Assembly (NCBI GenBank): GCA_965205265.1
Contig: CBDBGH010000003.1
Coordinates: forward strand, 1,600,001 to 1,664,000
DNA: 64,000 bases
Source: Alphaproteobacteria bacterium
GTDB lineage: Bacteria; Pseudomonadota; Alphaproteobacteria; Bin95
Direction of reading: 5' to 3'
A model generated the notes under the pieces. That model saw nothing but the letters and a program-made list of their open reading frames with translations, searched no databases and was not told the origin of the DNA. This document shows, in pieces, positions 1 to 64,000 of the stretch; position 1 is the first letter of the stretch; each line of letters starts with the position of its first letter. Made by a program: the position numbers and the translations under genes.

Positions 1-584
1 CGGAGCCGCAGGGGGAGTTGCATTACGTCAACCCCTATACGCTGCTGGTCGCGGTCGTGCTGTCCGCCCAGGCGACCGATGCGGGCGTCAACAAGGCGAC
101 GAAGACGCTATTTGCCGAAGCCGACACGCCGGACGCCATGCTGGCTCTCGGCGAGGACGGGGTGCGCCGCCATATCCGCACCATCGGCCTCTTCAACGCC
201 AAGGCGCGCAACGTCATCGGCCTTTCCCGCATCCTGGTCGAGGAGCATGCCGGCTCCGTGCCCGAGAGCCGGGAGGCGCTGGAACGCCTGCCCGGCGTCG
301 GCCGCAAGACGGCCAATGTCGTCCTCAACACGGCTTTCGGCCAGCCGACCATCGCGGTGGACACGCATATCTTCCGCGTCGGCAACCGCACGGGCCTCGC
401 GCCCGGCAAGACGCCGCTGGAAGTGGAGAAGAAGCTCGAACGGCGCGTCCCGGCGCATCGCAAGCTGCACGCCCACCATTGGCTCATCCTGCACGGGCGC
501 TATGTCTGCAAGGCGCGCAAGCCCGACTGCCCGGCCTGCACGGTCGCCGACCTCTGCGGCTTCAAGGGCAAGACGACGGTCTGA
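1..584 (+). CDS. nth: Endonuclease III (5'-truncated at the window edge)
   Basis: HhH motif LPGVGRKTA, VDTH, C-terminal 4Fe-4S motif CKARKPDCPAC...C. The frame is open back to the window start (EPQGELHYVNPY). Confidence 0.95.
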   Translation, partial: EPQGELHYVNPYTLLVAVVLSAQATDAGVNKATKTLFAEADTPDAMLALGEDGVRRHIRTIGLFNAKARNVIGLSRILVEEHAGSVPESREALERLPGVGRKTANVVLNTAFGQPTIAVDTHIFRVGNRTGLAPGKTPLEVEKKLERRVPAHRKLHAHHWLILHGRYVCKARKPDCPACTVADLCGFKGKTTV

Positions 585-597
585 ACGGCAAAGCCGC

Positions 598-1539
598 CTA
601 TTTCAGTTCCACAGCGTAGGTTTCCACCGGTGGGAGGGACTCCACGAGGCCGCGGTCCACAACGAAGTCGGCGAAGCGCTCGTAGCGCCGCCGGTCGAGC
701 GCCGCCGGCCTGAGCGCGAAGCGCGGCAGCGTATCCCGCCAGGCGCGGCGGTTGAGTTCGTCGTCGAGGTCCTTGCGGTCGCCGGCGATGAACAGTTTCC
801 AGGCTTCGTCGGGGTGGTTCACCATGTATTGGACGCCGCGCTCCACGGCATCGATGAAGGCGCGGTAGGCAGGCCGGTCGAGCGTGTCCTTGTGCGCCAC
901 GACGATCAGCTCGTCATAAGGCGGCACGCCCTCTTCCTCCAGATAGAAGGCGCGGCCCGGATGGCCCACGATATCCATCTGGTTCAGCTCGAAATTGCGG
1001 AAGGCGCCGATCACGGCATCCACCTTGCCGGCAATCAGCGAGGGCGAGAGGGACCAGTTCACATTTACCTTCTCGATGTCGTCCATCGTGAGGCCGTGGG
1101 GCTGCAGCACGCCTTCGAGGAGCGCGTCTTCCAGTCCCGCCACGGAAAAGCCGACCCGCTTGCCCTTGAGGTCCGCAATCGTGCGTATGGGGCTCTCGTC
1201 CAGCACCACGATGGTGTTCAGCGGCGTTGCGACCAGGGTGGCGATCCGCGCAAGCGGCAGGCCGGCGGCCGCCTGTATGTGCAGTTGCGGCTGATAGGAG
1301 ACCGCGAGGTCGGCCTTGCCGGCCGCCACGATCTTCGGCGGATCGTTCGGGTCCGCAGGAGGCACGAATTCCACCGTCAGGCCGGCATCCGCGAAATAGC
1401 CCCGCTCCTGGGCCACATAGAGCGGCCCGTGGTCCGGATTGACGAACCAGTCGAGCAGCACGGTGAGTTTCTCCTCCGCCGCCGCCGGGAGAGCGGCGAG
1501 CAGGCACGCGGCGGCAAGCGCCGGCAGGCGGATTTTCAT
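598..1539 (-). CDS. NMT1/THI5-like (ThiY-type) ABC substrate-binding protein for thiamine/HMP
   Basis: Signal peptide, LDWFVNPDH motif, last gene of an operon under a TPP riboswitch. Confidence 0.88.
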   Translation of the reverse strand: MKIRLPALAAACLLAALPAAAEEKLTVLLDWFVNPDHGPLYVAQERGYFADAGLTVEFVPPADPNDPPKIVAAGKADLAVSYQPQLHIQAAAGLPLARIATLVATPLNTIVVLDESPIRTIADLKGKRVGFSVAGLEDALLEGVLQPHGLTMDDIEKVNVNWSLSPSLIAGKVDAVIGAFRNFELNQMDIVGHPGRAFYLEEEGVPPYDELIVVAHKDTLDRPAYRAFIDAVERGVQYMVNHPDEAWKLFIAGDRKDLDDELNRRAWRDTLPRFALRPAALDRRRYERFADFVVDRGLVESLPPVETYAVELK

Positions 1540-2315
1540 GGTTGAGCAGGCTCCTTTTCCCGATCTTGCCAGAGGGTGTCAGCCTGCCAGGGCACCGCGA
1601 GGCGGAGCAGGCGGTCGACAGTGAAGTAGAGAATGAGCGCCATCGCCGCGAGGACGACGAGCGCGGCGAACATGAGGTCCACCTGCATGCGCGCATTGGC
1701 GTGCAGCATGAGATAGCCGAGGCCCGCGGACGCTCCGACCCACTCGCCCACCACGGCGCCGATGGGCGCGACGGCCGTTGCAACCCGCAGGCCGGAGGCG
1801 CAGGCCGGCAGGGCCGCAGGGATGCGCAGATGGACAAGCTGTCGCCAGCGCGAGGCGCCCATGCTGCGCGCAAGGTCCAGCCAGCCGGGATCGGTGCGGG
1901 ACAGGCCGTCATAGAATGCGGCTGTCACCGGAAAGAAAATGATGAGCACCGCCATCGCCACCTTGGAGGCCATGCCGTAACCGAGCCAGAGCACCAGCAC
2001 CGGCGCGATAGCGAACACCGGAACGGCCTGGCTCGCCACCAGCACCGGCAGCAGCCAGAGCCGCGCCGGACGGACATGGGCGATCACCAGCGCCGAAAAC
2101 GCGCCGAGCGCCGCGCCGAGACTGAGGCCGAGCAGGATTTCCGCCAGCGTCGTGCCGGCATGGGACAAGAGAAGCCCCGAATGACCGGCCAGCGCCGCCG
2201 CGACGGCCGGCGGTCCCGGAAGGATGAAGGGCTGCGCCCCGGTGACGGAAACGATCGCCTGCCAGACGACCAGCAGCCCCGCCGCCACGATTCCCATGCG
2301 CATGGCCGCCCTCAT
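1536..2315 (-). CDS. ABC transporter permease (ThiX/SsuC-like)
   Basis: Hydrophobic helices, EAA-like loop LARSMGAS, VVGEWVGASAGLG, 4-bp overlaps with both neighbours. Confidence 0.88.
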   Translation of the reverse strand: MRAAMRMGIVAAGLLVVWQAIVSVTGAQPFILPGPPAVAAALAGHSGLLLSHAGTTLAEILLGLSLGAALGAFSALVIAHVRPARLWLLPVLVASQAVPVFAIAPVLVLWLGYGMASKVAMAVLIIFFPVTAAFYDGLSRTDPGWLDLARSMGASRWRQLVHLRIPAALPACASGLRVATAVAPIGAVVGEWVGASAGLGYLMLHANARMQVDLMFAALVVLAAMALILYFTVDRLLRLAVPWQADTLWQDREKEPAQP

Positions 2316-3028
2316 GCCGCGAGCCTCGCAAGCAGATCGCCCTGCGCGGCCAGAACCGCCGGGTCGCGCACGTCGCGCGGGGGCGCCAGGTCCGGCGCCG
2401 GCACCGCCTCCAGCGCCGCCGGCCGGCCGGTCAGGACATAGACGCGGTCCCCGAGACGGAGCGCCTCCAGCGGGTCGTGGGTGACGAGCAGCACGGTTCG
2501 CCCCGCCAGCATCCGCGCCGCGAGGTCCTGCGCCGCATGGCGGGTGATCGCATCGAGGCTGCCGAACGGCTCGTCCATCAGCACGACCGTGCGGTCCTCC
2601 ATCAGCGTGCGGACCAGCGCGACCCGCTGGCGCTCTCCGCCGGAAAGGGTTGCCGGCATCGCCCGGGCGGAGTCCTCGAGACCGACGTCGGCCAGCAACC
2701 GGCGCGCACGGCGGAAGTCCGGGCGCTCGCCGCGCAGGCGCGCGCCCAGCACCGTGTTGTCGAGCGCACTGGCCCAGGGGAGCAGCAGGTCGTTCTGGCC
2801 CATATAGGCGACGGGGCCGGTGCGAACCCGACCCGCGGCCGCGCCGTCAAGGCCGGCGATCAGCCTGAGCAGACTCGTCTTGCCGACGCCGCTCGGCCCC
2901 AGCAGGCAGGTCCAGAGACCGGCTTCCAGGCGAATGTCGAGCCCGTCGAACAGCGGCGCTCCCCCATAGGAAAGCGCGGCGCCGCGAATATCGACGGCAA
3001 ATTCTGTATCCGGTGCAGCCTTGCCCAC
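2312..3028 (-). CDS. ABC transporter ATP-binding protein (ThiZ-like)
   Basis: Walker A GPSGVGKT, LSGGERQR, Walker B VLMDEPF, VTHD. Confidence 0.92.
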   Translation of the reverse strand: MGKAAPDTEFAVDIRGAALSYGGAPLFDGLDIRLEAGLWTCLLGPSGVGKTSLLRLIAGLDGAAAGRVRTGPVAYMGQNDLLLPWASALDNTVLGARLRGERPDFRRARRLLADVGLEDSARAMPATLSGGERQRVALVRTLMEDRTVVLMDEPFGSLDAITRHAAQDLAARMLAGRTVLLVTHDPLEALRLGDRVYVLTGRPAALEAVPAPDLAPPRDVRDPAVLAAQGDLLARLAA

Positions 3029-3124
3029 ACGCTCCCTCCGCCGGCATTAACCGGATCAGGTTCCTGGGGTCGTCCCGCAAGCAGGACCTCTCAGCCGCGT
3101 GAGGCGGCTCCCCCGAGTGGAGCG
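3029..3124 (-). promoter_or_regulatory. TPP riboswitch
   Basis: Minus strand reads GGGGAGCCGC...GCGGCTGAGAGG...CCCAGGAACCTGATCCGGTTAATGCCGGCGGAGGGAG, containing the CTGAGA and ACCTGAT...TAATGCC core. P1 is CGCTCC/GGAGCG. It lies directly upstream of the thiamine ABC operon. Confidence 0.93.
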
Positions 3125-3178
3125 GTCAACATGGACGGCGCCTGGAACTTTGGCAAGGCCCCGCCCCCGCAAGGTTCG

Positions 3179-3601
3179 CTAAAGCACCGCCTCGTGGAGC
3201 GACTGGATGAACTGGATGCCTTGGATATGCTTGCGGGCCAGGCGCCTGTCATTGGTAAGAAACAGGTCCGTGCCCGCCGCCGCTGCGCAAGCCAGTTGGA
3301 TAGCGTCTGGCGGCCGGATCGAACGGTCCCGGCGAATCTCCGCAAAGGCGAGGGCGGCGGCCTGGTCGAACGACAATATCGCAGCCGCCGTTTCCATCGC
3401 CTGCGTATAGCGGCGCGCCAGGTCCGTGCGCCCCGCATCGAGAGGTTTGACGAGAAGCTCGCCAAGCGTGAGTGTGGAAGTGAGTAATTGGTCTCGCCGC
3501 TCGATCATTCGCCTCCGAATCCTTGAAACGCGCTCGGCCTCTTCGTCTGCGCCTTCGAAGAGGTAGATGAACAGGTTGGTGTCCCAGAAGATCCGGCTCA
3601 T
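3179..3601 (-). CDS. PIN-domain VapC-type toxin
   Basis: IFWDTN, TLGELL, PDAIQLACA, FLTNDRRL acidic PIN residues. Overlaps the upstream ORF by 4 bp. Confidence 0.9.
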   Translation of the reverse strand: MSRIFWDTNLFIYLFEGADEEAERVSRIRRRMIERRDQLLTSTLTLGELLVKPLDAGRTDLARRYTQAMETAAAILSFDQAAALAFAEIRRDRSIRPPDAIQLACAAAAGTDLFLTNDRRLARKHIQGIQFIQSLHEAVL

Positions 3602-4131
3602 TCCCAGCCCTCGCGAAGACGCCGGACATAGGCGTCGGCACCCTCATCCGCCCATATTTCCCTGCCGCTGCCTTCCAAGGCGAGAAGCGGGTCCGCAACC
3701 GGTCGCACGCTCGCAGCTTCTCGTAAGGACGTCCCCCGTTCGTCAGCGCCATAAGCTCCCTGCGTCAGGTAGTCGTCATGGTACCAATCGAGCAGTTCCC
3801 GATAGGCAGGCGGCAGCGCCTTCCGGTCGGGAAGCGAGGCCCCGGAAAGCCGGTCCGGATGACAGTCGTCTCCCGGCCGGTACAACCGCCGCCGCCCTCT
3901 CGACGTTTCCGTCAGCATGCGCAGCCGGGCGGGATTGGGCTTGCGGTTGGCGACGCAATGCAGATAGGCGTGAATCTGCACGCCGGGCCGCAGGGAACCG
4001 GCGCCGGTCGCGTTCTCGGCCTCCGCCTGCGCGACGATCTCCGAGACCGAATAATCTTCCCTTTCCGGATACCGGCGATGAAGCGAAGCCGTCGCCACCC
4101 AGACTTCGTCCGCAACCTTGATAATCGCCAT
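3598..4131 (-). CDS. Putative antitoxin, atypical 177-aa protein coupled to VapC
   Basis: [15 protein letters not shown] coupling to vapC, C-terminal antitoxin-like tail LEGSGREIWADEGADAYVRRLREGW. Confidence 0.7.
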   Translation of the reverse strand: MAIIKVADEVWVATASLHRRYPEREDYSVSEIVAQAEAENATGAGSLRPGVQIHAYLHCVANRKPNPARLRMLTETSRGRRRLYRPGDDCHPDRLSGASLPDRKALPPAYRELLDWYHDDYLTQGAYGADERGTSLREAASVRPVADPLLALEGSGREIWADEGADAYVRRLREGWE

Positions 4132-4315
4132 GACGAACCTCCCTCACACTTCCATATGACGACTAGCAATTACATTTTTAACAAAAAAACAATGTTAATC
4201 TTGTATATTTGCGCACCTGCTCCCGACTTTCCGCGCTATCCCCCTTCCCGCGCCGGACGCGCCTGGACTTTGCGCTTGCGCCCGGCAGGATTTTGCCTAT
4301 GTTGCGCAGCCTGAC

Positions 4316-4390
4316 GCGGGAGTAGCTCAGAGGTAGAGCATCACGTTGCCAACGTGAGGGTCGCGAGTTCAAATCTCGTCTCCCGCTCCA
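4316..4390 (+). tRNA. tRNA-Gly(GCC)
   Basis: GCGGGAG...CTCCCGC acceptor stem, anticodon arm TCACG-TTGCCAA-CGTGA, GTTCAAATC T-loop, encoded CCA. Confidence 0.96.
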
Positions 4391-4409
4391 GACCCTCCTC
4401 GAAATCGGC

Positions 4410-5294
4410 TCAATGCCGCTCGGGCAGAACCTCCCGGAGAGCCCGCTCGAACGCATCCGGCTGCTCGTACATCGCCCAGTGCCCGGCGCGCGGCACCATG
4501 GCGATGCGCGCGTCCGGCCGGATGGCGCGAATGGCGGCCACCCGCTCGCGGAAGAAAGGCCATGCAGTCCAGTCCCATTCGCCCCACATCGCAGCCAGCG
4601 GCGCCTCGATGAGCGGCAGGCGGCCCCGCAGCGCCGGCGTCGCGCTCACCCAGCGGCTCTTGGTGACGGCGCGCATGGTGTTGGTGACCTGCATGTGGAC
4701 CGCGAAGTCATCCACGGCGCGCGGGTCGGCCAGCATCAGGATTTCGAGATTGCGCCGCGCGAGGCTCCTGAGCTGGGCCGGCGTCATGTCCCGCCGGAAC
4801 CGCTCCAGCGCCGGCCCCCGCGCCCGGCGCAGCCCCATCGCGCCCACGCCCACCATGGTGAAGCTCTTCAGCAGGTCCGGCAGGTAGGGCGCGGCATGGC
4901 CGCCCACAATGCCGCCGAACGAGAATCCCACGAGATCGACCCGCTGGTCGCGCTCCTCAAGAACATGACGCAGGCCGTCGGCGACGATCCGCCCTATCGA
5001 GTCGATATCCCTCCGGTCGGGCGGCGGGGCCGATTCGCCAAGGCCGGGTGTGTCGCAAGCATAGACCCGGCGGCCCCGCGCGAGCGAGCGGACATTGCGA
5101 AACCAATGCCACCAGGAGCCGTAGCCGCCATGCATCAGCATGAGCGGCGGCGCGCCCGGCTCGCCGAAGACCCGCCAGACCACCTCACCGTCGCCGCATG
5201 GAGAGGTCCTGACCGCCGCTTCCGCTTCGACGGCGCGAATGGCGGCGGCCACCGCGGGCGGCGGGCTCACCGGCGCCTTGCTCCGGCGGGTCAC
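4410..5294 (-). CDS. Alpha/beta-fold hydrolase
   Basis: HGGYGS, GFSFGG nucleophile elbow, C-terminal GHW. GTG start inferred from overlap with the upstream stop. Confidence 0.85.
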   Translation of the reverse strand: MTRRSKAPVSPPPAVAAAIRAVEAEAAVRTSPCGDGEVVWRVFGEPGAPPLMLMHGGYGSWWHWFRNVRSLARGRRVYACDTPGLGESAPPPDRRDIDSIGRIVADGLRHVLEERDQRVDLVGFSFGGIVGGHAAPYLPDLLKSFTMVGVGAMGLRRARGPALERFRRDMTPAQLRSLARRNLEILMLADPRAVDDFAVHMQVTNTMRAVTKSRWVSATPALRGRLPLIEAPLAAMWGEWDWTAWPFFRERVAAIRAIRPDARIAMVPRAGHWAMYEQPDAFERALREVLPERH

Positions 5295-6823
5295 GCGCGC
5301 GCCTTGCGTCCCGAGCGGTGAAGCAGGACCAGACAGTCGTGATTCTTGCGCCGGAGGTCGGCGCAGGCGCGTCTGGCGTCGTCTTCGGCGAAGCCGGCAA
5401 GGCGCGCCCGGTAAAGCTTGCGCCCGCTGGACGCCCTCATCGGCCAGGCGCCGGCATAGACTCCGCTCGGCAGGCCGCGCAGCAGGTCCGCAGCGGCGAG
5501 CGCCTGCCGGCGCGCCCTCTTCTGGCTCCGGTAGACTCCGACCTGCACGGCGTATCCTCCCGCGCTCGCCAGGTCTGCCGGCGGCAGTTTCGGCACCGCC
5601 GCCATGGCAGGCAGTCCGGATGCCGGCGCGGCTGGCGCGGCGGGCTTCGCCTTCGCCGGGGAGGGAGCGGCGGGAGCCGGGGCGGCCGCAGCCGCCGTCG
5701 AGGCAGGCGGCGGCGCGGCCCCGGGCGACGGCACCGGCACCGGCGCCATGACGGGAGCCGCACCATGGCGAACGACAAAGCAATCGGTGCGCCGCCTCTT
5801 GAGGTTGCGGCAGGCCTGCCGGGCATCGCGCTTGCTGTAGCCCACCAGACGGGCCTCGTAGATCGTGCCTCCCTTGCGGCGCGCCCTGGGCCAGGCTCCC
5901 CAGGCGCCGCCCTGCGGCGTGCCGACCTTCAGCGCCGCGGCGCGCGCCAGGCCGCGGGCGGCGGCTTTGTCCCGCACCGCACCCACCTGCACGGCCCAGA
6001 CGAGGCCGCTTTCCTCGATCGCCGGGCGCGGCGTCAGCCGGGCGAAGATGCGGTCCGTCAGCTTCGCGACATGGCGGTCGCGCGAGCGGGCCGTGCGCCC
6101 CCCCATGACCACGGTAATCAGCCGGCGGCCGTTGCGGGCGGCGGAGAAGGCCAGGTTGAAACCGGATTTGGAGATGTAGCCGGTCTTCAGACCGTCAGCG
6201 CCGGAATAGCGGCGCAGCAGGCGGTTGTGCGAGCGGTAGGTACGCCCCCTGAACTTGAACGACTTCAGGGAGAAATAGTCGTAATATTGCGGGAAATTCC
6301 GCATGAGGGCGCGCGCCAGCCGGGCCATGTCGCGTGCCGTGGTCCATTGCTGGGAATGCCAGAGCCCCGAGGCGTTGCGGAACGAGGTGTGGCGCATGCC
6401 GAGCTGCTGCGCCTTGCGGTTCATCACCCTCGCGAATTTCCGCTCGCTGCCGGCGATGAAATAGGCGACGGTCGTCGCGACATCGTTCGCGGACTTGACG
6501 ACCAGGGCCTTGATGGCGTCGCGGACGGTGATCGTCGATCCCCGCTTGAGGCCGAGCCGCGACGGCGGTTGCAGGGTCGCGCGGTGGGGCACCTTCATGC
6601 GGGTCGAGAGCTTGTATTTGCCGCTGCGAAGCCGCTCGAAAATTAGATAGACCGTCATCATCTTGGTAAGCGACGCCGGATAGCGGCGCGCCGTGGACCG
6701 TTGGCCGTGAAGCACGGCGCCGCTGTCGGCGTCGATGACGACTGCGGCATAGCGCGCCGCCGGTGCAGGACCGGCCGCCAGAATGGCCACCGCCAGAAGC
6801 AGAACAGAGAGAATCGCCTTCAT
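5291..6823 (-). CDS. D-alanyl-D-alanine carboxypeptidase (peptidase S11) with two SPOR-like domains
   Basis: PASLTK (SxxK), SAND (SxN), LKTG, and WAVQVGA / YAVQVGV repeats separated by a Pro/Ala linker. Confidence 0.88.
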   Translation of the reverse strand: MKAILSVLLLAVAILAAGPAPAARYAAVVIDADSGAVLHGQRSTARRYPASLTKMMTVYLIFERLRSGKYKLSTRMKVPHRATLQPPSRLGLKRGSTITVRDAIKALVVKSANDVATTVAYFIAGSERKFARVMNRKAQQLGMRHTSFRNASGLWHSQQWTTARDMARLARALMRNFPQYYDYFSLKSFKFRGRTYRSHNRLLRRYSGADGLKTGYISKSGFNLAFSAARNGRRLITVVMGGRTARSRDRHVAKLTDRIFARLTPRPAIEESGLVWAVQVGAVRDKAAARGLARAAALKVGTPQGGAWGAWPRARRKGGTIYEARLVGYSKRDARQACRNLKRRRTDCFVVRHGAAPVMAPVPVPSPGAAPPPASTAAAAAPAPAAPSPAKAKPAAPAAPASGLPAMAAVPKLPPADLASAGGYAVQVGVYRSQKRARRQALAAADLLRGLPSGVYAGAWPMRASSGRKLYRARLAGFAEDDARRACADLRRKNHDCLVLLHRSGRKARA

Positions 6824-6912
6824 GGGCCCTCCCTGGCCCACATAAAGTCAATCCGGGTTCGCCGCAATGCCGGATGGTATTTTTTTCCTTCACCGGAAAC
6901 CTCGGGCGGGAC

Positions 6913-6940
6913 CTTGAACGGATACGGCTTACTCCTACTT
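6913..6940 (+). promoter_or_regulatory. Candidate RpoH (sigma32)-type promoter for clpSA
   Basis: CTTGAA-N15-CCTACTT about 55 bp upstream of clpS. Confidence 0.4.
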
Positions 6941-6995
6941 CGATAGCTGGGTTATGCTAGGTTCGCGGATGCGGCCTCCGGGCGGGAGTGGAAGG

Positions 6996-7322
6996 ATGAG
7001 CGACGAACGGCGAGGCGGAGACGAGGGCCCGAATACGGGCGTGCTCGTCAGGACCAAGCCGGAGACGAAGAAGCCGTCGCTGTACAAGGTCATCATGCTC
7101 AATGACGACTACACGCCGATGGAGTTCGTCGTCCACGTCCTGCAAGCCTTCTTCAACAAGGGCCGCGAGGAAGCGACGAATATCATGCTGATGGTCCACC
7201 AGCGGGGAATCGGGGTCTGCGGCGTCTATACCTACGAAGTCGCCGAGACCAAGGTGACGCAGGTTGTGGACTTCGCGCGGCGGCACGAACACCCTCTGCA
7301 GCTGACGCTTGAGAAGGAGTAG
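6996..7322 (+). CDS. clpS: ATP-dependent Clp protease adaptor ClpS
   Basis: [27 protein letters not shown]. Confidence 0.96.
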
Positions 7323-7329
7323 CCGGGCG

Positions 7330-9636
7330 ATGCTGTCGCGCACTCTCGAACAGACGCTTCACCGGGCGCTCTCCTACGCCAAGGAACGCCGGCACGAATA
7401 TGCGACCCTGGAGCACCTGCTGCTGGCGCTCACCGAGGACCGGGACTGCATGGCGGTGCTGCGCGCCTGCTCGGTGGATGTGGACAATCTGCGCGCGGAG
7501 GTGACCGGCTATCTGGACGATGAGCTCGACAACCTCGTCGTGGACCGCGACGGGGACCCGAAGCCGACCGCCGGCTTCCAGCGGGTCCTGCAGCGCGCGG
7601 CGATCCATGTGCAGTCGTCCGGGCGCGAGGAGGTGACGGGCGCCAATGTCCTCGTGGCGATCTTCTCGGAGCGGGAGAGCCACGCCGTCTTCTTCCTGCA
7701 GGGGCAGGAAATGACGCGCCTCGACGCCGTCAACTATATCAGCCACGGCATCGCCAAGAGCGCCGGCCAGTCGGAGCCGAGGCGCGTGCGGGGCGCGGAC
7801 GAGCGCCAGGAGAACGAGGGCGGCGAGCCGGGCAACCGCAAGCCCGCCGAGGCGCTGCAGGCCTATTGCGTCAACCTCAACGAGAAGGCCGATGCCGGCA
7901 AGATCGACCCGTTGATCGGGCGCGAGCTGGAAGTCGAGCGCACAATCCAGATCCTCTGCCGGCGGACCAAGAACAACCCGCTCTATGTGGGCGACCCCGG
8001 CGTCGGCAAGACCGCCATCGCCGAGGGCCTGGCGCGCAAGATCGTCGAGGGCGGCGTGCCGGAAGTCCTGGCGGAGGCCACGATCTACGCGCTCGACATG
8101 GGCTCGCTGCTCGCGGGCACGCGCTACCGGGGCGATTTCGAGGAGCGGCTGAAACAGGTGCTGGCGGAACTGGACGCGCTCGAAGGGGCGATCCTGTTCA
8201 TCGACGAGATCCACACCGTCATCGGCGCCGGCGCCACCAGCGGCGGCTCGATGGACGCCTCCAACATCCTGAAGCCCGCGCTCGCCAGCGGCACGTTGCG
8301 TTGCATCGGCTCGACCACCTACAAGGAATACCGCAACTATTTCGAGAAGGACCGGGCGCTGGTCCGGCGCTTCCAGAAGATCGACGTGCACGAGCCGTCG
8401 GTCCCGGACGCCATCAAGATCATGATGGGCCTCAAGCCCTATTACGAAGAGCATCACGGCATCCGCTACACGACCGAGGCCATCCGCTCGGCGGTGAACC
8501 TCTCCGCGCGCTACATCAACGACCGCAAGCTGCCGGACAAGGCCATCGACGTCATCGACGAGGTCGGCGCCGCCCAGCTTCTGCTGCCGCCCAGCCGGCG
8601 CAAGAAGACCGTGGGCGTGCGCGATGTCGAGGGCATCGTCGCCAAGATCGCCCGCATCCCGCCGAAGAGCGTGAGCCGCGACGACCGCGAGTCGCTGCAG
8701 ACGCTGGAGCGCGACTTGAAGACGGTCGTGTTCGGCCAGGACCCCGCCATCGAGGCGCTGGCGAGCGCGGTCAAGCTCGCCCGTGCCGGCTTGCGCGAGC
8801 CGGAGAAGCCCATCGGCAGCTACCTGTTCTCCGGCCCGACGGGCGTCGGCAAGACGGAGGCCGCCCGCCAGCTGGCGCGCTGCCTCGGCGTCGAACTCGT
8901 GCGCTTCGACATGTCGGAATACATGGAGCGGCACAGCGTTTCGCGGCTGATCGGCGCGCCGCCCGGCTATGTCGGCTTCGACCAGGGCGGGCTGCTGACG
9001 GATGCGGTGGACAAGAACCCGCATGTGGTGCTGCTGCTCGACGAGATCGAGAAAGCGCATCCCGACGTCTTCAACGTGCTGCTCCAGATCATGGATTACG
9101 GCAAGCTGACCGACCACAGCGGCAAACAGGTCGATTTCCGCAATGTCATCGTCATCATGACGACCAATGCCGGCGCGTCCGACCTCGCCAAGGCGGCAAT
9201 CGGCTTCGGGCGCAATGTCCGCGAGGGCGATGACAAGGAGGCCATCGACAGGCTCTTCACGCCGGAGTTCCGCAACCGGCTGGATGCGATCATTTCCTTC
9301 GGCAACCTGCCGATGGAGGTCGTGCACCGGGTGGTGGACAAATTCGTGGCCGAGCTCGAAGGCCAGCTCGACGACCGCCAGGTCGAAATCCTGCTGACCG
9401 AGGCGGCCCGCGAATGGCTCGCCGGGAAAGGCTACAGCACGGAATACGGCGCCCGCCCGCTCGCCCGCATCATCCAGGAGCACATCAAGAAGCCGCTCGC
9501 CGAGGAATTGCTGTTCGGCCGCCTGGCCAAAGGCGGGACGGTGGAAGTGGATGCGGGCGAAGACGGCCTCACCTTCGCCTATCCCGAACCCGCCGCGCCG
9601 GCGAAACCCAGGAAGAAGGAGCCGGCAGCGCTGTAG
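7330..9636 (+). CDS. clpA: ATP-dependent Clp protease ATP-binding subunit ClpA
   Basis: Two AAA+ modules ([16 protein letters not shown]), follows clpS. Confidence 0.97.
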
Positions 9637-9715
9637 CGCCGTGTTTGCGAAGTCCGCGCCGCTTCGTTCGGAGCGCCCGACCGCTCCCTTCTCCATCAGG
9701 CCCGGACGCCCTCTC

Positions 9716-9803
9716 CGTCATGCCCGGACTTGTTCCGGGCATCTTCCTCCACCGCTTCCGCCGGGCGACCGAATGGATGCCCGGAACAAGTCCGGGCATG
9801 ACG
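9716..9803. repeat. CGTC-tagged palindromic (REP-like) dimer
   Basis: CGTCATGCCCGGACTTGTTCCGGGCATC, a ~30-nt spacer, then the inverted copy GATGCCCGGAACAAGTCCGGGCATGACG. Confidence 0.92.
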
Positions 9804-9895
9804 ATATGAGGCATGACAGGACGGTGTCAGCAAGGCAGGGCGCAGGATCTTCAAGAGATCGCGGAATAACCGGCAAGCCCCGACCCGGCCGCCGA

Positions 9896-11020
9896 ATGCG
9901 GGCCGCCGCGATTGCTGTCCTGCTTTGCCTGGGCGGGGCGTCCGCCGGTTTTGCGGACGCCGCGGAGGCGCGCGAATACCGCTCTGAAAAGCATGCCTTC
10001 CGCCTCGTTCCGGTCGGCGGCCCGTTCGACCAGGCCTGGGGTATGGCGTTCCTGCCCGGCGGGCGCATGCTGGTAACGGAACTGGACGGCAATCTCCGCA
10101 TTCTGGAGCCCGGAAAGAGACCGTCGGACCCGCTGGCGGGGCTGCCGCGCATCGAGGCCTACGGCCAGGGCGGGCTGATGGATGTCGCGCTCGACCCGGA
10201 CTTCACGGCCAACGGGCGGATCTATCTCAGCCACATCGTTGAAGCCGCCGGAGGAAAGACGACGGCGGTCAGCAGGGCACGGCTGGACGGCGGCCGGCTC
10301 CGCGGCTTCGAGACCGTCTTCACCGGCCGCGCGGCGGGGCGCGGGGGCCGCCATTTCGGCTCGCGGATCAGGTTTGCGCCCGACGGCAAGCTGTTCGTCA
10401 CCATCGGGGACCGCGGCTACAGGCCGGGAGCCCAGGACCTCGGCACCCACGCCGGCGCGATCCTCCGGCTCGATCCCGACGGCGCGGCGGCGCCCGGCAA
10501 CCCCTTCGCCGGCAGGTCCGGGGCACTGCCGGAGATATGGTCCTGGGGGCACCGCAACCCGCAGGGCCTCGCCTTCGATCCGGAAACCGGCTGGCTCTGG
10601 TCGCAGGAACACGGGCCGCGCGGCGGCGACGAGGTCAACCTCGTGCGGCGCGGGCGGAATTACGGCTGGCCGGTCATCACCTATGGCCGCAACTACAGCG
10701 GCACGAAAATCACGGACGAGACGGCGCGGCCGGGCATGGAGCAGCCCGCGACATACTGGACGCCCTCCATCGCGCCGTCGGGGCTGACGGTCTATCGCGG
10801 CGACAGGTTCCCGCGCTGGGACGGCAACCTCTTCGTCGGCGCGCTGCGCGCCCAATTGCTCGTCAGGCTGGAGCTCGACGGGGACAGGATCGTCCATGAA
10901 GAGCGGCTGCTGACGGATTTCGGCAACAGGATACGCGACGTGCGCACCGGCCCGGACGGCCTGATCTACCTTCTGCTGGACGAAAACGACGCCCATATCT
11001 GGCGCCTGGAGCCGCTTTAG
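9896..11020 (+). CDS. PQQ-dependent soluble aldose sugar dehydrogenase (YliI/GSDH family)
   Basis: Signal peptide, GQGGLMD, HFGSR, GHRNPQG, EHGPRGGDEVN, NYGWP, IAPSG, RIRDV. Confidence 0.9.
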   Translation: MRAAAIAVLLCLGGASAGFADAAEAREYRSEKHAFRLVPVGGPFDQAWGMAFLPGGRMLVTELDGNLRILEPGKRPSDPLAGLPRIEAYGQGGLMDVALDPDFTANGRIYLSHIVEAAGGKTTAVSRARLDGGRLRGFETVFTGRAAGRGGRHFGSRIRFAPDGKLFVTIGDRGYRPGAQDLGTHAGAILRLDPDGAAAPGNPFAGRSGALPEIWSWGHRNPQGLAFDPETGWLWSQEHGPRGGDEVNLVRRGRNYGWPVITYGRNYSGTKITDETARPGMEQPATYWTPSIAPSGLTVYRGDRFPRWDGNLFVGALRAQLLVRLELDGDRIVHEERLLTDFGNRIRDVRTGPDGLIYLLLDENDAHIWRLEPL

Positions 11021-11086
11021 GCTGCGATCCGGTCCATATGGACCGACCCGTCTGGCGACAACCGGCCGCCTGCCTCACCTCCCGTT

Positions 11087-11533
11087 CGTCGCCCCGGCCC
11101 TCGAGCCTACCGCATGCACACATCTCATGTCGGCCCGTGTGCGGTGCGTGTGCCGGCCTTGCTCTTTTCCCCTTGCTCGCTCCTTTCTTCTCCTCCCCCG
11201 CTTGCGGGGGAGCCGGGTGGGGGCCCTCCCGGCGAGCCTGCCCCGGACCCCGATCCGGGGGGCGTTTCCCGGGCTTCGCCCGCCGCTTCCGCAGGCGGAA
11301 GCGGCCCCTCACCCTGCCCTCTCCCAGAGGGAGAGGGTCTTCCGGTGCGCGTTTCCCTCCTCTCCGTCATGGGAACCGGGGCGACCCCCGCTTTCGCGAG
11401 GGCAGGCGGTTGGAGGACAGGCAATGCTATGCGACCGGGCGGAGATGTGTGCATGCGGTAGGCCCCCGAGCCGGGGCCTCGCGCCGCAGAGGCAACGCCC
11501 GCATGGAGGCCCCGGCTCGGGGGTGGGGCGGCG
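11087..11533. repeat. Second CGTC-tagged palindromic dimer variant, interrupted by a MITE
   Basis: CGTCGCCCCGGCCCTCGAGC [insert] GCCCCCGAGCCGGGGCCTC ... GAGGCCCCGGCTCGGGGGTGGGGCGGCG. Confidence 0.75.
11107..11461. mobile_element. 355-bp MITE-like element with IS50/Tn5-like ends (MITE-2)
   Basis: Perfect 20-bp TIR CTACCGCATGCACACATCTC / GAGATGTGTGCATGCGGTAG, flanked by a 10-bp near-direct repeat GCCCTCGAGC / GCCCCCGAGC, no transposase. Confidence 0.8.
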
Positions 11534-11576
11534 ATATGGGTCTGAAACAGCTTTTTTTCTCATTTTATCTTGAAAT

Positions 11577-12211
11577 TAGAGCAGATTCGTTTCATTTGGG
11601 TTCATATCCGCATGCAGTGAAGAAGCTTCGGGCGTCCTGTGGAGTGACAGCATCGATGGCGTCGCGGATCGCATCCCAGAGCGTATGGACGGAGCGTGCT
11701 GCGGCCTTTTTCAGGAGAGCCTTGATTTTGGAGAAGGCCATCTCGATGGGGTTGAAGTCGGGGCTGTAGGGCGGCAGGAACAGGATGCCGGCGCCTGTGG
11801 CCTCGATAGCTTCTCGGATGGCGATGGGCTTGTGGGCCGGCAGATTGTCGAGGATGACGGTGTCGCCTGGCCTCAGGGTCGGGGCCAGGACCTGTTCGAC
11901 ATAGGCAAGGAAGGCTGCCCCGGTCATCGCCCCATCGATGGTCATGGGGGCGAGGATGCCGTCGAGCGTGAGGCCGGCGACCAAAGTGGTGGTCTTCCAG
12001 TGACCATGGGGGACGGGAGCGCGGCAACGCTCGCCCCTGGGAGCCCGGCCATACATGCGGGCCATCTTGGTCGAGGTCCCGCTTTCGTCGATGAAGATCA
12101 GGCGCTCGGGGTCGAGCCCGGGCTGGTCTTCGAACCAGGCCTGACGCCGGCGTGCGACGTCCGGTCGGTCCTGCTCGGCAGCGTGGGCCGTCTTTTTTTG
12201 CGCCGCAGGCC
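11577..12211 (-). mobile_element. IS630-family element, 3' half only (DDE part, stop at 11592)
   Basis: GLRRKK/A7 frameshift window, [35 protein letters not shown]. End is TA-GAGCAGATTC. The N-terminal HTH half is missing. Confidence 0.88.
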
Positions 12212-12407
12212 AGGAAGGCGATGGCTGCGGCGCGACAATCAGCTTGAGACGCTGGCGACAATCAGGATGAGACGGGGGAAGGCGGCGGCCCGGAACGGAG
12301 GGAGGGCGTAGCCCGACCGGAGTTCCGGGCCGCCGCCTCAAAAAATTTTTCCTGGACCTTCTGGCGGGGTCGGTCGGCTGGGCGAACGGTGACGTTTTTC
12401 CGAGTAG

Positions 12408-14755
<2,348 letters not shown>

Positions 14756-15016
14756 ACCGCTGCCGCCAGATCGGCCCAGCGGCCACAACACTCACGGCCC
14801 GCGGGAATCGCCTCCGCGGGCCGTCTCTTCTCCGACCCGACGGCCCCCCCGCGACAATCAAAACGCTCTCCGAAAACCTTGTTTGTCGCGCCGCGACAAT
14901 CAAAATCCGAAACCGCTTGCAATCCGCGCCCCGCGCGACAATCATCAACTCGCCGATGCCGCCGGGGAATCTCATCCTGATTGACGCGCGGCTCTCACCC
15001 AGATTGTCGCGCTATA

Positions 15017-16438
15017 GATGGCGATGTGAGCGCGGATCCGGTCCGGGTTCCAGTGCCAGATGGGACGTATCTTCAGGTCGTGTTTGGTGATCCGGAAGCT
15101 CTCCTCGACCTGCCAGAGCCCCTGGTAGTGAGCCATCACTTCGGTGACGCGCGCGTCGCGCAGATTGGTGATGACGCCGGTGAGCCCGTCCCATCGTGCG
15201 GCCTCGGCGATCTTCTCCGGGTTCACCGTGAGCCGTGCGTCGCCCTCGACGGCGATGAAGCGCTTCGCCCCGTGATTGGAGAGCAGTTCCCTGGGATTGT
15301 CGCTGCGGGCCAGCCTGTCGAGCAGGCGTTCCACCTGATGGCGGCGCTCGTGCGCGTCCTTGCGTGCGCGCTGGGGGCAGAAGACGACGATCAGGCGACG
15401 GCCCTTGTACTCCCACTCGCCGACCCGGCGGTCCTGTGAGCCCTCCAGCGGGGCATAGGTCCCGGGGTCGAGAACCTGCCCCAGCAGCGCGAGCGGCAGC
15501 TTGCGCAGCCGCGCGCCGACGACATACTCGCCGCCGATGGCGTCCATGGCGTCGAGGTTGTCGGCGCTCAGCATGCCCCGGTCGGCCACGCATACCGTGC
15601 GCTCCACCTGGTGGCGGCGCTGCATGTCCTGCAGGACCGGGACCATGCTGTGTCCCTCGTAGGTGGCGCCGGGGAAGACCTCGTAGCTGATCGGCAGCCC
15701 TTCGCGCGTCACCATCAGCGCCAGCAGAACCTGCGAGTCCTTGTGTTTGCCGTCCTTGCTGAAGCCGTGCTGGCGAAGCTCGTCCTCGGCGGCCGTCTCG
15801 AAGTAGAGCGTGGTGCAATCGAAGAAGAGGATCGCGACCGGCTCCGGCAGCAGCGACCGGCTCGCCTCGCCGACGCGCGTGCGCAGTCGCTCGATCACCG
15901 TCGCGTCGAGCTGATCCATCATCCGGTAGACCTTCTCGAGCGGAAGACTCACGCCGAAGTCCTCCTCGAGCCGGCGCACGCTGCCCCGCTTGCTGTCGGG
16001 GTTGGCTACCCGCGCCATCACCACATGGAACAGCGCGTCATGGGAGGCCCGGTAGCGCGAGCGCGGCAGCAGCGCGTCGAGGCCCAGCAGCCGGTAGATC
16101 TCGCCATAGACCTCGTGGATGCCTGTGATCAGGCGCTGCTCCTCTTCAAGCTGCTTGAGGTCGACCGGGAGTTCCTCCTTGCCGTCCCCCCGGCGGCCGA
16201 CACGGATCGCCTGCTCAGCGATCTTCTCGGGCGCAAACAATGCCGGCTGACGCTCGTCCTCCAGCTTCGCCTTGACGTACTCGCCGAGCTGCCTCAGGCG
16301 CTCGAGCTCGTCCTCGTCCATGGCCACGCCGACATGGCGGACGATGCGCTGTCGGACCTTGCCGCCGTCGCGCACGGCCTCGACGATCTGGACCGAGCGT
16401 CGCGGGCTGTTGGGGGAGGTCTTGATGCGCACGAACAT
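15017..16438 (-). pseudogene. IS1634-family transposase, interrupted by IS21 and 3'-truncated
   Basis: FFDCTTLYF, VADRGMLS, WQVEESFRITK, RIRAHIAI. The frame continues AFLA on the far side of IS21 (12225-12208). Confidence 0.88.
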
Positions 16439-16595
16439 GGGGGGAGTGTAGCGCGTGGCGGAGGCATTGACAGTCTCAAAGATTTACTAGGCACTACAAC
16501 GCAGCTTGACCGCACCGCAACTGCCAACTCATTGGCTTTACTGAAAACTCCAGACGCGAGATCGGTCAGAAGTCAGCCCAACCGTCGAAGTCAGG
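15017..16595 (-). mobile_element. IS1634-family element (5' end intact)
   Basis: Probable left end CCTGACTTCGAC at 16595-16584 upstream of the transposase. The other end was not found. Confidence 0.7.
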
Positions 16596-16949
16596 AAAGA
16601 GACTGCGCCATGCGAGCTGGCCTCCTTCACCAGCCCCCATCGTGAATCACATAATCCGCCAATTGGGAATCCCTCAACGATTCAATCGCCCGCGAATTCG
16701 CTCTAGCTCTATTGTTCTCTATATACCCCAAATCCATACCGGTCGGCAAGCGAGAGAAGCGATGACCTGAATGCGGCCCGGGGCGCGCGCCAGCGCCCGA
16801 CGGGCACTCCACACCGACCCGGAGGGCGGAGGCGGCGGCCGCCCAACGGGACAAGTGCGCCCGGCGCAAGGCGCGGTCGGGCCGGAACGGCGCCGGGAAG
16901 TCGAAAACACCTGAAACGGCAGCCGCACTCGATATCGACCGGAGGAGGA

Positions 16950-17384
16950 ATGACGAACATGGCGGCAAGCGGGCTCGGAGGGGCGCGGAAGGGCAAGGCG
17001 GTCAGCGAGGACCTGCGGCGCCGGGCGGTCGCGGCGGTGCTGGACGACGGGATGGGCGTCCGCGCCGCGGCGCGGAAGTTCGATGTCGCCGCGGCCAGCG
17101 TCCATCGGTGGCTCGGGCGCTTCCGGGCGCGCGGCGATGTCCGGGCGGACCCGCCCGGCGGCCGCCCGCCGCTCATCGCCCCGGAGCGCGCGCGGGTCCT
17201 CCGCCTGCTGGAAAAACACCCGGAGATCGGCGACCGGGGCCTCCGGGCCGCGCTGGCTGCCGAAGGCGTCGCCGTCGGCCTCTCCACGGTGAAGCGCTTC
17301 CTGAAACTCAACGGCCTGCAACGCAAGCAACGCCGCGCGCGGCGGCGGATACCGCAAGGAGCCAATTCTCAAACGGCCTCTTAG
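16950..17384 (+). CDS. Stand-alone IS630 OrfA-like helix-turn-helix protein
   Basis: SEDLRRRAVAAV..G...RAAARKFDVAAASVHRW, GGRPPLI, GLSTVKRFL, strong GGAGGAGG RBS, no DDE domain downstream. Confidence 0.75.
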   Translation: MTNMAASGLGGARKGKAVSEDLRRRAVAAVLDDGMGVRAAARKFDVAAASVHRWLGRFRARGDVRADPPGGRPPLIAPERARVLRLLEKHPEIGDRGLRAALAAEGVAVGLSTVKRFLKLNGLQRKQRRARRRIPQGANSQTAS

Positions 17385-17422
17385 AAAGAAACCTGCGTTC
17401 CGCCAATCTTCGGCATGCACTC

Positions 17423-17943
17423 CTATTCCGACCAAATAAATTCCCTAGACCCGACCTCTTCGAGGACACAATCCCTACTCAGGTTCTGAATATACACAAT
17501 AAGATTGTTGCAATCGTAGCGCGCCGAAGGAACGATCAGGACGTCGTATCCCAGATAATTCAAGCCATCCGAAATTTCCTGAGTGCGCAAATAATTCCAG
17601 CTTGGATAGTCCGTTTGTCTCACGTCGAGTTGTCCTAATTCCTCGAAACTCAATTCCACAACACGCCGGAACCGAACCCGCAACTTCCAGTTCAACGCCT
17701 GCCTGTCGGGTCTTTGCTCGAACAGCGACCAGAATGCTTCGAACTCCGCGCCCGCTCCTTCTGCTGCCAACGATGTATTCAAAATCTCGAATTGGCCTTC
17801 CGGATATTCCAACGTCCTCGGGCGCTGCTACTGCCATGGACCGGGCTTCCATCGGCCCATACGACCCTGTTCGCAATTCCATCGAATCGTCCTTGACGAC
17901 GACCCTCAAGATACTCCAACAGCTCCGGGTCCCGTTCCAGCAT
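17423..17943 (-). pseudogene. RES-domain toxin with a frameshift near 17805
   Basis: MLERDPELLEYL...ARGRWN in one frame, PEGQFEILNTS...TQEIS...LIVPSAR...NLIVY in the next. Confidence 0.8.
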
Positions 17944-17961
17944 CGGCGGCCGGCCCCGAAC

Positions 17962-18321
17962 CTACGTATATGTAGGCGCGGTCATCGTCTGGATCGCCTC
18001 CAGGACCTCTTCGATTCGTCCCTCCCGGATCAAATCGGCGGGCCGGAGGCCGTCGAAATATTTATGTCTCGAATACAACCATGCCCGTGCGGTCGTCGGC
18101 TCGGTGTAGAATTCCGAAAGCCGCTCCACGATGTATTCGAGATCGACAAGCAGACTCTCCTTGCCCGGTCTCGGCCAGGCGCGCCCCTGGTTCCATCTGG
18201 ATACCGTCTCAGGCGTGGTCCCCAGCATGTTCGCCACATCGACCGCCCTGATGGCGGCCCGCTGTTTCAAAAGCTCCAGCTTTTCCGCCACGGCGTTCTT
18301 TTCCGCTATCGCACTCGACAT
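17962..18321 (-). CDS. Xre/MbcA/ParS-type antitoxin with HTH
   Basis: VANMLGTTPETVSRW HTH, ARAWL...FDGLRPADLI C-terminal motif, upstream of the RES gene. Confidence 0.85.
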   Translation of the reverse strand: MSSAIAEKNAVAEKLELLKQRAAIRAVDVANMLGTTPETVSRWNQGRAWPRPGKESLLVDLEYIVERLSEFYTEPTTARAWLYSRHKYFDGLRPADLIREGRIEEVLEAIQTMTAPTYT

Positions 18322-18409
18322 GCCCCGCCTCCCATGCTCCGGCGCATCCCGCAGAAAGACACGCCATAGATGAAATCATAGACAAAAATATTGATGTTGT
18401 TAATGACAT

Positions 18410-18598
18410 TCATGGATCGAGCCACTTTTTGAGCGATGGCGCGAGTTCGAACACTCTCGGTTCGCGTGAGACACTCCAGAGGCGGGACAGCCGCCATTCC
18501 TCGCGCTTTGCCTTTGCCGCCATTTCGTCGCGCGAGATGCGGCCGGGCGTGCGCTCCCAGCCGTTCGCAGTCTTCGCCTGCGCCAGCCGGAGACTGCC
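18410..18598 (-). pseudogene. Degenerate fragment of a DUF3883-like (PD-(D/E)XK) domain protein
   Basis: Startless frame LRLAQAKTANGWERTPGRISRDEM...WRLSRLWSVSREPRVFELAPSL, resembling the EVKTTNGWERTPF.ISRNE...W.L.RLW.FSREP.AFEL pattern. Confidence 0.55.
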
Positions 18599-18772
18599 CT
18601 ATTCCGCCGGGGCGGGCGGAGGGGGCGGAATCGTCACTCGCGCTCGCTCCTGCCGCCGTCCTGTTTCATTTTCCTCAATAACGGCGCCCGCCTTTAATAT
18701 TTTGCGCCGAAGTCTTAATTGCACCGGGCGGGTCGCCGGGTCGAGGCCACGCCGGCGCCGCTCGAATCCGCC

Positions 18773-19663
18773 CTACCCCGCGCCCGCCCGCTCCGCCAGT
18801 GCGAGGACGTGCCGGGCGGCCTTGAGGTGGGGCATGTCGAGCATTTTGCCGTCCAGCCCGACGGTCCCTGCCCCGCCGGCGTTCTCCATCGCCTCGACGA
18901 CGCGGCGGGCGTGGGCGATCTCGTCTGCGGTGGGCGCGTAGGCGCTGTTGATGGGATCGACCTGTGCCGGGTGGATGGCCACCTTGCCGGTGAAGCCCGT
19001 CCTGCGGCCCTGCAGCGCCTCGGCGTGCAGGCCGTCGAGGTCGCGGAAATCGGGATAGACCGAGTCGACCGGCTCCGTGCCCGCCGCCTTGCACGCCGCC
19101 AGGCAGAGCGCGCGGGCCAGTCGGTACACATCCTCATACCGGCCGTCCGGCGCGCGGTTGGTCGAGGCGCCGAGCGCGGCCGAGAGGTCTTCCGCGCCCC
19201 AGGTCATGCCGTAAATGCGCGGACTTGCATCGACGAAACTGTCCATGGTGAACAGCGAGCGCGCGGTTTCGGTGGCGACAACCAGGATTTGCGTCGAACC
19301 CGGCTCCACCTCCTCGCGCGTCTCCAGCGCGGAGAGGTAGTTGTCGAGCCTGACCGCCTCGGCGGCGGAGAAGGTCTTGGGCAGCACGATGCCGTCCGGC
19401 GCGCCGGCCATCACGGCTGCGAGGTCCGGCAGCGCGAGGTCCGTGTCGAGTGGGTTGATCCTGACCCATAGCTGCTGGGCGCGGTCGTCCCGGCTGGCTT
19501 CGAGCCGTTCCCGCACCATTTGCCGCGCGAGAGACAGGTTGGCCTGCGCCACCGAGTCCTCAAGGTCGAGGATCAGGGCGTCCGCCGGCACGCCGCGCGC
19601 CTTCTCGAACTTGCGCGCGCTGTCGCCCGGCACGAACAGGAAGCATCTGAGTGCTGCGCTCAT
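18773..19663 (-). CDS. CitE-like CoA-ester lyase (HpcH/HpaI aldolase family)
   Basis: [43 protein letters not shown]. Confidence 0.9.
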
Positions 19664-20115
19664 GACGGGCGCTTCTTCATCATGCCCTGGCGCTTGCAAC
19701 GGGCGACCTCTTCGCCGCGCTGGTTCAAGGCCCAGTGCTCGAAGGTGACGATGCCGACCTCGGGCCGGGACCGGCTTTCGCGCTTCTCCAGCACCTTCGT
19801 GAAGGAGGTGATCGTGTCGCCGTGGAACACGGGGCTGCGGAAGACGCAGTCGGTCATGCCGAGATTGCCGACCGTGGTGCCGAGCGTGGTCTCCTCCACC
19901 GACACGCCGATCATCAGGCCCAGCGTGAAGATCGAGTTGACAATCCGTTGTCCGAACTGGGAATTCTCCCTGGCGAATTCCTCATCCAGATGCAGCGGCT
20001 GCGGGTTGTGGGTCAGCGCCGTGAACAGGATGTTGTCCATCTCCGTCACCGTGCGGGTGATCGGGTGCTTCCACTCCCTCCCGACTTCGAATTCCTCATA
20101 CCAAAGGCCGGCCAT
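19660..20115 (-). CDS. MaoC-family dehydratase
   Basis: [33 protein letters not shown], coupled to the CitE-like gene. Confidence 0.9.
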
Positions 20116-20191
20116 CGCCGCGTTCCTTTCCTGTCGTGCCTGTCTCAACCGGCGCCCCGGCTCTTCCCCGTCATGCCCGAACGCCCCTCTC

Positions 20192-20277
20192 CGTCATGCC
20201 CGGACTTGTTCCGGGCATCCATTTCCGCCGCCGCGACGATCCCGAGGGAGATGCCCGGAACAAGTCCGGGCATGACG
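20192..20277. repeat. CGTC-tagged palindromic dimer
   Basis: Same arms as 9716-9803 with a different spacer, plus a partial outer arm CGTCATGCCCGAACG at 20169. Confidence 0.92.
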
Positions 20278-20384
20278 ATATGAGGGCATGATCGGGAGCA
20301 TTGCTGTCCGATTGACGCGCCTCCTCGGGGGCCGGGGCGACGATTTCCGCGGAAAGGGCCGGGACACCGGCGGGCTTCTCCGCC

Positions 20385-21086
20385 TCAGCGCTTTTGGTAT
20401 TGCGTCGCGCCGAACATGATCTCGCGTTCCTCGTCGGTCATCGCGCCCTGCCGGCGGCGGTCGGCCAGCACGGCGCAGCCGCGCGCAGTCGCCGGGCGGG
20501 CCTCGATCTCCCTGAACCAGCGCGCGAGATTGGGATGCGCCTCGAGGTTCTGGCCCTGGTTCTCCCAGCTGCGCAGCCACGGATATGTCGCCATGTCGGC
20601 GATCGAATAGTCGGCCCCGCCGAGCCACTCGCTCTCGGCCAGCCGGCCGTCGAGCACGTTGTAGAGCCGCGTTCCCTCATTGACATAGCGGTTTATGGCG
20701 TAGGGGATCTTCTCGACCGCATAGTTCCGGAAATGGTTTATCTGGCCCAGCATCGGGCCCACATGGCCCATCTGGGTCATCAGCCATTGCAGGGTGCGGT
20801 AGCGTTCGGCGGGGTCGGTCGAGAGGAACCGGCCGGCCTTCTCCGCCAGATAGATCAGCATCGCGCCGGACTCCGCCAGCGCGAAGGGCTTGCCGCCCGG
20901 CCCTTCCGGATCGACCATGGCGGGCATCTTGTTGTTCGGGCTGATATTCAGGAAATCGGGCGCGAACTGCTCGCCCCTGCCGATATTGACCGGGATGACA
21001 CTATATTCGAGGCCCGTTTCCTCCAGCATGATGTGGACCTTGTGGCCGTTCGGCGTCGGCCAGGTGTAGAGGTCGATGGCGGACAT
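20385..21086 (-). CDS. Glutathione S-transferase (YfcG-like)
   Basis: TWPTPNGHKV, SPNNKMPA, ESGAML, YSIADMA. Confidence 0.9.
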   Translation of the reverse strand: MSAIDLYTWPTPNGHKVHIMLEETGLEYSVIPVNIGRGEQFAPDFLNISPNNKMPAMVDPEGPGGKPFALAESGAMLIYLAEKAGRFLSTDPAERYRTLQWLMTQMGHVGPMLGQINHFRNYAVEKIPYAINRYVNEGTRLYNVLDGRLAESEWLGGADYSIADMATYPWLRSWENQGQNLEAHPNLARWFREIEARPATARGCAVLADRRRQGAMTDEEREIMFGATQYQKR

Positions 21087-21248
21087 GGGCGCGCTCCTCG
21101 ACTGGTCTTGGGGATGCGCCATTCTAACCCATCGCCGAGAGGCTGCCGGCCCCTGCGACATCGGCGCGTGCGGGCTTCGCAGGGCTTGTCCCGCCCTGCT
21201 TTCCTGCCTAATCATGCCGCTCTCCACACTATGGCGGAGAGGGATGGA

Positions 21249-21953
21249 ATGGACGCCGGGATTCGCGAGGCGCTGGCCGGCTGCTCGACAGCCACGATCA
21301 CGATGCAATTGCTCAAGCGCGGCCTGCGCGCAACGGCGATGCGCGGCGTGGCGCCGCTTGCTCCCGGACAGGGGCGCGTCGTCGGCGAGGCCTATACGGT
21401 GCGCTTCATCCCCATGCGCGAGGACCTGTCCGATCCCGCAATCCTGAGCGCCAGGGAAAATCCGCAGCGCCGCGCCATCGACGAATGCCCGGAAGGCGCG
21501 GTGCTCGTCATCGACGGGCTCGGAAACGGCCATGTCGGCACGCTCGGCGACATTCTGGCCGAGCGCCTCCGGGTGCGCGGCGTCGCCGGCTGCGTGACGG
21601 ACAGTGCGGTCAGGGACGCCGAGGCCGTCATCGCGACCGGCCTGCCCGTCTGGAGCAACGGCAGGGCCGCCCCGCCCAATATCGCGGGCCTCGCCATGGG
21701 CGATCTCCAGACCCCCATCGGCTGCGGCGGCGTGGCGGTAATCCCCGGCGATGTCGTGGTCTGCGACGGCGACGGGGTCGTGGTGATACCGAGCGCGATG
21801 GCGGAAAGCGTCGCGGCCGACGGCGTGGAGCAGGAGCGGCTGGAGAGCTTCGTCCAGGAACGTATCCGTGCCGGCCATCCCGTCGCCGGCACATACCCGC
21901 CGGATGAAGAAGCGCTGGCGGCCTACGAGGCCTGGAAACGGTCCCGAAGCTGA
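21249..21953 (+). CDS. RraA/HMG-aldolase-like protein
   Basis: GEAYTVRFIPMRED, GDILA, GGVAVIPGDVVVCDGDGVVVIP. Start could be 21231. Confidence 0.82.
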   Translation: MDAGIREALAGCSTATITMQLLKRGLRATAMRGVAPLAPGQGRVVGEAYTVRFIPMREDLSDPAILSARENPQRRAIDECPEGAVLVIDGLGNGHVGTLGDILAERLRVRGVAGCVTDSAVRDAEAVIATGLPVWSNGRAAPPNIAGLAMGDLQTPIGCGGVAVIPGDVVVCDGDGVVVIPSAMAESVAADGVEQERLESFVQERIRAGHPVAGTYPPDEEALAAYEAWKRSRS

Positions 21954-21988
21954 CCGGCGGCCCCACGAAAGCAGACAGGAGGCCGTTC

Positions 21989-23011
21989 ATGGCCCTCAAG
22001 ATCGACGCGCAATTACGCGGTTTCGACCTCTGCCAGGTTCCCGCGCAGGCGCAGCGCCTGGAGGAGCTCGGCTTCGACGCCGCCTGGACCTTCGAGGCGG
22101 CGCAGGACCCGTTCCTGCCGCTCGCGGTCGCGGCCACGGCCACCGAGAAGCTCGAACTCGGCACCAATATCGCCGTTGCCTTCGCGCGCAGCCCCTTCTC
22201 GATGGCCGGCACCGCCTGGGACATCCAGCGCGCGTCGCGCGGGCGGCTGCATCTCGGCCTCGGCACGCAGGTGCGCGCCCATGTGGAGCGGCGCTTCTCC
22301 ATGCCGTTCGACCGGCCGGCGGCGCGCGTTACCGACTATATCCGCTGCATGCGCGCGATCTTCGACACCTTCCAGACGGATGCGCGGCCGAACTATGAAG
22401 GCCCCTTCTACCAATTCCGGCTGATGAACCCGTTCTTCAATCCGGGCCCCATCGACCATCCGCATATCCCGATCTACCTCGCCGGCGTCAACCCGCGCAT
22501 GTGCCGGGCGGCGGGCGAAGCGGCGGACGGCTTCCATATCCATCCCATGCACTCGGTCTCCTATCTCAACGAAGTCGTCAAACCGGCCATCGACGAAGGC
22601 GCGAAGACCCGCGGGCTCGGCGTGGACGACCTCGACCTGCAAACGATGGTCTGGCTGGTTACCGGGGACAGCCAGGCGGAGATGGACGCGGCCTTCGAGC
22701 AGGTCCGGCGCGACATCTCTTTCTACGGCTCGACTCCCAACTACCGGCGCATGCTGGAGCATCACGGCCTCGCCGATCTCGGCAAGACGCTGAGCGGGCT
22801 GGTGCGCCAGGGCGCCTTCGACGAAATGGCGGCGCTGGTGCCCGACAGCCTGGTCGAGGACATCGCCATTATCGGCAAGCCGGGCGAGCTCGGCGACAGG
22901 CTCCGCAGCCGGTATGACGGCCTTGTGGACCGCGTGGCGCCCTACCGCCCGATTCCGGAAACCGACCAGGCCGAGCGCTGGCAGGCCTTTACATCTGCAG
23001 TTCGCGGCTGA
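21989..23011 (+). CDS. Luciferase-like (LLM) oxidoreductase, probably of an F420-dependent family
   Basis: DPFLPL, IAVAFARSP, LGLGTQVRAHVERRF, FNPGP, HPMHS, FYGSTPNY. Confidence 0.82.
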   Translation: MALKIDAQLRGFDLCQVPAQAQRLEELGFDAAWTFEAAQDPFLPLAVAATATEKLELGTNIAVAFARSPFSMAGTAWDIQRASRGRLHLGLGTQVRAHVERRFSMPFDRPAARVTDYIRCMRAIFDTFQTDARPNYEGPFYQFRLMNPFFNPGPIDHPHIPIYLAGVNPRMCRAAGEAADGFHIHPMHSVSYLNEVVKPAIDEGAKTRGLGVDDLDLQTMVWLVTGDSQAEMDAAFEQVRRDISFYGSTPNYRRMLEHHGLADLGKTLSGLVRQGAFDEMAALVPDSLVEDIAIIGKPGELGDRLRSRYDGLVDRVAPYRPIPETDQAERWQAFTSAVRG

Positions 23012-24350
23012 GCGCGCGGGCTTCTTTCGCCTGCTCGCGCGCCATTGCCGGGGCCTCGCCGGTGTAGCGGGCCGGGTCAAGCAGGGCGGCGATGCGCGGC
23101 GCGTCGAGATGGGCGGCAATTTGCGGGTCGGCGGCCAGCAGGTCGCGGAACCGGCCCTCGCCGCGCGCCGCCGCCTGCGCGGCCTCGTAGACGACATCGT
23201 GCGCCTCCTGCCGGCCGAGCGTCTCGCCGAGCGCCAGCATCAGCGGCTCCGCCATGATGAGGCCGTCGGAGAGGTCGAGATTGGCGCGCATCCGCTCCGG
23301 CTTGACCGTCAGCCCTTCCATTATGGCAACCAGGCGCGAGAGCATGTCGCCCGCCCCGATGCAGGCCTGCTCCAGCCCGCGCCGGATGAGCATGGAGGTC
23401 GCGCGGTCGGCCTCGTGCTCGGTCTGCATGCCCTCCAGCACGAGCGGCAGGGCAGCGCGAACCTGGGCTGCCGCCGCAACGACATCCTGGCTGAGAATCG
23501 GATTGCGCTTCTGCGGCATGGTGGATGAGCCGACCGTGCCGCGCGGCACCGGCTCCTCCAGCTCGCCGAACTCCTGCTTCATGCCGGTATAGACTTCGCG
23601 CCCGATCTTGGCCGAGGTCGATGCCAGAAGGGCCAGCATCGCCACATACTCACCGAAATGGTCGCCCTGGGTGCGGGACGGCACCGGCATCGAGTTCATC
23701 CCCAGGTGCGCGGCCATATGCTCCTGCACCTTGAAACCGTGCTCGCCGAAGGAGGCCAGCGTGCCCGCAGCGCCGCCCAGCATGGCGACAAAGGTGCGCC
23801 CTTCGAGGCCGCGCAGCCGCTCGACATGCCGGGCCATCTCGTCGATCCAGACCGCAACCTTGGCGCCGAATGTGGTCGGCACGGCGTGCTGGCCGTGCGT
23901 GCGGCCCGGCAGGGCGGCATCGGCCCAGTCTTCCGCGAGACCCGCCATCGCCTCGAGCAGGCGTCCGATCAGGTCCAGCAGTAGCTCGTGCGCTTCGCGA
24001 AGCAGCAGCAGGTCGCCCGTCTGCACGATGTTTTGCGTCGTGGCGCCCCAGTGCACATAGTTGCCGGCGTCGCCCTCGCAGATCTCCGAAAGCTCCCAGA
24101 CGAGCGGCACCAATTGATGGGCCGTTCGCCTGAACCCCTCGGCCAGCCGGTCCCGGTCGAACAGTTCCAGCTTCGCCTTGAACGCGATCTCATCGGCGGC
24201 CGCTTGCGGGATCATGCCGAGATCGGCCTCGGCGAGCGCCAGCGCCGCTTCCACATCGAGCCAGGCCTGCCATCGCGCCTCGATATGGAAGAGCGCGCGA
24301 ATGCCCGGGTCCGGGATGCGCAGGTCTGTCGGGTTGACGGTGGCGGTCAT
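22989..24350 (-). CDS. Adenylosuccinate lyase / PcaB-like fumarase-superfamily lyase
   Basis: HWGATTQN, GRTHGQHA, GSSTMPQKRNP. Confidence 0.88.
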   Translation of the reverse strand: MTATVNPTDLRIPDPGIRALFHIEARWQAWLDVEAALALAEADLGMIPQAAADEIAFKAKLELFDRDRLAEGFRRTAHQLVPLVWELSEICEGDAGNYVHWGATTQNIVQTGDLLLLREAHELLLDLIGRLLEAMAGLAEDWADAALPGRTHGQHAVPTTFGAKVAVWIDEMARHVERLRGLEGRTFVAMLGGAAGTLASFGEHGFKVQEHMAAHLGMNSMPVPSRTQGDHFGEYVAMLALLASTSAKIGREVYTGMKQEFGELEEPVPRGTVGSSTMPQKRNPILSQDVVAAAAQVRAALPLVLEGMQTEHEADRATSMLIRRGLEQACIGAGDMLSRLVAIMEGLTVKPERMRANLDLSDGLIMAEPLMLALGETLGRQEAHDVVYEAAQAAARGEGRFRDLLAADPQIAAHLDAPRIAALLDPARYTGEAPAMAREQAKEARALSRELQM

Positions 24351-24428
24351 CGCATGCCCCTTCGTTCAGCCGGGCCGGACGATGCGCTAGACTGTCCCGT
24401 GCGGCAAGCAGGGGAAGGCGGCGACGGC

Positions 24429-25235
24429 ATGACGCTCAAGGTGGGTATAGGTGGCTTCGGCACGATCGGCCGGCAGGTCGCCGCTACCATCGACGCAGGC
24501 ATCGAGGGACTGGTGCTCGCGGCGGTCTCGGCGCGGGACGAAGCGCGCGCCAGGGCGAGGCAGGCGGATTTCCGCTCGCCCGCGCCGGTCGTTCCGCTCG
24601 GAGACCTCGCGGCCTGCTCCGACCTCGTGCTCGAATGCGCGCCGGCCGCCGTCTTCGAAGAGGTTGCCTTGCCCGCCGTCGAACGGGGGCGGATTTTCAT
24701 GCCGACCAGCGTCGGCGCCCTGCTGCCGCGGATGGATCTGGTAGAGCGGGCCAAGGAGACCGGCGCGCGGATCGTGGTGCCGACCGGCGCGCTTCTCGGC
24801 CTCGATGCCGTCCGCGCAGCGGCGGAGGGAACCATCCACCGCGTCACGATGGTCACGCGGAAACCGCCCGGCGGACTCGCCGGCGCGCCTCATCTGGTCG
24901 AGAACGGGATCGAAGTGGACGGCCTGACGGAGGCGAAATGCGTCTTCAAGGGCAGCGCCCGGGACGGCGCGCGGGGCTTTCCCGCCAACGTCAATGTGGC
25001 CGCTGCGCTGTCGCTCGCCGGCATCGGCCCCGACCGCACCGAGCTGGAAATCTGGGCGGACCCGGCCGTGGACCGCAATCAGCACAGGATCGAGGTCGAG
25101 GCCGAAGCGGTGCGCTTTACGCTGGAGATCGCAGGGGTTCCTTCGGAGGAAAATCCCCGAACGGGAAAAATAGTCGCCCCGAGCGTGATCGCCTGCCTGA
25201 AGAGCCTGACGCAAACGCTCAGGGTCGGGACCTGA
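24429..25235 (+). CDS. nadX: Aspartate dehydrogenase
   Basis: GFGTIG, GALLGLD, TRKPP, FPANVNVAA, ENPRT. Confidence 0.88.
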   Translation: MTLKVGIGGFGTIGRQVAATIDAGIEGLVLAAVSARDEARARARQADFRSPAPVVPLGDLAACSDLVLECAPAAVFEEVALPAVERGRIFMPTSVGALLPRMDLVERAKETGARIVVPTGALLGLDAVRAAAEGTIHRVTMVTRKPPGGLAGAPHLVENGIEVDGLTEAKCVFKGSARDGARGFPANVNVAAALSLAGIGPDRTELEIWADPAVDRNQHRIEVEAEAVRFTLEIAGVPSEENPRTGKIVAPSVIACLKSLTQTLRVGT

Positions 25236-25250
25236 CGCCGAAGCGGCAGG

Positions 25251-28200
25251 CTATCGGTCGGGACTGCCGACAGGGTCCTCGTCCGGGTCCCAGTCGCGCC
25301 CTTCCGCACCGAGAAGAGGCCCGAACAGGCCGCGAAGGAAACCGGGAGCAAGAACCGAGAGCGGATTCACCGTGGTCTTCGGGTCGTCTGCGGGGCCCGT
25401 CATTTCGTAGTTCGCGGCGAACAGCCCTTCGCCGCCTCCCGTCAGGAGGTCCCCGAGCACGGGAATTTTTCTAAGCACCCGGCTCACGTAATAGACGGGC
25501 ACCAGCACGCCGTTGAGAGCCACGGTCTCCCGGTCCCGGTCGAATTCGCCGCGAAATGTCACGCCGATGGAATTGCCGAAGGCTCGCCCCGGACCCAGAC
25601 GGATCCGGTCGGTCCGTATCCTGAACGGCGTCTCCAGACGTTCGAACTGGAGGCCTGCATCGCTCGACAGGGCGTCGCCGATGCCGGTGAGCGACGCCGC
25701 TGCGAGGAGGCGGGTCAGAACCGGCGCATCCTTTATCCGGAAATGCTTGATGACCAGAGAGCCCCGATAGCGCTCCTCCGCCGCAGCGGAGCTCTCGGCA
25801 GTCAGGCGCAGCAGGCCGCCCCGCATATTGTCGTACCAGCCGAGCGCGGAGAGCAGCGCGCCCGTATCCTCCGCATCGATCCTCAATGCGGCCTTGTCTC
25901 CGTCCGGCTGAATGGAGAGCGACACCGCCCGCCCATCGGCCGTCCGGGCATTCGCCGCAGCGTCCGATATCCGCCCCCCTTCCAGCCCGATACCGGCGGC
26001 GAAGCCGTGCAGCGGCGCATCGCCCCCGAGCCAGGCGCGATCCGCATCCAGGCGGATGTCCAGGCGGTCGAGGCCCCCTTGCCCGGCCCGCTCGCCGCCC
26101 GCGCCGTCCAGAAAGGGCGACAGATCGACACTCGGTCCGTTCGCCCCGATCGAGACCGTGCCGTCCGGCCGCGGCTCGACGCGGACGGCGAGATCGGTTC
26201 GCTCTCCGATCCGCAGCCGGTCCAGCGAGCCTTCCAAGAGCCTCGCGCCTGCGAGATCGAAGAGGCCGCGGCCGACGAATTCGAGTCCCGGCCCGGCGGC
26301 GGCGATCGACGATGCTTCGAGCAGTCCGTCCGGCCTGGTGCGAACGCTTGCTTCCAGCCAGGCAGGCTCGCCGGTGGCCTTCGTCCAGCGGAGACGCTCC
26401 AGTTGAATTTCTGTGGCCCCGAGGCCCGCCTTCAGCTTGAGTTCGATTGCGTTGTCCCGGTTTTCCGTTGCCGTCAGATCGATCTCGACGGGTCCGCTCG
26501 CATAAGGAGCCAGGCGGATGCCGAGACGCGCCTGTCCGTCGTCATCGAACGTCGTGCGCAGCCTGTAGATGGCTTCAACCGGGTCTTTGACCGAAAACCG
26601 CTGCTCGAAATCGAATGTCGCCGGCTGCCCGCCGAGCAGGCCGCCTCCCGAAACGGCGAACTGCTTCTTGTCCGCCTTTACATCGATGCGGGCGTCTTCG
26701 AGGTTCGTCTTGAGCGCAGCGACCGGCAGACGCGCATCGACGACATCTCCTTCCGCTTCCAGCGCGACATCGTCGAGCGCCAGCGAGGCGAGCAGCGGCA
26801 GGCCGACCCGGAGGCGGAACGCCGCATGGCCGCCGAGCGCCGCGGGGTCCATTCCGAGATAGCGGGCGTATCCGAGCGGTTCGCGGTCGAGAACTTCCAG
26901 GATATGGCTCAACGGTCCCTCGAACCCGACATCCGCCGCCAGTCTGGAAGGCGGCGTCTCGCGGTCCAGCCCCAGAAAGTCCACCGCGGCGCCCGCAACC
27001 GCGATGTCCCGGTATTTGCCGCCGGACAATGCCAGCCTGAACGACTGCGAATCGAAAACCGCCTTGCCGCCAATGTCCTCGAACGGCGGCAGCGGATGCC
27101 AGTAGCGCGCCGTAACGCCGGAAAAGGACACGCTGCCCTCGATTGCCGGGGACCCGGACACGAGGCCGGATTCGGGGGCGATTTCGGCATCGACAACGAT
27201 CCGGGCCTTGTCCACCAGGCCCTTGCTCAAATTGGAAAGCACCCACTGGCGGGGGCCGGGGGCTCCGGTATCCGGGGGCCACAGGAGCCGGAGATCGTCC
27301 ACCGGAATCGCAACAGCCTCGCCCTCCAGATGCACTTGCCATCCGGTTTCGCCCCGCTTGCCGCTGCCGCTGGCCCCGATGCTGCCGCGGCCCAGCTCCA
27401 GGTTCAGCGATTCGACCAGTATCTGCCCCGCCGCCAGATCGGCCTGAACGAGGGCGCTGCCGCTCTCCAGGGCAACGGCTTCCGATTGCGGACCGGCGAG
27501 ATGCAGTTTGCCGGCGCCGAGCGTCAGCCCCAGGTCCAGGGTCAGAGGCCGGAAGTCCGGGTCGAGCGTCCATGCCACGGTGCCTGAAACGGGCGCGTCC
27601 AATGCCGCCGCAGCGGCGAGGCGCGGCGGCAGCAGCGGCGCCAGCAGGGCGGGCGGCAGGTCCTCCAGATGCGTAAAGGCGGAAACCGCCCCGGCCTGCC
27701 GCGCGCCCCCGCCCGACAGGCGCGCCGTATGGCCGAGCGCCTCGATTTCGACAGTCTCGATCTCAAGCCGCGTGAGGCCGTCTATGGCGCGGGCCTGTAT
27801 GACGAGCCCGTCCACCGGGACGCCGCGTCCGGCGTCCTGCGGGTCGGTGACGGCCCCGCCGGCTCCCTGCAGGTCCGCTTCGAGCGCGCTGACAGCGTAG
27901 TCCGGCGCAAGATGGACGCCGACGCTGCCGCTGAGCGGCGTGGACAGGTAGCCGAGCCATCCCAGCACGGGATGGAGTCCGGCGATGTCCCGAGGACGCA
28001 ATCCGTGCAGCCGGGCCGAAAGCGACGGCCCGCCGGCGTTTCCCGACTGAGAAAGCGTGAACCCGATGTCCGTTTCCGCCTCCCCGAGGCGGAGGGACGC
28101 CGTGCCTTCCGCGACCGTTCCCTCATCGCCGCCGCGCAAGGCCAGATCGAGCTGCGGCACGCTCCACTCCATTCCCATGACGTCATCGACGACCGCCAGG

Positions 28201-28724
28201 GCCGCCCCGCGCACGCCGAAACCCGCAAAACCGGCTCCGCCGCCATTCGTGCTTGCGGCGAGCAGTCCGCCGAGATCGATTTCCTGCGGTCCGCCTTCCG
28301 TTCCCGCGTTCGCCGCGGCGAGGAGGCCGATCGTGCCGTCGGTCCGCCGGCGCACCGTGGCGCTGACGCCGAGCAGTTCGACTTCCCTCGGCACGACCCG
28401 GCCTCTCAGGACATCGCTTGCGCTCAGGGCGAATTCCAGCCCCTGCGTCTCGACCAACGGCCTGCCTTCGAGGGTCACCAGCCGCGCGTCCGAGACCTTG
28501 AAGCGCAGCTGCCGGTTCCAGCCTGCCCATGCGACCTCGACCGCTTCCATTTCCACCCTGTAACCGGCCTCGGGACGGGAAAGCGCCGCCTCGACGCGCG
28601 GCGCCAGCAAGGCGAGGTTCACCGGCCCCTGGGACAGCCGCCAGACGGCGACAGCCGCCAGCGCGGAAACGAAGACCGCGAGGACCGCCAATATCCGCAG
28701 GACATGCCGAGGCCTTACCCGCAA
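25251..28724 (-). CDS. YhdP/AsmA-like (DUF3971) envelope protein
   Basis: N-terminal TM helix, long beta-rich body, C-terminal G.LVP...IPVLGDLL.G...GLFA.NY...VNPLS.LAPGFLR. Confidence 0.82.
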   Translation of the reverse strand: MRVRPRHVLRILAVLAVFVSALAAVAVWRLSQGPVNLALLAPRVEAALSRPEAGYRVEMEAVEVAWAGWNRQLRFKVSDARLVTLEGRPLVETQGLEFALSASDVLRGRVVPREVELLGVSATVRRRTDGTIGLLAAANAGTEGGPQEIDLGGLLAASTNGGGAGFAGFGVRGAALAVVDDVMGMEWSVPQLDLALRGGDEGTVAEGTASLRLGEAETDIGFTLSQSGNAGGPSLSARLHGLRPRDIAGLHPVLGWLGYLSTPLSGSVGVHLAPDYAVSALEADLQGAGGAVTDPQDAGRGVPVDGLVIQARAIDGLTRLEIETVEIEALGHTARLSGGGARQAGAVSAFTHLEDLPPALLAPLLPPRLAAAAALDAPVSGTVAWTLDPDFRPLTLDLGLTLGAGKLHLAGPQSEAVALESGSALVQADLAAGQILVESLNLELGRGSIGASGSGKRGETGWQVHLEGEAVAIPVDDLRLLWPPDTGAPGPRQWVLSNLSKGLVDKARIVVDAEIAPESGLVSGSPAIEGSVSFSGVTARYWHPLPPFEDIGGKAVFDSQSFRLALSGGKYRDIAVAGAAVDFLGLDRETPPSRLAADVGFEGPLSHILEVLDREPLGYARYLGMDPAALGGHAAFRLRVGLPLLASLALDDVALEAEGDVVDARLPVAALKTNLEDARIDVKADKKQFAVSGGGLLGGQPATFDFEQRFSVKDPVEAIYRLRTTFDDDGQARLGIRLAPYASGPVEIDLTATENRDNAIELKLKAGLGATEIQLERLRWTKATGEPAWLEASVRTRPDGLLEASSIAAAGPGLEFVGRGLFDLAGARLLEGSLDRLRIGERTDLAVRVEPRPDGTVSIGANGPSVDLSPFLDGAGGERAGQGGLDRLDIRLDADRAWLGGDAPLHGFAAGIGLEGGRISDAAANARTADGRAVSLSIQPDGDKAALRIDAEDTGALLSALGWYDNMRGGLLRLTAESSAAAEERYRGSLVIKHFRIKDAPVLTRLLAAASLTGIGDALSSDAGLQFERLETPFRIRTDRIRLGPGRAFGNSIGVTFRGEFDRDRETVALNGVLVPVYYVSRVLRKIPVLGDLLTGGGEGLFAANYEMTGPADDPKTTVNPLSVLAPGFLRGLFGPLLGAEGRDWDPDEDPVGSPDR

Positions 28725-28773
28725 TTATCCGCTCCGCTTGACCGTCCCTCACTATATGGGACCAATGGGAACG

Positions 28774-31611
28774 ATGACGACAGCCGAGAACCGCCCTCTT
28801 CCGGCCGACCCCGAATTGGCCGCCCGCCGTCTGGAGGACTGGCAGGCGCAGATCGGGTCGCTGGACCGCGACAGCCCGCGAGGCCGCGCAATCCGGGCGG
28901 TGCTGGGGTCCAGCCCGTTCCTTGCCGATTGCCTGCTGAGGTTCCCCGATTTTTCCCGGGACCTTGCCGCCGAAGGGCCTGACGGGCCGCTGGAGGCGCT
29001 GTTTGCGCGACTCCGGGAGCTTCCGGCCGATTGCGACAGTGCCGGCTGGATGCGGATCTTCCGGGAGGAACGCGCCCGGCTTGCAGCGGCGGTCGCCATC
29101 GCCGATGTCGCCGGCGAATGGACGCTGGAACAAGTCACCGGAACGCTGAGCTCGTTTGCGGCTGCCGCCCTCGACGCGGCCGTTCGCCACCTGCTCGCCA
29201 CCGGACGCGAATACACCGGCGCCGGGCCGGACGGTTCGGGCATAATCGTTCTCGGCATGGGCAAGCTCGGCGCCGCCGAGCTCAACTATTCGAGCGACAT
29301 CGACATCGTGCTGATCTACGACGATGCGGCTCTGCCCGTGCGGCGGCGGGACCGGACCGGCCAGACGATGGTGCGGTTCGCCCGAGACCTCGTCCGCCTG
29401 CTGCAGGAGCGCACCGCCGACGGCTATGTGCAACGGGTCGATCTGCGGCTTCGCCCCGATCCGGCCTCGACGCCGCTGGCTGTGCCCCTTCGGGCCGCCG
29501 AGGCCTATTACGAGAGCATGGGGCAGAACTGGGAACGGGCCGCCATGCTGAAAGCCCGCCCTGTGGCCGGCGATCTCGCCGCCGGGCAGGCCTTCCTGGA
29601 CTATATCCGCCCGTTTATCTGGCGGCGCAGCCTCGACTTCTGGGCCATACAGGACATCCATTCCATCAAGCGCCAGATCCACGCCCATCGCGGCCATGAC
29701 CGGCTCGCGGTCGCCGGGCACAATGTAAAGCTCGGGCGCGGCGGCATCCGCGAGATCGAGTTCTATGTGCAGACGCAGCAATTGATCTGGGGCGGCCGCG
29801 ATGTGAGCCTGCGCGCGCGCCCGACCTGCGCGGCGCTGGAGGCGCTGGTCGCGGCGGGCCATGTCGAGCGCGGCGCGGCCGACAGCCTGCGGGACGCCTA
29901 CAGGTTCCTGCGCGGCGTCGAGCACCGCATCCAGATGATCGACGACCGGCAGACCCATGAACTGCCGGATGCGGGCGGCCTTGCCGGCTTCGCGCGCTTC
30001 ATGGGTTACGGCGGGCAGGACGCCTTTGCGCCTGTGCTGCTGGGCCACCTGGACAAGGTCCGGCGGCTCTACGACAGCCTGTTCTCCGAGGCGGACACGC
30101 TGGCCGAGCCGGGCAATCTGGTGTTCACCGGCACCGACCCCGACCCGGGCACGACAACGACGCTTGCGGAACTGGGCTTTCGCAATCCGCAGCGGGTTTT
30201 CGAAATCGTCCGCGCCTGGCATTCCGGTTCGATACGGGCGACCCGAAGCGCCAGGGCGCGGGAAATCCTTACGGAACTGGTGCCGAGCCTGCTCAAGTCC
30301 CTTGCCGGCGCGCGCGAGCCGGACCGCGTGCTGGTGGATTTCGACCGCTTCCTGGCCCGTCTGCCGCTCGGCGTTCCCGTCTTCGCGATGTTCCAGACCA
30401 ATCCGCAGCTCATCGACCTCGTTGCGGAAGTGCTCGGCAACTCGCCCTTCCTCGCGGAGCACATGACCCATCATCCGGGCGTGCTCGAAGGCATACTGGC
30501 GGGCGGCGCGGCACTGGACGGCCGGGTGCGCCAGGACCTTCACAGCGCGCTCCGGGTTGCCCGAACCTACCAGGATGTCCTCGACATCGTCCGGCGCTGG
30601 GCGAACGACGCCCGTTTCGATACGGGTCTCGGCCTGCTCCAGGGCCGGCGCAGTCCACGGCAGTCCGGGGCCAGCCTTTCCGAAATCGCGGATGCCACGG
30701 TGGAGGCGCTGCTGACGGCGACGCTGGAAGAGTTCAGGGAACGGCACGGCGGCTTCCCGGACAGCAGCTTCGCCATTCTGGCCTATGGCAAATGGGGAAG
30801 CGGAGACCTGACGCTCGGCTCCGACCTCGATATGGTCGCCGTCTATGACGCGCCTCAAAAGGTAACGCATTCGGATGGCCCGAAACCTTTATGGGCTTCG
30901 ACTTATTTCAATCGCCTGATGCAACGCCTGCAAACGGCGATTACGGCCCAGACGGGAGAAGGGCGGCTCTTCGAGATCGATTTGCGTCTCCGTCCTTCCG
31001 GAAATGACGGGCCTCTGGCCATCCATATCGACGGGTTCGAGCGCTACCAGAAGGAGGATGCCTGGACCTGGGAGCACATGGCGCTGGTCCGGTCCCGCGT
31101 CGCCGTCGGACCGCCGGAATTGGCGGCGCGGCTGGACGCCATACGCATGGAAGTCCTGGCGCAGCCGCGCAGCGGCCTGCGCGAAGCCGTCCGCGACATG
31201 CGGGCGAAGATGGCGGCAGGGCGCAAGACCGGCGAGCCTTTCGACCTCAAGCACCGTCCCGGCGGCCTCATCGACCTGGAATTCCTGGCGCAATACCTGG
31301 TGCTGAACCATGCAGCCGCGCACCCGCCGATTGCGGAACGCTCCGCAGCGGCGGTCTTCCGCGCGGCACAAGCGGCCGGGCTGGCGAGCGGCCCCGCATC
31401 CTGGGAAGAACTGGCTGAAACGGCGGCGCGACTCGCGGACCTGCAGGCCCTTTTCCGGCTGTCGGGCGAAGCGCCGCCGGAGCACATGCCGGCACTGGCC
31501 CGCCTGGCGGCGGAACGATGCGGCTGTCCGGATTTCGCGGGCGTCTGCGAGCGGATCGAGCAGGACGGCGTCCTGACGCGCCGGTTCTTCGAACACCACC
31601 TAGCATGCTGA
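28774..31611 (+). CDS. glnE: Glutamine synthetase adenylyltransferase/deadenylylase
   Basis: Two NTase domains (MGKLGAAELNYSSDID; YGKWG..DL...SDLD), VDLRLRP, WERAA, GGIREIEF. Start uncertain (28738-28774). Confidence 0.94.
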   Translation: MTTAENRPLPADPELAARRLEDWQAQIGSLDRDSPRGRAIRAVLGSSPFLADCLLRFPDFSRDLAAEGPDGPLEALFARLRELPADCDSAGWMRIFREERARLAAAVAIADVAGEWTLEQVTGTLSSFAAAALDAAVRHLLATGREYTGAGPDGSGIIVLGMGKLGAAELNYSSDIDIVLIYDDAALPVRRRDRTGQTMVRFARDLVRLLQERTADGYVQRVDLRLRPDPASTPLAVPLRAAEAYYESMGQNWERAAMLKARPVAGDLAAGQAFLDYIRPFIWRRSLDFWAIQDIHSIKRQIHAHRGHDRLAVAGHNVKLGRGGIREIEFYVQTQQLIWGGRDVSLRARPTCAALEALVAAGHVERGAADSLRDAYRFLRGVEHRIQMIDDRQTHELPDAGGLAGFARFMGYGGQDAFAPVLLGHLDKVRRLYDSLFSEADTLAEPGNLVFTGTDPDPGTTTTLAELGFRNPQRVFEIVRAWHSGSIRATRSARAREILTELVPSLLKSLAGAREPDRVLVDFDRFLARLPLGVPVFAMFQTNPQLIDLVAEVLGNSPFLAEHMTHHPGVLEGILAGGAALDGRVRQDLHSALRVARTYQDVLDIVRRWANDARFDTGLGLLQGRRSPRQSGASLSEIADATVEALLTATLEEFRERHGGFPDSSFAILAYGKWGSGDLTLGSDLDMVAVYDAPQKVTHSDGPKPLWASTYFNRLMQRLQTAITAQTGEGRLFEIDLRLRPSGNDGPLAIHIDGFERYQKEDAWTWEHMALVRSRVAVGPPELAARLDAIRMEVLAQPRSGLREAVRDMRAKMAAGRKTGEPFDLKHRPGGLIDLEFLAQYLVLNHAAAHPPIAERSAAAVFRAAQAAGLASGPASWEELAETAARLADLQALFRLSGEAPPEHMPALARLAAERCGCPDFAGVCERIEQDGVLTRRFFEHHLAC

Positions 31612-31703
31612 CCGGGACGTTGGAGCGATGCACGCCATGTCCCTTTCCGCCATCTCCGTTCCTCTCATACCCGGCCCCTACCCGTCATGCCCGGACTTGT
31701 TCC

Positions 31704-32432
31704 ATTGCTGTCCGGTTTAGCCATTGGGCGAGGCTGAACGGGAGTCCGCCTGGGGTTTCGGGGGCGCGCGGCGTCTGCGATCCGCCCCTTGCCCGTGAGG
31801 CCCGAATGCCCCCTTCGACAGGCTCAGGGCAGACTCTTTCGTCATACCCGGACTTGTTCCACTGCTGTCCGGTTCAGCCGTCGGGCAAAGCCGGGCGGGC
31901 CTCGGTCGGGTTTTCGGGGGCGCGCGGCGTCCCCGGTCGGCCTCCTGTCCGTCATGCCCGAACGCCCCCCTTCGACAGGCTCAGGGCAGGCTCTTTCGTC
32001 ATACCCGGACTTGTTCCGGGTATCTCTCTCAAGCGGCTCTGCCGGGCGGCCGTATGGATGCCCGGAACAAGTCCGGGCATGACGATATGGGGGGCGGGCA
32101 TGACGGGAACAGGGCTAGGCCGCCGGGCGTCGATCCGAGTCCCGATCCCGCCGAACCCCTCGAAACCCGGTTGAATCCAGGCCATGCGCTCTGTCCACAA
32201 AATCCAAACCGGACAGCAATGGACTTGTTCCGGGTATCTCTCTCAAGCGGCTCTGCCGGGCGGCCGTATGAATGCCCGGAACAAGTCCGGGCATGACGAT
32301 ATGGGGCGGGCATGACGGGGACAGGGCCGGGCCGCCGGGCGTCGATCCGAGTCCCGATCCTGCCGAACCCCTCGAAACCCGCTTGAATCCAAGCCATGCG
32401 TTCTGTCCACCAAATCTAAGCCGGACAGCAGT
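31704..32432. mobile_element. MITE-1 copy A (about 358 bp), itself interrupted by copy B
   Basis: TIRs ATTGCTGTCCGGTTTAG / CTAAGCCGGACAGCAGT, flanking DR GGACTTGTTCC at 31693-31703 and 32433-32443. Confidence 0.85.
31861..32220. mobile_element. MITE-1 copy B (360 bp) nested in copy A
   Basis: TIRs ACTGCTGTCCGGTT / AACCGGACAGCAAT, DR GGACTTGTTCC at 31850-31860 and 32221-32231, intact internal CGTC dimer at 31997-32084. Confidence 0.85.
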
Positions 32433-32540
32433 GGACTTGTTCCGGGCATCTTCCGCCACAGCTTCCGTCGGACGGCCGCATGGATACCCGGAACAAGTCC
32501 GGGTATGACGGAGAGGACGCTACAGGAAGGATGGAACGGA

Positions 32541-33005
32541 ATGAGTTTGAACGAAGGCGACCCCGCCCCGGATTTCCAACTGCCTGCCGACGGCGGAAAC
32601 ACCGTCGCGCTTGGAGACTATCGCGGGCGCAGGCTCGTGCTCTATTTCTACCCCCGCGACGACACCCCCGGCTGCACGACCGAGGCGCAGGCCTTTCGGG
32701 ACGCATCTGAGGAGTTCGACCGGGCCGGCGCCGCCATTCTCGGCATATCCCCCGACACGCCGGCGAAACACGACCGCTTCAAGGCAAAACACGGCCTGCC
32801 CTTCTCCCTCGGCTCGGACGAAGACAACGCCATGGCGGAAGCCTATGGCGTGTGGGTCGAGAAGCGGATGTACGGCCGCACCTATATGGGCATCGAGCGC
32901 TCGACCTTCCTGATCGACGAGGCGGGCCGGATTGCGCGCATCTGGCGCAAGGTGCGCGTCAAGGGTCACGCCCAGGCGGTGCTCGACGCGCTCAACGGCG
33001 GTTGA
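32541..33005 (+). CDS. bcp: Peroxiredoxin Bcp/PrxQ
   Basis: YFYPRDDTPGCTTEA, YGRTYMGIERSTFLID. Confidence 0.93.
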   Translation: MSLNEGDPAPDFQLPADGGNTVALGDYRGRRLVLYFYPRDDTPGCTTEAQAFRDASEEFDRAGAAILGISPDTPAKHDRFKAKHGLPFSLGSDEDNAMAEAYGVWVEKRMYGRTYMGIERSTFLIDEAGRIARIWRKVRVKGHAQAVLDALNGG

Positions 33006-34209
33006 GGCCGCCGGCCAGCAACAGCAGCTTGGCACCGCCCATGACGGCGGCGCAGGCGAGGCCGATTTCGGCGAGTTCGGCGCCGGCATCCATCGCGCGG
33101 CCGAAGGCGGCCGGGGCAAGCGCGCTCGAAAACACCATCAGGACGAAATAGACCGAACGGATCGCGCCTAATTGCGCCACGCCGTAAACCTCCGCCCAGA
33201 TCGCGCCCAGCAGGGTTTGCGTCAGGCCGCCCGAAATGCCGAGCAGCGCCATGAAGAGGAAGGCGATCCACACGGCCTTGCCCGCCGAGAGCGCGAGGCA
33301 GGCCGCCATGAGCGGCAGCAACAGGGCCGGCAGCAGGGCGCGCGCGCTGAACCTGTCGATCGCAGGCCCGATGGCAAGCGACATTGCGATCTTGGCGGCG
33401 GCGAAGGCGGTGAAGGCGGCGGCGACGAGCTTCATGCTCCATCCCTGCTCCCCGGCGAGCGGCACGATGTGGAAGGCAAAGCCAGTGGAAACGAACGCGG
33501 GCACCAGCACCGCCGGCAGGGTCAGCAGGAAACGCCGGTCGCGGAACAGCATGCTCCAGGCGCCGATGCGCGCGGCGGCGGGCCGGACCGGCGGGGGCAT
33601 GCGCGGCAGCAGCAGCATGGCCGACGGCAGGATCGCCAGGACGAGCAGGGCGGAAGCGCCCCACCAGACCTCGCGCCAGCCGAGCCAGGCCGCGGCCGCA
33701 ACCGCAATAGGCGGCAGCAGGGCCTCGCCAAGCGGATGGCCGAGCATGACGACGCTCAACGCTTTGCCGCGGCCCCGGTCGAAATGACGGGCGGTTGCGG
33801 TATGGGCGGTGTGGGTAACGAGTCCCTGCCCGAAAAAGCGCAGCGCACAGAGCGCCGCCGTCAGCAGAAACACACCCGCTGCGCTTGCCATGACGGCGCA
33901 GGCGGCAGCCAGGCCAACAAGGGCGAAAGCGGCGTAGCGGCGCAGCGTAATGCGGTCGATCGCGCGCCCGGCGAAGGCGAAGGCGAATCCGCTGACGAGC
34001 GTGCCCGCCATGTAGAGCGAGCCGAACCCGGCATGGTCGAGCGCGAATTCGGCCCGGATCGAGGCGCCGAACAGCCCGATATAGAAGGTCTGCCCGAAGC
34101 TCGAGAAACAGGCCAGCAGGACTCCGAACCCGAGGAACGGCGCGTTCGCGGCGATGAAGCGGAAATAGGCTTGCAAGGACCTGACCGGTTGTGTCGCGTG
34201 CTTCGACAA
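32992..34209 (-). CDS. MFS transporter
   Basis: About 12 TM segments, SSFGQTF, RFFGQG. Confidence 0.85.
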   Translation of the reverse strand: MSKHATQPVRSLQAYFRFIAANAPFLGFGVLLACFSSFGQTFYIGLFGASIRAEFALDHAGFGSLYMAGTLVSGFAFAFAGRAIDRITLRRYAAFALVGLAAACAVMASAAGVFLLTAALCALRFFGQGLVTHTAHTATARHFDRGRGKALSVVMLGHPLGEALLPPIAVAAAAWLGWREVWWGASALLVLAILPSAMLLLPRMPPPVRPAAARIGAWSMLFRDRRFLLTLPAVLVPAFVSTGFAFHIVPLAGEQGWSMKLVAAAFTAFAAAKIAMSLAIGPAIDRFSARALLPALLLPLMAACLALSAGKAVWIAFLFMALLGISGGLTQTLLGAIWAEVYGVAQLGAIRSVYFVLMVFSSALAPAAFGRAMDAGAELAEIGLACAAVMGGAKLLLLAGGLNRR

Positions 34210-34259
34210 GCCATAACCGGCCCGCCGGCAAAAATTAACGAGGAAACGGACGCATCTCC

Positions 34260-35045
34260 ATGTCGCACTCCGATTCGCTGTTCGATCTCTCGGGCGAGGT
34301 CGCCGTCGTCACCGGTTCCACCAAGGGCATCGGCAAGGCCATCGCCTGCCGCATGGCGGAGGCCGGCGCGCATGTCGTGGTCTCTTCGCGCAAGGCGGAT
34401 GTTTGCGATGCAGTGGCCGCCGAAATCAATGAAAAGTGGGCGCGAAACGGGGCGGAAGCGGTCTCCTGCCCGGCCCATGTCGGCCATAAGGACCAATTGC
34501 AGAAGCTGGTCGATTGCGCGGTGGATCGTTGGGGCAAGCTCACCATCGCGGTGCCCAACGCAGCGGCCAACCCCTATTACGGGCCGATAGCGGGAATCCC
34601 GGATTCGGCGTTCGACAAGATCATGGAGACGAATATCCGCTCCACCCACTGGCTGTGCATGCTCGCCCTGCCCCATATGGAAGCCGCCGGCAGCGGATCG
34701 ATCGTCATCATCGCCTCGATTGCCGGCCTGAAGGGCAACACCACGCTCGGCGCCTATGCGATCTCCAAGGTCGCCGAACACCAGATCGCGCGGAACATCG
34801 CCGTGGAATACGGCCCGAAGAACATCCGCGCCAACGCCATCGCGCCGGGCCTCATCAAGACCGATTTCGCCAGGGCGCTGTGGACGGACCCGGTGCGGCT
34901 GGAGGGCGTCAACAACGCGCTGCCGCTCAGGCGCATCGGCGATCCGGACGAAATCGGCTCGGTCGCCGTCTTCCTGGCCAGCCGGGCGGCATCCTATGTC
35001 ACCGGGCAGGTCATCAATGTCTGCGGCGGCGCCGCCGTTGTCTGA
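34260..35045 (+). CDS. Short-chain dehydrogenase/reductase
   Basis: TGSTKGIG, YAISK, NAIAPGLIKT. Confidence 0.92.
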   Translation: MSHSDSLFDLSGEVAVVTGSTKGIGKAIACRMAEAGAHVVVSSRKADVCDAVAAEINEKWARNGAEAVSCPAHVGHKDQLQKLVDCAVDRWGKLTIAVPNAAANPYYGPIAGIPDSAFDKIMETNIRSTHWLCMLALPHMEAAGSGSIVIIASIAGLKGNTTLGAYAISKVAEHQIARNIAVEYGPKNIRANAIAPGLIKTDFARALWTDPVRLEGVNNALPLRRIGDPDEIGSVAVFLASRAASYVTGQVINVCGGAAVV

Positions 35046-35052
35046 CCGGCCG

Positions 35053-36006
35053 ATGAAAATCGCCATCGCCGGGCTCGGAGCCATGGGCGGCATGATCGCC
35101 GCCCTGCTTGCGCGCGGCGGCGCGGAGGTGTCGGGCCTCGCGCGCGGCGCAACCCTGGAGGCGGTCCGGTCGCGCGGCCTGATCCTCGACTTCAAGGGCG
35201 CGCGGCACGAGGCGCGGATCGCCGTCGATGACAATCCCGCGGCGCTCGGCGTCCAGGACGCGGTCGTCATCGCCGTCAAGGAACCGGCCCTTGCGGGACT
35301 GGCGCCGTCGCTGACGCCGATGATCGGCCCTGAAACCGCCATCGTCACCGCCATGAACGGCCTGTCCTGGTGGTTCTTTCAAGGCCTCGGCGGCCGGCGA
35401 ATCGCCTGCCTGGACCCGAAGGGCGAGATCGAGGCGGCGCTGCCTTCGCGCCAGGCGGTCGGTGCCGTGCTGCATCTCTGGGCGACGGTGCCGGAGCCCG
35501 GCCGTATCGACGCCGGCCCCGGAGACCGGGTGATCCTCGGCAGTCCCGGCGCGATGGACCTGTCTGCGCTCGCCGCCGCCTTCGAGGCCGGCGGTTTCCA
35601 GGTGCAGCGCTCCGACGACATCCGCGCGGAGGTCTGGAGCAAGCTGCTCGGCAATCTCTCGGGCAATCCGATCAGCGCGGTCACGGGCGCGACGCTCGAC
35701 CGGATTCTCTCGCCCGATGGCACGCTCGACGCCGCCATGGCGCTGATGGCGGAGACAACGGCCGTCGGCCGCGCCATCGGCATCGAGCCGGTCATCTCGC
35801 TCGAGGCCCGCGTCGAGCTGGGCCGCAGCCTCGGCGCCTTCAAGACCTCCATGCTCCAGGATTTCGAGAACGCCAAGCCGCCCGAGATTGCCGCATTGCT
35901 TACCTGCGTCAGCGAAATCGGCGCGGCGGAGGGCGTGCCGACGCCGCTGATCGACGCCATGAGGGCCATCGTGACGCTGCGGGCGGAAACCGCCGGCCTC
36001 CTCTGA
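35053..36006 (+). CDS. Ketopantoate reductase family protein (PanE/ApbA-like)
   Basis: GLGAMG, IAVK, AMNG, WSKLLGN, KTSMLQD. Confidence 0.85.
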   Translation: MKIAIAGLGAMGGMIAALLARGGAEVSGLARGATLEAVRSRGLILDFKGARHEARIAVDDNPAALGVQDAVVIAVKEPALAGLAPSLTPMIGPETAIVTAMNGLSWWFFQGLGGRRIACLDPKGEIEAALPSRQAVGAVLHLWATVPEPGRIDAGPGDRVILGSPGAMDLSALAAAFEAGGFQVQRSDDIRAEVWSKLLGNLSGNPISAVTGATLDRILSPDGTLDAAMALMAETTAVGRAIGIEPVISLEARVELGRSLGAFKTSMLQDFENAKPPEIAALLTCVSEIGAAEGVPTPLIDAMRAIVTLRAETAGLL

Positions 36007-36054
36007 CCTGGAGACCCGCGCGGACTACGCATTTCCGCCGCTACAATCCCCGCC

Positions 36055-37257
36055 ATGCCGCGACCTTCACCAGCCGAGCGACGCTGCCTGTTCTGGATGT
36101 GCGTGCTGATCGGCGTCAACCAGCTCGGCTTCGGAGCGATCGTGCCGGTGCTGCCGCTCTACGCGCAGGCGTTCGGCGTCACCGCGTCCGCAGTCGGCAT
36201 GGCCGTCGCCATATACGGCCTGGCGCGCTTCCTCATTGCCATGCCCATCGGGCGATTGTCCGACATGCTCGGGCGCCGCACGGCGCTGGCGCTCGGCGGC
36301 CTCCTTTCTACGACCGGCAATCTGTGGTGCGCCTGGGCGGCCGACTTCCCGGAGTTCGTCGCCGCGCGCTTCATCGCCGGCGCGGGCGCGGGCGCGGTCA
36401 TAACGACCGGCCATGTCGTGCTCGCCGACATCACCCGGCCCGAATGGCGCGGGCGCGCCCTCGGCATCTACCAGGGTACGTTCATCTTCGCCGTCGGCAT
36501 CGGGCCGTTCCCCGGCGGTTGGCTGGCGGAGAACTGGGGCCTGGAAGCGCCTTTCGTCGCCTGCGGCCTCGCCAGCCTTGCGGCCGGCGCCATCGCCTGG
36601 TTCGCGGTCGGCGAAACCCGCGACATGGCAGGCAACGGACAGACGGCCGGACAGGACCCGGCCCCGGACTTCCTGCGGCAGTTGCGGCTCGTCTTCTCGA
36701 ACCGCGCCTTCCTGCTCGTGAGCTGGGTCGGCTTCATCAATGCCTTTTCGCGGACCGGCGGGCTGTTCACCATCGTGCCGCTCTTGGGCGCTTCCAGCCT
36801 CGGCCTCGGCACTGTCGAGATCGGCTTCGGCATCGCACTCGGCAGCGTTCTCGGCCTGCTTGCCGCCTGGCCGGCAGGCATGGTTTCGGACCGGTTCGGG
36901 CGCAAGAACGTGATCGTGCCCGCAACCGCGATTTCCGGCGGCGCGATGCTGCTGTTCGCGCTGGCGCCCTCCTATTTCTGGTTCGCGTGCGCGTGCGCGC
37001 TCTGGAGCGTCGCCACGTCGGTCGGCGGCGCGGCTCCGGCCGCCTATGCAGCCGACAACGCGCCTCCCGGCATGAACGCCGCCGCCATGAGCAGCTACCG
37101 CATGCTGGGGGATGCGGGCTATGTGCTGGGTCCCGTCCTGCTCGGCCTTGCGGTGGATGCCGGCGGCGACCGCGTGGCGCTTTACCTCGCCTCCGGCCTG
37201 CTTGTCGCGGCGGCGCTCGCATTCGCGGGCTTTGCGCGCGAGAGCCACCGTTTGTGA
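36055..37257 (+). CDS. MFS transporter
   Basis: GRLSDMLGRR and SDRFGRK motifs, 12 TM. Confidence 0.88.
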   Translation: MPRPSPAERRCLFWMCVLIGVNQLGFGAIVPVLPLYAQAFGVTASAVGMAVAIYGLARFLIAMPIGRLSDMLGRRTALALGGLLSTTGNLWCAWAADFPEFVAARFIAGAGAGAVITTGHVVLADITRPEWRGRALGIYQGTFIFAVGIGPFPGGWLAENWGLEAPFVACGLASLAAGAIAWFAVGETRDMAGNGQTAGQDPAPDFLRQLRLVFSNRAFLLVSWVGFINAFSRTGGLFTIVPLLGASSLGLGTVEIGFGIALGSVLGLLAAWPAGMVSDRFGRKNVIVPATAISGGAMLLFALAPSYFWFACACALWSVATSVGGAAPAAYAADNAPPGMNAAAMSSYRMLGDAGYVLGPVLLGLAVDAGGDRVALYLASGLLVAAALAFAGFARESHRL

Positions 37258-38783
37258 ACGCCGCCGCACCCGCGCGGATCACCGGCCGGCAGTGGCTGAT
37301 CGTCGTGACGGTGCAATCCGTCACCCTGCTTTTCGGCATCACGCTCACCAGCGTCACCGTCATCCTGCCGCAGATGAAGGGCGCGCTGTCGGCAACGCAG
37401 GACCAGATTTCCTGGGTGCTCACCCTCAACCTTGTCGCGACCGCGGTCGCCACGCCGCTCACCGGCTGGCTGTCCGGCAAGCTCGGCCAGCGCAATCTGC
37501 TGCTCGCATCCGTGCTCGGTTTCACCGGCGCATCCGTACTTTGCGGCTTCGCCGACTCGCTGGAAACGCTGATTGCGCTACGCGTCGTCCAGGGCGCATG
37601 CGGCGCGCCGATCTTTCCGCTGGGCCAGGCGATCCTGCTCGGCAGCTTCAACCGGGAGCAGCAGCCCTTCGTCGTGATGATGTGGGGCGTCGGAGGCGTG
37701 TTCGGGCCCATACTAGGGCCCACCTTCGGCGGCATTGTCGGCGAGCTGCTGGACTGGCGCTGGGCCTTCTTCCTGATCCTGCCGCTGGGCCTTGCCGCCT
37801 GCATCCCGATCTTGCTGGCCATCGACCACAGGGAGCGCGGCACGGCGCGGCGTTTCGACGCCGCCGGCTTCGTCATGATCGCCGTCGCCATCGGCGCCAC
37901 GCAGCTCTTCTTCGATCGCGGCCAGCGCAATGACTGGTTCGACTCGCTGGAAATCGCGGTCATGGCCGTTCTGGCAGTGGCGGGCTTCTATCTCTTCCTC
38001 GTCCACAGCTGGCTCGCGCGGGCGCCGTTGTTCGCCCCGGCGGCCTTCACCGACCGCAATTTCGTGCTGGGCCTCTTCTTCGCCTTCGTCATGGGCATGC
38101 TGCAGTTCACGCCCATGGTGCTGTTTCCGCCGCTGTTGCAGGAGTTGCGCGGCTATCCGGAGGCCGTTGTCGGCTACCTCATCGCGACCCGCGGCGTGGG
38201 CAACCTGCTGAGTTTCCTCATCGTGGCGCAATTCACCCGCCATGCCCCGCGCCTCTGCCTGGCGACCGGCATGGTCATACAGGCGGGCGCGGGCGTGTGG
38301 ATGGGGTCGCTCGACATCAACCTCAGGAGCGAGGACGTGTTCTGGTCGAACCTGATGCACGGCTTCGGCTTCGGCCTGTCCTACACGCCGCTGGCGATCC
38401 TGACCTTCTCCACCCTGCCGCCGGCCTATCTGACGCAGGGCAATGCCGTGTTCAGCCTGCTCAGAATGCTGGGCAGCAGCATCTTCATCTCGCTCACCCT
38501 GCTGCTTTTCGCGCACACGGCCGCAGAGGCGCGGGTGGCGCTGACAAGCATCGTCAGCGTGTTCGACTTCGGCCTGGGCGCCCCCTGGCTCGCGCCGTTT
38601 GCGGATGCCGGCGGCAGCGCCGATATCGGCCGGCTGGACCGCGCGCTCTTTCTCCAGTCCAGCATGATCGGCTATCTCAACACCTTCCACCTGCTGACGC
38701 TCGCGCCGCTCGCCGCCGCGCCGCTGGCCTTCCTGTTCGCTTCGCGCCGCGCCAATCCGATTGCCGCAGGCAACCGGTCCTGA
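37254..38783 (+). CDS. DHA2 (EmrB/QacA-type) MFS efflux permease
   Basis: [38 protein letters not shown] start overlapping the previous stop. Confidence 0.88.
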
Positions 38784-38821
38784 TAGACCGGCAATCCCGT
38801 CATTCCGGAGCCCTGAATTCC

Positions 38822-40987
38822 ATGGTTGAGCGAGTGCGAATCGGACAAAGCCAGGTCGCCGCCGAGCTGCACGCCTTTGTCGAGAACGAGGTTCTGCCGG
38901 GCCTTGGCCTCGAAGGCGATGCGTTCTGGCAGGGCTTCGACGCCCTGCTGCACGATCTCGCACCCGTCAACCGCGCTCTGCTGGCCCGCCGCGAGGCGCT
39001 GCAGGCGGAGATCGACGCCTGGCACAAGGCCCGGCGCGGCCAGCCTATCGACGCGGACGCCTACCGGGCTTTCCTCTCGGAAATCGGCTATCTCGTGCCC
39101 GAGGGGCCCGATTTCAGCATCGAGACCTCCCATATCGACGAGGAGATCGCGACCGTTGCCGGCCCGCAGCTTGTCGTTCCGGTAACGAACGCCCGCTACG
39201 CGCTCAACGCCGCCAATGCGCGCTGGGGCAGCCTCTACGACGCGCTCTACGGCACGGACGCGATCCCTGAAGACGGCGGCGCCGTGCGCGCCGGCGGCTA
39301 CAACCCGGTACGCGGCGCGAAGGTTATCGCCTGGACGCGCGCCTTCCTCGACGAGACGGCCCCGCTCGCCGCCGGCTCGCACAGCGATGTCACCGCCTAC
39401 CGGGTCGAGGGCGGCACTCTTGTCGCCGGCCTGCCGGGCGGCGGGTCGCCGCTTGCGGAACCCGGCCTGTTCGCCGGCTACCGGGGCGATCCGGCGGCGC
39501 CCGAAGCCGTGCTGCTCCGCCATAACGGGCTGCATGTCGAGATCGCGATAGACCGCAGCCACCCCGTCGGGCGGGACGACAAGGCCGGCGTTTCGGATGT
39601 GCTGCTGGAAGCGGCCGTCACCACCATCGTGGACTGCGAGGATTCCATCGCCGCCGTCGATGCCGGAGACAAGGTGCTCGCCTACCGGAACTGGCTCGGC
39701 CTCATCAAGGGCGACCTCGCGGCGAGCTTCGACAAGGAGGGCGGGGCGGTCGAACGCCGCCTCAATCTCGACCGCTGCTATACGGGCGCAGGCGGCGGCG
39801 AGATCGTGCTGCCCGGCCGCTCGCTGATGCTCTGCCGCAATGTCGGCCACCTGATGACCAACCCGGCCGTGCTGGACGGCGATGGCCGGGAGGCCCCGGA
39901 AGGCATACTCGATGCCGTGTTCACCTGCACGATCGGGCTGCACGACATCAAGGGCAACGGGGCTTACGGCAACAGCCGCGCCGGCTCGATATACATCGTC
40001 AAGCCGAAGATGCACGGGCCGGAGGAAGTCGCCTTCGCGGATACGCTCTTCGCCCGCGTCGAGGACCTTCTGGGGCTGGAGCGCAACCGCATCAAGATCG
40101 GCATCATGGACGAGGAGCGGCGCACCACCGTCAACCTCAAGGAGTGCATCCGCGCCGCGCGCCATCGGGTCGCCTTCATCAATACGGGCTTCCTCGACCG
40201 GACCGGCGACGAGATCCACACTTCGATGGAAGCGGGCCCCATGATCCGCAAGGCGGACATGAAGGCCGCGCCGTGGCTCAGCACCTATGAGGACTGGAAT
40301 GTCGATATCGGCATCGCCTGCGGGCTGCGCGGCCGCGCCCAGATCGGCAAGGGCATGTGGGCCATGCCGGACCTGATGGCGGACATGCTGGAGCAGAAGA
40401 TCGGCCACCCGATGGCCGGCGCCGACACCGCCTGGGTGCCTTCGCCCACCGCCGCCACGCTGCATGCGACGCACTACCACCGCGTCAGGGTGGAGGAGCG
40501 CCAGGAAGCGGCCGCGGGCCGCGCGCGGGCCGATCTCGGCGCCATCCTGTCGATCCCGGTGGCGCCGCGCCCCAACTGGTCGCCGGAGGACATCCGCGCC
40601 GAGCTGGAGAACAACGCCCAGGGCATACTCGGCTATGTCGTGCGTTGGGTGGACCAGGGCATCGGCTGCTCGAAGGTGCCGGACATCAACGATATCGGCC
40701 TGATGGAGGACCGCGCCACCTGCCGCATCTCCAGCCAGCACATGGCCAATTGGCTGCACCACGGTATCTGCACCGAGGAGCAGGTCCAGGCGGTCATGCG
40801 CAAGATGGCGGAGGTGGTGGACCGGCAGAACGCCGGCGATCCGGCCTACACGCCGATGGCGCCCGCCTTCGACGGTCCGGCCTTCAAGGCCGCCTGCGAC
40901 CTTGTCTTCCAGGGCCGAGAACAGCCCTCCGGCTACACCGAACCGGTACTCCACCGCCGGCGTGCGGAGGCCAAGGCCGCCGGCTGA
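38822..40987 (+). CDS. glcB: Malate synthase G
   Basis: [54 protein letters not shown]. Confidence 0.97.
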
Positions 40988-40996
40988 CGCTTCAGC

Positions 40997-41947
40997 CTAC
41001 ATCCCCCGGCCGAGGGCGAGAAAGCGTTCGCGGCGGGTGCGGCGGAGCGTGCTGCCGTCCATGCCGTCCAAATCCCGGAAGGCGTCCTCCAGGGCCTCGC
41101 CGAGAGAGGATATCGCCGCTTCGGGATTGCGGTGCGCGCCGCCCAGCGGCTCCCCGATCACGCGGTCGATGACGCCGAGGCCGAGCAGGTCCGCCGCCGT
41201 CAGCTTGAGCGCTTCGGCCGCCTCGGGCCCGTGCTCGCTGCTTCGCCACAGGATCGAGGCGCAGCCTTCGGGGGAAATCACCGAATAGATCGCATGCTCC
41301 AGCATCAACACACGGTCTGCGGACGCCAGCGCCACGGCCCCGCCGGAGCCGCCCTCGCCGATGACGGAGGCAATGAAGGGAACGCGCAGTTCGAGGCCGA
41401 TCTCGATGCAGCGCGCGATCGCTTCCGCCTGGCCGCGCTCCTCCGCCTCGACGCCCGGATAGGCCCCGGGCGTGTCCACGAAGGTCAGCACCGGAATGCC
41501 GAACCGGTCGGCAAGCCGCATCAGGCGTTGCGCCTTGCGGTAGCCTTCGGGATGCGCCATGCCGAAATTATGGCGCCGGCGGGATTCGAGGTCAGCGCCC
41601 TTCTCCTGCCCCAGCACGAGAACGGAGCGGCCGCGGAACCGTCCGATGCCGCCGACGACGGCCGCATCGTCGCGAAACGCCCGGTCGCCCGAGAGCGGCA
41701 GGAAACTCTCGATCAGCCCCTCCACAAAATGCGTGAGCCGCGGCCGCCCCGGATGGCGCGCCACCTGCACCCGCTGCCAGGGCGACAGCTTCGAATAGGT
41801 CTGGACCAGCAGCTTTTCGGCCTTGGAGCGCAGTTCGGCGATTTCTTCGGCGATGTTGAGGTCGTCGTTTCCCGTCAACTGGTTCAGCTCGTCGATCTTG
41901 GCTTCGAGCTCCAGGACCGGGCGTTCGAACTCCAGGGGCACCAGCAT
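40997..41947 (-). CDS. accA: Acetyl-CoA carboxylase carboxyltransferase alpha
   Basis: LEFERP, ARHPGRP, FGMAHPEGYRKA, GEGGSGGA, YSVISPEGCASILW. Confidence 0.95.
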   Translation of the reverse strand: MLVPLEFERPVLELEAKIDELNQLTGNDDLNIAEEIAELRSKAEKLLVQTYSKLSPWQRVQVARHPGRPRLTHFVEGLIESFLPLSGDRAFRDDAAVVGGIGRFRGRSVLVLGQEKGADLESRRRHNFGMAHPEGYRKAQRLMRLADRFGIPVLTFVDTPGAYPGVEAEERGQAEAIARCIEIGLELRVPFIASVIGEGGSGGAVALASADRVLMLEHAIYSVISPEGCASILWRSSEHGPEAAEALKLTAADLLGLGVIDRVIGEPLGGAHRNPEAAISSLGEALEDAFRDLDGMDGSTLRRTRRERFLALGRGM

Positions 41948-42849
41948 CAGGAACCGTTCCTCGCTGCCAGCGGGTGATGATCGAAGACCGCGCGGCGCAA
42001 CTGGTCGTCCACGACATGGGTATAGATCTGCGTCGTCGCGATATCGGCGTGGCCGAGCAATTGCTGGAGGCTGCGCAGGTCGGCTCCGCCCTGCAGCAGA
42101 TGCGAGGCGAAGGCATGGCGCATGACATGCGGGGATACCCGGCGGCGGTCCAGGCCTGCGCGAACCGCCAGCCCGTCCAGCAGCTGGCCGATGCGCCGCC
42201 GCGTCAGATGGCCTTCCCTGCTGGCGGACGGGAACAGCCAGCGCGACTGCCCGCCCCGGCCGACGTAATGCGGGCGGACCTTGGTCCAGGCATCGATGGC
42301 GGCGCGCGCCGGGCGGCCCAGGGGCACGACCCGCTCGCGCCCGCCCTTGCCGCGCACGGTCAGCCAGGCGCGTCCGGGCGGCACATCCGACATGGCGAGG
42401 CCGACAAGTTCCGACACGCGCAAGCCCGCGCCATAGAGCAGTTCCACGATGCAATAGAGCCTGAGTTGCGCGGGGCCGTCCTGGCTCTCAATGGCTCCGA
42501 TCAGCCTGCTCACTTCCTCGACTCCGAGATGGCGCGGCAGCGGCCGGCCGGTCTTGGGCGCATCGAGCCGGTCGGCCGGATTGTCCTCCCGGTAGCCTTC
42601 CGCCGTGCAGAACAGGAAAAACTGGCGCAGCGCAGAGCGCCGCCGCGACACCGTCCGGGGTGACAATCCCGCTTGCAGCAGGTCGGCCAGGTAACGGCGC
42701 AGGTCCGCTTCCCCGGCTTCCTCCAGGCCGCCGCCGAACGAGGCTTCCGCATGTTCGAGGTCGCGGCGATAAGCGGCAACCGTGTTGGCCGCCGCCCCCC
42801 GTTCGACCGTCAGCGCCTCGAGGAAGGCGTTGAGAGCGCTGATGCTCAC
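41947..42849 (-). CDS. xerD: Tyrosine recombinase XerD
   Basis: GLRVSEL, GKG, HVMRHAFASHLL, LGHADIATTQIYT, typical xerD-accA context. Confidence 0.88.
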   Translation of the reverse strand: MSISALNAFLEALTVERGAAANTVAAYRRDLEHAEASFGGGLEEAGEADLRRYLADLLQAGLSPRTVSRRRSALRQFFLFCTAEGYREDNPADRLDAPKTGRPLPRHLGVEEVSRLIGAIESQDGPAQLRLYCIVELLYGAGLRVSELVGLAMSDVPPGRAWLTVRGKGGRERVVPLGRPARAAIDAWTKVRPHYVGRGGQSRWLFPSASREGHLTRRRIGQLLDGLAVRAGLDRRRVSPHVMRHAFASHLLQGGADLRSLQQLLGHADIATTQIYTHVVDDQLRRAVFDHHPLAARNGS

Positions 42850-44552
42850 GGCGCCGCCGCCTCGACGAAGCACTCGAACGCATAGGCCCGCGCCTCCGCC
42901 GCCAGCCCGACGGCCGCGAGCGCGCGGACAATGGCAACCGCGGTCGGCATGTCGCTGCGGGCCCGGCCGCCCGACGCGATGACGGCGTAAAGAACGGCCT
43001 CGCCGATCCGCCCGCTCTTGCCGGCCGCATCGAGCCCCCGCCAGACGACCGGAGCCGGAAATTCGCCGGCTGTGCGCTGGAAGTCCGTCAGAAGGGCCGT
43101 CCAGTCCTGCTGGCGTACCGGCTCGCCCACGGCTTCCATCAGCGCAAACAGCATGGCGGCGCGCGAATAGGGAGGTTCGTCGCCGCCTGCTTCGAGCCAG
43201 CGCTGCAATCCGTCCTCGGCCCGGGACATCTTGTTTCCGGCATCGGCAAGCTTCATCGGCGCCCAGGCAAGCACCGCGCGATTGTTGTCCGTTTCGATCT
43301 CGGCGCCCCGCTCCGCTGCGGCGGCATACCACCGCTCGGCAATGTCGAAACGGCCTGCCGCGAGCGCGGCAAACACGGCGATCGAGGTATGCGGCGCCAG
43401 TTCCGGCGCCGGAACGATATCGGCCGCAAGTTCGATGGTGGCGCCCGCCACGGGCACCAGCAATCCCGCTGCAAGCGCATCCTGCCACAGCGGCGCCAGC
43501 GCCTGCATTCTCTGCTGCGGGTCCGTCGCCGCCATCGCCGCCTGCGCAAGCCGGGCGCGGGAATTATCGGTTTCGGCGGCCCGGAGATACCGGGCGAGCA
43601 GCGCCTTTGGCTCCAGCAGGCCGTCCCTGGCGGCTTGCTCGGCTTCGGCCTCCGTCCGGACCAGCCTCGCCCGCAGGCGCGCCGCCGCCGGGTCGCTGCG
43701 CAGCTTCCAGACTTCGGGCGGCGCTTCCCCGAGCCATGACAGCATTGCCACATTGAGCGCGGTAACCGGGCCGTCCTCCGGCAATGGCGGCGCATTCTCT
43801 CCGGCCGCATCCAGCGCGCGCAGCATCAGTCCTTCGAACAGCGGGTCTCCCCCTGCATCGACCTCGCGAAGGATGTCGAGAATGAGGTGCGCCCGGTCCG
43901 CTTCCCCGGCCATGGCGGCGCAGAACGCCGCTGCGCGCTGCACATAGGCCGAAGGCGCGCGTATCATCTCCGCGTTCGCAGCTTCGCAGGCGGTCTCGAG
44001 ATCGCCCGATGCCAGATCGGGATCGACAGCCGCGGAACCGGCCGAAGGCGGCGGCGTCTCCAGCCCCGCCGCCTCGGCCAGCAACGCCGCTTCCCGGTCG
44101 CGGCCGAGACTCTGAAGCAACCCGACCCGCAAGGGCGCCAGCCGCGGCCCCTCGCCCTCGGGCGGCGCCGCACCGGCCGCCAGGACCCGGAACAGCACGT
44201 CCCTCAGCGAAGGCGAGGCGACGGCCTGCGGCAGGCCCTCGAGCAGGCGGGCGACCGCCATTCTCGAACTGCCCCGCCAGAGCGGCAGACCGAACCCGCC
44301 TTCGAAACCCGGCAGGCCGGCCGAATCGGGATCGCTCGGTTTGGCCGGCGCGACCAGGACCGTCGGCCCCTGCGCGGCCGGCGCTTCCTGCTGCTGCGAT
44401 CGTTCCGCCGGCTCCTCATTCGTCTCGGCGCCGCGCGGAGGATCGGCCGGAAAGAGCCGGATCGGCGCGCGCCTGTCCTCGGCTGCGGCGGTTGCGGCCA
44501 TGAAACCGGCAGCGAGCCCGCAGATCAGCGCCCTAGCGAGGGAAACGGTCAT
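42846..44552 (-). CDS. Exported Ala-rich helical hypothetical protein
   Basis: Signal peptide, GGFG.PLWRGS motif, coupled to xerD. Confidence 0.72.
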   Translation of the reverse strand: MTVSLARALICGLAAGFMAATAAAEDRRAPIRLFPADPPRGAETNEEPAERSQQQEAPAAQGPTVLVAPAKPSDPDSAGLPGFEGGFGLPLWRGSSRMAVARLLEGLPQAVASPSLRDVLFRVLAAGAAPPEGEGPRLAPLRVGLLQSLGRDREAALLAEAAGLETPPPSAGSAAVDPDLASGDLETACEAANAEMIRAPSAYVQRAAAFCAAMAGEADRAHLILDILREVDAGGDPLFEGLMLRALDAAGENAPPLPEDGPVTALNVAMLSWLGEAPPEVWKLRSDPAAARLRARLVRTEAEAEQAARDGLLEPKALLARYLRAAETDNSRARLAQAAMAATDPQQRMQALAPLWQDALAAGLLVPVAGATIELAADIVPAPELAPHTSIAVFAALAAGRFDIAERWYAAAAERGAEIETDNNRAVLAWAPMKLADAGNKMSRAEDGLQRWLEAGGDEPPYSRAAMLFALMEAVGEPVRQQDWTALLTDFQRTAGEFPAPVVWRGLDAAGKSGRIGEAVLYAVIASGGRARSDMPTAVAIVRALAAVGLAAEARAYAFECFVEAAAP

Positions 44553-44682
44553 CCGGCAACACCTTTTCCACCGTTGTTTCCGGCGGGAGCGAATCCACGA
44601 GTCCGAAATAGAGCAGCGCCGCCGCAACCGCCGCGCCCAGGAGCCCGAGCAGCAGGTTCAGGAACAGTCTCCGAGCGTCCAT
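44533..44682 (-). CDS. Small membrane-anchored protein (49 aa)
   Basis: GAGGAAGG RBS, one TM helix, then PPETTVEKVLPDDRFPR. Confidence 0.6.
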   Translation of the reverse strand: MDARRLFLNLLLGLLGAAVAAALLYFGLVDSLPPETTVEKVLPDDRFPR

Positions 44683-44830
44683 AACCCTTCCTCGCTTTCG
44701 CCTCCGGGGTGGCGGTCCGGCGCTCATTCCCGATAATGCGATTCTAGCGAAAACCGTTCAAAGGCGCGAATGCGGCAAAAGCAAGGCTTTGCTTTCCGCC
44801 GCAAGCGCCCATATCCCGGGAATGCCGTCC

Positions 44831-45382
44831 ATGAGCCTGACCAGAACCGTCGCACTGATCGGCATGATGGGCGCCGGCAAGACCAAGGTCGGCCGCCTGC
44901 TGGCCCAACGCCAGGGACTTGCCTTCATCGATGCCGACAACGAAATCCAGGAGGCGGCCGGCTGCTCCATCGAAGACATTTTCGAAACGCAGGGCGAGGA
45001 CGCGTTCCGCGAAGGCGAACGCAAGGTGATTGCCCGGCTGCTGAGCGGCCCGTTGCATGTACTTGCCACCGGCGGCGGCGCGTTCCAGAACCCCTCCACG
45101 CGCGCCGTTATTGCGGAGCGCGCGGTTTCGGTCTGGCTTAAGGCGGACTTCGATGTGCTCTGGGAGCGCGTGTCCCGGCGCTCCAACCGCCCGATGCTCA
45201 AGACGGCAAACCCGCAGCGCACGCTCGCCGATCTCATCGAGCAGCGCTACCCGGTCTACGCGCTCGCCGAACTCACCGTGATGAGCCAGGCGGGGCCGGT
45301 CGAGGACACCGTTGAGCGAGTGGAAGATGCATTGCGCGGCGCAGGCTATCTGGCCAACGGGCGCGTGGAGAGCAGCCGATGA
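44831..45382 (+). CDS. aroK: Shikimate kinase
   Basis: [23 protein letters not shown]. Confidence 0.94.
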
Positions 45383-46494
45383 AGCCGGTGCGGAAGATCG
45401 AGGTCGGCCTCGGCGAACGCAGCTACGACATTCTGGCCGGACCCGGACTGATGGAGCGCGCTGGCGACTGGCTGCTGCCGGTGCTCAGGCGCCGCCGCGT
45501 CGCGGTCGTCACGGACGAGAATGTCGCCGCGCATCATCTTCCGCGGCTGGCGGCGGGGCTGGAGGCCGCCGGCATCGCGTTCGCGCCCGTCTCGTTGCCG
45601 CCCGGCGAGGCGACCAAGTCCTTCCGCCACCTGGAAGACCTGCTGAACCGGCTGCTCGATGCGGGGCTCGACCGGGGCGGCTGCATCCTCGCGCTCGGCG
45701 GCGGCGTGGTGGGAGATCTTGCAGGCTTCGCCGCCGCGATCCTGCTGCGCGGCATAGACTATGTGCAAATCCCCACGACCCTGCTTGCCCAGGTGGACAG
45801 CGCCGTCGGCGGCAAGACGGCCATCGATACGCCGCAGGGCAAAAATCTCGTCGGGGCCTTCCACCAGCCGCGTCTTGTGCTCGCGGATACGACCTCGCTT
45901 GCCACCCTGCCCGACCGCGAACTCCGGGCCGGCTATGCGGAAATCGTGAAATACGGCCTGATCGACCGGCCGGACTTCTTCGGCTGGCTGGAGGAGAACG
46001 GCGCGCGGGTGCTGGCGCGCGAGGACGACGCGCTCGCCCAGGCCATCGCCGTGAGTTGCGAGGCGAAGGCCGATGTCGTGGCGGCGGACGAGCGCGAGGC
46101 CGGACGCCGCGCCCTGCTCAATCTGGGCCACACTTTCGGCCATGCCTTCGAGGCGGAGGCCGGCTTCGGCGATGCGCTGCTGCACGGCGAGGCGGTTTCC
46201 CTCGGCATGGCGCTCGCCTTCCGGATGTCCGTGCGGCTGGGGCTCTGCCCGGCGGACGACCTCGCCCGTATACGGGCGCATCTCGCCGGCGCGGACCTGC
46301 CCGTGGACCCGCCGGGCGCCAATGCCTCGCCGGCGCGCCGGAATGAACTGGTCGAGCGGATGCGCCGCGACAAGAAAGCGGAAGCCGGCCGCATCGTGCT
46401 GGTGCTGGCCCGGGGCATCGGCCGCGCCTTCGTCCACCGCGATGTCGAGGAGGAGACGCTTGCCGCCCTGCTCGACGAGGCGCTGGCGGCATGA
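45379..46494 (+). CDS. aroB: 3-dehydroquinate synthase
   Basis: [39 protein letters not shown]. Confidence 0.96.
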
Positions 46495-47753
46495 CGCTGG
46501 AATTCTGGATTATCATCGGCGCCATACTGGCGCTGCTGGTGCTCTCGGCGTTCTTCTCCGGGTCCGAGACGGCGCTGACGGCCGTCAGCAGCGCGCGCAT
46601 GCACCACCGCGCGCGGCGGGGCGATGCCGGCGCCGCGGCCGTGCGCCGCCTGCGCGCCGACCGGGAAGGGCTGATTGCGGCGATCCTGCTCGGCAACAAC
46701 CTGGTCAACATTCTCGCGGCGTCGCTTGCGACAAGCCTCCTGATCGGCCTGTTCGGAGAGGCCGGGGTCGCCTATGCGACCGCGGTAATGACGCTGCTGA
46801 TCCTGGTCTTCGCCGAGGTGCTGCCCAAGACCTACGCCTTCAACCGCGCCGACCGGGTGGCGCCTGCCGTCGCGCCGTGGATCGCCCGTCTTGTCCTGGT
46901 GTTCGGGCCGCCGGCGCGCGCCATCCAGTGGGTCGTGCGCAGCGTGCTCCGCCTGTTCGGCATCGCGGAGACGCCGGCGGCCGGGTCCGAGGAGCACGAG
47001 GAGGAACTCCGGGGCGCAATCGAGCTGCACCGCGGCGAGGGCGAGGAAATCCGCGACGAACGGCGGATGCTGCGCAGCGTGCTGGACCTCGGCGACGTCT
47101 CCGTCGGCGAAGTGATGACGCACCGGAGCAACATGACGATCGTGGACCTCTCGCTGCCGCCGGAGGAGGTCGTGGCCCAGGTGCTGGCCAGCCCCTATAC
47201 CCGCCTGCCGCTCTGGCGCGACGACCCGGACAACATCGTCGGCGTGCTGCACGCCAAGGCCGTCCTGCGCTCCCTGCACGAAACGGGCGCGGCGGGCCTC
47301 GATGCGGCCGCGCTTGCTGCCAAGCCCTGGTTCATCCCGGAGCAGACCACCCTGCTCGACCAGCTGCACGCCTTCCGGCGCCGGCGGGAGCATTTTGCCC
47401 TCGTCGTGGACGAATACGGCGCGCTGATGGGGCTGGTGACGCTGGAGGACATTCTGGAGGAGATCGTCGGCGATATTGCCGACGAGCACGATGTCGCGGT
47501 GCCGGGCGTGCGCGCCCAGCCTGACGGCTCCTATATCTGCAGCGGCGGGGTGACCATCCGGGACCTTAACCGCGAGTTCGAATGGACGCTCCCGGACCAG
47601 GACGCCACGACCCTGGCCGGCCTGCTGCTACGCGAATCGCGGCGCATCCCCACGCCCGGCCAGGCCTTCGATGTCCACGGCTTCCGCTTCGAGGTGCTGC
47701 GCCGCAACCGCCAGCAGATTGCGACCATCCGCATCACGCCGCCCCGGCGGTGA
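46491..47753 (+). CDS. HlyC/CorC (CNNM + CBS) family transporter
   Basis: [36 protein letters not shown]. Confidence 0.92.
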
Positions 47754-47806
47754 CGACAGGGCGCGGCCGGGGGCTATAATCCCCGCGACTTCGAGGGAGG
47801 GCCCCC

Positions 47807-48586
47807 ATGGCCGAGCGCGAATTCTGCACCGTCGAACGCGACGGACGCCTGCTGATCGTTACCCTGAACCGCCCGGAGCGCTACAACGCGCTGCACTTCC
47901 CGGCGCATTTCGAGCTTGCGGAGGTCTGGGACGAATTCGCGGACGACCCCGAGCTCTGGGTCGCCATCGTCACCGGCGCGGGCGACAAGGCGTTCTGCGC
48001 CGGCAACGACTTGCGCTTCCAGGCGGAAGGCAATGTCCGCAAACGCTGCCCGACCGGCTTTGCAGGGCTCACCAACCGCTACGACCTCAACAAGCCCGTC
48101 ATCGCCGCCGTCAACGGCTTTGCGATGGGCGGCGGCTTCGAGGTCGCGCTCGCCTGCGACCTGATTATTGCGGCCGAGAATGCGGTCTTCGCCCTGCCGG
48201 AGCCGCGCGTCGGCCTCATGGCGGGCGCCGGCGGCGTCCACCGTCTGCCCCGGATCATCGGCCAGAAGCGGGCGCTCGGCATGATCCTGACCGGGCGCCG
48301 CGTCGGCCCCGAGGAGGGCAAGGAACTCGGCTTCGTCAACGAGGTCGTCCCCGAAGGCGAGGCCGTGGCGGGGGCCCGTCGCTGGGCCGCGCAGATCCTC
48401 GAATGCGCGCCGATCTCGATCCGCGCCTCGAAGGAGGCGGTCTATGCCGGCTTGGACGAGGCAACCCTGGAGGCGGCCATCAACCGGACCTATGAGGAAC
48501 AGCATGTCCTGATCGACAGCGCGGACTACATTGAGGGCCCGAAGGCGTTCGCCGAGAAGCGCCCGCCGGTCTGGCGGAACGAATGA
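47807..48586 (+). CDS. Enoyl-CoA hydratase/crotonase
   Basis: FCAGNDL, AVNGFAMGGGFE, LPEPRVG, AFAEKR. Confidence 0.92.
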   Translation: MAEREFCTVERDGRLLIVTLNRPERYNALHFPAHFELAEVWDEFADDPELWVAIVTGAGDKAFCAGNDLRFQAEGNVRKRCPTGFAGLTNRYDLNKPVIAAVNGFAMGGGFEVALACDLIIAAENAVFALPEPRVGLMAGAGGVHRLPRIIGQKRALGMILTGRRVGPEEGKELGFVNEVVPEGEAVAGARRWAAQILECAPISIRASKEAVYAGLDEATLEAAINRTYEEQHVLIDSADYIEGPKAFAEKRPPVWRNE

Positions 48587-49449
48587 TGGAGCCGCAAACC
48601 TGGCTCGACGGGGTCTGGCACGCCGGCAACCCGCCGATCTTCGGGCCGATGACCCATGCGGCCTGGATGGCTTCGGTCGCCTTCGACGGCGCGCGGGCCT
48701 TCGAGGGCGTCATGCCGGACCTCGACCGCCACGCCGCCCGCGCCATCGATTCCGCGCGCGCGCTCGGCCTCGAGCCGAAAATCCCGGCCGAGGAAATCGC
48801 CGCGCTTGCGGTGGAGGGCGTGCGCCGCTTCCCGGAAGGCACGGAACTCTATATCCGCCCGCTGTTCTGGGCCGATGACGGCTTCGTGGAGCCGGAGGCG
48901 GAGTCCACGCGCTTCATGCTGACGCTGTTCGAACTGCCCTTGCCCACGCCCGACGACACCGTGACGGCGGCCGTCGCCGACGAGCGCCGCCCGCGGCCCG
49001 CCATGGCGCCGACCGACGCCAAGGCGTCGTGCCTCTATCCCAATGTGCAGCGGATGATGCGCAAGGCGCGCCAGCGCGGCTTCTCGACCGCCGTGGTGCT
49101 CGACCCCGACGACAAGGTGGCGGAATTCGCGACCGCCAACCTCTTCATGGTCCGGGACGGCAAGGTCGCCACGCCCGCCGACAACGGCACCTTCCTCAAC
49201 GGCATCACCCGCCAGCGGATGATCCGGCTGTTGCGGGAAGACGGCCATGAGGTCGCGGAGCGGACCGTCGAACTGGAGGAACTGCTGGAGGCCGACGAGG
49301 TGTTCGCGACCGGCAATGCGCCCAAGGTCATCCCGGCGAGCCGGATCGAGGAGCGCGACTTCCAGCCGGGGCCGGTCGCGCGGCGGGCGCGGGAGCTCTA
49401 CTGGGCCTTCGCCCACGCCCACGGAAAGCCGGCCGATTTCGGCCTCTGA
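48583..49449 (+). CDS. Class IV (branched-chain-type) aminotransferase
   Basis: FDGARAF, YIRP, AKASCLY, EFATAN, FLNGITR. Confidence 0.9.
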   Translation: MMEPQTWLDGVWHAGNPPIFGPMTHAAWMASVAFDGARAFEGVMPDLDRHAARAIDSARALGLEPKIPAEEIAALAVEGVRRFPEGTELYIRPLFWADDGFVEPEAESTRFMLTLFELPLPTPDDTVTAAVADERRPRPAMAPTDAKASCLYPNVQRMMRKARQRGFSTAVVLDPDDKVAEFATANLFMVRDGKVATPADNGTFLNGITRQRMIRLLREDGHEVAERTVELEELLEADEVFATGNAPKVIPASRIEERDFQPGPVARRARELYWAFAHAHGKPADFGL

Positions 49450-49489
49450 CCGGCGACGAAACGCTCCCTCTCAAGGAGGTATCCGCCCC

Positions 49490-50116
49490 ATGGCTCTCAC
49501 GCTTTACGGCATCGCGTTCAGCCGCGCCTTCCGCTCGCTCTGGGCGGCGAACGAACTCGGGCTCGACTACACCCATGTGCCGACGCATTTCATGAAGGAG
49601 TCGAAGCAGGCGGACTATCTCGCGGTCAATCCGAACGGGCGCGTGCCGGCGATGGTGGACGGCGACCTCGTGCTCTTCGAGTCCATGGCGATCAACCTCT
49701 ATCTGGCCCGCGCCTACGGCGCGCCGCTCAGGGTGGACAATCCCGCAGACGAGGCGCGGGCTGTGCAGTGGAGCTTCTGGGGAATCACGGAGCTGGAGAG
49801 CACGCTGCTCCGGGCGATGTTCACCGCGCTCGGCCTGTTCGGCGAGGAGGCCGATCCTGCGAAGGCGAACGAGACGCTGAACAAAGGCTGCGGCCGCGCG
49901 CTCGGCGTGCTCGACCGGCATCTGGAAGGCCGCGACTGGCTGGTCGGCGAAAGCTTCAGCGTGGCCGATTTGAATGTCGCGGGCGTAATGAACCTCGCGC
50001 TCTCGGGGCGGCTCGACCTTTCCCGGTGGGGGAATGTCAAGGGATGGCTCGACTGCTGCTACGGCCGGCCGGGCGCAAAGAAGACGCTGGAGATGGCCCG
50101 CGCGGCGCGCGGCTGA
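49490..50116 (+). CDS. Glutathione S-transferase
   Basis: AAGGAGG RBS, SRAFR, NPNGRVP, ESMAINLYLA, FSVADL. Confidence 0.9.
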   Translation: MALTLYGIAFSRAFRSLWAANELGLDYTHVPTHFMKESKQADYLAVNPNGRVPAMVDGDLVLFESMAINLYLARAYGAPLRVDNPADEARAVQWSFWGITELESTLLRAMFTALGLFGEEADPAKANETLNKGCGRALGVLDRHLEGRDWLVGESFSVADLNVAGVMNLALSGRLDLSRWGNVKGWLDCCYGRPGAKKTLEMARAARG

Positions 50117-50140
50117 GCGCTCCGGCGGCGGGAGGCGCCC

Positions 50141-51313
50141 ATGAAGATCGCGGATGTCGAGGCCATTGCGCTCGCCGTCCCGATGAAGAGGGAAATCGCG
50201 GCGCCGATCAGCATGCCGCGGGCAGACGAGGTCGCCGGAGTCGTGTTCCGGGAATACCGTTCGGTCATCGTCCGCATCCGCACGGACAACGGCATTGAGG
50301 GCGTGGGCGAGTGCATGACGCGGCTGTCGGGAACGGCGCTGCGCGACATCGTCGACTATGTCGCCCCGCTGCTGGTCGGCAAGGACCCGCGCGATGTCGA
50401 ATATCTCTGGGACCTGCTCTGGTCCGTGATGATGAACCGGGGCCACCAGAAGGGCTTCTACCTCGAGGCCATGGCCGGCATCGACACGGCGCTCTGGGAC
50501 ATCTGGGGCAAGTCCGCAGGCGTGCCGGTGTGGCGGCTGCTCGGCGGCAGGACCAATCCGAAGCTCTGGGCCTACGCCTCGTCGCTCAGGCTCCGCGACA
50601 TCGGCATCCTCCGCGAGGAGATCGACGCGCACAAGGCCAGCGGCTTCAACGCCATGAAGATCAAGATCGGCCGGGACCCGATGGAATGGCGCCGCGAAAT
50701 CCGGACCGTCGAGCAGATCAGGAGCCATGCCGGCGACGGCGTCACGCTCATGGCGGACGCGAATTGCGGCTACGGGCACGACCGCAAGACCGCGCTCCAG
50801 GTCGGGCAGGCGCTCGAAGCACTCGGCCTCTATTGGTTCGAGGAGCCGCTCGCGCCCGACGACATCGACGGCTACGCCTTCCTGCGGGACGGGCTGGGCA
50901 TCCGGATCGCGACAGGCGAGGCGGATTTCAACCGCTTCAGCTTCGCCCGCTTCTTCAGGCGCGACGCCATAGACATCGTGCAGCATGACGCGGCGCGGGC
51001 GGGCGGCATCACCGAGGCGCGGAAGATCGCCGACATGGCCTCCGCCTTCCGGGTGCTTTACGCGCCGCATACGGGCAGCTCGTCCAACATCGTCATGGCC
51101 GCATCGCTGCATCTCGCCACCTACGCGCCCAACTTCCTGATCTACGAATACATGCGGAGCGACTGGAACCGGGAGGAGCCCAACCCGCTGCGCTCGGAGC
51201 TGTGCGACCTGCCGATCGGGTCCTTCGAGGACGGCTGTCTGGAGATGGAAGACCGCCCGGGCCTCGGCATCGCGCTCAACGAGGAAGTCATCGAGAAATA
51301 CCGCCTGCCCTGA
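50141..51313 (+). CDS. Mandelate racemase/muconate lactonizing enzyme family
   Basis: GIDTALWD, KIKIG, MADAN, WFEEP, ATGE, PGLG. Confidence 0.9.
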   Translation: MKIADVEAIALAVPMKREIAAPISMPRADEVAGVVFREYRSVIVRIRTDNGIEGVGECMTRLSGTALRDIVDYVAPLLVGKDPRDVEYLWDLLWSVMMNRGHQKGFYLEAMAGIDTALWDIWGKSAGVPVWRLLGGRTNPKLWAYASSLRLRDIGILREEIDAHKASGFNAMKIKIGRDPMEWRREIRTVEQIRSHAGDGVTLMADANCGYGHDRKTALQVGQALEALGLYWFEEPLAPDDIDGYAFLRDGLGIRIATGEADFNRFSFARFFRRDAIDIVQHDAARAGGITEARKIADMASAFRVLYAPHTGSSSNIVMAASLHLATYAPNFLIYEYMRSDWNREEPNPLRSELCDLPIGSFEDGCLEMEDRPGLGIALNEEVIEKYRLP

Positions 51314-51462
51314 TGCGGGAGCGCGCGCGGCCGGCGGGCCTCCTCGACTCCTGCCCCCGGCATGTGTCAGACTTTTCCTTTCAAATGCTTCCGGGGCTCC
51401 CGGATCGTACCGGGTGTATCAGAGCATTCTTCGTCCAGCCCCAACATGCAGAGGGATGACGA

Positions 51463-51676
51463 ATGGCCGAAGACTCCACCACCGAGCAACGCCTCGATCA
51501 CATCGAACAGGCGATGGTGTATTTCAATCGCCGCCAGAATGAGGACCTCGCCCTGTCGCAGGAGATGAGGCTGGACTTCCTGCAGGAGTTCAAGGCGGTC
51601 CAAGGCGGTCCGGAAGGCGATCTACATCATGGCGGCTGCGCTGGTTGTCACCACAGTCGCGATATCCTTTGTATGA
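51463..51676 (+). pseudogene. Small coiled-coil + C-terminal TM protein disrupted by a 10-bp tandem duplication
   Basis: CAAGGCGGTC x2 at 51591-51610. Removing one copy gives a 67-aa ORF ending ...FKAVRKAIYIMAAALVVTTVAISFV*. Confidence 0.6.
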
Positions 51677-51737
51677 CGCGCCATAGTGCCCGGAAGCCGT
51701 CGAATTCCTTCGGGCTTGTCAGAAACAGTATCCCTTT

Positions 51738-53300
51738 TCAGGGCATCACGCCGTGGCGCAGGGTCGGGGCCGGGGCCTCTGTGCGGCGCAGTTCGGCGCG
51801 GTCGAGGGCTTCGATGAGGCGCGGGCGCGTTTCCGCCGGGTCGATCACATCGTCGATCTTCATGGCTTCCGCCGCCGGCCAGGCCCCGCAGAGGCGCCCG
51901 TATTCCCGGACCAGGCGCTCGTAGAGCGCGTCGGGGTCCTCCGCGCTTTCGAGTTCCGCCTTGTAGGCCGCCTTTATGCCGCTCTCCAGCGGAATGGCGT
52001 TGAAGTCCGCCGTCGGCCAGGCGAGCACTGCCGACTGCCCGGCGCCATAGCCGCCCATCGCCGCAGCCCCGTAGCCGAAGGCCTTATGCAGCACTACGGT
52101 CACCAGCGGCGTGTTGGCGAAGGCGAAGCTGCTGGCGACCGCCATGCCGACCCTGAGCGCCCCCTCGCGTTCCGACTTCGGCCCCGTCATCACGCCCGGC
52201 GTGTCGGTCAGGAAGACGACCGGCAGGTGGTAGGCCGCGGCGAGGTCGATGAAGCGGCGGAGCTTGTGCCCGGCCGCGGCCGTGATCGCGCCCGCCATCA
52301 CCTTGGGCTGGTTCGCCGCAACCGCCACCGCCCGGCCCTCGAGGCGCGCGAAGCCGGTAATCATCATGCGGGCATAGTCCGGCTTCAGCTCGAAGAAGCT
52401 CTCCCGGTCGAAGATCGCCGCAATCGCCTTCTTCATGTCGTAAGGACGCCGCCGGTTCTCCGGGATGAGGTTACGCAGAACTTCCCCTGCCCCGTCGGGC
52501 GCCGGTTCCGCCTCCGCCCCCGGCGGCCAGGCCCAGGCATTCGCCGGCATGAAGGAGAGGTAGCGCTTCAGCTGCCGGACGGCGTCCGCCTCGTCCTCGG
52601 CGGCATTGTCGGCCACGCCCGAGACGCGGCAATGCACCTCCCAGCCGCCGAGTTCCTCCTTGGAGACGCGCTCGCCCGTGCCCATCGCCACCAGCGGCGG
52701 CCCGCCGGCGGCCAGCATGCCCTCCCCCTTCACCATGACGATGAATTCCATCATCGACGCCAGAAGGGAGCTGTCCCCGGCCGTCGGGCCCAGCACCGCC
52801 GCGATCGTCGGCGCCGTGCCGGAGAGCCGCGCCACATCCATGAAATGGTGCATCGGCGCGAGGCCCTCGCCGATATATTCGTCCGTGCGCGCGCCCGCCC
52901 CGTCGAACAGCCAGACCAGCGGCACCCGGTCGCGCAGCGCCAGCTCGATCATCCGGTGCTTCTTCGCGAAGTTCACCAGCCCGAGCGAGCCGCCGAGCAC
53001 GGTGAAATCTTCGGCGACCACGCCGGCAATGCGCCCGTCGATCCGCCCGAAGCCGGTCACGACGCCGTCGGCCGGAGTGTGCTTGTCCTTCACCGGCGTC
53101 ACGCGCGTCGGCGCGTGCCTCGCAAGCCCGCCGATCTCCGTGAAGCTGCCCGCATCCATGAGCATCGCGACCCGCTCGCGCGCCGTCTGCTTGCCGGCCC
53201 GGCGCTGGCGGGCGACCTTCGCCTCGCCGCCATGCCCTTCGGCTACGGCCCGGCGGCGCGCGAGTTCGCCCAGCGTCCCTTCCGCGAAGTCTCTGGTCAT
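51738..53300 (-). CDS. Acyl-CoA carboxylase carboxyltransferase (PccB-like)
   Basis: TARERV, ADGVVTG, DFTVLGGS, ANQP, DTPG, DDVIDPAETR. Confidence 0.9.
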   Translation of the reverse strand: MTRDFAEGTLGELARRRAVAEGHGGEAKVARQRRAGKQTARERVAMLMDAGSFTEIGGLARHAPTRVTPVKDKHTPADGVVTGFGRIDGRIAGVVAEDFTVLGGSLGLVNFAKKHRMIELALRDRVPLVWLFDGAGARTDEYIGEGLAPMHHFMDVARLSGTAPTIAAVLGPTAGDSSLLASMMEFIVMVKGEGMLAAGGPPLVAMGTGERVSKEELGGWEVHCRVSGVADNAAEDEADAVRQLKRYLSFMPANAWAWPPGAEAEPAPDGAGEVLRNLIPENRRRPYDMKKAIAAIFDRESFFELKPDYARMMITGFARLEGRAVAVAANQPKVMAGAITAAAGHKLRRFIDLAAAYHLPVVFLTDTPGVMTGPKSEREGALRVGMAVASSFAFANTPLVTVVLHKAFGYGAAAMGGYGAGQSAVLAWPTADFNAIPLESGIKAAYKAELESAEDPDALYERLVREYGRLCGAWPAAEAMKIDDVIDPAETRPRLIEALDRAELRRTEAPAPTLRHGVMP

Positions 53301-53317
53301 TCGCGTTGCCCCTTTTC

Positions 53318-53719
53318 CGTCATGCCCGGACTTGTTCCATTGCTGTCCGGTTTAGCCATTGGGCGAGGCTGAACGGGAGTCCGCCGGGGGTTTCGGGGGC
53401 GCGCGGCGTCTGCGATCCGCCCCTTGCCCGTGAGGCCCGAATGCCCCCTTCGACAGGCTCAGGGCAGGCTCTTTCGTCATACCCGGACTTGTTCCGGGTA
53501 TCTCTCTCAAGCGGCTCCACCGGGCGGCCGTATGGATGCCCGGAACAAGTCCGGGCATGACGATATGGGGGGCGGGCATGACGGGAACAGGGCCGGGCCG
53601 CCGGGCGTCGATCCGAGTCCCGATCCCGCCGAACCCCTCGAAACCCAGTTGAATCCAAGCCATACGCTCTGTCCACCAAATCTAAGCCGGACAGCAGTGG
53701 ACTTGTTCCGGGCATGACG
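53318..53719. repeat. Single CGTC...GACG hairpin hosting MITE-1
   Basis: CGTCATGCCCGGACTTGTTCC [MITE] GGACTTGTTCCGGGCATGACG. Confidence 0.85.
53339..53698. mobile_element. MITE-1 copy C (360 bp)
   Basis: Same TIRs as copy A, DR GGACTTGTTCC at 53328-53338 and 53699-53709, internal CGTC dimer at 53475-53562. Confidence 0.88.
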
Positions 53720-53764
53720 ATAGAGCGCGGCCGAGCCGGTGAGGTCGTGCGGCGGCCTCCGGAC

Positions 53765-54310
53765 TCAGATGACGCCCCTCAGCTTGAGTTTGAGACCGAC
53801 CACTGCGTAGCGGTCGAGGCCGGTGATCTCCGCAATCTCGGAGAACGGCAGGCGCGTTTCGTTGAGCAGCACGGTCGCATGCTGGACGGGCTCCAGCCGC
53901 CGCCGGCTTCGCCACACGAAACCCTGCCCCGCCCGTCTGGCAGGAGGTTCTTCCTCTCGATCCAACCCCCGCCGGAGCGCGTCTTCCCAGGCGGCCCGGA
54001 AGCGGGCGCGGTCCTCGTCCGCCCGCCTTTCGCTTTCCCGGAAGGCATGCGCCCGCGCCGCCGCGCGCGCCCTCCGCATCCGCTCGAACGGGCTTTCCTC
54101 CCGGACGGGTTCCGGCTCGCCGCCCCCCCGCGCCGCTTCGGCGAGCGACATGCCGTGGCGCGCCGCCAGCCGCCGGGCCGCCGCCAGCGCCGCCTCGCGC
54201 TCGCCGTCATAGGAACTGCCGGCCGCCAGCGCCAGCAGGCTCCTGAAACGCGTCCGCTCCGCCTCTGCAAACCCGGTCTGGATCGAACCTCTCCCAAGGC
54301 GCGAAAGCAC
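53765..54310 (-). CDS. Hypothetical protein with a DUF2786-like N-terminus and a C-terminal HTH-like segment
   Basis: LLALA..SSYDGEREAALAAARRLAARHG and LPFSEIAEITGLD. Start uncertain. Confidence 0.6.
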   Translation of the reverse strand: MLSRLGRGSIQTGFAEAERTRFRSLLALAAGSSYDGEREAALAAARRLAARHGMSLAEAARGGGEPEPVREESPFERMRRARAAARAHAFRESERRADEDRARFRAAWEDALRRGLDREEEPPARRAGQGFVWRSRRRLEPVQHATVLLNETRLPFSEIAEITGLDRYAVVGLKLKLRGVI

Positions 54311-54407
54311 AAGCCTACAATCCCGGCGCTGCGATGTTAAACCGGGAATCGGCGGCTATGGCATGCGGCGGATGGCGCTATGCTGGCGTTAATGGGAGGG
54401 AAGCGTC

Positions 54408-54599
54408 ATGGCGGGCGAGACATTCGGCTTTATCGGCCTCGGAAACATGGGCGGCCCGATGGCGCGCCATGCCGCCGCGGACGATGCCCCCTGCCCGACA
54501 ATCGTCCGCGCCTACGATACCGTCGCCGCCTTCGCGGACTCCGACCCGGCCCAGGACATGATCCGCATCTATCCCTTCGTGCGCGACGGGGCTTCCTGA
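54408..54599 (+). pseudogene. Internally deleted beta-hydroxyacid dehydrogenase (MmsB-like) remnant
   Basis: GGAGG RBS, FGFIGLGNMGGPMA N-terminus joined directly to a short C-terminal-like tail, only 63 aa. Confidence 0.6.
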
Positions 54600-54678
54600 C
54601 CCATGCGCAATTTTGTGGCGCCGACCCTGCCCGTTCGCGGGTAAGGTCCAGCGTTTCCCCGTTCCGGCCGGCCCTGTG

Positions 54679-55866
54679 ATGCTCAACGATCCCGTCAAGC
54701 GCAATGTGCTGCTGCTGGCCGTCTGCCAGGCGCTCTATATCTCCGGCACGACCCTGATGATCGTGACCGCGCCGCTGGTCGGCAAGATGCTGCTGCCCGA
54801 GGACCCCGGCTGGGCGACCGCGCCGCTCTTCTTCCACCATGGCGGCGTGATGAGCGCGACGATCCCGGCGTCGCTGCTCATGCGCCGGATCGGGCGGCGC
54901 GCCGGATTCATGCTGGGCGCCGTGATCGGGTGCATCGGGGCGCTGATCGCCGTCGAGGCCATCTATGAACTCAGCTATTGGGGCTTCTGCCTCGGCGTGT
55001 TCGTGATCGGCTGGTTCAACGGATTCGCGATCTTCTACCGCTTCGCCGCCGCCGACACCGCAACGCCGGAATTCCGGCCCAAGGCGATTTCGCTGGTATT
55101 GGCCGGCGGGCTGCTGGCTGCGATCATCGGCCCGGAGCTCGCCAAGCACACTCTGGACTGGCTGGCGCCGGGCTTCTACGCCGGCAGCTATCTCTCGCTG
55201 GTCGGGCTCTATGTGCTTTCCTTCTGCATTCTGGCCTTCGTGCAGATCCCCAGGCTGAGCGTGGAAGAGCGCCGGGACACGGGCCGCCCGCTGAAAGAGA
55301 TCGTGCGCCAGCCCGCCTGCATCGTGGCCATGCTGGCGGCGGTCGCCAGCTATGCCACCATGTCGCTGGTGATGAGCCCGACGCCGCTGGCGATGGAAGC
55401 CTGCGGCTTCGATACGGACGACACCTTCACCGTCATGCAGGCGCATGTCGTCGGCATGTATCTGCCCACTTTCTTCACCGGCCATCTCGTGTCCCGGTTC
55501 GGGGCCCGGCCGATCATCCTCACGGGCATTGCGCTGATCGCCGTCTGCGCGGCCGTCAATCTGTCCGGCGTCGAGCTGATGCACTTCGCCGTGGCGCTGT
55601 TCCTGAACGGGGTTGGCTGGTGTTTCATGTTCGTCGGCGGCTCCGCCCTGCTGACCGAGGTTCACACGCCTGCCGAGCGCGCCAAGCTGCAGGGCGTCAA
55701 CGATTTCGTCGTCTTCGGCTCGATCGCCGTCTCGTCGCTCTTCTCCGGCCACATTCACCACGATCTCGGCTGGGACTGGATCAATATCGGCATCCTGCCG
55801 ATGATCGCCGTATCGCTGCTGGCGACATTGATTTTCGCAGGATCCCGAGGGCGGCGGGCCGCCTGA
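54679..55866 (+). CDS. MFS transporter
   Basis: [38 protein letters not shown]. Confidence 0.88.
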
Positions 55867-55960
55867 GCCCCGCTCATGCGACAAATCGGGGCTTGAGGGA
55901 CACCCGCCCTTCCCTTACACGCGCCGGCGGCGCTTCCATCGACCCGAGGGGAACCGAGCC

Positions 55961-58069
55961 ATGTCGCCTGTCCTGATTTTCGTCGTCGTCTGCGGCCTCG
56001 CCGCACTGGTCTATGGCGTCGCCGCCTCGCGCTCCGTGCTCGCGGCGAGCCCCGGAAATGCGCGTATGCAGGAAATCGCGGCGGCGATCCAGGAGGGCGC
56101 GCGCGCCTATCTCAACCGTCAGTACCGGGCCATCGCCATCGTCGGCGTCGTCATCTTCGTCGTTCTGCTGCTGCTGCTCGGCGTTTACGAGGCGATCGGG
56201 TTCCTGATCGGCGCGGTCCTCTCAGGCGCCGCCGGCTATATCGGCATGAATGTCTCGGTGAAGGCGAATGTGCGCACGGCCGAGGCGGCGCGGCAGGGAC
56301 TCGCCCAGGGGTTGGCCGTCTCCTTCCGCTCGGGCGCGGTGACGGGGATGCTGGTGGCGGGCCTCGCTCTGCTCGGCGTCGGCGTCTATTACGCGATCCT
56401 CATTTCCGCGGGCGCGGAGGGGCGCGGACTGATCGACCCGCTGGTCGCACTCGGCTTCGGCGCGTCGCTCATTTCCATCTTCGCGCGCCTCGGCGGCGGC
56501 ATCTTCACCAAGGGCGCGGATGTGGGCGCGGACCTCGTCGGCAAGGTCGAGGCCGGCATCCCGGAAGACGACCCCCGCAACCCTGCCGTGATCGCCGACA
56601 ATGTGGGCGACAATGTGGGCGACTGCGCCGGCATGGCCGCCGACCTGTTCGAGACCTATGCGGTCACCGTCGTCGCCACCATGGTGCTGGCGTCCATCTT
56701 CTTCGCTGCCGACGCCGCGCTCGCGGGCACCGTCATGTCCTATCCGCTCGCCATCGGCGGCGTGTGCATCCTCGCTTCCATCGTCGGCACCTTCTTCGTC
56801 CGCCTCGGCGCCTCGCAGTCGATCATGGGCGCGCTCTACAAGGGCTTCATCGTCGCCGCGGTCATCTCGCTGGCCGGCATACTGGCGATGACCGCATGGA
56901 CGGTCGGCATGGGGCCCGTCGGCGAAAGCGGCTTCACGGGCACGCAGCTTTTCGTCTGCGGAGCCATCGGCCTCGTCGTCACCGGCCTCATCATCTGGGT
57001 GACGGAATACTACACCGGCACCGAATACCGCCCGGTCCGCTCGGTCGCCCAGGCTTCGACCACCGGCCACGGCACCAATGTCATCCAGGGCCTGGCGGTC
57101 TCGATGGAAGCCTGCGCACTGCCCGCCGTCATCATCTGCGTCGCCATCATCGCCTGCTACCAGCTTGCGGGCCTGTTCGGCATCGCCATCGCGGTCACGG
57201 CCATGCTGGCGCTTGCCGGCATGGTGGTCGCGCTCGACGCCTACGGCCCCGTCACCGACAATGCCGGCGGCATCGCCGAAATGGCGGAGCTCGAGGAGGA
57301 CGTGCGCGACACGACCGACCGGCTGGACGCGGTCGGCAACACCACCAAGGCGGTCACCAAGGGCTACGCCATCGGCTCGGCGGGGCTCGGCGCGCTGGTG
57401 CTGTTCGCGGCCTATACGGAGGACATCAAGTTCTTCAGCGCCGCCGGCGACGCCTACCCCTTCTTCGCCGGCATCGCGGACGAGGTGACCTTCTCGCTCT
57501 CCGACCCCTATGTCGTGATCGGGCTGTTCGTCGGCGGGCTCCTGCCCTTCCTGTTCGGCGCGATGGGCATGATGGCGGTCGGGCGCGCGGGCGGCGCCGT
57601 GGTCGAGGAGGTGCGCCGCCAGTTCCGGGAGATTCCGGGCATCATGGAAGGCACAGCAAAGCCCGAATACGGCCCCTGTGTGGACATGCTGACGCGCGCG
57701 GCGATCAAGGAGATGATCGTGCCGTCCATGCTGCCGGTGCTCTCGCCCATCGCGCTCTTCCTGCTGGTCTGGCTGGTCGCCGGCAAGGCGGCGGCGCTCA
57801 CCTCCGTCGGCGCGATGCTGCTCGGCGTCATCGTCACCGGCATCTTCGTCGCCATCTCGATGACCGCCGGCGGCGGCGCCTGGGACAACGCCAAGAAATA
57901 CATCGAGGACGGCCATCACGGCGGCAAGGGCTCGGAAGCCCACAAGGCGGCGGTGACGGGCGACACCGTCGGCGACCCCTACAAGGACACCGCCGGCCCC
58001 GCCGTCAACCCGATGATCAAGATCACCAACATCGTGGCGCTCCTGCTGCTGGCCGTACTCGCCCACTGA
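55961..58069 (+). CDS. hppA: Membrane-bound H+-translocating pyrophosphatase (K+-independent signature)
   Basis: [26 protein letters not shown] (Lys signature), [10 protein letters not shown]. Confidence 0.96.
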
Positions 58070-58096
58070 CGGGCCGGCCCGGCAGGCCCCCATAAT

Positions 58097-58180
58097 CGTC
58101 ATGCCCGGACTTGTTCCGGGCATCCATTTCCGCCACCGCGATGGTCCCGAGAGATGCCCGGAACAAGTCCGGGCATGACG
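58097..58180. repeat. CGTC-tagged palindromic dimer
   Basis: Same arms, spacer similar to 20192-20277. Confidence 0.92.
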
Positions 58181-58282
58181 GGAAAGGAGTGAAGACGCCC
58201 GGTTTCGCCTCGGCCGAACACTTCAAAACCCGGTCGAATCCCGGCTAGGCTGACGGCCGCCCCCCCGACGGACCCGTCTTTC

Positions 58283-59836
58283 ATGCAGGCCGATACGGTC
58301 GACGACCTTTTCCGCCGTTTCGGCCCGAATTACCGCTGGTTCGTGACCTTCTCGGGTCTGGTCGGCGGCTTTTCGATGGTACTGTCGGCCACCATCGTCA
58401 ATGTCGCCGTGCCGGAGGTCATGGGCGCGTTCGGCGTCGGCCAGGACCGGGCGCAGTGGATGGCGACGGCCTTCCTCGCGACGATGACCGCAAGCCAGCT
58501 GCTCAACGCCTGGATCATGGACGCCTTCGGCCAGAGGCTCGGCTTCGCGCTGACGCTCGCGGTCTTCATGGCCGGCGCGCTGATGAGCGCGACCGCCACC
58601 TCGATGGACATGCTCATCCTCGGCCGCGTCCTGCAGGGCGTGGCGGCGGGCATCGTCATGCCGATGACGATGGTGACCATCTTCACCGTCTTCCCGCCGG
58701 AGCGCCGGGGCATGGCGATGGGCATATACGGCGCGGGCGTGGTGCTGGCGCCGGCGCTCGGACCCGCGGTCGGCGGCATCGCCATCGACACGCTTTCCTG
58801 GCGGGCCATGTTCCTGCTGCCGCTTCCCTTCTGCGGCCTCGCACTGGCCGCGGGCATGGTCTTCATGCCCTCCAAGGGGCGCATCGGCAGGCTGCCGCCC
58901 TTCGACTGGTTCGGCTTCGTGTTCCTGGGCGCGGCGCTCTTCCTGCTGATGACGGCCGCAGCGTCCGGGCCGCGCGAGGGCTGGCTCTCCGACCATATCC
59001 TGCTCTACGCCGTGCTCGGGACCGTCGCGGCGGCAGCCTTCGTCACCATCCAGATCAGGAGCCGGGCGCCACTGCTCGATGTGTCGCTCTTCCGCCACCG
59101 CGCCTTCACGGCGGCGGTCATCGTCGCCTTCGTGTTCGGCGTCGGGAATTTCGCGTCCAGCTATGTCATTCCGGTATTCGTCCAGCAGGTCCAGAGCTTT
59201 ACGGCGACCAAGGCCGGCCTGCTGCTCATGCCCGCCGGGCTGCTCCTGTTCTTCGCGCTGCCGCTCACCGGGCGCGCGGCCGACCGCCTGCCCGACCACA
59301 TCCCGATCCTGGCCGGGCTCGGCTGCTTCGCGTTCGGCACCTTCCTGATGGCGACGGCCGACGCCAATACCGGCTTCTGGGCCTTCGCCATATTCACCAT
59401 GATCAGCCGGGTCGGCATGTCCTTCATCATGCCGGCGCTCTCGGCCTCGGCCCTTCGCGCGTTGCCCAACGACAAGCTGGCGCAGGGGTCGGGCGCGATG
59501 AATTTCATCCGCCAGCTCGGCGGCGCGTCGGGCACCAACCTGATCGTCGTCTGGCTGCAATTGCGCACGCACTGGCACGCGGAATCGCTCGCCGCCACCC
59601 AGACCGCGGCCAACACCGCGAGCCGGGGCTTCCTCGAAACCGTCGCCGACCGGCTCGGCATTGCGGGCCTGCCGGACCCCGCCCGGCTCGGCGCGGCGCT
59701 CGACTATCTGGGACAGGTCGTCCATGCGCAGGCGCTGGCCTTCGGCTTCCGGGACTGCTTCCTCGCGCTCGGCATCGTCTTCGTGCTGGCGATGCTGCCC
59801 GCCCTCAATCTGGCGCGCCTCCCCCGCAGGGAGTAG
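58283..59836 (+). CDS. DHA2 (EmrB-like) MFS efflux permease
   Basis: TIVNVAVP, AQWM.T, GRVLQG, APALGPAVGG, NFIRQLGG. Confidence 0.9.
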   Translation: MQADTVDDLFRRFGPNYRWFVTFSGLVGGFSMVLSATIVNVAVPEVMGAFGVGQDRAQWMATAFLATMTASQLLNAWIMDAFGQRLGFALTLAVFMAGALMSATATSMDMLILGRVLQGVAAGIVMPMTMVTIFTVFPPERRGMAMGIYGAGVVLAPALGPAVGGIAIDTLSWRAMFLLPLPFCGLALAAGMVFMPSKGRIGRLPPFDWFGFVFLGAALFLLMTAAASGPREGWLSDHILLYAVLGTVAAAAFVTIQIRSRAPLLDVSLFRHRAFTAAVIVAFVFGVGNFASSYVIPVFVQQVQSFTATKAGLLLMPAGLLLFFALPLTGRAADRLPDHIPILAGLGCFAFGTFLMATADANTGFWAFAIFTMISRVGMSFIMPALSASALRALPNDKLAQGSGAMNFIRQLGGASGTNLIVVWLQLRTHWHAESLAATQTAANTASRGFLETVADRLGIAGLPDPARLGAALDYLGQVVHAQALAFGFRDCFLALGIVFVLAMLPALNLARLPRRE

Positions 59837-59849
59837 TCTCCGCCCCCGT

Positions 59850-59936
59850 GGCCGCTTGCTGGAATCGGTAGACAGACCGGACTTAAAATCCGTGGGGCGC
59901 ATGCCCGTGAGGGTTCGAGTCCCTCAGCGGCCACCA
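59850..59936 (+). tRNA. tRNA-Leu(TAA)
   Basis: GGCCGCT/AGCGGCC acceptor, anticodon loop CTTAAAA, long variable arm, GTTCGAGTC, CCA. Confidence 0.94.
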
Positions 59937-59950
59937 GCCCCCGCCACAGC

Positions 59951-60409
59951 TCACGGATAGAAGACGATCAGCCCCTCGCCGACCATGGCCGGGCGGTCGG
60001 TTCCCTCGATCTCGATGGTGTTGTCCACCACGCAGCGCACGCCGCCGCCCTTGACCGGCTCCGTGGACGCCAGGCTCTGGCGCAGGCGGACCCGGGAGCC
60101 CGCCGGCACCGTGTTGGTGAAGCGCACCCGGTTGAGCCCGTAATTGATCGCGCGGCTGGCGCCCGGCACCGAGAACACCATCAGCCCGGCAGTGAGCGAG
60201 AGCGTGAGGAAGCCGTGGGCGATGGTCTTGCCGCCCGGCATGTCCGTCTTCGCGCGCTCCGTGTCGAGATGTATCCACTGGCGGTCCTCGGTCGCCTCGG
60301 CAAAGCCGTCGATCCGGCCCTGATCGACGGCGATCCAGTCGCTGACCCCGAGTTCCTTGCCGACCCAGCCCTCCAGCTCGGCGAGCGTTGCGATCTCCAC
60401 CACGAGCAC
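59951..60409 (-). CDS. MaoC-family (NodN-like) dehydratase
   Basis: AGAGGAGG RBS + GTG, FAEATEDRQWIH, TIAHGFLTLSL, NYGLNRVRF. Confidence 0.9.
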   Translation of the reverse strand: MLVVEIATLAELEGWVGKELGVSDWIAVDQGRIDGFAEATEDRQWIHLDTERAKTDMPGGKTIAHGFLTLSLTAGLMVFSVPGASRAINYGLNRVRFTNTVPAGSRVRLRQSLASTEPVKGGGVRCVVDNTIEIEGTDRPAMVGEGLIVFYP

Positions 60410-60450
60410 GGCCCTCCTCTCAAACCGGGCCGACCCTAGCCGATAAGCGC

Positions 60451-60906
60451 TCAGTTGGACAGTTCGGCCAGGATGCGCGGCCAGTGCCCGTCGGCGGATG
60501 CGATGTGGCCGGGAATGTCCTTCTCCCAGTTCTTCTGCACCGACTTGGAGTAGTTGAGGTAGAGCCTGCCGTCCACGACCTTCCACGCCTTGGGGTCGAT
60601 GGGCGCGGTATAGCCCTGCGAGACGGCCCAGGCGCAGTAGCCTCCGTATTGCGGCGCATAGCGTTCCGGATCGGCCTCGAAGGCATCGCGGTTGGCCGCG
60701 TTTGCGAAGCGCCACTTGGCGCCGTTCCACTCCACTTCGTGGCGCGACTTGCCCTTCACCGGCTCGCCGGCCTCGAAATAGGCGACAGGGTCGTAGCCGT
60801 GGATGGCGGCGCCGCTGCGCTGGAACACGGGCTCCTTCGCCGCCGCAAAGCCGGCCAGCAGGACGATCAGCGAGGTTGCCGCAAGACGTGTGAAGACGGT
60901 TCGCAT
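60451..60906 (-). CDS. Exported YHS-domain protein
   Basis: Signal peptide, GYDPVAYF, YAPQYGGYCAWA, DGRLYLN. Confidence 0.85.
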   Translation of the reverse strand: MRTVFTRLAATSLIVLLAGFAAAKEPVFQRSGAAIHGYDPVAYFEAGEPVKGKSRHEVEWNGAKWRFANAANRDAFEADPERYAPQYGGYCAWAVSQGYTAPIDPKAWKVVDGRLYLNYSKSVQKNWEKDIPGHIASADGHWPRILAELSN

Positions 60907-60969
60907 TGGATGGTCCTCCACATGGGTTTGCTGCCGGGAAAGATCGGTCCCGCCCCCGGCATCGGCGAA

Positions 60970-61464
60970 TCACGATACGGTGAACGGCTCCTTGACGAAA
61001 TGGAACTCCGTCGTGTTCGACAGGTCGCGCAGCTCGCGGGTCCTGCCGGTCCGCCGGTAGCCGAGCGCCTCGTAGAAGGCATGCGCCTCCAGGAAGCGCG
61101 TGTCGGACCAGAGCTCCACGAAGCGGCTGCCCCGCCGCCTTGCCGCCGCTTCGGTCATGCCGACCAGCCGCCGGGCAAGCCCCTGCCGGCGTATCTCGGC
61201 CAGAACGTAGAGCTTGTGCAGCTCGGTGCCCGCGGGGTCGGCCGCAGGCGCCCAGCCGCCGCCGGCCGCGATACGACCGCCGGCATCTTCCGCAACCCAG
61301 TATTCGCCGCCGAGCGCGTCGAAATGACTCCGCATGGCGCGCAGCTGCGGCTCCTCGGCATCCACGTCGAGGATGCAGCCCTCATAGGCGGACCAGCAGG
61401 CATCGATCAGGCGGATCAGCCCCTCCGCATCGCTGTCGCGGACCGGGCGGATGGTGGCGTTCAC
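60970..61464 (-). CDS. GNAT acetyltransferase
   Basis: ELHKLYV, RRQGLA, LWSDTRF, FYEALGY. Confidence 0.88.
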   Translation of the reverse strand: MNATIRPVRDSDAEGLIRLIDACWSAYEGCILDVDAEEPQLRAMRSHFDALGGEYWVAEDAGGRIAAGGGWAPAADPAGTELHKLYVLAEIRRQGLARRLVGMTEAAARRRGSRFVELWSDTRFLEAHAFYEALGYRRTGRTRELRDLSNTTEFHFVKEPFTVS

Positions 61465-62840
61465 AGCAGCACCGCGGCGGCAAGGCCCAGAAAGGCGAAG
61501 AAGCCGACGACATCGGTCACGGTCGTCAGCACCACGGAAGACGCGATGGCCGGGTCGATCCGCATCCGGTCGAGCGCGAGCGGGATGGCGACGCCGGAAA
61601 GGCCTGCGACCAGCAGGTTGACCGCCATCGCCGCCGCAATCACCGCGCCCAGCTGCCAGTTGCCGAACCAGGCGAAAGTCAGCGCCGCCGCGATTGCCGC
61701 GAACAGCATGCCGCTGAACCCGCCGACCAGCACTTCCTTGAAGACGATGCGCATGGCGTTGGTGGCCGAGAGCTCCCTGGTCGCGAGCGCGCGGACGGCC
61801 ACGGTCAATGTCTGCGTGCCGGCATTGCCGCCCATCGAGGCGACGATCGGCATCAGCACGGCCAGCGCGACAATGGCCTCGATGGTGGCCTCGAACTGCG
61901 CGATGACGACGGAGGCGAGCACCGCCGTGCCGAGATTGACAAGCAGCCAGGGAAAGCGCTTCGCCGTCGTGGCGGCCGCGGCGTGGTAGAGGTCGTCCTC
62001 ATAGACGCCGCCGAGCTTCAGAATGTCGTCCTCGTGCTCCTCGTCCATGACATCGACCATGTCGTCGATGGTGAGCACGCCCGCGAGCCGGCCGGTATCA
62101 TCGACCACCGGGGCGGAGGTCAGGTCCTGCTGGCGGAAGAGGAATGCCGCCTCCTCCTGGTCCATGCCGACCGGCAGCACCACCGGCTCGCCGTCCATGA
62201 TCTCCGCCAGCCCGACCGGCCGGCGGTTGCGCAGGATGCGCGAGAGCGGGAGGCTTCCGACCGGGCGGTGGCGCGGGTCCACGACGAAGATGTCGAAGAA
62301 GGTGTCCGGCAGGGAGGCGTCCGCGCGCAGATAGTCTATGGTCTCGCCGACGGTCCAGTAGGCGGGCACGACGACCGTCGCCCGCTGCATGAGCCGCCCG
62401 ACCGTGTCCTCTTCGAAGGTCAACGCCTGTTCGACCGCCAGGCGGTCCGCCTGCGGCAGGCGGGCCAGAATTTCCCGGCGGGTCTCCTCGTCGAGATCGG
62501 CGACGACTTCCACGGCGTCGTCGTCGTCGAGCCGGGCGACGGCCTGCGCAAGCTCCTGCGGCGCCATCTGCTCCACGACTTCGCCGCGCACCGTCTCGTC
62601 GAGCTCCGCAAGGATGTCGGGGTCGAGCGCGCCGCGCAGCGCTTCGAGCACAGCGGAGCGCTCGTCCGGCGCTATGCGCTCCAGAAGGTCCGCGACATCG
62701 GCGGCGTGGAGGGGAGCAAGCCGGACGCGGACAGTCTCGGCGTCGCCCGCCTCGAGGATATGCCGGACCAGATCCGGCGTCAGCGCCAGGGCCTCGTCCG
62801 CCCGGTCATCGGCGCGCGGGACCGTATGGGGCTCAGCCAT
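61461..62840 (-). CDS. mgtE: Magnesium transporter MgtE
   Basis: LHAADVA, CBS pair, MGGNAGTQ, DPAIAS, TTVTDVVG. Confidence 0.95.
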   Translation of the reverse strand: MAEPHTVPRADDRADEALALTPDLVRHILEAGDAETVRVRLAPLHAADVADLLERIAPDERSAVLEALRGALDPDILAELDETVRGEVVEQMAPQELAQAVARLDDDDAVEVVADLDEETRREILARLPQADRLAVEQALTFEEDTVGRLMQRATVVVPAYWTVGETIDYLRADASLPDTFFDIFVVDPRHRPVGSLPLSRILRNRRPVGLAEIMDGEPVVLPVGMDQEEAAFLFRQQDLTSAPVVDDTGRLAGVLTIDDMVDVMDEEHEDDILKLGGVYEDDLYHAAAATTAKRFPWLLVNLGTAVLASVVIAQFEATIEAIVALAVLMPIVASMGGNAGTQTLTVAVRALATRELSATNAMRIVFKEVLVGGFSGMLFAAIAAALTFAWFGNWQLGAVIAAAMAVNLLVAGLSGVAIPLALDRMRIDPAIASSVVLTTVTDVVGFFAFLGLAAAVLL

Positions 62841-62867
62841 CGTATCCCTCCGCGCATGTTGGGCTCA

Positions 62868-62954
62868 TGGTGCGGTCGAGAAGACTCGAACTTCCACGGG
62901 GTTGCCCCCACAGCGACCTCAACGCTGCGCGTCTACCAATTCCGCCACGACCGC
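62868..62954 (-). tRNA. tRNA-Leu(GAG)
   Basis: Minus strand GCGGTCG...CGACCGC acceptor, anticodon arm CAGCG-TTGAGGT-CGCTG, GTTCGAGT, CCA. Confidence 0.94.
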
Positions 62955-63011
62955 ATCTTGGAGACGCGCTAGACTGCCCGTCTCAAGGCGGAGGCGGGAT
63001 AGCAAATCGCG

Positions 63012-63665
63012 ATGGCGCTTTCAAGACCGGTGGAATGGCGCATCGACGAGGGGCCCATCGGCTATGAGACGGCGGTCGCGGCCATGGAAGAGCGGGTCCG
63101 CGCCATCCGGCAGGACGGGTCGCCGGAGCTCGTCTGGCTGCTGGAGCATCCGCCGCTCTACACGGCCGGCACCTCAGCCGACCCGGCGGAACTGCTGGCG
63201 CCGGACCGTTTCCCGGTGTTCAGGACGGGCCGTGGCGGGCGCTACACCTATCACGGACCGGGCCAGCGCATCGCCTACGCCATGATCGACCTCCAGGCGC
63301 GCGGACTCGGCGTGCGCGACTATGTGTGCGGCCTGGAAGAGTGGCTGATCCGGACAGTGGCGCGCTTCGGCCTGGTCGGCGAGCGGCGCGAGGGGCGCAT
63401 CGGCGTCTGGGTCCGCCGCGGCGGTGCGGAGCGCAAGATCGCGGCGCTCGGCGTGCGTGTGCGCCGCTGGGTCGCGTTCCACGGCGTCGCGCTCAATGTC
63501 GAGCCCGATCTCGGGCATTTCGACGGCATCGTGCCCTGCGGAATCGAGGGCTTCGACATCACCTCGCTCGCGGCCGAAGGCATCACCGCCTCCATGCCTG
63601 AGGTGGACTCGGCGCTCCGGGCCTGCTTCGAGGAGGTGTTCGGGGAGGCGCCCCACCCTCTTTAG
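63012..63665 (+). CDS. lipB: Lipoyl(octanoyl) transferase
   Basis: [39 protein letters not shown]. Confidence 0.95.
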
Positions 63666-63669
63666 GCGG

Positions 63670-64000
63670 TCAGCGCTTCTTCTCCAGCCGGAAGCGCGTG
63701 TGGCACTGCTTGCAGATGTCCGCAAGCTGCCTTGCCGCCTCGCGGGGCGCGTCCGCATTCGAGGCCAATCCGCGGGCGGCGAAGGCAAGCTTCGCCGCCA
63801 ACGCATCGAATGCCGCCCGGTCGGCAGAGATCGCCGGCAGGGCTTCCGAGGGGTGGTGGAAGCTGCCGTCCGGAAACAGCTTCGGAATCTTCGCCGCATG
63901 CCCGGCAATCCGCATCGCGGCGTCCCGAACCGCATCGGGCTCGGAACGCCGGATCGCGTCCCGGATGGCCTTCGTCGCGCGTCCGATATCGACCATGGCG
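63670..64000 (-). CDS. Cytochrome c' / c556-like (5' end outside the window)
   Basis: LFPDGS, ALPAI, C-terminal CKQCH..FR class II heme motif. Confidence 0.8.
   Translation of the reverse strand, partial: AMVDIGRATKAIRDAIRRSEPDAVRDAAMRIAGHAAKIPKLFPDGSFHHPSEALPAISADRAAFDALAAKLAFAARGLASNADAPREAARQLADICKQCHTRFRLEKKR

What the first reader, a model, noticed from the sequence alone, without database searches (positions are those of the whole stretch)
31683..32510. Self-nesting 'matryoshka' MITE that carries its own insertion target
Seen: the 830-bp glnE-bcp gap parses exactly as three levels. (1) Host CGTC dimer left arm ending GGACTTGTTCC (31693-31703). (2) MITE-A starts ATTGCTGTCCGGTTTAG at 31704, and its internal dimer opens CGTCATACCC-GGACTTGTTCC (31850-31860). 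(3) MITE-B spans 31861-32220 (360 bp, ACTGCTGTCCGGTT...AACCGGACAGCAAT) with its own intact internal dimer at 31997-32084. Then the repeat GGACTTGTTCC (32221-32231), the rest of A ending CTAAGCCGGACAGCAGT (32432), GGACTTGTTCC again (32433-32443), and the rest of the host dimer. Each insertion duplicates the same 11 bp (7-9 bp if the terminal C/G belong to the TIR), at the same nucleotide and in the same orientation. A and B differ substantially in their left ~100 bp, so this is not a simple tandem duplication. Known: the TIRs and long DR resemble IS4-family ends, and some ISs target REPs. Inference: a non-autonomous element that delivers a fresh copy of its own safe-harbour target with every jump, allowing recursive nesting and spreading the REP. 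This would be a site-specific, self-renewing transposition system whose transposase lies outside the window.
Basis: partly seen in the sequence, partly recalled or inferred. Interest (0 to 1): 0.85.

Follow-up and report, generated by a model that had tools for sequence, protein, structure and literature searches.

The report
Nested REP-targeting IS4-derived MITEs
The gap between glnE and bcp holds one small non-coding transposon inserted inside another copy of the same family, because each copy carries the palindromic hairpin that their IS4-type transposase prefers as a landing site; this is a neat new variant of a known behaviour.

Summary
The gap is a CGTC-type REP hairpin dimer. A 360-bp MITE (A) sits in it, and a 362-bp MITE (B) of another subfamily sits in A's own internal REP dimer.

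Removing B and one repeat copy restores an intact A. That restored A is 98.0% identical to a single copy elsewhere.

The family is genome-wide. Of 30 single copies, 25 have matching flank repeats. Of 83 element ends, 78 abut the same hairpin.

I found the parent. It is a 1.27-kb IS4-family insertion sequence, closest to the named family ISRel1. It has four copies with identical transposases in a congeneric genome, with the same ends, and two of them lie in the same hairpin.

This genome keeps only a 488-bp deleted remnant of that IS.

Relatives in two other bacteria show that the true termini are 5'-CA...TG-3' and the duplication is 9 bp, not 11.

A second nested composite has been copied to five loci.

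REP targeting by an IS4-family element is already known (ISRm22). The new points are the carried target and the recursive nesting.

The parts
28738..31611 (+). glnE (glutamine synthetase adenylyltransferase). The repeat block replaces its last codons, and the gene now ends at a new TGA.
   Evidence: NF010706, 977.1 bits. Relatives end ...HHLEEG* where this genome reads ...HHLAC*.
31612..31682 (.). Spacer that belongs to the inserted block. It holds a degenerate REP 'head' (TCATACCCGG at 31665-31674).
   Evidence: Absent from the orthologous gap of relatives. Repeat family D6.
31683..31702 (+). Left arm of the host CGTC-type REP dimer. It ends with the first copy of A's 9-bp target duplication, GACTTGTTC (31694-31702).
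   Evidence: (inverted pairs I9-I11).
31703..31859 (+). MITE-A, left part: the terminal repeat C-ATTGCTGTCCGGTTTAG, the a-arm, and the left arm of A's internal REP dimer (31840-31859). It ends with the first copy of B's duplication (31851-31859).
   Evidence: aA 1-136. 100% identical in its first 95 nt to the single copy C3:2816198-2816557.
31860..32221 (+). MITE-B, complete, 362 bp with termini: C-ACTGCTG...CAGCAAT-G. It has an a-arm, an internal REP dimer and a b-arm.
   Evidence: flank repeat with 0 mismatches. 95.8% identical over 360 nt to C3:4082393-4082752.
31997..32084 (+). B's intact internal REP dimer (two inverted CGTC REPs). It is an unoccupied copy of the target.
   Evidence: Folds as one hairpin, -34 kcal/mol, z = -9.55. 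Inverted pair I4.
32222..32433 (+). MITE-A, right part: the second copy of B's duplication (32222-32230), the rest of A's internal dimer, the b-arm, and the terminal repeat ...CTAAGCCGGACAGCAGT-G.
   Evidence: A rebuilt from 31704-31860 plus 32232-32432 is 98.0% identical over 358 nt to C3:2816198-2816557, with no break at the junction.
32434..32510 (+). Second copy of A's duplication (32434-32442), then the loop and right arm of the host REP dimer.
   Evidence: (I1, I21).
32541..33005 (+). bcp (thiol peroxidase). Its start is conserved with relatives.
   Evidence: NF006960, 161.6 bits. Alignment of starts.
53338..53699 (+). A second, single copy of the MITE (A's subfamily) in this window. It sits in a REP monomer, with GACTTGTTC at 53329-53337 and 53700-53708.
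   Evidence: (row 1653339). 96.9% identical to the rebuilt A.
9716..9803 (+). Unoccupied REP dimer, i.e. an empty target. Others lie near 20192-20277 and 58097-58180.
   Evidence: Paired + and - hits of the 11-mer. Folds at -42.1 kcal/mol within 9700-9820.

Best explanation
The glnE-bcp gap records two successive transposition events by a family of about 360-bp non-autonomous elements (MITEs).

The parent. The MITEs derive from an IS4-family insertion sequence whose closest named relative is ISRel1. That IS is about 1270 bp long, has 5'-CA...TG-3' termini and 17-bp terminal inverted repeats (CACTGCTGTCCGGTTTA), and encodes one DDE/YREK transposase with an N-terminal DUF4372 domain.

The reaction. 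The transposase makes cuts staggered by 9 bp, centred on the apex of a palindrome. Its strongly preferred target here is the CGTC-type REP hairpin CCCG|GACTTGTTC|CGGG. The 9 bp are the 5-nt loop plus two stem pairs on each side. Insertion occurs in either orientation.

The element. Each MITE consists of:
- the left IS end plus about 85 bp of subterminal IS sequence (the b-arm);
- a complete REP dimer with some flanking DNA;
- a stretch of unknown origin that ends in the right terminal repeat (the a-arm).

Each insertion therefore splits one hairpin and brings in two new ones.

The order of events here. First, a REP dimer block entered the very short glnE-bcp spacer. Second, MITE-A landed in its left arm. 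Third, MITE-B, of another subfamily, landed at the same nucleotide of the left arm of A's internal dimer. Alternatively, A and B nested elsewhere and moved here as one unit.

What is shown: the nesting, the flank duplications, the target preference, the parent IS and its family.

What is inferred:
- The chemistry (cut-and-paste through a Tn5/Tn10-like pathway), from what is established for IS4-family members.
- That the transposase, rather than a host factor, reads the palindrome.
- That the copies in this genome are now stranded, because no transposase gene is left here.
- Any selective benefit of carrying the target.
For: Nest.
- A's arms match single copies. C3:2816198 is 100% (a-arm) and 97% (b-arm); 1653339 is 99/95; 1670119 is 98/98; 1080309 is 97/97.
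- B's arms match 4082393 (99/97), 3017735 (99/95), 1292592 (96/95) and 1529586 (95/95).
- A against B is 77% in the first 95 nt.
- The rebuilt A is 98.0% identical over 358 nt to a single copy, and the alignment is continuous across the insertion point.

Transposition signatures.
- Of 30 single full-length copies, 21 have perfect flank repeats and 4 have one mismatch.
- Variant targets are duplicated as variants: GGATCAAGTCC in two copies and GGAACGAGTCC in one.
- A copy at a non-REP site has the perfect flank repeat GCGCCGGCCGC.
- Both orientations occur: 14 against 11 of the 25 copies.
- 78 of 83 arm ends abut the hairpin.

Parent IS.
- G010 has four copies whose transposase is 100% identical over 385 aa. 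Three of them were compared as DNA and are identical over 1266 nt.
- The ends are ACTGCTGTCCGGTTTA. Two copies lie in REP dimer arms, flanked by GGAACAAGTCC or GGACTTGTTCC. Two lie elsewhere, flanked by GCGCCGTGGCC and GCAGCGACGGC.
- The ORF hits NF033592 (IS4 family) at 243.6 bits against a cut-off of 115, and Pfam DUF4372 plus DDE_Tnp_1.
- Y(2)R(3)E(6)K is visible in ...YKRRWAVELFFRWVK....
- It is 70.6% identical to the protein annotated 'IS4-like element ISRel1 family transposase' in R. etli CFN42 p42a. The right end of that copy, TAAACCGGACAGCAGTG, is identical.
- G000:C3:1981754-1982241 is an internally deleted copy with the same ends and N- and C-terminal transposase fragments.
- The MITE b-arm aligns with the IS left end over about 87 nt. 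The a-arm shares only the 15-16-nt terminal repeat.

9-bp duplication and a conserved REP-apex habit.
- All 21 copies of 74-75%-identical ISs in two other alphaproteobacterial genomes end CA...TG.
- 12 of the 21 have perfect 9-mers. In three of these (L055, L056, L067) the 9-mer is perfect but the 11-mer is not.
- Most of them sit at the apex of those hosts' own REP-like palindromes.

Recurrence.
- A second nested composite is 91.2-99.8% identical over 400 nt at five loci with unrelated outer flanks.
- There is a nest in G006 (L005).

Orthologous site.
- In 11 congeners with both genes on one locus, the aligned glnE 3' and bcp 5' ends are at most 44 nt apart, against 931 here. In the six I read, the stop-to-start spacer is 6-7 nt.
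Against: - No intact transposase of this kind is in this genome (0 matches at E <= 1e-60). Mobilisation here is historical and inferred. Yet some copies are 99.8% alike, which needs a recent source of transposase that I cannot point to.
- Five of 30 single copies have inverted rather than direct flanks. I explain these by recombination between copies, as proposed for ISRm22 (PMC1525189), or by templated correction of the quasi-palindrome. Neither was tested.
- For the copies of this genome, the 9-bp versus 11-bp question cannot be settled directly, because every target here reads G-N9-C. The 9-bp call rests on relatives.
- The public runs are kept only as short contigs, and none bridges the nest. 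Assembly of this exact locus is therefore not independently verified.
- No allele with an intermediate state (dimer only, or A only) was found. The nearest relative's contig breaks inside the REP just upstream of bcp (L012).
Confidence: 0.85

Rival explanations
1. The nest is real, but carrying the target is a by-product and not an evolved 'self-renewing' strategy. On this view, a REP dimer happened to be the filler DNA when the IS was miniaturised. Nesting then follows simply from the transposase's liking for REP apexes, with no benefit to the element.
For: - Stand-alone dimers are numerous (64) and more diverse (median 87.5% identity to the carried one) than the 17 flanked by both arms (97.7%). 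The REP population therefore does not depend on the MITE.
- There are 254 intact 17-nt hairpins (126 + 128), which far outnumber the carried ones. Extra targets add little.
- Two mini-copies lack the dimer (C3:626537-626702 and 3924910-3925190).
- A nested insertion does not add a new genomic locus.
Against: - The dimer is kept in all subfamilies and in seven other species of the genus.
- Nested composites stayed mobile: five loci.
- In a REP-poor new host, a carried target could matter.
- None of these points discriminates strongly.
Confidence: 0.55
2. The doubled left and right modules arose by unequal crossing-over or replication slippage between the 21-bp CGTCATRCCCGGACTTGTTCC repeats of a single inserted MITE, not by a second insertion.
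For: - The layout H-T-[a-arm]-H-T-[a-arm]-H-T... is what such slippage would produce.
- Loci with two left modules and no right module exist (C3:912360, 2533099, 3968893).
Against: - The two left modules are 77% alike in their first 95 nt. Each matches a different subfamily at 99-100% elsewhere.
- The outer pair of arms and the inner pair each reproduce the a/b pairing seen in single copies.
- One-sided loci are explained by deletion between the 78-bp direct repeats that a nest creates.
Confidence: 0.03
3. The nest is an assembly artefact: dispersed repeat copies were wrongly joined in the glnE-bcp gap.
For: - The region is made wholly of repeats.
- Public runs give only contigs of at most 85 nt inside it, and none bridges it.
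Against: - The genome is in 3 contigs.
- In run X18, contigs with 0 differences enter from glnE to 31710 and leave from 32487 into bcp. A 79-nt contig with 0 differences spans 32371-32449.
- The same architecture recurs at five other loci and in another species.
- The in-silico excision is exact to the base.
Confidence: 0.05
4. The elements are moved by a single-strand (HUH/RAYT, IS200/IS605-like) or an RNA-guided IS110-type recombinase, as other REP-associated elements are.
For: - Both arms have subterminal hairpins (read from the end sequences).
- The target is a hairpin.
- IS110-family elements are the commonest REP-targeting ISs (PMC1525189, passages read).
Against: - No Y1_Tnp is present in this genome. 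In the genus, 1 of 17 genomes has a match, and that is only a 50-position fragment.
- The elements have 17-bp terminal inverted repeats and a 9-bp duplication, and they insert in both orientations. None of this fits those families.
- A DDE IS with identical ends exists.
Confidence: 0.02

Closest known systems
ISRm22 of Sinorhizobium meliloti (IS4 family, subgroup IS4Sa), described as REP-targeting by Tobes & Pareja 2006 (PMC1525189; passages read) and in 'IS4 family goes genomic' (PMC2266710; section 7 and Table 1 read)
   Same: - An IS4-family IS of an alphaproteobacterium.
- All of its copies lie in REP elements, inserted at the axis of the palindrome.
- Some copies have non-matching direct repeats, which the authors attribute to recombination between copies.
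   Different: - The nearest S. meliloti homologues of the present transposase are only about 39-40% identical, and they are annotated ISRm16 family. I could not confirm which of them is ISRm22.
- The authors report 6-bp repeats for ISRm22; here the duplication is 9 bp.
- In the passages I read, the paper describes no MITE derivative, no carried REP and no nesting.
ISRel1 (annotation 'IS4-like element ISRel1 family transposase', Rhizobium etli CFN42 plasmid p42a)
   Same: - 70.6% amino-acid identity over the whole transposase.
- An identical right terminal repeat, TAAACCGGACAGCAGTG.
   Different: - The p42a copy shows no left terminal repeat within 400 bp. Its target habit could not be read.
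- No paper on ISRel1 itself was found.
CGTC-tagged REPs of alphaproteobacteria (Di Nocera et al. 2013, PMC3733652; abstract and passages read)
   Same: - The hairpin here has the CGTC tag, a 9-bp stem that opens with AT, and a 5-nt loop.
- It occurs mostly as head-to-head dimers.
- No RAYT partner is present. [quoted passage not shown]
- The paper also notes REP dimers sitting inside longer palindromes in two species.
   Different: - The paper links no DDE transposase or MITE to such dimers.
- Here the flanking palindrome is identified as the ends of an IS4-family element.
REPIN-RAYT systems (Bertels & Rainey 2011, PMC3116915; search listing and abstract only)
   Same: Two inverted REPs form a long hairpin, in many extragenic copies.
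   Different: - No RAYT was found.
- The unit that moves here is a TIR-bounded MITE with a target duplication, not the dimer itself.
Self-insertion and nested multimers of plant MITEs (review PMC5172404, passage read; it cites Jiang & Wessler 2001)
   Same: MITEs are found inserted into copies of their own family, as independent insertion events.
   Different: - Those are eukaryotic Tourist/Stowaway elements with TA or TAA targets that are common everywhere.
- Here the nesting goes to one defined nucleotide of a structured target that the element carries.
IS231 and its MIC231 cassettes in the Bacillus cereus group
   Same: - An IS4-family element with marked insertion specificity and direct repeats of 10-12 bp (PMC2266710, Table 1 and passages read).
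- Recalled, not from a call: its target is GGG(N)5CCC, and its non-autonomous derivatives carry passenger DNA between IS ends.
   Different: - A different subgroup, with CAT ends.
- A Gram-positive host.
- The passenger is a gene, not the element's own target.
REP-targeting IS110/IS1111 elements (IS621, ISPpu9, ISPa11; search listings and abstracts of PMC11208160, PMC11187229, PMC12288879)
   Same: Site-specific insertion into REPs.
   Different: - They use a DEDD recombinase guided by an RNA.
- They have no long terminal inverted repeats of this kind and no 9-bp duplication.

Membership tests
IS4 family (parent IS, as found in congener G010) | One transposase ORF with a DDE domain and the Y(2)R(3)E(6)K signature | tested here: met
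   NF033592 at 243.6 bits against a cut-off of 115. PF01609 at 106.2 bits. YKRRWAVELFFRWVK is read in the ORF. The definition is taken from PMC2266710.
IS4 family (parent IS, as found in congener G010) | Target duplication of about one helical turn (8-13 bp) and 5'-CA ends in most subgroups | tested here: met
   A 9-bp duplication and constant CA...TG termini in 21 of 21 copies of 74-75% relatives. The flanks in G010 fit both 9 and 11 bp.
MITE (non-autonomous derivative of that IS) | Terminal inverted repeats shared with an autonomous IS | tested here: met
   The MITE ends C-AYTGCTGTCCGGTTYAG compare with the IS ends C-ACTGCTGTCCGGTTTA. The b-arm aligns with the IS left end over about 87 nt.
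MITE (non-autonomous derivative of that IS) | Small, multi-copy, flanked by target duplications, with no transposase gene | tested here: met
   Lengths of 305-426 bp. Of 30 single copies, 25 have flank repeats with at most 1 mismatch. The interior consists of arms plus a REP dimer.
MITE (non-autonomous derivative of that IS) | An autonomous partner in the same genome (usual, not obligatory) | tested here: not met
   Only a 488-bp deleted copy is present. The intact IS was found in 1 of 37 genomes of the order, with fragments in a second.
CGTC-type REP / REP dimer (the target) | Short GC-rich palindrome with a CGTC tag, an 8-9-bp stem, a 4-5-nt loop, many extragenic copies, mostly head-to-head dimers | tested here: met
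   The sequence CGTC-ATRCCCGGA-CTTGT-TCCGGGYAT. The arm folds at -8.8 kcal/mol (z = -4.73) and the dimer at -34 kcal/mol (z = -9.55). 313 exact cores. 111 full-length dimer hits. Criteria are from PMC3733652.
REPIN-RAYT system | A RAYT (Y1 transposase) gene associated with the repeats | tested here: not met
   PF01797 gives 0 matches in this genome. In the genus, 1 of 17 genomes has a match, a fragment of 50 profile positions.
IS200/IS605-type or IS110-type REP-associated elements | No terminal inverted repeats, no long duplication, insertion specific to one strand or orientation | tested here: not met
   17-bp terminal inverted repeats, a 9-bp duplication, and both orientations (14 against 11).
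IS4Sa subgroup of the IS4 family | Size 1150-1750 bp, CA ends, direct repeats of 8-10 bp (Table 1 of PMC2266710), and clustering of the transposase with subgroup members | tested here: inconclusive
   Size (about 1270 bp), ends and the 9-bp repeat all fit.

The most novel reading that the evidence does not exclude
An IS4-derived MITE and the CGTC-type REP dimer form a two-part selfish system. The MITE is a vehicle that moves a REP dimer, a class of repeat for which no transposase is known. The dimer in turn is the MITE's landing pad. Each jump therefore seeds new safe sites. Copies can stack without limit, and stacked composites remain mobile. This would be one concrete route by which CGTC REP dimers enter new places and perhaps new genomes.
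Probability: 0.3. Interest if true: 0.7.

Novelty: new variant of a known kind. Interest (0 to 1): 0.55.

Why it matters
- It adds a documented case of an IS4-family element that reads the apex of REP hairpins. This time the case includes the non-autonomous offspring, the parent IS in a sister species, and the habit conserved in relatives with different host REPs.
- It shows a bacterial MITE whose passenger is its own preferred target. That explains base-exact recursive nesting and mobile nested composites.
- It bears on an open question about CGTC-type REPs, which lack a known transposase (PMC3733652). Here at least one lineage of REP dimers is demonstrably carried around by a DDE transposon.
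- Practically, the pair (the transposase from the congener and the 17-bp ends) is a candidate for testing how a DDE transposase recognises a palindromic or cruciform target.
- It does not reveal a new kind of recombination chemistry.

Tried and rejected
- DNA search of the MITE against the plasmid collection gave only three weak REP-like hits (26-28% of the query) in Skermanella plasmids, and no element.
- Rfam gave two sub-threshold hairpin look-alikes: miRNA families at 28.8 and 20.9 bits against gathering scores of 197 and 74. I rejected both.
- None of the 18 resident repeat or IS representatives whose ends I read has the MITE's terminal repeats. The candidate 2.76-kb 'long element' at C3:2360075-2362833 is another IS (ends CCTGACTTCGACGGTTG) inserted beside duplicated MITE pieces.
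- L010 (G002), picked as a possible IS end, is a solo b-arm.
- Reads: one search and one lay. All four runs are short contigs. No contig bridges the nest. The joints listed (31857>32072 and 32432>32490) fit other copies of the family elsewhere in the genome, so they say nothing about alleles of this locus. I draw no conclusion on habitat or strain from these runs.
- Literature: four searches for a bacterial MITE that carries or nests in its own target returned plant, animal or REPIN papers only. The search for ISRel1, ISRm22 and ISRm16 found no paper on ISRel1; its hits in PMC10132070 are ISRel10 and ISRel26. These searches cover open-access papers and bioRxiv only.
- The origin of the MITE's interior (how a REP dimer came to lie between IS ends) was considered. 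Options were a composite of two ISs, filler DNA from gap repair, or a REP insertion into an IS. None could be tested.
- Structure, complex and protein-database tools were not used, because the family assignment was clear without them.
Full report
**Observation.** In order:
- CGTCATGCCC-GGACTTGTTCC (31683-31703);
- an element that starts ATTGCTGTCCGGTTTAG (31704);
- a second CGTCATACCC-GGACTTGTTCC (31840-31860);
- a second element, ACTGCTGTCCGGTT...AACCGGACAGCAAT (31861-32220), with an intact palindromic dimer at 31997-32084;
- GGACTTGTTCC again (32221-32231), followed by the rest of a dimer and an arm that ends CTAAGCCGGACAGCAGT (32432);
- GGACTTGTTCC (32433-32443) and the rest of a third dimer, up to 32510.

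The 11-mer occurs 18 times in the window against 0.00 expected. The end motif occurs 7 times against 0.15 expected. The repeat finder recovers the 157-bp left module twice and the 212-214-bp right module two and a half times. It also shows that the two left modules are 77% alike over 81 nt (31683-31763 against 31840-31920) but 98% alike in their last 52 nt. The neighbours are glnE and bcp.

**The target.** The repeated palindrome is CGTC-ATRCCCGGA-CTTGT-TCCGGGYAT. It has a CGTC tag, a 9-bp stem that opens with AT, and a 5-nt loop. It usually occurs as two inverted copies about 32-46 nt apart.
- One arm folds at -8.8 kcal/mol (z = -4.73). The dimer folds at -34 kcal/mol (z = -9.55).
- The genome holds 313 exact cores, all on the chromosome. 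It holds 254 intact 17-nt hairpins (126 + 128, at most 1 mismatch) and 111 full-length dimer hits.
- This fits the CGTC-tagged REPs described for alphaproteobacteria. Those are mostly head-to-head dimers and 'apparently lack a dedicated transposase' (PMC3733652, abstract and passages read).
- Accordingly, no Y1/RAYT gene is in this genome. In the genus, 1 of 17 genomes has a match, and it is only a fragment.

**The element family.** I annotated the genome with the two a-arms, the two b-arms and the dimer. This gives 123 clusters.
- The element is asymmetric. One end continues ...GGTTYAGCCATTGGG... (the a-arm). The other continues ...TTAGATTTGG.GGACAG.GCGCATGGC.TGGATTCAA (the b-arm).
- Thirty single full-length copies (305-426 bp) could be paired. 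Twenty-one have perfect flank repeats, four have one mismatch, and five have inverted flanks. Two of the 30 (C3:51795 and 5422853) lie in a 24.5-kb segmental duplication and are one event.
- Variant targets are duplicated as variants: GGATCAAGTCC in two copies and GGAACGAGTCC in one. The repeats are therefore true target duplications, not merely parts of the REP.
- Among the 25 copies with direct flank repeats, the a-arm lies next to the CTTGT reading of the loop in 14 and next to ACAAG in 11. Insertion is therefore independent of orientation.
- Of 83 arm ends that reach the terminus, 78 abut the hairpin core (at most 2 mismatches). A complete copy at C3:636223-636583 lies in a non-REP site with the perfect flank repeat GCGCCGGCCGC.

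**Nest or duplication?**
- The outer arms (A) match the single copies C3:2816198 (100% a-arm, 97% b-arm), 1653339 (99/95; this is the second copy in this window), 1670119 (98/98) and 1080309 (97/97).
- The inner arms (B) match 4082393 (99/97), 3017735 (99/95), 1292592 (96/95) and 1529586 (95/95).
- A against B is 77% in the first 95 nt of the a-arm.
- I cut B and one repeat copy out in silico. This gives a 358-nt element that aligns with C3:2816198-2816557 at 98.0%. Its only gap is a 2-nt length difference in a G run, far from the insertion point.
- Unequal crossing-over between the 21-bp repeats would give near-identical modules, not two subfamilies correctly paired outside and inside. I reject it.
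- Loci with two left modules and one or no right module (C3:840710, 3218486, 2533099, 3968893, 912360) are what deletion between the 78-bp direct repeats of a nest would leave.

**The parent.**
- None of the 18 resident repeat or IS representatives that I examined has these ends.
- C3:1981754-1982241 is a 488-bp element with the same terminal repeats. Its interior reads as the N-terminal and C-terminal pieces of a DDE transposase. No fuller copy is in the genome.
- I searched the genus with the C-terminal piece and found four copies in G010. The element is about 1270 bp, with ends C-ACTGCTGTCCGGTTTA, and has one ORF.
- The ORF hits IS4-family model NF033592 at 243.6 bits (cut-off 115), and Pfam DUF4372 plus DDE_Tnp_1. 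The Y(2)R(3)E(6)K signature is visible.
- The four transposases are 100% identical over 385 aa. Three of the copies are identical as DNA over 1266 nt.
- Two copies sit in arms of REP dimers, flanked by GGAACAAGTCC or GGACTTGTTCC on both sides. Two sit elsewhere, flanked by GCGCCGTGGCC and GCAGCGACGGC.
- In the whole order (37 genomes), the intact IS was found only in G010, with fragments in G011. MITE-like matches occur in 12 of 16 congeners. Copies with an internal dimer were seen in loci of seven of them.
- The MITE b-arm aligns with the IS left end over about 87 nt. The a-arm shares only the 15-16-nt terminal repeat.

**Name and relatives.**
- By tblastn, the closest annotated protein is the 'IS4-like element ISRel1 family transposase' of R. 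etli CFN42 p42a (70.6%). The right end of that copy is identical.
- S. meliloti homologues annotated ISRm16 family are about 39-40% identical.
- A scan of species-representative genomes found 143 relatives.
- I read the flanks in two alphaproteobacterial assemblies, with 11 and 10 copies (75% and 74% identity).
  - All 21 copies end CA...TG.
  - Twelve have perfect 9-bp flank repeats. Three more have one mismatch.
  - In L055, L056 and L067 the 9-mer is perfect while the 11-mer is not.
  - Most copies split the apex of those hosts' own palindromes, for example tgcccg|TGCTTGACA|cgggca and tccttg|GGCTTGACC|cgagga.
- The true duplication is therefore 9 bp, and the termini are the 5'-CA typical of most IS4 subgroups (PMC2266710, Table 1 and section 7 read).
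- In this genome, every target reads G-N9-C. That is why it looks like 11 bp.
- The REP-apex habit is a conserved trait of this IS clade, and the host REP sequence differs from host to host.

**How it most likely works.** This step is an inference from what is established for the family. IS231A, IS10 and IS50 transpose by cut-and-paste (PMC2266710, Background).
- A transposase dimer holds the two 17-bp ends and attacks the target with a 9-bp stagger.
- The stagger is symmetric about the loop, and orientation is random. This suggests that a symmetric feature is recognised: either the palindromic sequence or an extruded hairpin or cruciform.
- Each MITE carries a complete dimer. An insertion therefore destroys one perfect hairpin and brings in two.
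- The internal dimer is used as a target:
  - the focal nest;
  - a second composite (outer and inner elements of two other subfamilies) that is 91.2-99.8% identical over 400 nt at five loci with unrelated outer flanks, one of them a non-REP site, so the composite itself was copied;
  - inner copies sitting in decayed outer elements at C3:1080110-1080758 and 1306541-1307191;
  - a nest in the right arm of an internal dimer in G006 (L005).

**The locus in relatives.**
- In 11 congeners where both genes lie on one fetched locus, the aligned glnE 3' end and bcp 5' end are at most 44 nt apart, against 931 here.
- In the six I read, the stop-to-start spacer is 6-7 nt.
- The whole block is therefore an addition, including the 'host' dimer and 71 nt to its left. 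It replaced the last codons of glnE.
- The nearest relative (G014, 91% in bcp) has a contig that starts inside a REP right arm just upstream of bcp. It probably shares at least the dimer.

**What speaks against the reading, or stays open.**
- There is no transposase in this genome, yet some copies are 99.8% alike.
- Five of 30 copies have inverted flanks. They could be recombinants between copies, as proposed for ISRm22 (PMC1525189). They could also be templated correction of the 5-nt loop within the 38-bp quasi-palindrome formed by the REP arm plus the terminal repeat. I tested neither.
- The public runs are kept as short contigs, and none bridges the nest.
- The stand-alone dimers are more diverse than the carried ones (median 87.5% against 97.7% identity to B's dimer; 64 and 17 dimers). 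The MITE is therefore not the main source of REP dimers.
- Whether the focal nest formed in place, or arrived as a composite whose donor was lost, cannot be told.

**Comparison with what is known.**
- REP targeting by ISs of five families, including the IS4-family ISRm22 at the palindrome axis, is published (PMC1525189).
- CGTC REP dimers without a transposase, and REP dimers lying inside longer palindromes, are published (PMC3733652).
- Self-insertion of MITEs is known in plants (PMC5172404).
- I found no paper on a bacterial MITE that carries its own structured target and nests in it (open-access papers and bioRxiv only).
- I therefore rate it a new variant of a known kind. Interest is 0.55. 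The mechanism class is ordinary. The carried target, the exact recursion, the mobile composites, and the link between a DDE transposon and CGTC REP dimers are worth a short description and a simple bench test.

Noticed in passing
G000:C3:1981754-1982241: A 488-bp internally deleted copy of the parent IS. It has both terminal repeats and N- and C-terminal transposase fragments, and it sits in a REP. It is the only trace of the transposase gene in this genome.
   Followed up: yes
window 12216-15020: One copy of a 2.8-kb repeat present about 27 times in the genome, presumably an IS. Its ends are unrelated to the MITE.
   Followed up: partly
G000:C3:2360184-2362121 and about 60 other places: A 1.93-kb IS with ends CCTGACTTCGACGGTTG. 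It is very abundant: about 60 weak tblastn hits at 30% identity to the IS4 transposase C-terminus. One copy sits beside duplicated MITE pieces at C3:2360040-2363030.
   Followed up: partly
G000:C3:36590-61081 = C3:5407582-5432139; C2:1-14907 = C2:28300-43206: Large segmental duplications (24.5 kb on the chromosome; 14.9 kb at both ends of the 43-kb replicon). The first one carries a MITE copy, which is therefore counted twice. They may explain the 7.28% 'contamination' figure.
   Followed up: no
G000:C3:520845, 999734, 1728068, 2816198, 3620504: Five full-length MITEs whose flanks are inverted rather than direct (CTTGT on one side, ACAAG on the other). Possible causes are recombination between copies or templated flipping of the 5-nt loop.
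   Followed up: partly
G000:C3:626537-626702 and C3:3924910-3925190: Mini-copies in which a b-arm is joined directly to an a-arm, without the internal REP dimer. They are either deletion derivatives or an older form of the element.
   Followed up: no
G000:C3:2533098 and C3:2540412: An a-end and a b-end 7.3 kb apart. Both face the same way, and their flanks are nearly reverse complements of each other (CGACGCAATAC and GCATTGCGTCC). This is the signature of an inversion between element copies.
   Followed up: no
G000:C3:186075-186548: A solo a-type end in a REP. Immediately inside it lies a 136-aa helix-turn-helix-like ORF that reads towards the end. It could be a passenger or a chimera.
   Followed up: no
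window 31599-31611: Insertion of the repeat block replaced the last codons of glnE (...HHLAC* here, ...HHLEEG* in relatives). It also moved bcp about 0.9 kb away from glnE.
   Followed up: partly
many loci, e.g. window 31665-31694; G000:C3:3218462-3219221: Short tandem runs of the REP 'head' (CGTCATRCCC), spaced 9-14 nt apart, beside many dimers and inside MITE arms. There are up to six in a row.
   Followed up: no
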